Below, in pieces: positions 1 to 64,000 of a DNA stretch of 64,000 bases (its first letter is position 1; the number at the start of each line of letters is the position of its first letter). The DNA is from Leucoraja erinacea (Eukaryota): positions 32,612,001 to 32,676,000 of the forward strand of contig NC_073399.1 in assembly GCF_028641065.1 (NCBI RefSeq), read 5' to 3'. The notes under the pieces were generated by a model, which was not told the origin of the DNA, ran no database searches, and was given only the letters and a program-made list of their open reading frames with translations. The position numbers and the translations under genes were made by a program.

Positions 1-619
1 CACAGCTCACACAGGCACCCAGCTTTGTGTCATCCGCAAACTTGGAGATGTCACATTTAATTCCCTCGTCTAAATCGTTAATATATATTGTAAATAACTG
101 GAATCCCAGCACTGAGCCTTGCGGCACCCCACTAGTCACTTCCTGCCATTCTGAAAAGGACCCATTAATTCCTACTCTTTGCTTCCTGTCTGCCAACCAG
201 TTCTCTATCCATGTCAATACTCTACCCCCAATACCATGTGCTTATTTTGCACACTAATCTCTTGAATGGGACCTTGTCAAAGGCTTTCTGAAAGTCCAAA
301 TATATCACATCCACTGGCTCTCCCTTGTCCATTCTACTTGTTACATCCTCAGAAAATTCCAAAAGATTAGTCAAGCATGATTTCCCCATCGTAAATCTAT
401 GCTGACTTTGACTGATCCTGTCACTGCTTTCCAAATGTGCTGCTATAACATCTTTAATAATCGACTCCAGCATCTTCCCCACTACCGATGTAAGGCTAAC
501 TGGTCTATAATTCCCCATTTTCTCTCTCCCTCCTTTCTTAAAAAGTGGAGTTACATTGGAGCTACCCTCCAGTCCACAGGAACTGATCCAGAGTTGAGAG
601 GACATTGGAAAATGATCAC

Positions 620-2390
620 TAGAGCCAACATGTTAGGCACTAAAAAACTCTGAAATAGGCAGGCAAAAAGGCATAAGAAAATTACAAAAAAGGCACGAAA
701 AAGGAAGTTTTATTGACAGAAAAAGGCATTAAAAAGGCATTTATTTCCACAAAAATATGATAAAAAATGATAATATAAAGGTATACTACATTAAATGACC
801 AGTTACCTGGTTGCACTTGATTACTAGCATTGTTTTTATGTTATCTGGTGTTAAACTATGCCGTCCGTCAGACAGAATATGCTTCAGTTGTGAAACATTT
901 ATTTCTACCTCAGCTGAGGTCACTGGTGCATACCCGAAACAAGCTACAGACTCTATATTCATGTTGATATCTTGAGCATTACAACTACCTTTGAGAACTT
1001 TAGCTATGTTTTCTATTTCTTAAAGATCTTTGTTAGCTAAAATCACTCTCTCACATTTTCCTTGCATGTCTTTACCTACATCTCCAGGAACTTTACGAAT
1101 ATCGTCAGTTAATTTGTTGAAAACCTGCAAGTTATTCATTAATGTTTTACCACGTTTCTCAAGGGAAGTGATAGCTTGCGGGAAGTTTACAAAATTGTAA
1201 GCAATAAACACAAGATCGCGGTGGAGGGATTTTTTTCTACATGATTGCACAGATGATCCTGGTTAGAGCAGATTCTTCTTCTTCAAAACAGCTGATGATT
1301 TATTTTATGTTTTCAAAATATGCAACATATTAGAGTACAGCTGAGAGCCATGCACCCCACCTAGTCAAAACGGACCGAGGAGGTAGTGGAATCTCGGGTG
1401 CCATTCCCATGAACAACTGCACGTGACGGTGCTTTGAGGAAGATTTTCTTGACATTGGATACTAGGCAATCGACATTTGGGAAGAAGCTACGTATGTGCT
1501 TGGCAATTCTATGAAGTTCTTGAGCTAAGCATGTCAAATGCAACATTTTGGAGAATAAAACTGTAAGTCACAAACAGAAAAACATTCTCATGTTTTATAT
1601 GTCTGAAGAAGGGTTTCGGCCCGAAACGTTGCCTATTTCCTTCGCTCCATAGATGCTGCTGCACCCGCTGAGTTTCCCCAGCTTTTTTGTGTAACCTTCG
1701 ATTCTCCAGCATCTGCAGTTCCTTCTTAAAAACCTCATGTTTTATATCTTCTGGCAAAGTACAGCAAGTGAAGATATAACCAACTGAGCAATAGTTGAAT
1801 TACTTAATTACTTCCGATGTCAACAAATACTCCTTTTGTGGTTGACCTGCCTCCAGTGTACAGATGACCACATTGGCAACATATCTCCCCACAGTATCGG
1901 TTGTCTCATCTATTGAGATCCATATTTTGTTGCATGCAACTTCATCTCTAATTTTCTGCATAACTATGTTGGAGTTGCCGCCACCTATTCCTTCTCTCCA
2001 CAGATGCTCTCACCTGCTCAGTTTCTCCAGCATTTGTTGTCTACCTTCGATTTTTCCAGCATCTGTAGTTCTTTCTTAAATAGATCTTGGAGAAGACTGA
2101 ACCAGCGGGCAGTGGCACCAATGAATGAAACCGCCGGTTTTGTCCTGGTGGTGGAGGTTTTCTTGTAAGATATACTATGTTAATATGTTAATAATAATAT
2201 TAATATTAACGTGTTAACATAGAAAACGTCATTGTAATCACGGTACAACTAAAGAAAATAGCACGACCTTTTAGCAAAACAGCAAAAAAAACGCTGATTT
2301 AGGCACTCGATTGTGAAAAGGGAATCCTGGTGAAATCATCAAAAAAGGCATGAAAAGGCACATGGCATTTATGTCAAAATCCTGGCTCTA
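620..2390 (-). mobile_element. hAT-superfamily DNA transposon (CGGBP1/DUF659-like transposase), internally deleted and decayed
   Basis: 8-bp TSD ATGATCAC (612-619, 2391-2398) and TIRs TAGAGCCAnnATnTT. Minus-strand remnants [61 protein letters not shown] and PVTSAEVE..LKHILSDGRHSLTPDNI. Confidence 0.88.
1601..1733 (+). mobile_element. Penelope-type terminal repeat (pLTR) carrying a minimal hammerhead ribozyme core, inserted in the hAT
   Basis: 14-bp TSD CTCATGTTTTATAT (1587-1600, 1734-1747). Core CTGAAGA-A-GGG-tttcgg-CCC-GAAACGTT at 1603-1630. Confidence 0.8.
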
Positions 2391-2609
2391 ATGATCACCA
2401 ATATATGCACGATTTCCAGGGCCACCTACTTGAGTACTCTGGAATGCAGACCATCAGGCCCTGGGGATTTATCTGCCTTCAGTCCCAACAATTTACCTAA
2501 CACCATTTCCTGACCAACGTGGATTGCCTTCAGTTCCTCCCTCCCACTAGATCCTCAATCCCCTAGTATTTCTGGGAGATTGTTTGTGTCTTCCTTAGTG
2601 AAGACAGAC

Positions 2610-3097
2610 CCCATCGGACGCCAAACATCCTTTGCACCACCTCGCCCAGAACTCACAGCAACTGGGACCTCAATGCCTGTCACCTCGTCGCCCCTTCTTC
2701 CATCACTAGGACCCTCTTTGGATCCGGTTTCAACACACTAGGAGCATGGAGTACCAGCTGGGAACAGACTTTGCGACCTCCACAATTCACTGTTGCACCG
2801 GACACCACAGCCCCACCCTGCTCAGACCTACCCCGCAATGAGTGGGTCGCCCTGAACCTGCTCCGTACCGGGGTCAGCCGGTTCAACGCCAACATGCACC
2901 GCTGGGGGCTGCATTCTACAGTAGCCTGTATTTGTGGAGAGACCAATATACAGCGCAGCACGTCATTTTCGACTGCGCTGTCCTCCGCCCCCTTGGTGGA
3001 GGGGTAGATCTCATGGCCCTCGACAACAGCACATTGAACTGGCTACAGCATGTATAGGGCATTACATAACTGCACCTGCCTCAAACGCAAGAAGCAG
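2610..3097 (+). mobile_element. 3' fragment of an Ingi/Vingi-like (I-group) LINE
   Basis: LPRNEWVALNLLRTGVSRFNANMHRWGL..CICG..TAQHVIFDC (C-terminal CCHC-type motif), GAA-rich tail, and approximate TSD AGTGA(A/G)GACAGA. Confidence 0.65.
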
Positions 3098-3289
3098 AAG
3101 TGAGGACAGAACCAAAATACTCGTTTAACTGTTCTGCCGTTTCCTTGTTTCCCATTATAAATTCACATGTCTCTGACTATTCTTGTCCTTTTTACATATC
3201 TAAAGAAGCTTTTGCAGTCAGTTTTTAAATTTCTCCCAGTCCTCTGGTTTGCAGCTTCCTCTGGCCAATTTATATGCCTCTTCCTTGGA

Positions 3290-3838
3290 TTTAACTCCAG
3301 TCCTCAAACAACTTCACTGGCTTCCCATCTCCCACCGGATCACCAACAAAATCCTGTTCCTCACCTACAAAGCCCTCCACCATCTGGCCCCCCCATATCT
3401 CACTGACCTCCTCTCCCCCTACCAACCCTCACGGTCCCTCAGATCCACATCAGCCGGTCTCCTCTCCATCCACGTCCAACCTCCACAGTTTAGGGGACAG
3501 AGCCTTCTCCAGGGCAGCTCCCAGGCTCTGGAACTTCCTCCCCCAACTGATCCGCAATTCTGTGTCCCTCACCATCTTCCAGTCCCACCTCAAGACCCAT
3601 CTCTTCACCTCTGCCTATCCTTAGCCCCACGTCCCCCTCCCTTTTCATCTGTGCATTAATTGCCTTATTATTGTGTTTTGTTTGAATTCTGTTTTCACTT
3701 TGTGTACTAGTCATGTCTCTACTATTTATTTCATTCCCCTTACATGTTTTTCCTCTACCTGCTAAAATTTTGTAAGGTGTCCGTGAGACTCTTGAAAGGC
3801 GCCCATAAATAAAATTTATTATTATTATTATTATTATT
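3290..3838 (+). mobile_element. L2 LINE 3' fragment with (ATT)n tail
   Basis: TPVLKQLHWLPISHRITNKILFLTYKALHHLAPPYLTDLL, then GDRAFS..APRLWN. A near-identical 3' end is at 43337-43722. Confidence 0.88.
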
Positions 3839-5757
3839 AACACTATCCTTGATTTCCCTCATTAGCCACGGTTGAACCGCCTTCCCTGTTTAATTTTTTT
3901 CGCCAGACAGGATGAACAATTTTTGGAGTTCATCCATGCCGTCTTTAAATCATTGCCATTGCATCTCCACCGTCAACCCTTTAAGTATAATTTGACAGTC
4001 TATCCTAGCCAATTCTCGTCTCATACCTTCAAACCCCTTTCTTTAAGTTTAGGGCCCTAGTCTCTGAATTAACTGTGTCATTCGCCATCCTAATGCAGAA
4101 TTCCACCATAATATGGTCACTATTGCCCAAGGGGCTTTGCACAACAAGGTCGCTAACTAATCCTTCCTCATTACACAAAACCCAGTCTAGGATGGCTTGC
4201 CTTCCAGTCAGATCCCCCACATCTTGGTTTAAAAAAACATCCCGTATACATTCCGTATACCTCCTCATCACTGTCACCAATCTGGTTGGCCCAATCTATA
4301 TGTAGATTAAAGCCACCCATGATAACTGCTGTGCCTTCACTACACGCATCCCTAATTTCCAGCTTGATGCTATCCCCAACCTCCATACTGCTGTTTGGTC
4401 GTCTGTATCCCACTCCAACAAGTGTTTTCTGCCCTTGGTTATTTTGCAGTTCTACCCATACCGATTCTACAGCATCCAAGCTAATGTCTCTCCTTGCTAA
4501 TGCATTAATCTCCTCTTTAACCAGCAATGCCGCCCCACCTCCTCTTCCTTTCTGTCTATCCTTCCTGAATATCGACCACCCCTGCATGTTTAGCCCCCAT
4601 CCTTGGTCACACTGGAGCCATGTCGCTGTAATTCCAACTATATCATATTCCTTAATTACTAACTGCGCATTCAATTCATCCACCTTTTTGCTCCTTGCAT
4701 TAAGGCACAAAGCTTTAAGGTTTATTTTTTTTATCTCCCTTCTACCTATTGCTTCTGTCCTCCTTTTATGGCCCTTTGACTCCTTGCATTGGTCCCCATC
4801 GCCCTGTCCTGTTTGTTTAAACGTGACCTTTCCTACACTCTCGTTCCCGTTCACTGCACGCACACGCTTCCACGTTGATGCTCCACCCCCCCACTGTTTA
4901 GTTTAAACCCACCCGTGTAGAACTAGCAAACCTGCCTGCCAGAAGGTTGGTCCCCCTCCAACTAAGGTGCAACCTGTCCCTTTTGTGCAGGTCACCCCTG
5001 CTCCAGAAGAGATTCCAGTGATCTAGAAATCTAATTCCCTGCCCCCTGCACCAACTCCTCAGCCACATGTTCAGATCCCCTATCTCCCTGTTCCTGCCCT
5101 CACTAGCACGAGGTACTGGAAGCAATCCAGAGATAACCACCCTAGAAGTCCGGCATTTCAGCTTCCTTGTGCACAACTACCTCCAGCTGTTCACCTTCAC
5201 TCTCAAGAATGTCCTGAAGTTGGTCTGAGACATCCTGGACCCTGGCACTAGGGAGGCAGCACACTGTCCTGGAGTCTCGCCTGTTTCTGCAGAATCTCCC
5301 GTCTGTACCTCTAACTATCGGATAACGTTTAGTGCAAGATAAAGTCCAGTAAAGTCCAATAAAAGATAGTCCGAGTGTCTTTAATGTGGTAGATAGTAGC
5401 TCAAGACCGCTCTCTGGTTGTTGGTAGGATGGTTCAGTTGCCTGATGACAGAGATAACTTCTTCAAAGTAGGCACTCTGAGGAGATTTTGCATTGAGGCG
5501 GTAAAATGGAGAGAAAATGAACTGCAGATGCTGGAATCTTGAGCAAAACACATAGAGCTGGAGGAAATCAGTGGGTCAGGTGGCATCTGTGGGGGGTAAA
5601 TGACAGGCGATGGTTTGGGCCAGGACCATTCATCAGGCTGGTGGGAGTAGGCTAAAATTAGTTTATTTTCAAGTTTAAGGAAATTTAGATGACATTGGAA
5701 CTGACCATGCTGACTCACTTGTCTTAGCTAAAGTCTCTGCCTGTGGTTTATGCTCAG

Positions 5758-6071
5758 ATACACATCCCTGTGTCCATTGTGGAGGCTGTATGTTGCCAAC
5801 GTTCTGCATCATTGAGTCTAGTGCCAAAGACCAGTTGGCAATTGGGCTGCAGATGGAACATGGAACATATAACCGTGCAGCACAGGAACAGGCTCTTCAG
5901 CTCACAATGCCCAAGCCAAACAGGATCAGTTAAACTAACAGCTACACATCCCTGTGTCCGGTGTAGAGGTTGTATCTTGCCAAGCCTTTGCTACATGGGG
6001 TCCAGTGCCAAAGACTAGTTGCCAATTGGGCTGCAGATGGAACATAAAACAATGCATCACAGGAACAGGCC
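5758..6071 (+). repeat. Diverged tandem duplication (~185-bp period)
   Basis: tacacatccctgtgtcc...agtgccaaagac.agttg.caattgggctgcagatggaacat occurs at about 5760 and about 5943. Confidence 0.7.
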
Positions 6072-6475
6072 ATTTGGCCCACAATGTCTGTGCCGAACAT
6101 GGTGTCACGTTCAGCTAATCTCCTCTACCTGCATATGATCCACATACCTTCATTCCCTGCATATCCATGTACCTATCTAAAAGATTCTAACATGCCACTA
6201 TCATTCCTGCTTCCACCACCACCCCCGGCAGCACGTTCCAGACACCCATCACTCTATGTTAGTAAACTTGCCCCACACATCTCCCTTAAATTTTCCCTTC
6301 CCTCTGCCCTCCAGTCTTTATCCTGGAAAAATGGTTCTGAAAAAGCCTCTCATTATTTTATATACTTCTATCAGGTCTCTTGTTTAGTTCTAACATTCCA
6401 GGAAAAAAACAATCCAAGTTTGTCCAACCTCTCCTTGTTGGAAATATCTTCTAATCCAGGCAAGTTTCTGGTGAG

Positions 6476-7368
6476 TTTTTACACAGAGAGTGGTGAATCT
6501 CTGGAATTCTCTGCCACAGAATGCAGTTGAGGCCAGTTTATTGGCTATATTTAAGAGGGAGTTAGATGTGGCCCTTGTGGCTAAAGGGATCAGGGGGGTA
6601 TGGAGAGAAAGCAGGTACGGGATACTGAGTTGGATGATCAGCCATGATCATATTGAATGGCGATGCAGGCTCGAAGGGCCGAATGGCCTACTCCTGCACC
6701 TATTTTCTATGTTTCTATGTTTCTATGCGAACCTCTTCTGCACATTGAACAAAACCTCCACATCCTTCCTATAAGGGGGCAAGCAGAAGTACACACAATC
6801 GTCCACATGCGGTCTAACCAAAGCCCTATCATGATGCAACATGACTTCCTAACTGTTCTTGTATCTTACACTCGATGCCCCGACCAGTGAAGGCAAGCGT
6901 ACAACTTATTTATCACTCTATCTACTTGGACTGCCAAGTGCCGGGAGTAGTGGACTTGGTCTCAAGATCCTACATTGCATCAATGGTGTTAAGGGCCTTG
7001 CCATAAACTGTATATTTTAAATGCTATGGAATACAATGAATGACCAGTCCAGTAAGCACACTGATAGTCCCAGATTCAAGCAAAACTAAAGATAGACTAA
7101 ACTAAACTAAACTAAAGAAATAACTTTTTTCACGCAGAGAGTGGTGAATCTCTGGAACTCTCTGCCACAGAGGGTAGTTGAGGCCACTTCATTGGCTATA
7201 TTTAAGAGGGCGTTAGATGTGGCCCTTGTGGCTAAGGGGATCAGGGGGTATGGAGAGAAGGCAGGTACGGGATACTGAGTTGGATGATCAGCCATGATCA
7301 TATTGAATGGCGGTGCAGGCTCGAAGGGCCGAATGGCCTACTCCTGCACCTAATTTCTATGTTTCTAT
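6476..7368 (+). mobile_element. Two short 3' ends of the young CR1 (HER1-like) family (about 6476-6728 and 7125-7368) among older CR1 remnants
   Basis: TQRVVNLWNSLPQ..., 3' UTR gggccgaatggcctactcctgcacc and (TTTCTATG)n tail. Confidence 0.85.
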
Positions 7369-9436
7369 AGACACAAAATGCTGGAGAAACTCAGTGGGTC
7401 AGGCAGCATCTCCGGGAAAAAAGAATAGGCGACGTCGCAGGTCGGAACCCTTCATCAGACTGAAAGTAGCAAACCCAGAGCAAATCAAGGCCAGTAACAG
7501 ATGTCCTTAGGAAGGGTGGTGCCCATAACAGCACATTTTTGGCTGGGGAAGGTGTGACAAGGTGGATGAAAGGATGCGAGCAGCGGAACTGGTAGGACTA
7601 GCGCAGGGGGAAAAGGAAGAGAGGGGCGGAGAGGGAATACAAGAGTACTTGAAATTAGAGAAATCATCATTCATACTGCTGGGTTATTTGCCTTCTGCAA
7701 ATAACATCATCAATTTCAGCAGTTGCTTTTACCATCTTTGGAATTCATAGAAGTCTTCAGGGCAAGGTGCTACAGTCAAATAAAATGACTCCAATTGAAT
7801 CAGCTTCATGAAATACACCAGCAAAGTCAGTTTACAACACATTATTCACAAACTGCTCTTTAGTTAGAGGCTGATGTTTTAAAAACACCTGGAAAAAATC
7901 TTAAAACAGGTGAATTGTTCTTTAAAATTATAATTTACAATATAAATATATAAGAAAGTGCACACAGATTTCAGGAATAATTTAAAACATTAATGCGGAC
8001 CAAAATCATAAGAAAAATAAAATGATGTCCTTGCTGCTCATAAATCTTTCCTGCACAAAGCCAACCATGGATCCTGTGCCAGTTCTGACTTGATGAATGA
8101 TGTGGGGTTGAATTCCCAGTGTAATGCCTGAGAATTAGTAAGGCCGGATACTGCCGTTGGACTCTAGCCAACATCACCATCCCATTACTTGATTGCACTT
8201 GTACTTTGCAATCCAAGCTGGTTGAGAAAAAAAAAAAACCCGTAATGAAATTTATAAGATTACGCAACGGAAATCTTCTGATTCAGCAGTACATTGTGCA
8301 ACCTTCAAACCACATACAAGACTTGCATGTGGCAGATGCATTCAGCTTGCAGAGCATCTGCAGAAGGCATAAATCTCTGACCAATACAACTCTCCAACCT
8401 ACCACACACGCTTCTGATAAGTTTCCATCCTTCGAGCTGAATATGTAACCTACACTTCTCATGAGTAGTTTGGTTTAGTTTAGTTTAGTTCAGTTTATCT
8501 ACGTGTAGCGTAGAGTGAAAAACATTTTTGCTGCATGCTATCCAGTCAGTGGAAAGATTATACATGGATTGAGGATTCTCAATTTTATGGATTCCACAGA
8601 ATGAGTCAGAAATATGTTTGCATCATTTATTTCCTGAGAGAATGATCTAAAAAACGATTTGATGCAAGATCAAAATGGCACTCAAAATGATCACAATCAA
8701 ACATTTCCAATCAAGCCACAGATTCAAGATAAAGGGAGTAACGTTTAGTGCAAGATAAAAGCCAGTAAGGCCCAATTAAATAGAGTCCGACGGTCTCCAA
8801 TGAGGTAGATGGTAGGTCAGGACAGCTCCCAAGTTGGTGCTTCCCAGTATTACTGACTACACCTATCTACAGTGAAGGCCGAAAGTAATCCTCTTTGGAT
8901 ACACCTAACTTATTGTGAAATAATTTGAAACTGGGAAAAGTAAGTATAAACTTGGATGTCCTCCTGCAAGACAGGAGGTAGAAGGAAGCCATACACACTA
9001 ATAAAAAAGACCAGTATTTACAGTATGTTGTTAAAACCAGCCATGAACATAAGCGAACACACTGCACTGAATTATATACATGCCTCCCTAATCCCGGATA
9101 TTTGGAACGAGTCTCCTCCTGGTTGAATAAACTTGAACAATTAACAGTGCCCCTTTATTTATTGTTTGGGGTCCCGGGATTAGGAATAAAACCAAAGGGA
9201 TCAATTTGAAATGAGAGACACGTCTGAGTCATACTTAGTCTAACTGCTCAACCTCCAGCAACAGCGAAAGAAGGAGGAAAAATGATAAATGGCTGAAGGA
9301 CAAACAGACAATTCATGTTTTAAATTTGCCAATGACACAGAAGGAAAGATCACATGGGTCAGAAAGGAATGGGTCACGATGAAAAGCAACAGCTGTCTAC
9401 TGAGGATCTGCCTACTATGGCTCTGGTCCAAACTAG

Positions 9437-12422
9437 ATTCAAGATTCAAGAGAGTTTATTGTCATGTGGACATTGTCAACTGGATAGACTCTGCTTGTAC
9501 TCGCTAGAATTTAGAAGATTGAGGGGGGATCTTATAGAAACTTACAAAATTCTTAAGGGGTTGGACAGGCTAGATGCAGGAAGGTTGTTCCCGATGTTGG
9601 GGAAGTCCAGAACAAGGGGTCACAGTTTAAGGATAAGGGGGAAATCTTTTAGGACCAAGATGAGAAAAACATTTTTCACACAGAGAGTGGTGAATCTGTG
9701 GAATTCTCTGCCACAGAAGGTAGTTGAGGTCAGTTAATTGGCTATATTTAAGAGGGAGATAGATGTGGCCCTTGTGACTAAAGGGATCAGGGGGTATGGA
9801 GAGAAGGCAGGTACAGGATACTGATTTGGATGATCAGCCATGATCATATTGAATGGCGGTGCAGGCTCGAAGGGCCGAATGGTCTACTCCTGCACCTATT
9901 TTCTATGTTTCTATGTTTCTATGTGTCCCTGATAGGACAATGAAATTGTTGCTTTGCTTCAGCACAACAGAACATAATAGGCATGACTACAGAACAGATC
10001 AGTGTGTCCATATACCAATATATAAATATATACACCACATGAATAAATAAACTGATAAAGTGCAAATAAACAGGTAATGGGCTATTAATGTTCAGAGTTT
10101 TGTCCAAGCTAAGTTCAATAGCCTGATGGCTGTGGGGAAGTAGCTATTCCTGAACCTGGTCGTTGCAGTCTTCAGGCTCCTGTACCTTCTACCTGAAGGT
10201 AGCCGGGAGATGAGTGTGTGGCCAGGATGATGTGGGTCCTTGATGATACTGCCAGCCTTTTTGAGGCAGCGACTGCGATAGATCCCCTCGATGGAAGGAA
10301 GGTCAGAGCCGATGATGGACTGGGCAGTGTTTACTACTTTTTGTAGTCTTTTCCTCTCCAGGGGCGTTGCCGAACCAAGCCACGCTGCAGCATGCTCTCT
10401 ACTGTGCACCTGTAGAAGTTAGAGAGAGTCCTCCTTGACAAACTGACTCTCCGTAATCTTCTCAGGAAGTAGAGGCGCTGATGTGTTTTCTTAATAATTG
10501 CATCAGAGTTCTCGGACCAGGAAAGATCTTCAGAGATGTGCACGCCCAGGAATTTGAAGTTCTTGACCCTTTCAACCATCGTTGATATAATTGGGACTGT
10601 GGGTCCCCATCCTACTCCTTCCAAAGTTCACAAACAGTTCCTTGGTTTTGCTGGTGTTGAGGGCCAGGTTATTGTGCTGGCACCATATGGACAGTTGCTC
10701 GATCTCTCTTCTATACTCTGACTCATCCCCATCAGTGATACGTCCCACAACAGTGGTATCGTCAACGAACTTGATGATGGAGTTTGTACTTTGACCGGCT
10801 ATGCAGTCATGAGTATAGAGTGAGTACAACAGGGGGCTGAGCACGCAGCCTTAAGGTGCTCCCGTGCTGATTGTTATTGAGGCTGACACATTTCCACCAA
10901 TACAAACAGGATCCAATTGCAGAGGGATGCGCAGAGACCCAGTTCTGCGAGTTTGCTAACCAGCTTGGAGGGGATGATTGTATTAAATGCCGAGCTGTAA
11001 TCAATGAATAACAGCCTGACATATGAGTTTTTGTTGTCCAAGTGGTCCAGACTGTAGGGATGCATTCCTCCACACATTTCTTTATGAAGTCTGTAACGAC
11101 TGTGGCGTATTCGTTCAAGTCCGTTGCCGATTCCTTGAACATTGCCCAGTCTACAGACTCCAAACAGTCCTGGAGTTGTTCTTCTGCCCCCCCCCCCCCC
11201 CCCCCGACCAGCTCTGTATTGTCCTCACCTCTGGGGGTGCGATCTTTAATTGCTGCCTGTGGGCAGATAGAAGCAGCACCGCGGTATGGTCGGATTTACA
11301 GAAGTGAGAGATAGAACGATACGCATTCATGATGGTGGTGTAGCAGTGGTCGAGGGTGTTTGGTCCTCTGGTGCAGCAGGAGACATGTTGCTGGAAGCTA
11401 GGGAGCGATTTCGTAAGGTTTGCTTTATTGAAGTCCCCAGCTATGGTGGTAAACGCCTCGGGGTAAGACGTCTGGTGTTTGTTGACCACGCGTGCAGCTC
11501 CTCCAGTGCCAGACGGACGTCTGCCTGGGGTGGGATGTGGACCGCGGTCAGGGTGATGGAGGTGAATTCTCTCGGGAGGTAGAACGGACGGCACTTCATT
11601 GCCAGATGTTCCAGGTGTGGAGAGCAGGAGTTGGACAGGACTGTCACGTCTGAGCACCACGCAGAGTTGACCATGAGGCAGACGCCCCCTCCTCTCCCTT
11701 TCCCAGATGCCTGCGTACGGTCCATACGGTGGATGGCGAACCATTCAGGCTGGACCGCTGAGTCTGGGGAGCTGGGGGTGAGCCATGTCTCTGTGAGACA
11801 GAACACAGAGCATTCCCTCAGCTCCCTTTGATAATGCAGCCTTGCCCTTAAGTCCTCCACTTTATTTTCTAGGGACTGTACGTTGGCCAGTAGGATAGTA
11901 TGGAGAGGGGGATGAAGTTCCCTGTGCTTCAGTCTGACCTGAAGTCCTTCCCGTTGGCCACGTTTCCGGACACAATGGAGGTCTCCCCGTAGTTTCCAGG
12001 TACTGTGCTTACTGTACCTGCTGTTTCTGCGGGCCTGCGCTGGAACGGGGGTTCCCCACAGACGGCAGCTCCAGCTCCGTAACGAACGGGGGTTCCCCAC
12101 AGACGGCAGCTCCAGCTCCGTTGTTCCTGGAAGATCCAGCTCGTCGGCTCTGGAGGTCATCCCGGAGTTTCCAGGTACAGTACCTGTGTTCCTCCGTTGG
12201 GTCGGGGAGTTTTACAGCCAGCGTGGGAAAGTTTATAGTCCGGGGCTCCCGCAGCTGCGGGAGATCGCGAAATCGCAAGAGCCTTCAAGTGCCCAAGCAG
12301 CTTGTCCGAAACGGCATCGATTTCTGCCGTTTCCCTGATGCAGGCGAGTTGTTGGAAGTTTGAAGTGAACCTTTTATGTTCTGGTGCTTTGCAAAAGTCG
12401 CCACAGGCAGGCGCCATCTCGT
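9437..12422 (-). mobile_element. Rex1/Babar LINE, near full length with RT internal deletion; 3' UTR interrupted by a CR1 3' end (about 9480-9922, plus strand)
   Basis: Endonuclease [70 protein letters not shown]; C-terminus HHPGHTL..LPSGRRYRS. (TCTTGAA)n-type tail at about 9437-9450. Confidence 0.92.
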
Positions 12423-13302
12423 TACTATGGACAAAGCATAAGAATCATGTGGGATGAGTGTGTATTCAGCCCCTGAACATAAACTGACTATAAAAAAGTG
12501 GAGCTGCTTTGCCATGAATTAAAACAACATTGACCGGGCCTGGAGGCTGAAGAAGGGATAGCTATAGTCCTTATGATGGACATGATTGTCTTTATTGCAA
12601 CAAACACTATTAGAGAAAATGCAAAGTCTGTGTAATCGACCCCGAAAGTGGGAGAAAGTAATGACGTATTATTCTATTATCTATAACGACAGAAGCCGAC
12701 ACCTTTACAGTAATTGACCTATATTCAGTCTTTTATTTGTGTTTCTGTCTGTTTAAGAATACTGATCCACAACAGTTCAGTTGCCTGATAACAGCTGGGA
12801 AGGGACTGTCCCTGGAGGTGTGCTTTATCGCAGTTCTGTACCTCTTGCCTGATGAGAGATAGGAGAAGATGTGTCTAGGGTGAGCTATAGGTGAATTGGG
12901 CTGCCGCCTGCCGCCTGGCATATGGAAGGACCATTCAGAAGCCTGATAACAGAGGGGAAGAAGCTGTTCCTGAGTTGGGTGGTGCACGCCTTTAAGCTTC
13001 TGTACCTTCTACCGGATGGGACCAGGAGAAAGAAGAATGCCAAAATGGTGGTGGACAAAAATGCTGGAGAAACTCAGCGGGTGAGGCAGCATCTATGGAG
13101 CGAAGGAAATAGGCAACGTTTTAGGGTGGGACGACTTTGATCCTGTTGGCTGTTTTTCCAAAGCAGCATGATGTGTGGATGGAGGCAATGGTGGGAAGTC
13201 CAGTCAGTGCAATGGACTGTGCTACATCTATCACTCCACAATTTCTTACGGTCTTGGGCAGAGCTGTTCCCATACCAAGCTGTGATGCAACCCGGCTTCT
13301 AA

Positions 13303-13528
13303 TGCCCCTGTCCCACTTAGGAAACCTGAACGGAAACCTCGGGAGACTTTGCGCCCCACCCTAGGTTTCCGTGCGGTTCCCGGAGGTTGCAGGTGGTTGC
13401 CGGGGGTTGCAGGTAGTGGAAGCAGGTAGGGAGACTGACAAAAACCTCCGGGAACCGCATGGAAACCTTAGGTTGGGCGCAAAGTCTCCAGAGGTTTCTG
13501 TTCAGGTTTCCTAAGTGGGACAGGGGCA
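13303..13528. mobile_element. PIF/Harbinger MITE (226 bp) inserted in an old Rex1 fragment
   Basis: Long TIR TGCCCCTGTCCCACTTAGGAAACCTGAAC...; flanked by TAA/TTA (TWA target); internal GCAGGT-type subrepeats. Confidence 0.85.
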
Positions 13529-14252
13529 TTACGGTGCATCGGTAGAAGTTTGTGAAGATCATTGAAGACGTGCAGAATTTCCTCAGTATCCTCAGGAAAT
13601 AAAGCCTTCTTGGATGTCACTGCCTTTGTGCATTGCGGCTTCATACTCAAAATACTTCATACTTTGGGGATTTTATCGGAGAGATTGTGTGCCTCCGACT
13701 CCTTTATCTGAAGAAAGTTCCAGACCTGAAACTTTGCCTGTCAGTCTGAGGAAGGGTCCTGATCCAATACGTTGTCTGTCTGCCCATTCCCTCCCCAAGA
13801 GCTGCCTGACCTCCTGAATTCCTCCAGCACTTTGTGTTTTGCTGAAGATTCCAGCATCTGCATTTCCTTGTGTCTCCTTGTTATTCTTTAGTTGGGATCA
13901 GGCCTTAATGATTTCTTGTGGGCTATGACCTGTGAGATCAGATTATTGTGAGATGAAGTTTAAGGTGCTCACATTAAGGTCAGATTTGCTGTTGAAGGAG
14001 TCTTAGAAGTTCCTTCCAGTGAGTGTTGACCATAATTGTCCAGAGACTGTCTCATCTTCGGACAACACAAACCCTTTCCACCATTTGGTCAGGCAGCATC
14101 TGTGGAGGAAATGGACAGGCGACGGTTCAGGTCGGGGCGAAATTTGTAGGAAAGAACTGCAGATGCTGATTTAAACTGAAGATAGACACGTCGGTAACTC
14201 AGCGGGGCAGGCAGCATCTCTGGAGAGAAGGAATGGGTGACGTGTGGGTCTG

Positions 14253-17200
14253 AAACATAGAAACATAGAAACATAGGTGCAGGAGTAGGCCATTCGGCCC
14301 TTCGAGCCTGCACCGCCATTTAATATGATCATGGCTGATCAACCAACTCAGTATCCCGTACCTGCCATCTCTCCAAACCCTCTGATCCCCTTGGCCACAA
14401 GGGCCACATCTAACTCCCTCTTAAATATAGCCAATGAACTGGCCTCAACTACCCTCTGTGGCAGAGAGTTCCAGAGATTCACCACTCTCTGTGTGAAAAA
14501 AGTTCTCCTCATCTCGGTTTTAAAGGATTTCCCCCTTATCCTTAAGCTGTGACCCCTTGTTCTGGACTTCCCCAACATCGGGAACAATCTTCCTGCATCT
14601 AGCCTGTCCAACCCCTTAAGAATTTTGTAAGTTTCTATAAGATCCCCTCTCAATCTCCTAAATTCTAGAGAGTATAAACCAAGTCTATCCAGTCTTTCTT
14701 CATAAGACAGTCCTGACATCTCAGGATTCAGTCTGGTGAACCTTCTCTGCACTCCCTCTATGGCTATAATGTCCTTCCTCAGATTTGGAGATCAAAACTG
14801 CACGCAATACTCCAGGTGTGGTCTCACCAAGACCCTGTACAACTGCAGTAGAACCTCCCTGCTCCTATACTCAAATCCTCTTGCTATGAAAGCCAACATA
14901 CCATTCGCTTTCTTTACTGCCTGCTGCACCTGCATGCCTACCTTCAATGACTGGTGTACCATGACACCCAGGTCTCGCTGCATCTACCCCTTTCCCAATC
15001 GGCCACCGTTTAGATAATAATCTGCTTTCCCGTTTTTGCCACCAAAATGGATAACCTCACATTTATCCACATTAAACTGCATCTGCCAAACATTTGCCCA
15101 CTCACCCAGCCTATCCAAGTCACCTTGCAGTCTCCTAGCATCCTCCTCACACCTAACACTGCCCCCCAGCTTAGTGTCATCCGCAAACTTGGAGATATTG
15201 CCGTCAATTCCCTCATCCAGATCATTAATATATATTGTAAATAGCTGGGGTCCCAGTACTGAGCCTTGCGGTACCCCACTAGTCACTGCCTGCCATTGTG
15301 AAAAGGACCCGTTTACTCCTACTCTTTGCTTCCTGTTTGCCAGCCAGTTCTCTATCCACATCAATACTGAACCCCCAATGCCATGTGCTTTAAGTTTGTA
15401 TACTAATCTTTTATGTGGGACCTTGTCGAAAGCCTTCTGGAAGTCCAGATACACCACATCCACTGGTTCTCCCCTATCCACGCTACTAGTTACATCCTCG
15501 AAAAATTCTATAAGATTCGTCAGACATGATTTACCTTTCGTAAATCCATGCTGACTTTGTCCAATGATTTCACCACTTTCCAAATGTGCTGCTATCCCAT
15601 CTTTAATAACTGACTCTAGCAGTTTCCCCACTACCGATGTTAGACTAACTGGTCTGTAATTCCCCGTTTTCTCTCTCCCTCCCTTCTTAAAAAGTGGGAT
15701 TACGTTTGCTACCCGCCAATACTCAGGAACTACTCCAGAATCTAAAGAGTTTTGAAAGATTATTACTAATGCATCCACTATTTCTGGAGCTACTTCCTTA
15801 AGTACTCTGGGATGCAGCCTATCTGGCCCTGGGGATTTATCGGCCTTTAATCCATTCAATTTACCCAACACCACTTCCCGACTAACCTGGATTTCACTCA
15901 ATTCCTCCACCTCCTTTGACCCGCAGGCCCCTGCTATTTCCGGCAGATCATTTATGTCTTCCTTAGTGAAGACGGAACCAAAGTAGTTATTCAATTGGTC
16001 CGCCATATCCTGGTTCCCCATGATCAACTCACCTGTTTCTGACTGCAAGGGACCTACATTTGTTTTAACTAATCTCTTTCTTTTCACATATCTATAAAAA
16101 CGTTTGCAGTCAGTTTTTATGTTCCCTGCCAGTTTTCTTTCATAATCCATTTTTCCTTTCCTAATTAAGCCCTTCGTCCTCCTCTGCTGGTCTCTGAATT
16201 TCTCCCAGTCCTCCGGTATGCTGCTTTTTCTGACTAGTTTGTACGCATCATCCTTTGCTTTGATACTATCCCTGATTTCCCTTGTTATCCATGGATGCAC
16301 TACCTTCCCTGATTTATTCTTTTGCCAAACTGGGATGAACAATTTTTGTAGTTCATCCATGCAGTCTTTAAATGCCTTCCATTGCATATCCACCGTCAAC
16401 CCTTTTAGAATTAATTGCCAGTCAATCTTGGCCAATTCACGTCTCATACCCTCAAAGTTACCTTTCTTTAAGTTCAAAACCATTGTTTCTGAATTAACAA
16501 TGTCACTCTCCATCCTAATGAAGAATTCAACCATATTATGGTCACTCTTGCCCAAGGGGCCACGCACAACAAGACTACTAACTAACCCTTCCTCATTACT
16601 CAATACCCAGTCTAAAATAGCCAGCTCTCTCGTTGGTTCCTCTACATGTTGATTTAGATAACTATCCCACATACATTCCAAGAAATCCTCTTCCTCAGCA
16701 CCCCTGCCAGTTTGATGCACCCAATCTATATGTAGATTGAAGTCACCCATTATAACTGCTTTGCCTTTGTCGCAAGCATTTCTAATTTCCTGTTTGATAC
16801 CATCTCCAACTTCACTACTACTGTTAGGTGGCCTGTACACAACACCCACCAGCGTTTTCTGCCCCTTATTGTTTCGCAGCTCTACCCATACCGATTCCAC
16901 ATCCTCCAAACTAATGTCCTTCCTTTCCATTGCGTTAATCTCCTCTCTAACCAGCAACACTATCCCACCTCCTTTTCCTTTCTCTCTATCCCTCCTGAAT
17001 ATTGAATATCCCTGGATGCTCAGCTCCCAGCCTTGGTCACCCTGGAGCCATGTCTCCGTGATCCCAACTATATCATAATCATTAATAGCTATCTGCACGT
17101 TCAACTCATCCACCTTATTACGAATACTCCTTGCATTGAGACACAAAGCCTTCAGGCTTGTTTTTACAACGCTCTTACCCCTTATACAATTATGTTGAAA

Positions 17201-17605
17201 AGTGGCCCTTTTTGATTTTTGCCCTGGTTTTGTCTGCCTGCCACTTTTACTTTTCACCTTGCTACCTATTGCTTCTACCTTCATTTTACACCCCCTGCCC
17301 CTCTGCTCTTGTACCCATCCCCCTGCCACATTAGTTTAAATCCTCCCCGACAGCAGTAGCAAACACACACCCCCCAAGGACATTGGTTCCATTCCAGCCC
17401 AGGTGCAGACCGTCCTGTTTGTACTGGTCCCACCTCCCCCAGAACTGGTTCCAATGCCCTAAAAATTTGAATCCCTCCCCCTTGCACCATTTTTCAAGCC
17501 ACGTATTCATCTGCAATATCCTCCTATTTCTGCTCTGACTGGCCCGTGGTACTGGTAGTAATCCAGAGATTATTACCTTTGAGGTCCTACTTTTAAGCCT
17601 GTCCC
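14253..17605 (-). mobile_element. Young CR1 LINE: ORF1 esterase 3' part plus complete ORF2 (APE endonuclease + RT) disabled by only two nonsense codons
   Basis: ORFs 14984-17329, 14792-14983 and 14348-14752 are in one frame, separated by TAG (GKG*MQRDLG) and TGA (VQF*SPN). SKFADDTK and [10 protein letters not shown] motifs; (CATAGAAA)n tail. Confidence 0.97.
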
Positions 17606-18407
17606 AACCCTGAAGAAGGATCTCGATCCAAAACGCCACCCATCCCTTATCTCCAGAGATGCTGACTGTCCCGCTGATTTACTCCAGCGATTTGTGTTTT
17701 GCTCCAGAACATTCCAGCATCTGTAATCCCCTCTTTCCACCATCTACAAGGTACGTTAGAAGCGTAAAATAAAACATTCAATTGACCCTGGTTTCAGCAG
17801 TCCTGGCACTCAAGAAGGTCTGTGCCATTCCTGGCGGGGCTCGCTGGCGAAACTTTACAAAGTGAACAAACATGAAGAGCCAAGTTTATTTGTTATCTAT
17901 TAATAAACAGGGGGGAAGGAAATAGATTTGATTTATGTAACGTATTGATTTTAAACTATGTCATTTATTTGTTCATTTTAATTGTGAAAAATCCAAGTTA
18001 AATAATGAGAAAATGTGCTTTGGGTAAATGCCATGATAACGGGCGTTTTAAATTTAGAATCACAATACAGGCACACCAACGATTCTCCGCAGAATTATCC
18101 ATTTTGCTGGACCAACAGAGGTCATGTAAATATAATTCAACACTACACCTCTGACCCACTAATTAGACCCATTTCCTGTAACACCATGAACTGCTAGAAA
18201 CTTAAACAAAGAATTAGCAATTAACAAAGAAATAAACAATTAATTATTTCAGCACAAAGGCAAACGTCCCAATAGAGCATGCACCACATGCTATACGCTT
18301 GTAGTCTTGTCCGGATTAGAGGTGTCAGACCATCAGTTGCTGGAAAATCAGTGGTGGACCTGTAGAAACCTTTGAGTAGGTTCTTTTCAAACACAACTGT
18401 GAGCTCA

Positions 18408-18852
18408 GTAGAAACACAGAAACATAGAAAATAGGTGCAGGAGTAGGCCATTCGGCCCTTCGAGCCTGCACCGCCATTCAATATGATCATGGCTGATCAT
18501 CCAACTCAGTATCCTGTACCTGCCTTCTCTCCATACCCCCTGATCCCTTTAGCCACAAGGGCCACCTCTAACTCCCTCTTAAATATAGCCAATGAACTGT
18601 GGCCCCAACTACCTTCTGTGGCAGAGAATTCCAGAGATTCACCACTCTCTGTGTAAAAAATGTTTTTCTCATCTCAGTCCTAAAAGATTTCCCCCTTATC
18701 CTTAAACTGTGACCCCTTGTTCTGGACTTCCCCAACATCGGGAACAATCTTCCTGCATCTAGCCTGTCCAACCCCTTACGAATTTTGTAAGTTTCTATAA
18801 GATCCCCCTCAATCTTCTAAATTCTAGCGAGTACAAGCCGAGTCTATCCAGT
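18408..18852 (-). mobile_element. CR1 3' end (young family)
   Basis: LDRLDAGRLFPMLGKSRTRGHSLRIRG plus the standard 3' UTR and tail. Confidence 0.9.
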
Positions 18853-19249
18853 AGGATTAATTCACCATATCTTACAGGACAAGTATATTATAATTCAGGA
18901 CTAAAAGGACTAAATTCAGGACATCGTATATTTCCATTTTGATCATACTTCCTTCTCAAACTCATTCTAGTTGCTCTTTTCAAAGAAAGAAACAATAATA
19001 GTAATGTGGAAATGATTTTGGATCAATTAACGTTTATTCCAACAGAGGGAGCTACAAGGATGCAAGTTAAGGGAAATGAAACTTAGCGCTGACTGAATAA
19101 ATCTGTTGGCCAACTCCTGAGCAACAGAGAGATAACGATCCTACCGAACATGGAACATAGAACAGTACAGCATAGGAACAGGCCCTTCAGCCCACAATGT
19201 CTGTGCCGATCATGATGCTACATTCAACAAATCTCCGCTGATCCCCATG

Positions 19250-19441
19250 TGTGGAAAGGAACTGCAGATGCTGGTTTAAGTCGAAGATAGACACAAAATG
19301 CTGGAGTAACTCAGCGGGACAGGCAGCATCTGTGGAGAGAAGGAATGGATGACGTTTCGGGTCAACCCAAAACGTCACCCATTCCTTCTCTCCAGAGATG
19401 CTGCCTGTCCCGCTGAGTTACTCCAGCATTTTGCGTCTATC
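19250..19441. repeat. Head-to-head inverted pair of Penelope terminal repeats
   Basis: atagacacaaaatgctggagtaactcagcgggacaggcagcatc...gacgtttcgggt is followed immediately by its near reverse complement (~75-bp arms). Confidence 0.85.
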
Positions 19442-20967
19442 CCTATCCCTCCATTCTTGAGCCTATTTAAAAGCCTCTCAAACACCATGAATGTATCTGC
19501 CTCCACCACCATCCTCTGCAGCTCGTTCCAGGCACCCATCCCACTCTGTGTAAAAATAAACCTTGCTCCCACATTTCCATTAAAGCTACCCTCTCTCATC
19601 TAGAAGCAATGCCGTCTAAAGTTTGACATTTCCACCCTGGGAAAAAGTTTCTGAATGGTTACCATATACCCTATACCCAATACTTCTCATAATGTTATAT
19701 TATTCTGTGAGATCTCCTCTCAATCTCGATGTCTCCAGAGACATCAATCCAAGTTTGTCCAACCTCTCCTTACAAGTTATACTCTCTAACGCAGGCAGCA
19801 TTCTGGTAAACCTCCTCCGAATCCACTCCAAAGTCACCATGTCCTTAGTTCAATAGGGCATCCAGAACTGCACACAATACCCCAATATGCAGCCCACACA
19901 AAGTCATGTAAAGCAGCATCGTGACTTGCTGACTCTTGTAGTCAATGCCCACACTCTTCCTCCTACTGTTACAGAAAGAGGAAGTTTACAGTCAAACTCA
20001 AACCTCCTCCAATTCTCACACCACAACCTATTTTCCTGTTTCTTTATGTGGCGTTTGCAACAAACTGATGCCTTCCCCCAAGTGCCTTAATGCAGAGAGC
20101 AGACGGTACCCAGCAAACTGGCTCATGTTTCATTTGCGAATTTGATTTGTAAAGGTGAGATGCTAAGTACAAAGGTGGCACAGTGACAAAGCTCAAAGAG
20201 CTGTGTTCAAGAAGGAACTGCAGATGCTGGAAGATCGATGATACACAAAAATGCTGGAGAAACTCAGCGGGTGCAGCAGCATCTATGGAGCGAAGGAAAT
20301 AGGTGACGTTTCCGGCCGAAACCCTTCTTCTGACTGATGGGCTCAAAGAGCTCCTGTTTCCCAGCACCAGAGATGTGGGGTCCAGCCTACCTCGGCTGCT
20401 GTCTGTGTGGAGTTTGCATGCTCTTCCTGTGACTGTGAGCTCCGGGTTTCTCCGGGTTCTCTGGTTTCCTCCCACATCCCAATGACATGCAGTTTTGTAG
20501 GTTAATTGACCTCTATATAAATTGCTTCTATTGTGTAGGGAGTGTTTGCGAAAGAGGAATACTATAGAACTAGTGTGAATGGGTGATCGATGGCCGGCGT
20601 TGGCTCGAGGGGGTGGGCTGAAGGCCCGTATCTTTCAAGCAATCAAGCAATCATCAAATCAATAAAACTACTCAAGGAAATATATTACTTTGGTTGATTT
20701 TGTAAGAAAAGAGCAATTAACGTGATTCTCAGCACTCAAAGCGAAAGAACCTCTCACTTCTTATTATTGTCAACTCATTTCCAAAAGTCGCAAAGTAGGA
20801 GCGTGGTTTTGTACACTTGATTTCACTTTCTTGCTTTTCACTTCCCTATAAATGGAAGAATACTTTCAATAATCTATTTTTTTCAAGAGTAGGCATCAAA
20901 CGTAAGAACGTGTCCTATCGCAATGAAACTCATCCTGACAGAATTCTCTAACCTCAAGGAATGTACA

Positions 20968-21496
20968 AATCTGAGGAAGGACATTATTGCCATAGAGGGA
21001 GTGCAGAGAAGGTTCACCAGACTGATTCCTGGGATGTCAGGACTGTCTTATGAAGAAAGACTGGATAGACTTGGTTTATACTCTCTAGAATTTAGGAGAT
21101 TGAGAGGGGATCTTATAGAAACTTACAAAATTCTTAAGGGGTTGGACAGGCTAGATGCAGGAAGATTGTTCCCGATGTTGGGGAAGTCCAGGACAAGGGG
21201 TCACAGCTTAAGGATAAGGGGAAAATCCTTTAGAACCGAGATGAGGAGAACTTTTTTCACACAGAGAGTGGTGAATCTCTGGAACTCTCTGCCACAGAGG
21301 GTAGTTGAGGCCAGTTCATTGGCTATATTTAAGAGGGAGTTAGATGTGGCCCTTGTGGCCAAGGGGATCAGGGGGTATGGAGAGAAGGCAGGTACGGGAT
21401 ACTGAGTTGGATGATCAGCCATGATCATATTGAATGGCGGTGCAGGCTCGAAGGGCCGAATGGCCTACTCCTGCACCTAATTTCTATGTTTCTATG
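20968..21496 (+). mobile_element. CR1 3' end (young family)
   Basis: NLRKDIIAIEGVQRRFTRLIPG...GYGEKAGTGY; TTTCTATG tail. Confidence 0.93.
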
Positions 21497-21505
21497 TACA
21501 AACTC

Positions 21506-24500
21506 CAGGGCCGGATTTACGTATAAGCTTCATAGGCTTAAGCCTAGGGCCTCGAGATCTAGGGAGCCTCCGGCCAAGGCAGGACACCTGCCATTGAACT
21601 CTGAGCGGGCCCCCCTCTCTCCGTCATTTTCCGTCTCCGCCCGCCATCCATATCCATGTCCGGGTCTCCGCTCTCCGCTCGCTCCTCATCTGCCGGCACG
21701 GCCGGCCGCCTTGCACATGCGCACAACCACGGCCAGCACATCATCGGCCGCCCTGCGCATGCGCACTGCCACGGCAACTGGTCGGCGCTGGGCACTTTCT
21801 CCCTCGCTTTGAATTGTGGGAGATCTGGCCACCATTGCTGTGTGCCTTGCCGCGACCGCTGAAAACCAATGCAGAATCACTCCTGGAGCTGGAGTAACTC
21901 CCTGGAGTAACTCTTGCTTCTGGTTTCCTGGTCCTCCAAAAATATTCTAAATGGAATTTAAACTGAAGGTGGTGGAGGGTCCATCATCAAACTTCAAACT
22001 CTGAACAATAACAGCCTATTGCATTTTATCTGTTTATTTATTGTGTATATATATGGTCTATGGTATATAGACACACTAAACTTTTATCTCCCATTCTGTA
22101 TTATGTTTACATATTCTGTTGTGCTGCAGCAAGCAAGAATTTCATTGCCCTATCTGGGACACATGACAATAAAACTCTCTTGACTCTTGACTTGGACTTA
22201 AGCAAAAAAGGGTTCTTGGGGAAAAAAGAGCTACCTTAAATTTAGTTGCGTCTGGTTGGGTAACTATGGTAAGGTGAAGACTATTCCATTCTTTAATTGT
22301 GCGGGGGAACTCCATGGAGCAGCCAGCAACTCTGGATAGAAGAAATTGGGTGATGTTTCGGGTAGAGACCCTTCTTTAGACTCCCTCTGGTTTTAGTGTT
22401 TTTAGTTTAATTTACAGACACAGCGTGGAAACAGGCCCTTCGGCCCACCGAGTCCACGCCGACCACCGATCACCTGTACACTAGTTCTATCCCCCACATT
22501 AGCGACGTAAGTGAAGTCAAGAGTGTTTTATTCTCTCACGTCCCAGTTAGAACAATGAAATCTTTACTTACAGCAGCACAACAGAATATGTAAACATAGT
22601 ACTCTGTAAACAATGTTATAAACAAAACAGTGTATATTTATAAATGAATATATAACTATATCTATCTATATATAAAACTGTGTGGTTTGGAACGTGGAAG
22701 GAAACAAGAGGACCCAGAGAAAACCCATGCGATCAAAGGGAAAAGGAGCAAACTCCATACAGACAGCACCCATATTCAGGATCAATTCCAAGTCACTGGC
22801 ACGTTTAGGCAAACTTTATGGCCAATGTACTGCCCCATAGTCTTGAACTGAATTAAAACATACAGTAGCTGTATAGGGGGACATAGCGTCACTTGGAGAT
22901 TTAAAACTGAAAGTTGGATATTTTCTTTTTTTTAGTAACCAAAGTTATCAACGTATAATTTTTTGTGTGTTGGAAAACAAAATATAGTGGCACAGCTGGT
23001 GGACTTGCTGCCTCACATGCCAGAGATCTGTGTTCCATCCTGTCCTCGGGCACTGTCTGTGTTGAATTTGCACATTCTCCCTGCAAGCGTGTGGGTTTCC
23101 TCCCACATCCCAAAGACACATTGGCTTTGTAGGTTAACTTGTCTCTGTAAAATTGCCCCTAATGTGTAGGAAGGTGTAAACTGCCCAAGCAGAATATGAG
23201 GTGCTGCTCCTTCAATTTACAGTGGGCCACACTCTGGCCATGGAAGAGGCCCAGGACAGAAAGGTCGGATTCGGAATAGGAGGTGGAGTTGAAGTGCTGA
23301 GCAGGTTGGTTATTGCCAACCGAGCAGAGGTGTTGGGCAAAGGGAACGCTAAGCCTACACTTGGTCTCACTGAAGCAGAGCAGCTGACACCTAGAGCAGT
23401 GGATGCAATAGATGAGGTTGGAGGAGGTGCAGGTGAACCTGGGCCGCACATGGAAAGACTGCTTGGGTCCTTGAATGCAGTCAAGGGGGGAGGTAAAGCG
23501 ACAAGTGTAGCATCTCCTGCGGTTGCAAGGGAAAGTGCCAGGAGCGGGGGTGGTTTGGATGGGAAGGAACGAATTGACCAGGAAGTTACGGAGGGAGCGG
23601 TCTCTGCGCAAAGCAAACGGGGAGGAGATGGGAAGATGTGGCCAGTGGTGGGATCCCATTGGTAGACGAAAAATCTGGAGAAAATCATGGGTAAGGCAGC
23701 ATCTATGGAGCGAAGGAATAGACGACGGTTCGGGTCGAGACCCTTCTTCAGATTGATGTTGGGGTGGCGGGGGGGGACAGGAAAATAAAGGAAGCTGCGG
23801 TTACAGTAGGCTGGGGGAGAGCTGGGAATGGGAGGGGAAGGAGGGAGAAAGCAAGGACTACCTGAAATTAGAGGCTAATGTTTATACCGCTGGGGTGTAA
23901 ATTACCCAAGCAAATATGAGGTGCTGCTCCTCCAATATGCGGTGGGCCTCACCCGGGCCATGGAGGAGGCCCAGGGCAGAAAGGTCGGATTTGGAATGGG
24001 AGGGGGAGTTGAAGTGTTGAGCCACCGGGAGATCAGGTTGGTTATTGCGAACTGAGTGGAGGTGTTGTGCGAAGCGATCGCCAAGCCTGCGCTTGGTCCC
24101 ACCGAGGTTGATCATACGTTGAATAATCCAACCACATTTTTGTTTGGAAGTGGAAAGAAATAATAGAAATTGCATTCATTGCTATGTGTAAAAAGAGTTG
24201 AGATACTGTATTATAATTTTGCTGCATGTCATTGTGATATATATCATGTCTTGATTGGTGAATATGTTTAGTTGGTGATTTTATTTGAAGCAGAAATAAT
24301 ATGTGAATGCTTCATTGAGCATAATTCCAACTGGTAACTATGCACTTTGTCCGAGCACATTATCGCACGCGTCATGCAAGCCGTCTTAAATGACCACCTA
24401 AACTGTCATTTGGCAACTTAAAAAACTGCCAAGTTTGCCTGGTTGACAACAGAGAAAAATTAAGTGAGAGCCCTGAAAGGTGTATAATATTTTTGACACT

Positions 24501-24804
24501 ATCATAGGCCTTTCTTACATATACTGTCACAATGCACTGTAGTCTCTAAACAACCCTTCAGTAATTTTCCTTGCCCTCCATTTCAGAATAATGGTGTTTT
24601 AAGCTGATAACTCGACACTAGCACTGGCAATAAATAAATAAATAAAAAGTGCAGCTTTCCAGTCCCTTATCTCATTGGCCACGCTCGGCTGCAAATCGAT
24701 GTCAATTTGGTGGACCATCTTCCTCTAGTCGTGGGGGTGGGGGATTGGGAGGGGCCTCACAAGTGGAACAGCCAAGGGCCTCTCTTCATCTAAATCCGGC
24801 GCTG
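21506..24804 (+). mobile_element. Non-autonomous hAT element swollen by nested insertions (LINE fragments, HE1 SINEs, Penelope, probable second hAT end at about 24460-24475)
   Basis: TIRs CAGGGCCGGATTTA / TAAATCCGGCGCTG; perfect 8-bp TSD ACAAACTC (21498-21505, 24805-24812). Confidence 0.85.
23170..24112 (-). mobile_element. Penelope-like element fragments (GIY-YIG endonuclease end + terminal repeat), two tandem pieces
   Basis: GTFPCNRRRCYTC..FTCTSSNLIYCIHCSRCQLL..ETKCRL..QHL..VAQHFNSPSHS..LEEQHLIF; hammerhead-core repeat at about 23722-23752. Confidence 0.88.
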
Positions 24805-25825
24805 ACAAACTCACATGTACAGTGCAAAACACAAAGTGCTGGAGGAACTTAGCAGGTCAGGCAACGTCTGTTTCAGGTCAGGATTCTTAGTTTAGTTTAG
24901 TTTGGAGATACAGAGTGGAAACAGGCCCTTCGGCCCACCGAGTCCACACTGACCAGCGATCCCCAGGCATTAACACTATCCTACACACACAAGGGGCAAT
25001 TTTACATTTACAACAAACCAGTTAACCTACAAACCTGTACGTCTTTGGAGTGTGGGAAGAAATCAAAGATCTCTGAGAAAACCTGCACAGGTCATGGGGA
25101 GAATGTACAAACTCTTCCTCAGACTGATAGGAGGAGGAGGGGAGACAGCAAGAAAAGAGAACTATCCATTCCCTCCACAGATGCTGCCTGATCCGCTAAG
25201 TTCCTCCAGCACTATGTGTATTACTCAGTATTCCAGCATCTGCAGTTCCTTGTGTATACATTTTAATGCAAAATGTTGTACTGTATATATAAAATGAATA
25301 TATAAAAAATAAAACAATTTCTTTAGCACACTAGGACAGATGTATTATTGGGCAGTGATTGAAAATAGTTTGATGTTTCCATTTGATCTAGAAATGTCAC
25401 AATGTGCGGGCAAGGCCTGGAGTTCCCCGTGATATCTAGTGTGTTTCAGCACATTTCATGCTCATAACATCCTGTGTAGAATGTTGAAATATATTTCTGG
25501 CAGATTGTGCTTTAATTGAGTTTGGTCAAACAAAAAAGTTATATCCTGGCATTTAATTCTTCCATGGTGTGACACGGTGGCGCAGCGGTAGAGTTGCTGC
25601 CTTCCAATGCCGGGGACCCAGGTTCGACCCTGACTACGGGTGCTGTCTGTATGGTGTTGTATGTTCATTATGTGACTGCATGGATTTTCTTCCTGTGCTC
25701 TGGTTTCCTCCCTCACTACAAAGACATACATGATTACAGGTTAATGGACTTTGGTAAAAATTGTAAATTATCCATTAGTGCAGTGCGCTGGTCCAGGTGG
25801 AATTGATGGGTCAAAGCGTCTGTTT

Positions 25826-26820
25826 CAGGGCCGGATTTAGATGAAGAGAGGTACTAGGCTATTCCACTTGTGAAGACACCTTCCAATCCCCCACCCCCAC
25901 GAAGAGAGGAAGATGGAAGAGTCCACCAGATTGACACTGATGTGCAGTTGAGCATGGCCAATGGAATGTAATGGAATGCCTTTTATTGTCATTCAAACAA
26001 CTAGGTTTCAACGAAATTTCATTTTCTACAGTTTTTACATTACAAAAAAACCCAAGACACACACTTAACACACTGTTCCAGCTGCTACTGTCAGGCAAAC
26101 GCCTCCGTTGCCATGCGGTTAGAACGGAGAGGTTGAGAAGGAGTTTCTTCCCAGAGGCCATTCGGGCTGTAAACGCCTATCTCACCAGGGACTAACTCTA
26201 CTGAACGTTTTTCCTTCCATTATTTATTATGTAAAAGAATATGTGTGTTATGATTGTGTTTATAATTTGTTTGGTTGTTTTGTTGTTTGTCTTTTGCACA
26301 AAAGTCCGCGAGCATTGCCACTTTCATTTCACTGCACATCTCGTATGTGTATGTGACAAATAAACATGACTCGACTTCTTGACTTGACTTACATAAACAT
26401 CCATCTCCAACACCTCCTCACTGTGATGGAAAGCAAAGTCTTATCTCTTCCCTTTGTTCTTCTCCCACGGTCCAGCAGTCCAACTGCAGCATCGAGACGA
26501 ACTGGGGCGCCAGTTAAGCCCCCGGCGGGTGATGGTGAGTCCTGTGGTCGTTTAAGCCGCGCCGAGCTATGTTAGTCCCCCGGCTCCGTGTCCTTTAAAC
26601 CCCACAATTCCAGCGGTAGAAGTTGCCATTGCGGTCTCCCACCCGGGACCTGCGAGCTCCTGATGTTACTGTCCACCGGGCTTGTGGTCGGAGCCTCCGA
26701 AACTCCAAAGTCGGGTCGCTGCCGTGCGCCCCTACAGCTCTTCCCACTCCGAAGATGGCCAGCTCCACGATGTCAGTCCTCGGCTTCAGCCTAAGAGGCC
26801 TAAAGGTAAATCTGGCTCTG
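25826..26820 (-). mobile_element. Second copy of the same non-autonomous hAT family, opposite orientation, inserted in an HE1 SINE tail; contains nested Rex1 and GC-rich retroposon pieces
   Basis: TIRs CAGGGCCGGATTTA / TAAATCTGGCTCTG; perfect TSD GTCTGTTT (25818-25825, 26821-26828). 25826-25960 is the reverse-complement homologue of about 24670-24804. Confidence 0.85.
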
Positions 26821-27092
26821 GTCTGTTTCTACGCTGTATCTCTGAACTAAACTAAAATAAACATGAACTGTAGTCCTGTGACTCTCCTCGTGTGGTCCAA
26901 TGGCAGAATTTGGTCAGCAATTTGATGAGGACATCACCATTAGAACTATCCTTAAAGATACTGAGCTCCAGAGAGCAAGTTTCCATCCGGACCTCAGCTG
27001 CCACCTGTGTGAAGCTTACACCTTCTCCTGTAACCGCATGGGTTTCCGCTGGGTGTTCCAGTTTCCCCACACATCCCATAAAAGTGTAAGAT

Positions 27093-27312
27093 GGGACAAC
27101 AGATGGCGCAATGGGCTAAGTGTTTGGCTGGCGACCGGAAGGTAGCCGGTTCGAATCCCGCTTGGAGTGCATACTGTCGTTGCGTCCTTGGGGCAAGACA
27201 CTTCACCCACCTTTGCCTGTGTGTAAATGTAATGTAATTATGTGAAGCACTTTGGGGTCAATGCAAGTTGATTAAAAATGTGCTATATAAATAAGATTAT
27301 TACTATTATTAT
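27093..27312 (+). mobile_element. tRNA-derived SINE with CORE/AFC-like body and L2-derived tail
   Basis: A-box-like tggcgcaatgg, B-box ggttcgaatccc, body gtccttggggcaagacacttcacc, tail tgtgaagcactttg...aaatgtgctatataaata + (ATT)n. Confidence 0.75.
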
Positions 27313-28231
27313 TAAGATAGAAGGCTGATTCCCTTTCATCAGAGATGTTGCCTGACCCGCTGAGTTACTCCAGTATTTTGAGTCTATCTTCGGTATAAAC
27401 CAGCACCTGCAGTTCCTTCCTACGCATAGAAGTAGTCTCCAAACTAAATGACACCCGAGGTATTGGTCAAATGCGCAACTAGAACATTTGAGGGAGTGGA
27501 TGCGATAGTGGGATAACATGAACAGATGATCGATGGTCGGCATGGATTCATTGGGCCGAAGGGCCTGTTTCCATGCTGTATTTCTAAACTAAATTTCCTC
27601 TAATCTCCATTAGACTTCTGGAAAATATGAATGAAGATTTGCATAAGGGAAGGCACTGGTGCCTTCGTAGTCATCTTGCCACCCGTTGAATATCCTGTTG
27701 ATCACACTACATGCCTACCCACGTATGTGTCAGTTACACGAAATTGTCTTGGAAAGATAAAAATGTTCTGTTTTATGTAGTTTCCTCCACTTCCCATAAA
27801 GCGATCATAATGCAGAACGTAGACACCATTGAGGAACAATTTCCAGAACTAGACCTTACAGTATATGAGTGCTAATGTTGTTATTCTTTTCATGGTTTCC
27901 ACCTTAACGTCATTTCTCCAAAGGGCAACAGTTCTAAGGGCTGTGCAGTAATCATTTGATGGTATAAAGGATTGCCGAGATTTTACTTGAATTTAGTTAT
28001 TTTCCAATTTTAGGTAACTAACCCACAAACATCCCACTTCTCCCCCAAGATCCTCCCTTTCATACCCTCCCCCCCCACCCCCACCCCCCCACCCCCTCCT
28101 CCTCCCTCCTCCCCACATCCCCTCCACCCATCCCTTCCACAACACAATTCACAACTGATTCACCCTCAGGTTTCACAAGTCAAAACCCTTTATCCTTTTT
28201 GGGTTCACACCTGGTTTTTGTCCAACAATCT

Positions 28232-28742
28232 GAATTGAATAATTGAATTGAATTGAATAACCTTTAATAATCCTTTACAGGAAATTACAGTGCCACAACA
28301 GCTTCAAGACAGACATAACACCACACATTTCCTCAGATAGCTTCAATACTTAATAAGTTAAAATACAATGAATGAATACTAAAAAAAAATCCAAAATTAT
28401 TTTTGTGCATTATAAAACCTTATAGCAGCTGGTATACAAGACTTCCTATATCTCTCCGTTTTGCACATTGGTGCAATCAGTCTCTGACTGAAGATGCTGC
28501 ACTTGATCACCTTCAGGGCGTGGAGTGGGTGAGTGGGGTTGGTCATTATTGAACCTAGTTTGTTCAGAGTTCTGACCTCTGCCACCTGCTGGCCCGTTAG
28601 TTGCTCAGCCCCAACCACTGAGCCGGCCTTCCTGATCAGCTTGTCCAGTCTGTTTTTGTCCGCTATGCGGGCGCCTTCTCCCCAACAGGCCACAGCAAAA
28701 AACAGAGCACTGGCCACCACTGAATGGTAGACACTGCACAGT
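28232..28742 (-). mobile_element. Rex1/Babar 3' fragment (distinct subfamily)
   Basis: VASALFFAVACWG..DKNRLDKLIRKAGSVVG..NPTHPLH..TERYRKSCIPAAIRFYN; (TTCAA)n tail. Confidence 0.85.
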
Positions 28743-28999
28743 AGGGGTTGGCAGATCTGCCTATCAAATTACCCCCTTGCCTATGTTCATCTAATACTGT
28801 CCATGCTCTGTCCTGCCCCTCTTCTCTTCCAACTTTCCTTCCCATGCTCCCAGCAATCAGTCTCAGGAACGGTCCCAACCCGAATCATCACCTATCCATG
28901 TTCTCTAGAGAAGCTGCCTGATTCGCTGAGTTACTCCAGCACTTTGTGTCATTCTTCAGTGAAGATCCTGTTCTGCATGTTGTCCTGTCAAGGCATATT

Positions 29000-29300
29000 A
29001 TACATGCGCACGTATAGACCCTTTTCTGGAACAGCACGCATAGAGTTGCCACGCTCAGGCGAGGTCACCTGGCAACTGTAGGGCCTCCCGCAGCCGCCTG
29101 TGCCAACGCCATGAAACACAACCACCGTAAACCCACCATCCATCACCTCCAGCTATCGTCCCTCCACACCGTGTCAAGCCTCGCTTCCTGAGCAGACCAC
29201 GGAACTGCAGGATGCTTACTGACGGTGCGGGAGGTGAATTCACAGACCGTTCACAGCTACCGACTGTCCCCTTCACCTTCCTCCACCGCCATCTTGCGTG
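29000..29300 (-). promoter_or_regulatory. CpG-enriched promoter-like region with candidate non-coding first exon (about 29296-29220)
   Basis: YY1 motif CCGCCATCTTG (29286-29296), donor TCA|GTAAGCA at 29219, X-box-like GGTCACCTGGCAAC (29063-29076), CATGCGCACGTA at about 29003. Unique sequence. Confidence 0.55.
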
Positions 29301-29664
29301 TACTCTAGAGTGGAGCTAGGGCAAACAACCTCATGGCCTACAGCAACTAATGGTAGCCACTGAGCCTTTAAATCACACACTTTCTCCAGGATTAATAGTA
29401 TTGTTCCGTTACAATAAAAGTGTAAGTTTTATACACTAATTTTTGGCCCAGAAGAAAACATTCATAGAACATAGAACATAGAACACAGAACATAGAAGCA
29501 CAGGAATTAGCCCTTTGGCCTACAGCGTTTGTGCCAAACACAATGGCAAGTTTAACTAATCTCATCTGCCTGTGATCCACATTCCACCATTCCTTGCACT
29601 TCCATCTTCGTCTTCTTTCGTGTGGCATGCACAGCTTAAAGTTGTAGGACATGATGAGTAATGG

Positions 29665-30720
29665 TGGATGGCTGTTTGTTAGGTTGGAGGCGGTGACTAG
29701 TGGGGTGCCACAGGGATCTGTGTTGGGTCCACTGTTGTTTGTCGTGTACATCAATGATCTGGATGATGGTGTGGTAAATTGGATTAGTAAGTATGCAGAT
29801 GATACTAAGATAGGTGGTGTTGTGGATAATGAAGTAGATTTTCAAAGTCTACAGAGAGATTTAGGCCATTTGGAAGAGTGGGCTGAAAGATGGCAGATGG
29901 AGTTTAATGCTGATAAGTGTGAGGTGCTACATCTTGGCAGGACAAATCAAAATAGGACGTACATGGTAAATGGTAGTGATTTGAGGAATGCAGTTGAACA
30001 GAGGGATCTAGGAATAACTGTGCACAGTTCCCTGAAGGTCGAATCTCATGTAGTTAGGGTGGTAAAGAAAGCTTTTGGTGTGCTGGCCTTTATAAATCAG
30101 AGCATTGAGTATAGGAGTTGGGATGTAATGTTAAAATTGTACAAGGCATTGGTGAGACCAAGTCTGGAGTATGGTGTACAATTTTGGTCGCCTAATTATA
30201 GGAAGGATGTCAACAAAATAGAGAGAGTACAGAGGAGATTTACTAGAATGTTGCCTGGGTTTCATCAACTAAGTTACAGAGAAAGGTTGAACAAGTTAGG
30301 TCTTTATTCTTTGGAGTGCAGAAGGTTAAGGGGGGACTTGATAGAGGTCTTTAAAATGATGAGAGGGATAGACAGAGTTGACGTGGATAAGCTTTTCCCA
30401 TTGAGAGTAGGGAAGATTCAAACAAGAGGACATGACTTCAGAATTAAGGGACAGAAGTTTAGGGGTAACATGAGGGGGAACTTCTTTACTCAGAGAGTGG
30501 TGGCTGTGTGGAATGAGCTTCCAGTGGAAGTGGTGGAGGAAGGTTCGATTTTATCATTTAAAAATAAATTGGGTAGGTATATGGACAGGAAAGGATTGGA
30601 GGGTTATGGTCTGAGTGCAGGTAGATGGGACTAGGGGAGAATAAGTGTTCGGCACGGACTAGAAGGGCCGAGATGGCCTGTTTTCGTGCTATAATTGTTA
30701 TATGGTTATATGGTTATAGG
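29665..30720 (+). mobile_element. CR1 LINE, second family: RT C-terminal half with uninterrupted frame
   Basis: 327-aa [38 protein letters not shown]; (TATGGT)-type tail. Further copies at about 48760-49210 and 59762-60220. Confidence 0.95.
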
Positions 30721-31271
30721 CATATGGAAGTGCAAGGAATGGTGGAATATGGATCACAGGCATTGGTCTCTGACAAGAAATTCCCCAATTCAATTAGTTT
30801 AAATCTGACTACTTAAACAACTTCAGAACAGCAGGTTCAAAATGACCAAAATAAATTAAGTTAATTTACTGTTACACAATTTAATGTTTAACGATTCACT
30901 AATACTATATTGTCACTTACAGTGAAATTCTTTGGTTTTGCATGCAATGTACAAAGTACGCAAATAATCTAGTACAAGTACACGTATCTAGCGCAGATGA
31001 GGTTACAAAGTACTCATTAGTACTCAATTGGCCTGCCATGTCCTTGTTCCCCATGATCAACTCACCTGTTTCTGACTGCAAGAGACCTACATTTTTTTAA
31101 ACTAATCTTTTCTCTTCACATACCTATAAAAACTTTTGCAGTCAGTTTTTATGTTCCCTGCCAGTTTTCTTTCATAATCTATTTTCCCTTTTCTAATTAA
31201 GCCCTTTGTGCTCCTCTGATGGACTCTGAATTTTTCCCAGTCCTCTGGTAGGCTGCTTTTTCTGGCTAATT

Positions 31272-32195
31272 TGTATTGTATTTTGTATTGTATTGTATTG
31301 TATTCAAATTTATTGTCATTGTCCCAATTTGGGACAACGAAATGAATTTCCCTTACAGGCAGTATCATAAAAAAATCACAAAGAAATAATAAAAATAAAT
31401 AATAAATAAATAATAAAACATATTAAAAATAAAATTGAAATTGAATTAAAATGTAAAAAAAGCACAAATACAGAAGTCCACGACACAACATAACATAAAT
31501 GGCACCAAGGTGAGGATGGCACCATAGTCCAGCCAGCCTCCCCTCCATGTTCATCCGTGGTCGGGGCCTTCCGAGCACCCGCAGTTGCCGCCCCGGGTGG
31601 CCCGATGTTCAGGCCCTCACGCCGGGCTGGTGGAATGCCGACGCCGAACCCCGATGGTGAGCAGCCTCCTCCTCAGCGGCCCGGACCTTCTGATCAGCCG
31701 CCTCCCGCTGCTGGAGTCTGCAGCTCCTGAGTCCGCAGGCCGAGCCGGGCAGAGTCGCAGGACCCCGCGTTGTAGTCAGCGCCGCCCGCGTTGGGAGCTC
31801 CGCAAACCGCAGCTCCAGGATGTCGGCAGCAGGTCCAGCACTCCGGGCTCCAGATGGCGACCCCCGGTAAGGCATCGCCAGCCCCGCGATGTTCCAGCGC
31901 TGTCCATCAGCGCCGCTGCTGGAGCTCTGGTCGATCCTGGCAGGAAAGGCCGCGCCAATCCAGGCAGGTAGGCCGCTGTGGGGGGAGGGGGGGGGGCGAG
32001 GACGCGACTCGAATAATAGTCGCGTCCTCACCAGGAAGCGACTGAAGTACGGTATCCCCCGCACCCTGCCCTCTTCCCCCACATAAAGACACCAAAAAAC
32101 ACAAAAAAACACACTTTAACATAACCAAATAAACAAAAAAACAAAAAGATACCGGGCTGTAGGTGGAGGCTGCTGGCACCAGCGCCACCGGAAGT
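31272..32195 (-). mobile_element. GC-rich non-coding retroposon with Rex1-type 3' stem-loop and (AATAC)n tail
   Basis: Same modular layout as 33765-34565 and 52092-53005; no TE-like ORF. Confidence 0.6.
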
Positions 32196-32219
32196 ATAAT
32201 TTGTATGCTTCATCTTCAA

Positions 32220-35200
32220 CAAAACGCTTGTTGGAGTGGTATATAGACAACCAAACATCTGTAGAGAGGTTGGGGATAGCATCAAGCAGGAAATTAGGGA
32301 TGCGTGTAGCAAAGGTACAGCAGTTATCATGGGTAACTTTAACCTACATATGGATTGGGCTAACCAGATTGGTAACAGTGCTAAGGAGGAGGATTTCCTG
32401 GAATGTATACGGGATGTGTTTTAATCCAATATGTAGAGGAACCAAATAGAGGGCAGGACACCTTAGACTGGGGTATTGTGTAATGAGGAAGGATTAGTCA
32501 GAAATCTTGTTGTGCAAGGCCCCTTGGGCAACAGTGACTATAATATGGCGAAATTATGCATTAGGATGGAGGGTGACATGGTTATTTCAGAGACTAGGGT
32601 CCTGGACTTTTACAAAGTAGACTTTGAAGGTATGAGATGGGAAATGGCAAGGATAGACTGGCAAATTATACTTAAAGGGTTGACAGTGGAGATGCAATGG
32701 CAAAGATTGATGGACTCCAAAAATTGCTTATCCCTGTCTCGCGAAAAAATAAAATGGGGAAGGCAGCTCAACCGTGGCTGCTGAGGGAAGTCAAGGACAG
32801 TGTTAAAGCTAAGGAAGAGGCATATAAATTGGCCAGAAGAACCGACAAACCAGAGGACTGGGAGAAATTTAGAACTCAACAGAGGACAAAGGGGTTAGTT
32901 AAGAGCAGGGAAGAAAGAGTACGAAAGAAAGCTTGCAGGGAATATAAAAACTGACTGTAAAAGTTTCTATAGGTATGTAAAAAAGGAAATTTGTAAAGAC
33001 GAATGTAGGTTCCTTACAGTCAGAGACAGGTGAATTTATAATGGGAAACAAGGAAATGGCACAACAGTTAAACGAGTACTTTGGTTCTGTCTTCACAAAC
33101 AATCTCCCATAAATACAAGGGGACTGAGGATCTAGTGGGAGGGAGGAACTAAAGGGAGGAACTAAAGGGGGTGCACATTAGAGATTAATGGTTTCCCCCA
33201 CAGGAAAGTGTGGAAAGCAGTGACAGGATCGGTCAAAGTCAGCATGGACTTATGAAGGGGAAATTTGCTTAACTAATCTTTTGGAATTTTTTGATGCTGG
33301 ACGTAATAAGTAGAATGGATAAGGAAGAGCCAGTGGATGTGGTGTATCTGGACTTTCAAAAAGCCTTTGACAAGATCCCACACAAGAGATTAGTGGGATT
33401 AAATGTAACATCTTAGTGTGGAAAATGGGCACATGGTATTGGGGGTAGAGTATTGACATGGATAGAGAACTGGTTGGCAGACAGGAAGCAAAGAGTAGGA
33501 ATTAATGGCTCCTTTTCAGAATGGCAGGCAGTGACGAGTGGAGTGCCGCAAGGCTCGGTGATGGGATCCCAGTTACTTACAATATATATTAACGATTTAG
33601 GGAATTAAATGTGACATCTCCAAGTTTGTGGATGACACAAAGCTGGGTGGCAGTGTGAGCTGTGAGGAGAATGCTATGAGGCTGCAGGGTGACTTGGACA
33701 GGTTGGGAGAGTGGGCAGAAGCATGGCAGATGCAGTATAATGTGGATAAATGTGGTTGTGGGTGTGGCGGTGCCTATCAGAGGCGCAACTACAGTCCGTC
33801 TGTTTTTTTTTAATTTTGTCTTGTTAAAAGTATGTCTTGAATCTATTTTTTTTATTATTTTAGCTGTGTATATGTGGGGGGTGGGGGGGGGGGGGCTGTG
33901 GGGGAAACCGTTAATCTCTTCCCTGAACGGGAACCCGACTTTTTCCCTGTCGGGTCTCCGCTGTCGTTGGGCCTAACATCGAGGAGCCGGTGGCGGCCTC
34001 CGGCCGGGACCAACCTGAGGGCTCCAGTCGCGGAGCCTGCGGACCTGACATTGTGGAGCTGGCCGTCTTCGGAGCGGGAAGAACTGTGGTGGCGCGCAGC
34101 TGCGACCCGACTTCAGAGCTTTGGAGGCTCCTGCCACAAGCCCAGTGGACAGGAACATCGGGAGCTTGCGGGTCCCTGGTGGGAGACCGCTTTTCGGAGC
34201 TCCCACAACGGCAACTTCTCCCACTGGAGTCGCGGGGTTTAAAGGACTCGGAGCGGGGCGTAACATCACCCGGCGCGGCATAAACGGCCACAGGACTTAC
34301 CATTGCCCGCAGGGGGCTTTAACATCGGGAGCCCCAGTTCGCCTCGACACTGCATATGGACTCCTGAACCGCAGGAGAAGAACAAGGGAAGAGATAAGAC
34401 TTTGCCTTCCATCACAGTGAGGAGTTGTTGGAGATTCACTGTGATGGATGTTTGTGTAAACTGTGTTAAGTGTGGGTCTTGGCTTTTTTGTAACGTAAAA
34501 CTGTAGAAAATGCAATTTTGTTCAAACCAAGTTGTTTGAATGACAATAAAAGGCATTCCATTCCAAATGTGAGTTATTCATTTTGGTGGCAAGAACAGGA
34601 AGGCAGATTTATTTACAGAAGGCAGAGAAGTAAGCATGCAGGTACAGCAGGCAGAGAAGAAAGCCAATGGCATGGCAGCCTTCATAGCGAGAGGATTTTA
34701 GTTTAGGAGCAAGGAGGTCCTATTGCAGTTGTACAGGGCCCTGGTGAGACTGCACCTGGAGTATTGTGTGCAATTTTGGTCACCTAATTTGAGGAAGGAC
34801 AGTCTTGCTATTGAAGGAGTGCGGCGTAGGTTCACCAGGTTAATTCCCAGGATGGCATATGATGAAAGAATAAGCCCACTGGGCTTGTATTCACTGGAAT
34901 TTAGAGAATGAGAGGAGATCTTATCGAAACATATAGCATTCTTAAAGGATTGGATAGGCTAGATGTAGGGGAAATGTTCCCGATGTTGGGGGAGTCGAGA
35001 ACCAAGGGTCACAGTTTAAGAATAAGGGTAGGCCATTTAGTACTGAGATGAAGAAAACCTTTTTCACCCAGTGAGTTGTGAACTGTGGAATTCTCTGCCA
35101 CAGAAGGCAGTGGAGACCAATTTACTCGATGTTTTCAAGAGGGATTTAGATTTAGCTCTTAGGGCTGAAGGAATCATGGGATGTGGGGAAAAGCAGGAAC

Positions 35201-35298
35201 GGGATACTGATTTTGGACGATCAGCCATGATCATATTGAATGGCGGTGCTCTCAAAGGATGAATGGCCTAGTCCTGCAGCTATTTTCTATGTTTCTAT
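32220..35298 (+). mobile_element. Older, frameshifted CR1 ORF2 copy interrupted at about 33765-34565
   Basis: Fragments IMGNFNLH, GNSDYNM, DFQKAFDK, DDTKLGG, HLEYCVQFWSP in collinear order. Confidence 0.9.
33765..34565 (+). mobile_element. GC-rich non-coding retroposon with Rex1-type 3' end and (ATTCC)n tail
   Basis: Cleanly interrupts CR1 (taaatgtg...aaatgtgag). An inverted homologue lies at about 25960-26782. Confidence 0.65.
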
Positions 35299-35934
35299 TG
35301 CTGTATTGGGCCAGGATTAATGTTAAACAGTTGCTTGGTAGTTGCTTGAATATGAAGGTGCAGTTTAAAATGAGCACAAAATGAACACAACCACAACCTT
35401 CAAAGCCACTGCATGTCTGCAGGTAACCTCATCTGTGGGACTTTGTTCATCGGGTAGTCAGTTGCCTGTTTGAACCTTCTGAACCTTCTGAATTGTGTAG
35501 TCGGCAGGGCAGTATATTGTCAACTTGGACAATTTTACATTTTTATCAAGCCAATTAACCTACAAACCTGTACGTCTTTGGAGTGTGGGAGGAAACCGAA
35601 GATCTCGGAGAAAACCCACGGAGAGAATGTACAAACTCAATACAGACAGCACCCATAGTCGGGATCGAACCCGGGTCTCTGGCGCTGCATTTTGCCGTAA
35701 GGCAGCAACTCTACCGCTGTGCCACCGTTTGCACGTTGAAGAGATTGTGTGCCGCGCACTGCCTGTTTATTCCACGGTGGGGTCATAGTCAAGACACAAG
35801 CGTCAAGAGCATTTCATAGTACTGAAACAAAATTCTTACTTGCAACAGCATAGCAGACCTATACAATACTCATAGATTACAGAATTAACAAACAAAATAA
35901 GAAGACACAAAACATTGTAGTAACTCAGCAAAGA

Positions 35935-36082
35935 GTGTGTGAGCGATTGTGTGTGAGTGTGAGTTTGTGAGTGTGCATGTGTGTGGGAGTGTGCGTGTGA
36001 GTGTGTGTAACAGTTCGTGTGTGAGTGACTGTGTGTGAGTGTGTGTGTGCGTGCATAAGCGTGTGTGTGTGTGTGTGTGTGT
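35935..36082. repeat. (GT)n/(GTGA)n compound microsatellite
   Basis: Directly visible. Confidence 0.95.
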
Positions 36083-36356
36083 AAAGTCCGCAGGCAAGCT
36101 TACATCTTGTTTTTCTCCGAACAGCTGTCTCTGGTGCAGGCTAATCTTCATTTTGACATACTTGTAACCAATGCTTTTTCCACAGATAAACGTGTGCATG
36201 CGATGTTACAGTTCATGTGACATTACTGACTGCTAAACATCAACCGAGTTTTGTAACTTTTAGAGATGCATTACAAAAAACAAAAACACTGCTGGTAACT
36301 TAATGAACCAATCAAACACTAGGGGGCATAGCTTTAAGATGAGGATTTTAAAGGAG

Positions 36357-36772
36357 ACTAGACCAAGTGCAGACCCGTTGGGACCCCGTTCCCAACGCAA
36401 TGTTCCACCACTCACCCGTCGCCCCAACTGCGCAGGCGCAGCTGACAAGTGGAAGCGCGACTGCCAGGTTTATTAAAGTTTAAAATGTCAATAACTTGTA
36501 AAATATAACATCAATGTACACAAAACCTGTTTAATACACAACGCTGGACACTGGTGAGTAAGGTGTATAAACATGTACAATAACTTAGGATCCACACATC
36601 AATAAAAGTTGTTTATTATAGAAAACATTTAGTAAACATGGGTCAGGTCAACTAATACTGATTGATCTACAAGGTGAGCCTAAAATTGCCACTCTGTCAT
36701 GTACCGTTTTGGTTGTACTTCAGGAACAAACAAACAAACAAACATACAAGATGAGAGTTTTAGTAATATAGA
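36357..36772 (+). mobile_element. Non-autonomous Helitron/Helentron-like (DINE/Lep1-type) element inside a CR1 remnant
   Basis: Starts ACTAGACCAAG..GACCCGTTGGG, has an (ACAA)n tract near the 3' end and ends ttttagtaatataga. Host CR1 resumes (aaaggag|atgtgc) without a clear TSD. Confidence 0.5.
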
Positions 36773-37777
36773 GATGTGCAGACAACTTTTTTACACAGAA
36801 GGTGGTGAGTGCCTGGAACGCGCACCAGTATTGGTGGTCGAGGCATATACAATGGTGGCATTGAAGAGGCTTTTGGATAGGCACATGGATATGCAGGGAA
36901 TGGAGGGATATTGATTATGTGCAGGCTAGATAGGAGATGGTATCAGCGTTAGGTTCAGCACAGACAGTGAGCCAAAGGGCCTGTTCTTGTGCTGTACTGG
37001 TCTATGTTCCATGATCTATTATCTCTGTTCTGTCGTTCATAGGCAAAATACAGGTAAGTATCAAGCTTGATTGTGGCCTGAAGTACAAGCATAAACAATT
37101 CCTGCCACCTTTCATATTATTTCAGTTTTCATATTTGTTCTGGTCACCCGTATACAGGATAGATATGGAGGCTTTGGCGTGAGTGCAGAAGAGGTTTACC
37201 AGAATGTTGCCTATATTACAGGGGATTAGCTACAATGAGAGGTTGGGCAAACTTGAATTGTTTCCACAAGTGAATCGGAAGTTGGGGGCAGACCTGATAG
37301 AAGTATATAACATGATGAAAGGCAGAGACTGGGTAGACATTCAGAACCTTTTTCCCAGGGCAGAAGTGTCCAAAGCAAGAGGCCATAGCTTTATGTGAGA
37401 GAGGCAAAGTTTAATGGAGATGTACAAGATAAATATTTTACACAGAGGGTGGTGGGTGCCTTGAATGTGCTGCCTGGGGTGGTGTTTGAAGCAGATACAG
37501 TAGATACATTTAAGAGGCTAAGAGGCACATGGATATGCAGGGAATAGAGGGATATGGATCATGTGCAGGCAGATTAGCTGAACTTGACACCATGTTTGGC
37601 ACAGATATTGTGGGCTGAATGGCCTGTTTCTGTGCTGCACTGTTCTATGTCCTATGTTCTATATTTACATACACCATAAAAGAAAACCATACAGTGCATT
37701 CCCTCATGTTACTTTGGACTTTAGATAGAGATACAGTGTGGAAACAGGATCATCGGACCAAATCTGCCCCAACAGCG

Positions 37778-38208
37778 ATCTTCTTGGTTCTTGGTTTCTT
37801 GGTCCTCCAAAATATTCCAACTGGGATTTAATCTGGAGGCGGTGAAGGGAGGGATTAAGCTAGAAAGGGTTATTGGGAAGAAAGAGCTACTTTAAATTTA
37901 GTTGCATCTGGTTGGGTAACTATAGTTTGGTGGAGATTATTCCATGCTTTAATTGTGCGGGGGAAGAACGAATTGCTGTACACATCTGTCTTTGTAGCTG
38001 GGATCACAAATTGGATCGAATGCCCTCGTCTGCTCCTAATTGGTTTGGGTTTGGTGTAGGTCTTGTAATCTATGTCGAGCTGACCATTTAACATTTTGTA
38101 AAAACAGGTCAAACGGTGAGCTTCACGTGTGTCTGTCTTGGAGAGGGTTCCACCCCAGAGAATTCAGAAGTTTGGTGACACTCGCTTCTCTCTTATAGGT
38201 GTTAGTAA
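37778..38208 (-). mobile_element. 3' fragment of a divergent CR1/L2-group LINE
   Basis: FYKMLNG..RSRRGHSIQFVIPATKTDVYSNSFFPRTIKAWNNL; (AAGAACC)n tail. Second split copy at about 21915-21980 plus 22200-22310. Confidence 0.75.
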
Positions 38209-38764
38209 CCCCGTACACAAACACTGTTAGTAACCCCGCACACGAACACTAGGGACAATTTTACAACTTACTGAAGCCAATTAACCTACAAACCTGTACA
38301 TCTTTGGAGTGTGGGAGGAAAGCGGAGGACTCAGAGGAAACCCACACCTTCACAGGGAGAACGTATAAACTCCGTGCAGACAGCACCCGTAGACAGGATT
38401 GGGCCCAGGTCTCTTGCACTGTAAGGCAGCAGGTATACTGCTACGCCACAGTGCCGCTCCACTTATATCCCTGTTCCCACCTCCATGACCAGCAACTCCC
38501 CAGTTCTCTCACCACCCTCCTGCACTAAGGGCAGTTCACAGCCACCGATGAATCATTCAACTGTTACGTCCATGGCTTGTGGGAGTAAACCTGGACACCT
38601 GGGGGAAGCCCACGTGGTCACACGAGGAAGTGCAGATTTGACACGGACAGCACTCAGGTCAGGTCAGGATTGAACTGGCTCTCTGGAGCAGTGAGATTGT
38701 TGCACTAACAGCAGTGCCAACATGCCACTCACACCCTTAAAGTAAACTGAAATGTGTCAAAAGC

Positions 38765-39045
38765 AGTGGTGGCACAGTGGAACAGCAGGAGAGCTGCTGC
38801 CTTACAGCGCCAAAGACCCAGGTTCGACCCTGACTATGGGTGCAGTCTGAACAGAGTTTGTACCTTCTCCCCATGGTTTTACCAGGGTGCTCTGGTTTCC
38901 TCCCATACTACAAAGATGTACAGGTTTGTAGGTTATTTGGTTTTGGTAAAGATTGTAAATTATGTGGGAATCACTGGTCAATGTGGACTTAGTGGGATTG
39001 AAGGGCCTGTTTCCACAATGTATCTCTAAACTAAAACAAAACTGA
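38765..39045 (+). mobile_element. HE1-like tRNA SINE (V-SINE)
   Basis: tRNA head gtggcacagtgg..ggttcgaccc, V-domain gtgctctggtttcctcccatac..caaagatgtacaggtt, CR1-like tail gggcctgtttcc..tatctctaaactaaa. Confidence 0.8.
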
Positions 39046-39699
39046 AACAAAAGTCCCCGGAATTTTATTGAAGTTAATGTGGATGAATTGCAACTTGATG
39101 TGTCGGCTTTGGCAGGGGTGCAAATGCAAACATATCTGGAAGCTGACTCCCACGCAAGTTCAACCTCAAGTTTATGTCATAGGCATGGGTTTGATGAGGT
39201 TCAATGAAATATCTTGCTTACAGCAGCATCATAGGCACATAGACACAGACCACAACTATCTGCAACTAACCCAAGCACATTGCACAATTTGTGCTGCAAT
39301 CCTTGGGTGAGGGGAGTTGTAGGAGAGGGGTGGTCAGAATTGGAGGGCCAGAGAGAGAGGCATTGGGAGATGGAAACAGGGAAGAAAGGCAGGAGAAGCT
39401 AACAGGAAAACGGCAAGAGAAGGAAAGGGGGGAAGCTGGTAGAAATAACAGGGAGAAGTATGGGAGAAGAGGAGCCAATGAGAAAGGAGAGTGGGAAAGG
39501 GAGCAGGGGAGAACATAGCATGGGGAGAGGGGTGGAAGATGGAAGTGGGTTGATACGGGAGAGGGGGAAGTTAAGGAGAGTGGGATTTGAGAGGGGACTG
39601 GGTGTGAAGGCATGGGAATGGAAGCAGGTAAAGAGAGGATATGGGAAGGAGATAAGATCAGGATATGAGAGGCAGAGAAGTAAAGATGTTGGAGGGGGG

Positions 39700-40650
39700 A
39701 TTCAGATTCAGATCCAGATTCAACTTTATTGGCATTGTGCAGTGTACAGTACAGAGACAACAAAATGCAGTTTGCATCTCCCTAGAAGAGTGAGCAATAA
39801 ATAAATCTATTTACATGCAAACAGTCATAGTATTTTTTTCCTGGTGGGAGGAGTGTCCTGGGGGGGGGGGGGGGGGTGATTGGCAGTCACTGAGGTACAG
39901 TGTTGAGTAGTGTAACAGCCGCAGGGAAGAACCTGTTCCTGGACCTGCTGGTCCAGCAACGGAGAGACCAGTAGCGCCTCCCGGATGGTAGGAGGGTAAA
40001 CAGTCATGGTTGGGGTGAGAGCAGTCCTTGGCGATGCTGAGCGCCCTTCGCAGACAACGCTTGCTTTGGACAGACTCAATGGAGGGGAGCGAGGAACCGG
40101 TGATGCATTGGGCAATTTTCACCACCCTCTGCAGTGCTTTCCGGTCGGAGACAGAGCAGTTGCCATACCATACTGTGATACAGTTGGTAAGGATGCTCTC
40201 GATGGTGCAGCGGTAGAAGTTCACCAGAATCTGAGGAGCCAGATGGACCTTCTTCAGTCTCCTCAGGAAGAAGAGACGCTGGTGAGCCTTCTTGACAAGA
40301 GTTGAGGTATTGTGGGTCCAAGAGAGGTCATCGGAGATGTTGACCCCCAGGAACCTGAAGCTGGAAACACGTTCCACCTCCGTCCCGTTGATGTGGATGG
40401 GGGTGTGCGTGCCGCCCCTAGACTTCCTGAAGTCTACAATGAGCTCCTTGGTCTTCTTGGAGTTAAGGGCCAGGTTGTTGTCAGCGCACCATGCTGCTAG
40501 GAGCTGGACCTCCTCCCTATAGGCCGACTCATCGTTGTTGCTGATCAGGCCAATCACCGTTGTATCATCTGCATACTTGATGATGGTGTTAGTCCCATGT
40601 ACAGGTGTGCAGTCGTAAGTGAAGAGGGAGTAGAGGAGGGGGGTGAGGAG
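39700..40650 (-). mobile_element. Rex1/Babar RT 3' half
   Basis: PLLYSLFTYDC..IIKYADDTTVIG..QRLFFLRRLKK..NFYRCTIESIL; (TCTGAA)n tail. Confidence 0.93.
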
Positions 40651-40690
40651 TGAGGAGCGCAGGAGGAATAAATTGAACAAGAGGAGTTTC

Positions 40691-41325
40691 TGTGATGTTT
40701 GGTGGATTGTTGGGGTGGGAGGACCCGTTGTTCCACCCGTGACTCAGCTGGCACTGCACAGGACAAAGGGAGATGTTTTGTATATAGTTCTCTCATGTAT
40801 GTGTGTCTGAATGTGCAGCCATTATCAGTTGTCTTGCTGCCAGCATTGAATAAAGCATTAGACTTCTATTGCAAATTGAAGGCTGTTAAGTTTTTTGCCG
40901 ACCTAGAAAACAAACATGAAAATGGTGTCAGAAGTGGGATACTTCAGATTCCATCCAAAGACTCAGATAAGAGCCTATTTTTTGATTGAAAAAAAACTAA
41001 CCACCATGTCTCGGCAATTTGATCGTTTTGATCCCGAGCGAAAAAGGTGGACGTATTTAATGCGCGCTGAGTTTTATTTTGAAAGTATGGCAATTACGAC
41101 TGACCAGAGGAAGAAGGCTCTCTTGTGTTCATCAATATCTCCAGAAAGGTTTGCACTGCATCAAAATGTATTTCCAGAAGAAGTAACTGAAGTTTCATTT
41201 GCTGAAATCACAATGGCTTTGCAGCTGCATTTCGAAGAAAGTCGAAATTTCCTAACAGTTCGCCTTGATTTCTACAGGACGGTGTAATAGAAAGGGCAAT
41301 CCATCACCGAATATCAAACCTGCGC
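40691..41325 (+). mobile_element. Gypsy LTR retrotransposon 5' fragment: LTR, tRNA-Leu PBS and gag
   Basis: TG-started LTR-like segment with AATAAA (about 40849); PBS TGGTGTCAGAAGTGGGAT (40923-40940). Gag-like FDRFDPE..W..FYFE..KKALL..SFAEI..LHF..RLDFY...GQSITEY. Confidence 0.8.
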
Positions 41326-42014
41326 TTCATCCTCCGCTATAGGATCTTTGGTCGGGAGTCAGACGGGCGCGGTGCCCCCAGGCCCACAGGCAGCACTAAA
41401 CCCAGCTCAACTCTGCCTGTCCCGCCAGGTGAGTCTACAGCCCTTCCTGGACTGGCGGGAAATATGGCCAGCATGGAGAAGCAGCACTGGTGTCCCATCA
41501 GTCCAGACAGGGCTGTAGTTAACCCGGTGAGACAGGCAGAGTTGAGCTGCATTTAGCGCTGGATTGAGCCTCCGAAGCCTCGTGCGCGTGTGTGTGTGCG
41601 AGTGGGCGCATGCGCGCGCTGCGGCAAAAAAATTGTGTCCCCCGGTTCCCTCCATGTTTTGATAGCGAGTTCCGCTCTTGGTCATGTGCACCATGAAAAG
41701 CTTGGTTCTGAAGAACGGTCCAGACCCAAAATGTCACCAACACATTTTCCCCAGAGATACTGCCTGACCCGCTGAGTTACTCCAACACATGGTGTCTATC
41801 TTTGGGTTCAGTGCGGCCTAGGTATCTGTAGATCGCATATGACTCATGTTTTCAGTTGTATAATACTGCTTGCCTCAAAGGGACATTATTAATTGTTTCA
41901 AGAAACTGAGTGAAATGTCACTGGGTGCTCTGACATCATATCCAGGTGTAGATACATCAGAGGTTTTACTTCTACAGAATTGACATTGTCAGTCTTAATT
42001 GCAAGGGTAGAGAC

Positions 42015-42630
42015 CTCTCTGTATAAGGTCCTGGTGAGACGGCATCTGGAATACCGTGTGCACATTTGGTTTCTCATCCTATGGAATAATAAACTTGGAA
42101 CTGAGAGCTTGCAACTTGCAATGAAAAGTCTGACTCCTGGGAGTGGGGCGAGGTGGATAGAAATGATCCTTATGAGAATGATCCCAGGGATGATAGGGTT
42201 AATATATGCGGAGCGTTTGATGGCTCTGGGCCCGTACCCGCTGCAGTTTAGAAGGATGAGGGGTGATCTACCGGACAATGAAAGGCATGGATAGAGTGGA
42301 CGTTGAGAGGATGTTTCCAGAATGGGAGAGTCTAGAATCAGAGGACATAGACTCAGAATAAAAGGACGTACTTTTAGATTGAAGATGAGGAATTTATTTT
42401 GCCAGAGGGTGGCGAATCTGTGGAATGCATTGCCACCGATGGCTGCGGAGGTCAAGTCATCGGGGATTTTTAAAGTGGAGATTGACAGATTCTTGAGTAG
42501 TAAGGGCTTCAAAGGTTATGTGGAGAATGGAGCTGAGAGAGAAAAATAGATCAGCCATGATTTAATGGCGGCATAGACTTGATGGGTCGAATGGCCTAAT
42601 TCAGCTCCTTATGTCTTATGGTCTTATGAT
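42015..42630 (+). mobile_element. Old CR1 3' fragment
   Basis: LYKVLVRRHLEY, RGHRLRIKG, RVANLWNALP; cttatggt tail. Confidence 0.85.
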
Positions 42631-43336
42631 TGAGGTGGGGAGGGAGGAAGGAGAGATTGAGCAGACTCTGCCTACATATCACTTACCACATAATATTCTT
42701 ATGTTTGGGCCCAGCTAAATTGCAAATGATATTCTGTACTTAACCCTGTGCCTGCCTCTGCACATTCCGCTAATTCATTTTATGGACAAGAAGGTGCCTG
42801 TACCCACAAAACAGGTCACAGGGCCCTACATCAGCCTCGTGTTTAGCTTTTATGAGGTGCCGACACATAGCATCGGTGAGTTACTGTGAGTTACAGGCCC
42901 AGATTCTACCCTCCTTTTATACTCTGTGTGGCTCTCTTTCCTGCGTAGCTTTAAAGTCAGCCGATCAACCGAAAAGATTAAAAATAGTGAATTAGGAGTG
43001 TGTTGGTGGTGTATTAATAGTCCAGAAACCTGCCAATATGGGTGCTAGATAATCAGAATCGCCATTTACTGTGGCGATTACTTGTATTATATTGAAGGAT
43101 ACAGCATGGAAACAGGACTTTACGCCCATCAAGTCCATGCCAACTACTGATCATCTGTTCACATTCGTTCTATGTCATCCCACTTTCTCATCCACTCCCT
43201 ACGTGCTAAGGGCAATTTACAGAGGACAAATAACCTATAAACCTGCACGCCTTCGGGATATGGGAGGAAACCGGAGCACCCGGAGGAAACGCACACGGTC
43301 ACGGGGATCTGACACCAAGATTCACTATCTTCTTTA

Positions 43337-43722
43337 CCCACATCAGCCGGTCTCCTCTCCATCCACAAGTCCAACCTCCGCAGTTTTGGGGACAGAGCCT
43401 TCTCCAGGGCAGCTCCCAGGCTCTGGAACTCCCTCCCCCAACTGATCCACAATTCCGTGTCCCTCACCATCTTCCAGTCCCGCCTCAAGACCCATCTCTT
43501 CACCTCTGCCTATCCTTAGCCCCACGTCCCCCTCCCTTTTCATCTGTGCTTGAATTGCCTCATATTGTGTTTTGAATTGAATTCTGTCTTTAATTTGTGT
43601 ACTAGTCATGTCTCTACTATTTATTTAATTCCCCTTACATGTTTTTCCTCTACTTGCTAAATTTTAGTAAGGTGTCCTTGAGACTCTTGAAAGGCGCCCA
43701 TAAATAAAATGTATTATTATTA
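43337..43722 (+). mobile_element. L2 3' end (same family as 3290-3838)
   Basis: Near identity to about 3445-3830. Confidence 0.88.
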
Positions 43723-44039
43723 ATATTCTTTATTTAGTTAGAAATAATGGGAAAAGTTGATGAATTAACACAGATACTATATTCATGAAGCAGTTTAGAG
43801 AGTCAACAAATATTTTTTTATCTCACTTTCCTACCAATGGGCTGTGTGGAGTTTTCTCGATTCAAGAATACTTTACTGTTACATGTACCAAGGTACATTA
43901 AAATTCTTTGCTTTAATAGAATCATACTACAGATAAGCACAATCATAAATACGTTTTTTAAAAAGCGTAATAATTGTAGCGTAATAGTAGACAAATAGTC
44001 ACCAAGTTTCTGGTGCCAGCAAAGTTCCAAAGTGCTTAC

Positions 44040-44110
44040 GAATGCAGGCATATCTTGGCCTGAAAGGCCCGTTGTCATGGCAACGCTCCTCCATCTGCCG
44101 CCATCTTTAA
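44040..44110 (-). promoter_or_regulatory. YY1 + RFX X-box module with downstream splice donor
   Basis: GTTGTCATGGCAAC (44071-44084; 13/14 match to the palindromic X-box), GCCGCCATCTT (44097-44107), donor TTC|GTAAGCA at 44039. Confidence 0.5.
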
Positions 44111-44349
44111 ATTGGCCCTTTGTCCAGCGGCCCCATCACAAACACTGGTGTAGCATTAGCCTACAGATGTTGTACAAGACTTTAAGTTTATGACAGTGTT
44201 TATTGTTGAAGGAACTATAACTGCCATTGTACCAATATATAATGTCACAAAACAGTCTGCAGAGAGGCAAGAGATGCATCCAGTGAAGTAGTAGCACTTG
44301 GTTGCACTGTCTGAGAGGCAGAAGTGGTTCTTATTAATGTCAGTATACC

Positions 44350-45089
44350 TTGCTGATGACACTGTGGTGGTGGGCCTGATCTCAGACAATGATGAGAGGG
44401 CCTACCGGGAGGAGGTGGCTGATCTAGCACTCTGGTGCCAGGATAACAGCCTCCTCTTGAACATCAAAAAAACGAAGGAGCTGATCATGGACTTTAGGAG
44501 GGCACATCATCCGAGGACGTACACTCCATTGAGTATAAATGGGGATCCTGTGGATAGGGTGAACTGTTTTAAATATCTGGGAGTCCTCATCTCTGAGGAT
44601 ATGACATGGTCATCACACGCCTCAGCAATGGTGAGTAAGGCAAGGCAGCGCCTTTACCACCTCAGGCAATTGAGGAAATTCAGAGTGTCTCGGAGGATCC
44701 TCCAGTGCTTCTACGCAGCGGCGGTGGAAAGCATCTTGTCCGGGAACATTACCATCTGGTTCGGGAATTGCTCTGCCAAGGACAAGAAGGCTCTGCGGAG
44801 AGTAGTGCGTTCGGCCGAACGCACTATGGGAACTTCACTCACCCCCCTGCAGGAACTATACAACAGGAGGTGCAACTCCAGAGCAAATAAAATCATGAGA
44901 GACCTCTTCCACCCCCTGCAACAGACTTGGCCAGCCGCTACGGTCAGGCAAACGCCTCCGTTGCCATGCAGTGAGAACAGAGAGGTTGAGAAGGAGTTTC
45001 TTCCCAGAGGCAATTCGGACTGTAAACGCCATTCTCACCAGGGACTAACTTTACAGAACGTTTTTCCTTCTATTATTTATTATGTAAAA
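44350..45089 (+). mobile_element. Rex1/Babar RT 3' part flanked by a 115-bp direct repeat
   Basis: ADDTVVVGLIS..KTKELIMDFRR..FKYLGV..RQRLYHLRQLRKF. 44222-44336 equals 45090-45204. Same family 3' ends at about 26070-26390 (+) and 56268-56590 (-). Confidence 0.92.
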
Positions 45090-45224
45090 TGCCATTGTAC
45101 CAATATATAATGTCACAAAACAGTCTGCAGAGAGGCAAGAGATGCATCCAGTGAAGTAGTAGCACTTGGTTGCACTGTCTGAGAGGCAGAAGTGGTTCTT
45201 ATTACTTGACTTGTATCTCCAAAG

Positions 45225-46015
45225 GAGATTGTGATTTACTTTAGGAAGTGAAGCAGTGCACTCACGCCAGTCTACATTGATGGTGCCAAAGTAGAGATGG
45301 TCGAAAGCTTCAGGTTCTGAGGAATAAATATCACCAGCAATTTGTCCTGGATTAGCCACATGAAAGCTATGGCCAAGACAGCTCACCAATGCCTCTTCTT
45401 CCTTAGAAGGCTGAGGAAGTTCGGTATGTCCCTAACAACCCTCACCAACCTCTAGAGATGTGTCGTGGAAAGCAATTTATTAGGATGCATCACAGTATGG
45501 TTTGGGAACAGCTCAATCCAAGACCGCAAGAGTTGTGGTCGAAGCCCAGACAATCACGTAAACCAAACTCCATTCCATTGACTCCATCTACACTTCACGC
45601 TGCCTCGGCAAGGCCACCAGCATAATCACAGATCAGTCTCACCTGGTTACTCCCTCTTCTCCCCACTCCCCTCAGGCAAGGGATGCGGAAATTTAAAAAC
45701 GCATACCTCCAGTTTCATGGACATTTTCTTCCCAGTGGCTATCGGCCAACTGAACGATCCTATCATCAGCAAGAGTATGGTCTTGAACTCCCATCTAACA
45801 AACTGGAGACCTGAACTATCTTTAATTGAACTTTATTGCACGTTAGATTGTATGAAATGTTGTGGCCTTTATTTGTACCCTTTATCCTTTATCTGTGCAT
45901 TATGGATGACTTGATTGTAATCATGTATAGTATGTTATTTTTGACTGGATAGCATGCAAACGAAAGCATTTCACTGCACCTCGGTACACGTGACAATAAT
46001 AAACTAAACTAACTT
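45225..46015 (+). mobile_element. Older Rex1/Babar 3' fragment
   Basis: Decayed EIVI.FRK, SFRF.G.NI, FFLRRLRKFG; tail cacgtgacaataataaactaaact. Confidence 0.75.
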
Positions 46016-46098
46016 AAACTAATTAATCTGAAGAAGAGTCCCAACCCTAAATGTCACCAGTCATGTTCTCCAGACATGCTGCCTGATCCATTGAGTTA

Positions 46099-47915
46099 AG
46101 CCCCTGCCTCACTCAGGTGACCTCCACCACGAGTTCTGGCGATCTTGCCCGCGACCCATAGTTGCGGGAAGGTTGCCACGAGGTTGTAGGAGGTCTTCGT
46201 CACTCTCCTTCATGGTCGAGAGTGGTCTCCGCATGGTCGAGGCTTCAGCTAAGTCGCGGCGTATTTTATCAATATGTTAAAAATTGACCGCGACTAAAAA
46301 ATAGGTCGCCGTGGGAAAAATCGATACTTTTTTAGTCGTAGGTCTAGTTGAAGTCAATCGTAGTAAGTCGTGATGCTAGTCGTAGGTAGTTGAAGGTAAT
46401 AGCTCTGGGGTGACAAAAAGTCAGTAGAAAAAAAAGGTACTGTAAACAGCAGAACGTCACCTCTGTCACTCCAGGGCATGTTCATTCATAGCTGGAGAGT
46501 TTTGTTGGAGAGGAGAATTGTGTTTCAGAGATGGCACACAAAAGGCAGCAGCGCAGGGGAATGGCACAACCCTAAAAAAACCTGCCATGCGGGTATTGCC
46601 CACCCAGGAGGTGAACCCACAGGAGGTGATAGTGCAGGAGGAGGTAGCCCTGCATGAGAGACCCCTGGAGGAGGAGACCAGGGTGTTAGTATATGTCCCC
46701 ACCACCACCCCATCCTTCACTGCCTCATTTGAAGGCATCAAAGCAGCCCTTTCTCCTGTGTCTGACACAGCATCAGAGGCAGATGCCCCATTGGTGGTGA
46801 GGGAGGGCTGGAGAAAGGTTATGCCCTACACCTTCACCAGGCAGCAGGAGGAGGACCTTGAGGAATGGTTCCAGCAGAATGCCATCCTGTACGATAAGGA
46901 AAATGAGGGGTACAGGGACAGGGACAAGGATGGCACGCTTGCCATCCACTGCCCCACATGTGTGCCTAAAAAGTTCCATCTTTTGTCAAAGCCCAGCGCC
47001 ACTCTCTTCCAGTCATCTGGTTTACTGGGACAGTCCATCACATAGAAACATAGAAAATAGGTGCAGGAGTAGGCCATTCGGCCCTTCGAGCCTGCACCGC
47101 CATGGCTGATCATCCAACTCAGTATCCCGTACCTGCCTTCTCTCCATACCCCCTGATCCCTTTAGCAACAAGGGCCACATCTAGCTCCCTCTTAAACATA
47201 GACAATGAACTGGCCTCAACTACCTTCTGTGGCAGAGAATTCCACAGATTCACCACTCTCTGTGTAAAAAATGATTTTCTCATCTCGGACCTACAAGACT
47301 TCCCTCTTATCCTTAAACTTTGACCCCACCACCTCCATTCACCCATTGAGACCTCTTCTTGTAATTCCTTTTCACCCTTGCTCTTCCCCTTCTGCCTTTC
47401 TTAAAAGGCTGTTGAAGCAAAAGGGCTACTGCAAACAGCAGTAGTTGTATGTTTTACTAACATCCTCCAAACTAGTTCCTTCCTTGCTTGCACGGTTCAG
47501 AATGATTAAAACAAAACCTGGGAGGCATTTTTTAGTGAGAAAAATTGCAGACATGACATAATTTTATCAGGTGATCATTTGAGCTGTAGACACTTGCCAC
47601 TGGTCGTTGTTGGTTGTCGGTGTGGTCCTCTGAGGTCAAAGGGGGTTGTGCTCATTCACGGACCAATTTGCCAGAGACCATCCTCGAGTAAAACGTACAT
47701 GGTTGAAGCCAGTCTTCAACATAGTCGTAGGAGGTCGAAAGAGGTCAAAGGAGGACTTCTTTGCAGTCCAGGGAGGTCTTCAACATAGTTGTAGGAGGTC
47801 GTACACATACTCAAGAAAGGTCGTAGGTCGTAGGTCACCGAAACCTTGATTTTTTTTTTAGTCGCTTAAGGTCGCCAGAACTCGTGGTGGATGTCTCCCA
47901 AGTAGGACAGGCCCT
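46099..47915. mobile_element. PIF/Harbinger deletion derivative with Myb/MADF-like ORF (+) and DDE transposase remnant (-); CR1 end nested at about 47040-47325
   Basis: TTA TSD (46096-98, 47916-18) within the host repeat gagTTActccag; ~48-bp imperfect TIRs sharing tccaccacgagttctggcga. FTRQQEEDLEEWFQQNAILYDKENEGYRD on plus; DWKRVALGFDKRWNF/HTCGAVDGK on minus. Confidence 0.87.
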
Positions 47916-49837
47916 TTACTCCAGTACTTTGTGTAGTTATTTGTAAAGCAGTAAATACAGTCCTTATTTCTTCACTGAATCCATGTCATCACTCCCACTC
48001 TCCACTTTCTTTCCCCAAGTCACTGACATGAAGCGGTTCACCAGTTCTTTGCAAATGTATCAGGTGAAAAAATTGATAATTTTCCCACAGGATTTTTTGA
48101 GGTGTGACAGGAACTAAGAAACTAGTAACATGTTTTCTCAAATGAAAACCAATGACGGTGTTGTACACATTTACATTTAGTTGGTTAGTGTAGTTTATTG
48201 CCATATGTACTGAGGTACAGTGAAAAGCTTTTTTGTTGCGTGCTAACCAGCCAAGACAATACATGATTACAATTGAACCATCCACAGTGCACAGATATAT
48301 GATAATGGAAATAATGCTTAGTGCAAGATAAAGTCCAATAACGTTCGATTAAAGATAGTCTGAGGTTCTCCAGTGAGGTAGATAGTAGCTCGGGACTGCT
48401 TTCTAGTTGTTGATAGGATGGTTCAGTTGCCTGATAATGGCTGGGAAGAAACTGTCCCTAAAGTCTGGAGGTGTGCGTTTTCACACTTCTGCTCCTCTTG
48501 CCTGATGGGAGAGGGGAGAAGAGGGAGTGACCGGGGTGAAACAGGTCCTTGATTATGCTGGTGGCCTTTCCAAGCTGCGTGAATTGTAGATCGAGTCAAC
48601 GGAAGGGAGGTTGACTAGTGTGATGGTCTGAGCTGCGTCCACAATTAACTGCAATTTCTTGCATGCTGTGAAGCATCCCGATAAAATGCTTTCTATGGGA
48701 CCTCTGTAGAAGTTTGTGAGAGTTGTAGGGGACTTGCCAAACTTCCTAAACCTTCTAAAAGCTTACAGAGAAAGGTTGAACAAGTTAGGGCTTTATTCTT
48801 TGGAGCGCAGATGGTTAAGGGGGGACTTGATAGAGGTCTTTAAAATGATGCGAGGGATAGACAGAGTTGACGTGGATAAGCTTTTCCCACTGAGAGTAGG
48901 GAAGATTCAAACAAGGGGACATGACTTGAGAATTAAGGGACAGAAGTTTAGGGTTAACATGAGGGGGAACTTCTTTACTCAGAGAGTGTTAGCTGTGTGG
49001 AATGAGCTTCCAGTGAAGGTGGTGGAGGCAGGTTCGTTTTTATCATTTAAAAATAAATTGGATAGTTATATGGACGGGAAAGGTATGGAGGGTTATGGTC
49101 TGAGCGCAGGTAGATGGGACTAGGGGATAATACGTGTTCGGCACGGACTAGGAGGGTCAAGATGTCCTGTTTCCGTGCTGTAATTGTTATATGGTTATAT
49201 GGTTATGGTTAAATAAGTAGAGGCATTGGTGTGCTTTCTTGGCCATTGCTTCGATATGGCGAAACAAAATTAGGTTTTATGGACTCATAAGTGGTTTGAT
49301 TTCCCAAAGCTGATGTTTGCCGAATAACAGCATTGTAATTAGTTCACAAAACCGTGTGTGCGGAAATTTTGGTTTTCTTAGCTTTTCTCACATTTATTTT
49401 GCACAAAATAAATGTCTGAGCTTCCACCACAATGGGTCAGGTGCAGAGTCCACTGACATTGTGGTTTGTATGAGGCTGGTCATTATATGAGATGCATTTG
49501 ATGAGAGTGTGAAAGAGCAAACTTTAAAGGAAATATGCAGGGCAACGTTTTTACACAGAGGGTGTGGGGTGCCGGGTATGCGGTGATGGTGGAGCAGATA
49601 TAATAACATTTAAGATGCTTTACAATAAGCGCATTGGTGTGCTGGGAATGGAGAGAGATGGGTGGCACAGCGGTAGAGTTGCTGCCTTACAGCGCCAGAG
49701 ACTCAAGTTCAATCGTGACTGCGGCTTCTGTCTGTACGAAGCTTGTATGTTCTCAACGTGACAGCGTTGGTTTTCCCCCAGTGCTCTGGTTTCCTCCCAC
49801 ACTCCAAAGATGTATGGGTTCGAAGGTTAATTGGCTT

Positions 49838-50368
49838 CTACAGGTGCACAGTAGAGAGCATGCTGACCGGTTGCATCGTGGCTTGGTTCGGCAACTTGAG
49901 CGCCCTGGAGAGGAAAAGACTACAAAAAGTAAAAAACACTGCCCAGTCCATCATCGGGCGGCTCTGACCTTCCTTCCATCGAGGGGATTTATCGCAGTCG
50001 CTGCCTCAAAAAGGCTGGCAGTATCATCAAAGACCCACACCATCATGAACACACACTCATCTCCCTGCTTCCTTCAGGTAGAAGGTACAGGAGCCTGAAG
50101 ACTGCAACAACCAGGTTCAGGAATAGCTACTTCCCCACAGCCATCAGGCTATTAAACCTGGCTCAGACAAAACTCTGATTATTAATAACCCATTATCTGT
50201 TATTTGCACTTTATCAGTTTATTTATTCATGTGTGTATATATTTATATTATGGTGTATGGACACACTGATCTGTTTTGTAGTAAATGCCTACTATGTTCT
50301 GTGTGCTGAAGCAAAGCAAGAATTTCATTGTCCTATCGGGGACACATGACAATAAACTCACTTGAACT
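49838..50368 (+). mobile_element. Rex1/Babar 3' end (same family as 9437-12422) inserted in an HE1 SINE
   Basis: FYRCTVESMLTGCIVAWFGN..; 3' UTR nearly matches the reverse complement of about 9920-10430. Confidence 0.88.
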
Positions 50369-52091
50369 AGAGCTTGGTAAAGATTGTAAATTGTCCCTAG
50401 TGTGTAGGACAGTGCTAGTATAGGGGATCCCTGGTTGGTGTGGACAGTGGGCTGAAGGGCCTCTTTGGGCACCGCATATCTAAACTAAATATGGATCACG
50501 TGCAGGCAAAGAAGATTTGTTTAACTTGCCTTTATGCTCGGCACAGACATTGTAGGTTGAAGAGGCTTTCCCTGTGCTGCACAGATCTATGTCCTATGTT
50601 GCATGTTTATGCTAATCAGCCCCTGGTCACACTAGGTGACCACTTAGTCTAGTTCAAAGTTGCAAATATCATTTGTAGCAGCGTAAAATATGCTCTTGGA
50701 AAAATAAAGTCAAATATGTGCGATTGAACTGGATTGAGCTGTAATAACCAAGGTGGCGCTGTGGTAGAGTTGCTGCCTTGGAGCGTCAGAGACCTGGGTT
50801 TGATGCTGACTACAGGTGCTGTCTGTACAGTTTACATGTTTCCCCTGTGATCTCACTCCAAAAATGTACTGGTTTGTAAGTTAATTAGCTTCAGTAAAAA
50901 CAATTGTAAATTGCCCCTGGTGTGCAGGAAAGTGCAATTGCAGGGGTGCTCGCTGGTCGATGCGGAATAGGTGGACCGAAGGGCCTGTTTCCGTGCTGTA
51001 TCTCTAAAGAGAAGAAGTTAGTAAAAATCAGAAGGCAGTAATCCTCGCCACCTAACTCGAGACCTGATCAGTTCAAATCCATCAAGATCTTTTAACAGTG
51101 TACCTATTCCCAAACTATCAACCAGAGTCCAATCGTACAAAGATAAAATGACCTAAGTCCAAACAAAGTGGGTAAATGTTAAAGTACATTAAAATTCAGG
51201 TTATTCAAGAAAATGCTTTTACCATGGTTCTCCTTAATGTTGTCATTTAAATGCACTAGTGGGATTTAACCCTTGAATGCTGCCTGCTCCAAGCACCAAT
51301 GTGGCTCATTTAGGCAAACAATTATCCAGCAACTAGGCTGGCACAGTGGAACAGTGCTGGAGTTGCTGCCTTACAGCGCCAGAGAACAGGTTCAATCCCA
51401 ACTGCGGGTACTGTCTGTACGGACCGTGTGATTTTCTCCGGGTGCCCTGGTATCCTTCACACACCAAAGACGTGGAGTTTTGTAGGTTTATTGGCTTTGG
51501 TAAAGATTATAAAGTTTCCCTGGTGTGTAGGATAGTACTAGTGCAAGGGGATCACTGGTCAGCACAGACTTGGTGGGCCGAAGGGTCTGTTTCCCCGCAG
51601 CATCTCTAAACTAAACTAAATATGGATCACGTGCAGGCAGACATGATCTGTTTAACTTGTCCCTGGTGTGTGATGGTGCGAGTGTGTGGTATGATCAGTG
51701 GGCTGGAGGCCCTGTTTTTCCACTGTATCTCTAAAGTTTAATCACAACCTTGAACGTCATGTGTATGAGTCGATTACGAGCAGAGACTCTGGATAAACAA
51801 CACGGGTAAAATTGTCCAACCACAACATTTTTGAGTCAACATTGACCAGAAATACAACCAGACCTGGACTGTGGGTTCAGCCACAACAGTGAGAAGCCTG
51901 ACAAAACAATGAATCAAAGGTTCAAAGGTTCAAAGGTTCAAAGGTCTGTTTATTGTCACATGTACCAACAAGCGAGTTCGGTATTACAATTGCGCATGCC
52001 CAGGTCATGGGTCATTCGGGATAAACATTCTCGTCAGCTGAGCTACTGTGTGTGTACGGACCTGCGTATACTTTTCAATGAGATTTATAAC

Positions 52092-53005
52092 TGGTCGGTG
52101 GGGGGCGCTGCACTGGCGGCAGCCCTGTCAGCAGCACGTTAGTTTTTTTCAACTTTTTTTATTTTTTTGGTATGTTTTGAAGTCTGTTTTTAATGTTCCT
52201 TCGTGTGTTTTGTGTGGGCGGTGGTGTGGGGGGGTGAGGGGGAAACCGTTTTGGTCGTCTCCTCCAAGGAGAGGCGACTTTTTCCAGGTCGGCTCCCCCG
52301 TGGCCTAACAGCGAGGATCGGCGCGGCCTTTCCCGGAGACGCGCCCGGGGCTCGGGGCTCCAGCGGCGGGTGCAGCGTGGACTGTCAGCACGGACCTGGG
52401 GCTCGCTGGAGGGGAGCGCTCCGTTTCGTTGGCCCGCAGCAGACGGCAGCCTGAAGCCGCGGTCTGCACAGCTCCAGCTGGCGCGGCGTCTACAGCCCGG
52501 GATCCCTCGTGGGGGACCCGGGGGGAAGAAGAAGCTTCCACCGCCGGCCCGCGGCCAACTTCTACCGCGGGTCCAGTATGGACTTACATCACCCCTGGAG
52601 GGGAGCTTCGACCGCCGGCCCTGCAGACTGCGGTGCTTATGGCTGCGACGTGGAGGGAACTTTAAATCTTCAGCCGCCGGCCTATACCAACTAAAAGCTG
52701 CGGTCTCCGGTGGGGAGGAGCCGACTCTGGACTTACCTGGACTTGTACCTTGTCCTTACCATCTGGACGCCCGCAGCAACAGCTGCGGAGGGTTGAGGTC
52801 CCGACCACGGGGGAAAATGGAGGAGGACTGGCCAAATTGTGTGCCTTCCACCACAGTGATGAATGCTGTGGTGGATGTTTATGTTAAAATTTTATTGTGT
52901 TTTTGTGTGTGCCCTTTATCATTGTATCGCTGCTGACATATCATTTCACTTGCACTTTTTGTGCAATGTGACAAATAAACCGTTGTATTGTATTGTATAG
53001 TATTG
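52092..53005 (+). mobile_element. GC-rich non-coding retroposon with Rex1-type 3' stem-loop and (TTGTA)n tail
   Basis: Shares 5' and 3' modules with 33765-34565 (gggggaaaccgtt, cgactttttcc, gccttcca.cacagtga, ggatgttt.tgt). An internally deleted relative lies at about 54575-54975 (-). Confidence 0.6.
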
Positions 53006-53538
53006 TAAATAAATGTATCCGTCAAATATGTCAGCAGTAAGCCACAACGTACTGCAGGCTGCACAAATCCACAAGTGTATCTATTTAAATTATTGACAAT
53101 ACTGCACCAGCCATGAAAACGCAAGAATACCTGGAACAAACCTGTCAATTATCAAATCCCTGGCATTAGCCTGAGTCACAGCCATTCAAATACGATATTG
53201 ATTTACACAAATTACAAGTTGTATGGACAACCAATTTGAGACAGTCCTTACATTAATATCTAAACAACCTTCCTGGATTGAAGGAAACGAGGAGAATGTG
53301 CTGTGTGGGGGTAGGTTGGAAAGTTCAGATTGGATTCAAACAGGCTGGTTAAACATTCGAGGTGGGTTGGCTTAAATAAAGATGCTGTCACTTTAACCTC
53401 TGGTGTTGGCTCCAGTCTGTCAGGGCGCACAGTTGGGAGCCGGGTCCGGGTGACCAGGCGGTGATAATTATGGGAATTTACAGCCATTTGAACCGCAGCC
53501 AAACTAGCGGCTTCACTCAGGAGTGGGGCGCAGCTCAC

Positions 53539-53673
53539 CAGCTGATGGGACCTGTTCTTGCTCTTTGAAGGAGGCGCTGCCCGCCTCAGCGAGTGGGCAA
53601 ATGCGGAGCCAACCCGTAATATGAGTGGGAGCATTTTCTCAGTCAGACTTTGTCGACAGTTGGGGTGGGGGAT
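53539..53673 (-). other. Candidate 135-nt exon (phase 0-0): IPHPNCRQSLTEKMLPLILRVGSAFAHSLRRAAPPSKSKNRSHQL
   Basis: Strong acceptor ctctccctctctctcccag| and donor CTG|gtgagc; only one frame is open. Lies in a unique GC-richer island; no recognised homology. Confidence 0.35.
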
Positions 53674-56600
53674 CTGGGAGAGAGAGGGAGAGCTGGCGAT
53701 GCCGCACAGACGGAACAGTTTAATAACGACCCATTAAAATCTGCCCTTCAGCCACTCGGCAACCTGGGCTGAACTGATCTGACAGCCCTCTCGCTAGCTC
53801 GATGCGTGCCTGATCCTAACGCAGAACCTCCACAAAACCTTTGGGCTTCGGGTAACACCTGCACAAAGAGCCTCTGCTAACAAGAGCTGGCAAACGGTGC
53901 TGGTCAACGTGCACTGGGCGAGATGGCTGGGAAAACGCACTGCAACCACCGCCAACTTGGAACAGCACAGACCCTCCACTCAATCTATCCAATACTAAAG
54001 GGCAGGCAATTCACAGTTAAATGTATTATATCGGATTGGCGGCTCCTTCACAGGGCCAACCGTGTACTTGGTTTTCCTCGGAGATGAATCTTTGCCTTAA
54101 CGGTACATTCACACCGCCTGTAAGTAAAGCACCAGCCCACATCACACTGATACAGTCGCTGCCTGCCTCAGATTCAATATATTTTTACACAAATATTATG
54201 AATAAAGATAAAAAAATGTTTCAAACACAAGTAATACTTTCTCATTCCAATAGCAAACACGTTAAGGATAAAATGAAAATAATGAATTATTTAACTTTTT
54301 GAATATCTCATAATTGCAGATTAATGAACTGAACTAGAACTGGGACTGTGTAAGTGGTGTGTGAACTGCAGACCAAGAAAGGAAGCTATTGAGTTGACAG
54401 AATTCTAGATTAATTCCTTGGTAGAATAGTTACCAATTTATACACAGTTTAGACAGCGCTGCGTTCACTTTCATTTTATCATGAATGACCCTTGACAAAT
54501 CTCATGATTCCTTGCGGTTATTGAGATATCAAACTCACTTATTAAGGTAGAGTGAAACTCGGATTACCATACAGCCATGCTAAAAAAAAGCAACAATGCA
54601 CACAACTACATAATAGTTACCATTCATCATAGTGGATTCCCCACATTCTTCACTGTGATGGAAGGCAATAAAGTCTAATCTTCTTCCTCTTATTCTCCCG
54701 CGGTCGGAGCAGTCAAACCATCCACCGCCATGATGTTAGGCCGCATTGTGGACGGAGATACGATCCGGAAAGAAATCGCATCTCAGTCGAGGTAAGAGAT
54801 TAAAAAAGGTTTTCCCCCCCAAACCCCCCCCCCCCCCCCTCCCCCACCACCACCACCACCACAACCACCCCCACACATAAAACAAGCTGAAGAACACTAA
54901 AGCATACATTTAACACATACTATAAACAACAAAGAAGGAATAGTCGACACAGACTGTTGGTGAGGCTGCCATTGCAGTTCATCGGTCCTGAGATTAATGT
55001 TTTTGTGCAGAAAAATTCTAGTAACCAAAGAAAATAAAAGTATTTAAGGATTATGAGTATATAAACAGCTGAATAATTCAATCTGTGGGAACATTGAATA
55101 TATAACAGTACAGCACAGGAACAGGCCCTTCTTCCCCTGCATGTGCATATCCAAAATTATCTTAAATGCCATTATCATATTTGTCCCCTGACAACGTGTT
55201 CCAGGCACTCACCTCCCTCTGTGTAAAGTACTTTTCCTGCCCATCTCCATTAAACTTTGCCCTTCTGATTTTAAAGATATACCCTCTAGTATTTGATATT
55301 TCCCTCCTGGGAGAAAGGTTCTGACTGTCTACCCTATCTATGTCTCTCATCATTTTCTATACCTCTATCAGGTCTCGACACAACCTCTGGCATTCCAGTC
55401 AAAGAACATCTAGCGTGCGGGCCGATCGGACTTTGAATAATGTTGCCAAACATAGCGGTGTAATATATGCAAAAATAATGTCACTGTGCAGTTGCACATG
55501 TCACAAATAAATGTTTTTCGTGTATTGAACCGTTGAGTGTTACAAATGCAGAAGTTATTCAACTAATTAGCAGAGAAATAAACATAATCCCATTAAAACA
55601 GCTCCTTCAAATCCTTTTTATCATTCCTCCATCAGTCAAGTACCCAACCTGTTTCACATATTGGGAAGGTTTGTCTATTTTTATATTAGTAATGACAGGT
55701 GTGAACGGCTGTGCCGTAAATGCATTTGACGTGGAACCACAAACCTTTTGATTTAGAAAGACGAGCTTTCTGAAGAAAAAAAAATCCACTTTGCAAATGC
55801 CAGCTGGAAAGGTCATGTACGTGATGTACGTGACTGAAAACAATCGCAACTGGTGGCATGTTAAGGTAACCATTGTGAGCCATGTTTCAGTATTAATGCT
55901 TGTGCAAACATACTCCAAAGGACAGCCACAAAATCATTTTGTTCAATAGTTTTTAGTGAATATCAATACATAATAAGTGAACCATAAAAACGAGGAGGTA
56001 TTGTATCCACACAAAAAAAATTACGAATTGCCACCAAAGTATTCACAATGGTAGTTTCTCCAACTTTAACTAAATATCTATCAATACACATGAAAGCATT
56101 TCTGCCCACCAGTCAATATAAGAAAACAAGGTATATTAATGCATCAAATATTAGAAAAGCAGAGGTTCGTATTCTAAAGATGATTGTCATTCAGGGATCG
56201 TGTATACATAGCCAGTAACATGTACTGTTTGGTGAACTGTAGACAGGTAAGATTCAAGTGCGCTTCTAGTCAAGTCAAGTCAAGTCAAGTTTATTTGTCA
56301 CATACACATACGAGATGTGCAGTGAAATGAAAGTGGCAATGCTCGCGGACTTTTGTGCAAAAGACAAACAACAAAACAACCAAACAAATTATAAACACAA
56401 TCATAACACACATATTATTTTACATAATAAATAATGGAAGGAAAAACGTTCTGTAGAGTTAGTCCCTGGTGAGATAGGCGTTTACAGTCCGAATTGCCTC
56501 TGGGAAGAAACTCCTTCTCAACCTCTCCGTTCTCACCGCATGGCAACGGAGGCGTTTGCCTGACCGTAGCAGCTGGAACAGTCCGTTGCAGGGATTCTAA

Positions 56601-58430
56601 CGATTACAAAGTGGTTTCTGACTCCAAAAGAGACACCGGTTGGATGCTTGTCGGTTTTTTTTTTAGAATATTTTTCTGAACTAATGGAACTGCTGCCACA
56701 CAGCACAAAAGACCCGGATTCAATCCTAACCTCGGCTGCTGTTTGTGTGGAGTCGGCACGTTCTCCCTGTGACCGTGTGGGTTTTCTCACATCACATTGA
56801 AATATCACCTTTAACATTTTGTTTTCTGAATATGCTTTTGTAAAATCACTGCTACAGGTTTTTTCAATTCATAACAGCATTTCAGAAAGATCGTGAGATG
56901 TTGATTCAAAATTCAGTTTTACATCAAGAATATTTTCCCAAAAGATAACATATTGTTTAGTCTTATAAATCAAGAACTTGGTGGAATTAATTTGCATATT
57001 GTTGTAGTTTTGTTTTGATTGCATGGTTCAGTGAAATGTTGCTTTTTTGAGGCCGAGAGAGAGAGAGAGACAGACGGAGAGAATGAGACAGACAGATGGA
57101 AAGATAGATCGAAAGAGGCAGACTGAAACTGATTTGAATTGTGACATCTACATGATAGAGATAACAAGAAGTGTCACAAGTCAGCGTTAATACCCACTTT
57201 CAACTGCTCTTATCTTTGAACTTATACAATTATTTCTTAGATCTTGTCACTGTCCCTGTTACTTGGAAACTTCAAGATAAACTTGTGAAATCTGTAAATT
57301 CAAAATGGTCAGAATTATGATATAGATTTTCAAGACTTCCTTTCAGCGAACAGGGCAGGATCCTGAAAGGTTTCATCCAAAAAGTACAAAGGCTGAATGG
57401 AATTTAGACCAGTGTTAAGGTCCAAGAATGGTAAATTGGAATATGCATTAAGAATTGGGACGTGTAATGGTGGCATCCTTAGGGTGGCACAGTGGCATGG
57501 CTGGTGTCCCGGTGCAAGTGAATACATCTGACTGTCACAACCCAGCCTGTAGATGTACATAGAAACATAGAAACATAGAAAATAGGTGCAGGAGTAGGCC
57601 ATTCGGCCCTTCGAGCCTGCACCGCCATTCAATATGATCATGGCTGATCATCCAACTCAGTATTCTGTACCTGCTGAAGTATGTACTGAAGCTCTGTACA
57701 GCCACCATAAAACCTTTGTGGATTAAGATCACTGTTTACCCATTCTGCTGCCATTGCATCATGAGGTGCGTGACCTATATTTTACAACCTCAACCACTTA
57801 CTTTATCAATGTGTGAATGCAAGAGGAAACACAAGTAATGTCTGTTTTTGGCAGGTGTATGCATTTGTTTGATGCCACAAGGATAGCAATGCAAGATATG
57901 AAAAGATACACACAAAGTGGTGCAGTAACACAACTGGTCAGGCAGCATCTGTGGAGAAAGAGGATGGGTGACGTTTATGGTCGGGTCCTTTCTGGTCAGG
58001 ACTCGGTGTTCCCTACATCAGGACTGTGTGCAAGGTGTCAACACAAAACATCATCGTTTCCTACCATCCCCCCACATGGTAGCTCTACAGAATGCTCTAC
58101 ACTCTACAGAAGCCATATTCTATGTCGCTCTTCCAGGGAGATGCTAACTGCATTTCGTTGTCTCTGTACTGTACACTGCCAATGACAATTAAAGTTGAAT
58201 CTGAATCTGAATCTGAATGCTGCCCAACCAGCTGAGTTCCTTTTTTTGAGTTTGTTTTGTGATCTAAATTTCTGCATCTGCAGTTTTCTGTTCCACCAAA
58301 ATAATAGCTTTGGGCATAAAGAAAGGAATTGAGAGAAACTGTTTTTGTTTCTTTTTGATGCTGGCACTTCTGAAAGCTGGTCTCAGAAGTTGGAGGGATA
58401 ATACTAATTAGTTGTTGGATAACAATTAAG

Positions 58431-58735
58431 GGCGGCACACTAGCACAGCAGTAGAGCTGGTGCCTGACTGTGCCAGTGACCCAGGTTCAATCTGCACACG
58501 GGTGCTGTCTGTACGGAGTTTGTACGTTCTCGCTGTGACTGCCTGGGTTTTCTCTGGGTGCTCCAGTTTCCTGCCACATTCCAAAGACGTGCAGGTTTGT
58601 AGGTTAATTGGCTTCTGTAAATTCCCCGTAATGTGCAGGGAGTGGATGCAAAAGTGAGATAACATAGAACTAGTGTGAACGGGTGATCAATGGGCGGCAT
58701 GGACTTGATGGGCCGAATGCCCTTTTTCCATGTTG
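58431..58735 (+). mobile_element. Full-length HE1-like SINE (representative; about 15 further full or partial copies, e.g. ~20175-20640, 22390-22830, 24890-25110, 35530-35730, 38230-38460, 43095-43305, 50750-51010, 51340-51620)
   Basis: tRNA head, V-domain and CR1-shared tail. Confidence 0.85.
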
Positions 58736-59571
58736 TACAAGAAATCCCTGCAATAACAAACCATGTGCGGGGGATGGGGGAGGGGGGATAGTGTCAGTAT
58801 TGTCAATTGTCCACTATAACCATGTGAGGGTGGCGGGGAGTGCGGTGAAGTTTAACCCCAGGCCGAAGGAAGAAGCTCCGAGTTTGGGGTGGGGGGGGTT
58901 TAAAATCAGCGAGACTTCACAGGCAGGGGAGCCGCGGAGCCCGGCCCGACATGCAATGCACCAGGGACGAGCCCGGTACTCATGCCGTCTTCATCCAGCT
59001 CTCTCTATCCGCTCTCGGGCTTCCTGACCTAATGACTTACTCCAGCACTTTATGTTCTCAGCAAGATTGTAGCATCTGCATTTCATTGCATGCCCATCTA
59101 CTGCCCTCCAGCTAGTTAGACCTACAAGTGTGATTCCTGACCCACCAATGTTGTTGGCATTTGACAACTCAGTTCAGAGTTCAGCTTCGACAGTGCCAGC
59201 AACATTCACATACCAGGGGTGAGGAAGAAAGATGACAATAATTGACACAATGATGTGGGCGCATTGTTGTAAAGATTTGCATTCACTGTTTTCTTCAGTA
59301 TAAAGATCCTTTTTCAATCAAGGGTGGGAACGATAGCTGAAGATCAGAAGCCACTCAAAGAAACAAATGTGACACATTTTTCACACTTCTGTTGCAAGTG
59401 CAACACAGATTACAGAATGAGTTTCCTCCCCGTTGTGTGGAACGGATATTGAAAAACACTGAAGGTGGGGTGAAACATCGAGATTTATTTTAAATGAAAG
59501 CTAAAAATATATATACAATGTATATTGCATGTACATTGTAATGGAACAGTGAGTCTGTACATTATATACAT

Positions 59572-60474
59572 GGGGAAACTCAGCGGGTGCAGCAGCATCT
59601 ATGGAGCGAAGGAGATAGGTAACATTTCGGGCCGAAACCCTTCTTCAGACTGATAGGGGGTGGAGAGGAGAAGGAAGGAAAAAGGGAGGAGGAGGAGCCC
59701 GAGGGCTGAGGGGTGGGAGGAAACAGCTCGAGAGCTAAGGAAGGGGAGGAGCAGCAAGGGCACTTTACTAGAATGTTGCCTGGGCAGCTAAGTTACAGAG
59801 ATAGTTGAATAACGTCTTTTTCTCTGGAGCGCGAAGGTTAAGGGGGGACCTGATAGAGGTCTTTAAAATGGTGAGAGGGATAGATAGAGTTGACGTGGAA
59901 AAGCTTTTCCCACTGAGAGTAGGGAAGATTCAAACAAGGGGTCAGAATGAAGGGACAGAAGTTTAGGGGTAATATGAGGGGGAACTTCTTTACACAGAGA
60001 GTGGTAGCGGTGTGGAATGAGCTCCCAGTGGAAGTGGTGGACGCAGGTTCATTGGTATCATTTAAAAATAAATTGGATAGGCATATGGATGAGAAGGGAA
60101 TGGAGGGTTATGGTATGAGTGCAGGCAGGTGGGACTAAGGGGAAAAAATTTGTTCGGCATGGACTTGTAGGGCCGAGATGGCCTGTTTCCATGCTGTAAT
60201 TGTTATATGGTTATATGGTTAAAATTGGGAGAATTCAATGTTCATGCCCGTCGGATGCAGGCTCCCCAAGCGGAATATGAGGTGCTGTTCCTCCAATTTC
60301 CGGTGTCGCTCACTCTGGCAATGGAGGAGACCCAGGACAGAGAGGTCGGATTGGGAATGGGAGGGGGAGTTGAAGTGCTGAGCCACTGGGAGGTCAGGTA
60401 GTTTCTTGCGGACCGAGCGGAGGTGTTCGGCGAAACGATAGCCCAACCTCCGCTTAGTCTCACCGATGTAGAAT
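59572..60474 (-). mobile_element. Penelope-like fragment (GIY-YIG end + terminal repeat) with nested CR1 (about 59762-60220)
   Basis: YIGETKRRLGYRFAEHLRSVRK..PVAQHFNSPSHS..LEEQHLIFRLG..P.GMN; hammerhead core at 59621-59652 (-). Confidence 0.88.
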
Positions 60475-60928
60475 TGTGGATTCTACATCGGTGAGACTAG
60501 AACATCATGTAGATTATATACATGATGTTCTGTTCCAACACCAGCCATCAAAAAAACACACCCAATTTATACCACAGCAAAACACAAAGTGCTGGAGTAA
60601 CTCAGCAGATCAGGCAGCATCTGTGGAGACTATGGAGAGGCAGCGTTTCGATTCTTAAGACTGATCAAGAGCTCCCGACCCAAAACGTCTCCTGTCCATT
60701 CCCTCCACAGATGCTGCCTGACCCGCTGATTTATTCCAGCATCTTGTGTTTTGCTCAAGATTTCAGCATTCCATCTTACTCCATAAAAGTTTACGTCACA
60801 GAAACAAAACAGTGAAGAAAATGATTAAGAACTTTGCAGATTCCATCAGGTCCTATCCTACTTTGATGGTGCATTTTACCTTTCATAGATCATTGAATCA
60901 AATGTTTAAGGCTCATTTTACTTGACCA

Positions 60929-61030
60929 CTAACGAGCCATGCTTTGCGAACGTACCAAGTTCATATCTTCATACACTGAATTTGGAACTCGTTTTCGTTG
61001 AGATTCGGCCTCTTGATAGTGATTTTTCCC
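60929..61030 (-). CDS. Cytoplasmic (probably terminal) exon of the CD7-like receptor: GKNHYQEAESQRKRVPNSVYEDMNLVRSQSMAR*
   Basis: Acceptor ttgtcttcatttttag|GGG in phase 0, compatible with the TM exon. It contains VYEDM (YxxM PI3K p85 SH2 motif, the CD7 tail signature); TAG at 60931-60929. Not in the ORF track (<60 aa). Confidence 0.75.
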   Translation of the reverse strand, partial: GKNHYQEAESQRKRVPNSVYEDMNLVRSQSMAR

Positions 61031-61517
61031 CTAAAAATGAAGACAATTTTTAAACGTTATTTTTTCTCTAAATTTACAACTTTCAACACAGACATTCTTG
61101 CACTCTTATTAATCCTAATTAAGCATAATGCTCTTTGGAATCAATATTGGTTGGCATTATTTGCGCAATGATAGGCCATCTTCTGCCAGATTGTCTATTC
61201 ATATCTCGCTTCTTGCAAAGTTGCAAGAGAGAATTCTATCAAAGAAGGACGGAACTGCAGATGCTGGTTTAAACCGAAGCTGGAGTAACTCAACGGTCAT
61301 GCAGCAGCTCTGGGGAAAAAGAACAGGTGATGTTTTGGGTTGAGACCCTTCTTCAGCCTGAGAGCCTTCAGAATTCTAGCAAATGTCTTTACAGTCATCG
61401 TGGCATACAGCATGGAAACAGGCCTTTCAGCCCAACTCATCCATGCTAACACCAAGTGTCCCATGTAAGCGAGTCCCATTTGCCCACATTTGGCCATATC
61501 CCATTAAACCTTCCTTT

Positions 61518-62118
61518 CATAGAAACATAGAAACATAGAAATTAGGTGCAGGAGTAGGCCATTCGGCCTTTCGAGCCTGCACCGCCATTCAATATGATCA
61601 TGGCTGATCATCAACTCAGTATCCCGTACCTGCCTTCTCTCCATACCCTCTGATCCCCTTGGCCACAAGGGCCACATCTAACTCCCTCTTAAATACAGCC
61701 AATGAACTGTGTGGCCTCAACTACCTTCTGTGGCGGAGAGTTCCAGAGATTCACCACTCTCTGTGTGAAAAAAGTTCTCCTCATTTCCTTGTACCTGTCC
61801 AAGTGCTTTATAATGCTGTTATTAAATCTGCCTCAACTACCTCCTCTGGCATCTCATTCCATACACCCACTGAGTGAAAAAGTTGTCCCTCACGTTCCTT
61901 TACATCTTGTCCCCTCGCCTTAAACCCCCCGGTTCCTCAGGGTATAAAAACTCTGCATTTATCCTATCAATTCCCCTAATGAATTTTGGAAAGGTGAATA
62001 GTGGACATACATGCTGTTAATACCCCTAACAAGTCATAGAAACATAGAAAATAGGTGCAGGAGGAGGCCATTCGGCCCTTCGAGCCAGCACCGCCATTCA
62101 TTGTGATCATGGCTGATC
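61518..62118 (-). mobile_element. Two short CR1 3' ends in the CD7-like intron (about 61518-61785 and 62035-62118)
   Basis: (CATAGAAA)n tails and standard 3' UTR. Confidence 0.85.
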
Positions 62119-63169
62119 GTAGTGGGTCAGCTTCCTGAATTAGAGACTCTATATAAGTAATCCCATGGTGTTGTTGGGCAGAGAAGGGTCCAAGGTTTAC
62201 AGCTAGCAATGAAGCAGGAATAGCACTAAATCCCCAAATCAGGGTGGATTGTAACTTGGAAGGGAAGAATGCAGAACAGTGCAGCACAGGAATATTCACC
62301 CCACAATGTCCATGCCAAATATGATGCCAAGTTCAACTAATTTCCTCTGCCAGCACATTTAATTTAGTTCAGTTTAGTTTTGTTAATTGTCACATGTACC
62401 GAGGTCCAGTGAAAAGCTTTTTGCCACGTGCTAGCCAGCCAGGGTAAAGACTACACATGATTACAATTGATCAGTGATCCATATTCCTCCACTCCCTGCC
62501 TATCCACATTCCTATGTTAAAGGCTATTAAAGGCCACTATCATATCTGCCTCCGACATCACGCTTGACAACACATTCTAAGCACTCACCCCACTCTGTGT
62601 AAAACATGTGCCTCGCACATCTCCTTTAAGCTTTGCCACCCTCGCCTTTAAACTGTACTCACTCGTCTTTGACATTTCCACCCTGGGAATAAAGGTTCTG
62701 ACTGTCAGACTGTCTATCTAAGCCTCTCATAATTGTATGTACTCCCAGCAGTTCTCCCCTCAACACCCAAAGTTCCAGAAAAAAACAGTCCAAGTTTGCC
62801 CATCCTCCCTTTATATCTAAAACCATCAAATGCATCAATTGCTGGTCGGTGTTTCGAGTCAGGACACTTCGCCCAGGCTGCCTATTTCCTTCCACAGATG
62901 CTGCCTGACTGGCTGAGTTCCTCCAGCTGTTCTCCTTTCCATCCATCAGATTCCAGCATCTGCAGTCTGTTGCGCCTCAGAGCACCCACTATCTCTTGCC
63001 CACTCCCATGTACACCCATAGTGGCATTTAAGAGGCATTCAGATGGGCATATAGACATGCAGGGATATGGATCACATGCTGACAGAGACAGGATCGAACC
63101 CGGGTCTCTGGCGCTGTGAGGCAGTGGCTCTATCTGCTGCGCCAGAGACCCGGGTTTGTGTAATGTATT

Positions 63170-63711
63170 CAAAAAAAAAACACATTACACCAATTCTTAA
63201 ATCCTTATATTGGCTCCCTGTATGTCAGAGAATTGATTTCAAAATCCTGCTGCTCACCTATAAATCACTACATGGTTTAGGACCAAAGTATATCACTGAC
63301 ATGCTTCCACTATATAAGCCTTCTAGACCGCTAAGATCTTCTGAAACCAATCTGTTAGTGATTCCCAGAGTAAATACAAAACATGGGAAAGCAGGATTTA
63401 GTTACTATGCAACAAATAGCTGGAATAAACTTCCTGAAGATTTAAGACTTGCCCCAACTTTGACCACTTTTAAAACAAGACTGAAAACTTTTATGTTTAC
63501 TTTAGCTTTCAGCTAAATCTTAACTACATTGCACTTTTAACTTTTGCACTTTTTATAATGCATTTTTAATTTTGCTTTTCTTTTCTTTTAATTCTTCTAT
63601 TTTATTTCAATTTATTATTTCATTTTATTGTATGACATGTTTTTATGTGAAGCACTTTGAGTCTGCCTCGTGTATGAAATGTGCTATATATATATAAAGT
63701 TGCCTTGCCTT
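63170..63711 (+). mobile_element. L2 LINE 3' fragment (second, AT-rich family) inserted in an HE1 SINE
   Basis: HITPILKSLYWLPVCQRIDFKILLLTYKSLHGLGPKYI..WNKLP..FKTRLKTFMF; tail tgtgaagcactttgag..aaatgtgctata..(TTGCC)n. Confidence 0.9.
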
Positions 63712-63819
63712 GTGCCACAGTGCTGCCCTCAAATCAATTTCTTCAATCAGTTTAATAATCTTGTTATGTTTTTTATATTTCATGGCATAATATTCGATGA
63801 ATATAAATTAGAAACTTAC

Positions 63820-63950
63820 ATGTCGAATTAACAGAACCAGTGCACAAAGGAAGCTAGCAACGGTAAGAATAATCATTGCAATCATCAGCGGATCCTTAAA
63901 AACAGCAAATGTGCACTTTTCTTCTGTGGCACAGTTATGCTTGGTTTCGT
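63820..63950 (-). CDS. Stalk + transmembrane exon of a CD7-like type I membrane immune receptor: (D)ETKHNCATEEKCTFAVFKDPLMIAMIILTVASFLCALVLLIRH
   Basis: Minus-strand acceptor ttttatcttctcag|AC and donor CAT|gtaagt. The 131-nt exon is phase 1 to phase 0 and encodes a ~22-aa hydrophobic stretch followed by RH. Sequence is unique (non-repeat). Confidence 0.85.
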
Positions 63951-64000
63951 CTGAGAAGATAAAATATAAAAACATATACGTATGTCTTAATTTGTCCATT

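Follow-up and report, generated by a model that had tools for sequence, protein, structure and literature searches.

Gene structure and protein features at the edge of the window

The window analysed here is a 64,000-nt stretch of the little skate genome (contig C23, positions 32612001-32676000), and the two last exons of a gene lie on the minus strand at its far end. Exon 3, which encodes a stalk and a transmembrane (TM) segment, spans 63820..63950 (131 nt; phase 1 to 0) and is flanked by an acceptor ending in TCTCAG and the donor GTAAGT. The coding part of exon 4 (60929..61030, 102 nt, minus strand) follows an acceptor ending in TTTTAG and specifies a 33-residue cytoplasmic tail and a TAG stop codon. 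Intron 3 (61031..63819, minus strand) is of the GT-AG type and consists mainly of repeats, and the 3' end of intron 2 (63951..64000, minus strand) continues past the window edge. In a self-BLAST analysis that masked 59% of the surrounding 463 kb, the repeat cover of both exons was zero. An AATAAA at 60735 sits inside a repeat and is not claimed as a poly(A) signal.

A phase-1 IgV exon and a signal-peptide exon had been expected upstream in an earlier, sequence-only reading of the window, and both were located on the minus strand past the window, i.e. an IgV exon at C23:32681739-32682083 (345 nt, phase 1/1; Pfam V-set, E 2.2e-8), 5.8 kb beyond the TM exon, and a leader exon at C23:32687904-32687961 (58 nt), 12 kb beyond it. 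The four exons (leader, IgV, stalk/TM, and tail) together give a 636-nt frame encoding 211 amino acids, with no difference at any residue from the RefSeq protein XP_055510220.1 (P0004), a little skate model that carries the automatic name 'M1-specific T cell receptor beta chain-like'. The gene is therefore mislabelled in RefSeq rather than hidden; the earlier description of it as hidden holds for the track of open reading frames only. A 1188-nt Logan contig encodes the whole protein (P0001) over all three junctions with five differences from the model. A chance join of exons is excluded by this contig and by the identity of the 636-nt frame to P0004. The same evidence, together with the exon coordinates and the lack of repeat cover, confirms the earlier account of two minus-strand exons of unique sequence with canonical splice sites and an in-frame join.

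The junction between 63820 and 61030 is based on P0001 and P0004, not on mapped reads. Two of the four sequencing runs examined at the V exon (X15 and X16) provided contigs there, and the contigs of X2 and X9 contributed none. These contigs end at the exon edges; on visual comparison, the overhanging ends correspond to the leader exon (X15 and X16) and the stalk exon (X16). Both runs are presumed to be RNA, and their slight sequence differences from the genome indicate an origin in relatives or other individuals. The contigs of runs X1, X5, X7, and X10 contain only repeats of the locus and cover no junction, and a run search that used a repeat-rich stretch listed no RNA set. These negative outcomes carry no information about expression.

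The plan of the protein is that of a type I membrane protein with a single IgV domain, a stalk, a TM helix, and a short tail. Translation and hydropathy bear out the two-cysteine stalk, the helix, and the VYEDM-containing tail that the sequence-only reading had described. The stalk cysteines, Cys141 and Cys147, are kept in most chondrichthyans and may join two chains in a disulfide-linked dimer, as the sequence-only reading suggested. The helix is placed by hydropathy at about residues 156-176 (63826..63888, minus strand), with a best 19-residue mean of 2.97; in an AlphaFold2 model, residues 22-134 form a V-type sandwich (block pLDDT 82-92) and residues 155-190 a helix. The C strand has the pattern G-x-x-[LFV]-x-[RK] and no Trp; in the 31-row family alignment, Gly53 is found in 25 rows, Leu, Phe, or Val at position 56 in all 31, and Arg or Lys at position 58 in 30. 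The YEDM motif (Tyr198-Met201; 60962..60973, minus strand) is a YxxM site, and the tail ends 10 residues past it. Tyr198 and Met201 are each conserved in 30/31 aligned family members, and His replaces the YEDM tyrosine in the thorny skate model P0002. Asn is located at Y+4, so the motif is not a Grb2-type YxN site. The extra membrane-proximal tyrosine noted earlier is present as Tyr183 (61016..61018, minus strand); as a conserved signalling site it was rejected, being found in four of five batoids, none of three sharks, and one of 23 bony vertebrates, and lying in no YxxM, YxNx, or YxxL motif.

Neighbouring genes and their order

A B7-type gene encoding a leader, a V domain, a C2 domain, and a TM segment is present on the same strand at C23:32714786-32723182 (minus strand), 27 kb from the start of the skate gene. 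Its product consists of an IgV domain, a CD80-like C2 domain (C2-set_2, E 4.3e-9), a TM segment, and a short tail, a combination shared with the B7 family, and six Logan proteins fall in its cluster. The PDB matches included CD276 (best), butyrophilin, PD-L1, and CD80, and the automatic names disagree between skates (CD276-like vs PD-L1/2-like). It is distinguished from CD276 by the presence of a separate CD276-like gene on skate contig C36. Farther along are a pair of V exons (C23:32767942-32768277 and C23:32764646-32764975, minus strand) and a TM-like exon near C23:32758100 (minus strand; block about 32758050-32768277), from which we infer one V-V-TM gene. A single-exon receptor gene at C23:33000199-33001308 (plus strand) matches the urotensin-2 receptor, UTS2R, with an E-value of 3.7e-116 (next family, 5.5e-42), an assignment at the level of the receptor and not of one of its paralogues. 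A crude scan for internal exons between 32.73 and 33.07 Mb, in which 99 of 130 candidates were submitted to Pfam, returned reverse transcriptases only and missed this single-exon receptor.

The order in skate is thus the CD7 candidate (minus), the ligand-like genes (minus), and UTS2R (plus). The mammalian order given in the available part of a 2015 paper is CD7-SECTM1-TEX19-UTS2R (PMC4603632), and the agreement between the two supports CD7 orthology.

Domain matches elsewhere on C23 correspond to CYBC1-like (0.13 Mb), FDXR-like (22.2 Mb), FASN-like (27.7 Mb), CK1-like (27.96 Mb), SEC14L1-like (31.5 Mb), and septin-like (32.3 Mb) genes; these names are our assumption, and all of them are presumably human 17q25 genes. 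CD7 and SECTM1 lie on the same strand in mammals, and CSNK1D is a neighbour of CD7 there. Synteny with CSNK1D had been anticipated for the skate gene, and the two were not adjacent; the casein kinase 1 gene that we take to be CSNK1D is on the same contig, with its motif match at C23:27.96 Mb, 4.7 Mb from CD7. The FASN-like gene is close to it at 27.69 Mb, which places the CSNK1D and FASN candidates at a distance of 4.7-5 Mb from CD7, and the next recognized gene downstream of CD7 is the septin gene. No V or C2 exons were found around the CK1 gene in 170 kb searched with profiles. The missing adjacency is taken as a rearrangement and not as a defining feature.

In two sturgeon gene models, a CD7-like gene is fused to a B7-type domain, and in one of them also to an FDXR-like part, which suggests that they reflect the same tandem of CD7 and B7-type genes. 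The sturgeon B7-type C domain scores 68.6 bits against the skate CD276-like gene on C36 vs 34.7 bits against the C23 neighbour, and the tree does not separate these relationships.

Identity of the gene and alternative assignments

A phmmer search with the skate protein over 1.84 billion representatives returned 85 matches, the top ones from rays and sharks, including two shark orthologue clusters (catshark and bamboo sharks) automatically named CD7-like. Ten further matches were looked up, of which eight are named CD7 (aardvark, bat, turtle, tody, caecilian, lungfish, Xenopus, and bilby) and two are unnamed chondrostean proteins; among these ten, the named CD7s are the nearest bony-vertebrate matches. 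In the reverse direction, turtle CD7 gave six matches in the skate genome, with the V exon of the C23 gene ranking first (E 5.5e-10; next, 3.6e-6) and being the only one on C23. A profile of 19 non-chondrichthyan homologues assigned 87 bits to this exon vs at most 61 bits to the other skate V exons tested; within the region, it also detected the tail exon (E 0.002). By BLASTP, all eight named CD7 V domains scored 42.0-62.8 bits, and all seven comparison V exons from the same genome (six of CD28-family type and one other) scored 41.2 bits or less, a thin margin in which the weakest CD7 (42.0 bits) stands next to the best CD28H-type exon (41.2 bits).

A V-domain tree was built from 39 rows, comprising 28 chosen from the homologue lists (other matches were left out) and 11 skate V exons; the gene set was collected by similarity to the query, and the names are automatic labels. 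The eight chondrichthyan rows group together (84/83) inside a 20-row group that holds all seven named CD7s (89/82), and the six CD28-family rows lie across a 92/96 branch from the CD7 side. The supports are moderate and under the starred level, and 13 of the 36 inner branches are open. The named CD7s do not form one clade (12% of bootstrap trees do so), and two V rows from nectins wrongly share a side of the 92/96 branch with CD7. The best single-domain match in a PDB search with the family profile was CD7 (12hp, E 1.7e-29), a result that is partly circular because mammalian CD7s are within the profile. Generic TCR and antibody V domains, which do not discriminate, came out of the single-sequence PDB search and of both fold searches; the rows shown contained neither a CD7 nor a CD28 chain. 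A search of the skate genome with the ICOS V-set family did not include the C23 locus among the matches listed.

These data indicate that the gene is very likely a CD7 orthologue, one of the two readings (CD7 orthologue or CD28/CD7-family relative) proposed for a cartilaginous fish from the two exons; homology, reciprocal search, tree, and UTS2R linkage favour CD7 over another family. The skate protein resembles CD7 in its single Trp-less IgV domain, stalk, TM helix, VYEDM-containing tail, UTS2R linkage, and intervening Ig genes of ligand type. It differs in its sequence (21-30% identity to the aligned bony-vertebrate rows), in an extra V-domain cysteine pair restricted to batoids, in the lack of an adjacent CSNK1D gene, and in the absence from the tail of the RRNT stretch common in tetrapods. 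Every CD7 feature that could be looked for was found except adjacency to CSNK1D, and the loop and the locus characteristic of the CD28 family were both lacking.

The best surviving alternative, which we regard as improbable, is that the skate gene is a paralogue (co-orthologue) within the CD7 family with a drifted function, e.g. recognition of a glycan or other ligand, and that the B7-type neighbours are linked to it by position only. Bony fish possess several CD7-like paralogues, some of them without YEDM, and one-to-one orthology is therefore not proven. Drift would also be consistent with the divergence of the V domains between batoids and sharks (43% identity, with the new cysteine pair in batoids) and with the higher score of the sturgeon C domain against the C36 gene. 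Opposed to this are the retained tail motif and UTS2R linkage, and the first rank of the C23 exon among all genome-wide matches of turtle CD7.

Membership in the CD28 family, i.e. a CD28/CTLA4/ICOS or CD28H/CD28X protein binding B7 in the CD28 manner, is less probable still and is largely refuted. The skate protein shares with CD28/CTLA4/ICOS and CD28X the IgV-TM-tail plan and a YxxM motif, which is likewise YEDM in the CD28X tail according to the available part of a 2024 survey (PMC11599192), and, in batoids, an extra cysteine pair between C' and D. This pair, Cys67 and Cys86, aligns with the extra pair in both V exons of the CD28/CTLA4 cluster on C7, which also lack the C-strand Trp, and the Atlas feature matches include ICOS and CTLA4-like clusters. 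However, Cys67 is a batoid character (5/5 batoids, 0/3 sharks, and 0/23 bony vertebrates), and Cys86 is found in 5/5, 1/3, and 2/23, respectively; the pair would form either a retained CD28-like disulfide or one gained in parallel. By the family motif definitions in the same part of that survey, neither a PPP nor an EIP loop is present in the skate protein, and the P-[P/L]-P loop before the G strand is absent from P0004 and seven other chondrichthyan V domains. The CD28X loop YxCx6PPPx4/5GxG, including its GxG, and the YxxxxT of the TM helix are lacking as well. Exons of the family's own members are found elsewhere in the skate genome, namely two PPP exons in the cluster on C7, three EIPPP-type exons on C13 and C29, and an exon with the CD28X motif on C22. 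The reported CD28X synteny, with pudp, sts, and anos1 (PMC11599192, available part), also differs from the UTS2R linkage on C23.

A fragment of a TCR beta-like or other antigen-receptor gene, or a chance exon join, is scarcely credible: the RefSeq name and the TCR and antibody V domains that come first in the single-sequence and fold searches of the PDB would point to it, but those matches are weak or of generic V fold, the family profile selects CD7 (with the circularity mentioned), the V exon already contains the G strand and splices directly to the stalk/TM exon with no constant domain, and the spliced transcripts refute it.

Several sources bear on the novelty of a chondrichthyan CD7. In the available part of a 2026 survey of the human Ig superfamily, CD7 is listed under 'mammals' with zero conservation in Chondrichthyes (PMC13262535), and the accessible portion of the 2015 paper describes SECTM1 as eutherian-specific and states that no CD7 phylogeny had been reported until then (PMC4603632). 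The 2024 survey of the CD28 family in sharks and skates (Quiniou et al. 2024, PMC11599192), in the portion available, does not treat CD7 or count it among its nine members, and a text search of nine supplementary files of that paper returned neither the P0004 accession nor the motif. No study of chondrichthyan CD7 was found in a literature search that covered titles and abstract openings, a range that takes in few subscription papers and would pass over sequences given as images in supplements. The gene is already known in the sense that it is modelled in databases and that the shark copies are automatically named CD7-like, which limits the surprise. If skates have a CD7 whose YEDM tail is intact, the receptor would go back to the time when adaptive immunity arose and would be a candidate T/NK marker for cartilaginous fish.

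A candidate ligand and a possible mode of action

SECTM1 has the invariant residues Cys38 and Cys55 and the motif GxYxWxLxGxQ, as given in the available part of the 2015 paper (PMC4603632); we read its GxYxW as a probable F strand with Trp replacing the usual Cys. The skate neighbours occupy the same slot between CD7 and UTS2R, and their V exons contain a cysteine pair 16 residues apart, at domain positions 6 and 22 compared with 6 and 23 in region A of SECTM1. The two far V exons also lack the F-strand Cys and have G-x-Y-x-aromatic in the manner of GxYxW. The nearer V-C gene differs from SECTM1 in keeping the F-strand Cys and in having a CD80-like C2 domain. The xLxGxQ part is matched only partly, in a comparison made by published motif positions and not against an aligned SECTM1 sequence. 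The cysteine pattern is full in the two far V exons and half in the V-C gene, and was also found in one of three other B7/butyrophilin-type V exons (C8:17.37 Mb). No SECTM1 row was shown in the PDB and Atlas searches. The B7-type gene on C23 may be an old relative of SECTM1, the mammalian CD7 ligand.

When the V domain of CD7 and that of the V-C gene were folded together without alignments, the predicted complex scored 0.73, compared with 0.00 for the best of three controls, which were unrelated natural proteins and not Ig-matched decoys. Contacts agreed between runs by at least 96%, and the pLDDT of the partner was at least 87. In the benchmark for the mark used here, 39/65 solved eukaryote pairs that have no like complex and 2/126 unrelated pairs reach it; the score of 0.73 may reflect likeness to solved structures, because the PDB contains many V-to-V complexes. 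The AlphaFold2 model of the neighbour V domain alone was poor (pLDDT 54.6). On CD7, the predicted interface comprises residues 52-55, 63-75, and 115-121, in which the mostly conserved Gly53 (25/31) is included and position 68 is aromatic or His in 28/31 rows. The prediction supports a plausible pairing of CD7 with a B7-type V domain and does not imply specificity.

On this model, skate CD7 would have as its ligand the product of the B7-type V-C-TM gene, which is located 27 kb upstream and on the same strand. The two proteins would meet face to face, with CD7 contributing the C, C', C'', and FG parts of its V domain. By analogy with mammalian CD7, binding would lead to phosphorylation of Tyr198, and the phosphorylated YEDM would recruit the p85 subunit of PI3K. 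Lee et al. are said to have linked PI3K to the YEDM of CD7 in 1996. Mammalian CD7 is described in the available part of one paper as having a role in T/NK-cell activation (PMC2193045), and the available parts of two others describe SECTM1 as a CD7 ligand with activation of PI3K (PMC3769348, PMC13223139). The two exons in the window are the last of four in an intact, spliced gene whose product is a 211-residue membrane protein with a single IgV domain. This protein is very likely the skate CD7 orthologue and, by this analogy, likely serves T or NK-like lymphocytes as an activating co-receptor.

A wider proposal, to which we give an even chance, is that CD7 and a linked B7-type ligand have worked as a co-stimulatory pair since jawed vertebrates arose. 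CD7 would then be sister to the CD28 family but PPP-less, and SECTM1 would derive by truncation from the B7-type genes still present in skates between CD7 and UTS2R; the V-C gene and the V exons with shifted cysteines would represent intermediate steps. The B7-type neighbours offer a testable lead to the ligand of CD7 outside placental mammals and to the source of SECTM1.

B7-type genes and other content around CD7

Two B7-type ligand-like genes (L005-L011) lie directly upstream of the skate CD7 gene, on the same strand, at positions 32714786-32768277 of C23, the contig of the window. One of them has a V-C-TM plan and the other probably a V-V-TM plan, and the two together occupy the SECTM1 slot, i.e. 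the interval between CD7 and UTS2R that is held in mammals by the CD7 ligand gene SECTM1.

Besides CD7, no host genes were recognised by eye in the 64-kb window. Long frames resembling LINE reverse transcriptase were seen, also by eye, at window positions 14984-17335, 29648-30634, 39811-40743, and 44295-45110, and two frames resembling transposon relics are present, one MADF-like at 46446-47045 (minus strand) and one similar to an LTR gag at 40907-41287 (plus strand). Further along C23, a short minus-strand frame at 32844165-32844443 resembles the terminal part of an envelope protein of retroviruses. A long minus-strand exon at 32421943-32422650 of C23, presumably the N-terminal exon of SEPT9, is followed by septin-domain exons at 32.30-32.32 Mb.

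Similar exon patterns at other skate loci

A B7-type V exon on contig C8 (L124, 17.37 Mb), followed by two C2 exons, contains an A-strand Cys and lacks the F-strand Cys; this cysteine pattern is that of the V exons neighbouring CD7, here at a different locus (C8 versus C23). On contig C13, two B7-type C2 exons, almost identical to each other, are interleaved with two EIPPP exons (V exons of the CD28H type) within a span of <100 kb (L129 and L130, at 5.55 and 5.48 Mb, L042, and L095). This group is possibly a further linked receptor-ligand cluster.

CD7-like models in other vertebrates

In the thorny skate RefSeq model (P0002), the YEDM tyrosine is replaced by His and the tail is shorter; either signalling has been lost naturally or the gene model is in error. 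Two CD7-like gene models in one skate species (P0003 and P0005) are located on equally long contigs, suggesting a local duplication. In merged sturgeon models (P0098, P0051, and P0097), one of which also includes an FDXR-like enzyme, a B7-type domain is joined to a CD7-like gene without YEDM, which suggests a second CD7-like lineage having a B7-type neighbour. Two tandem V domains are present in the CD7-type models P0013, P0014, P0015, P0023, and P0036 (bird, caecilian, smelt, and two further records).
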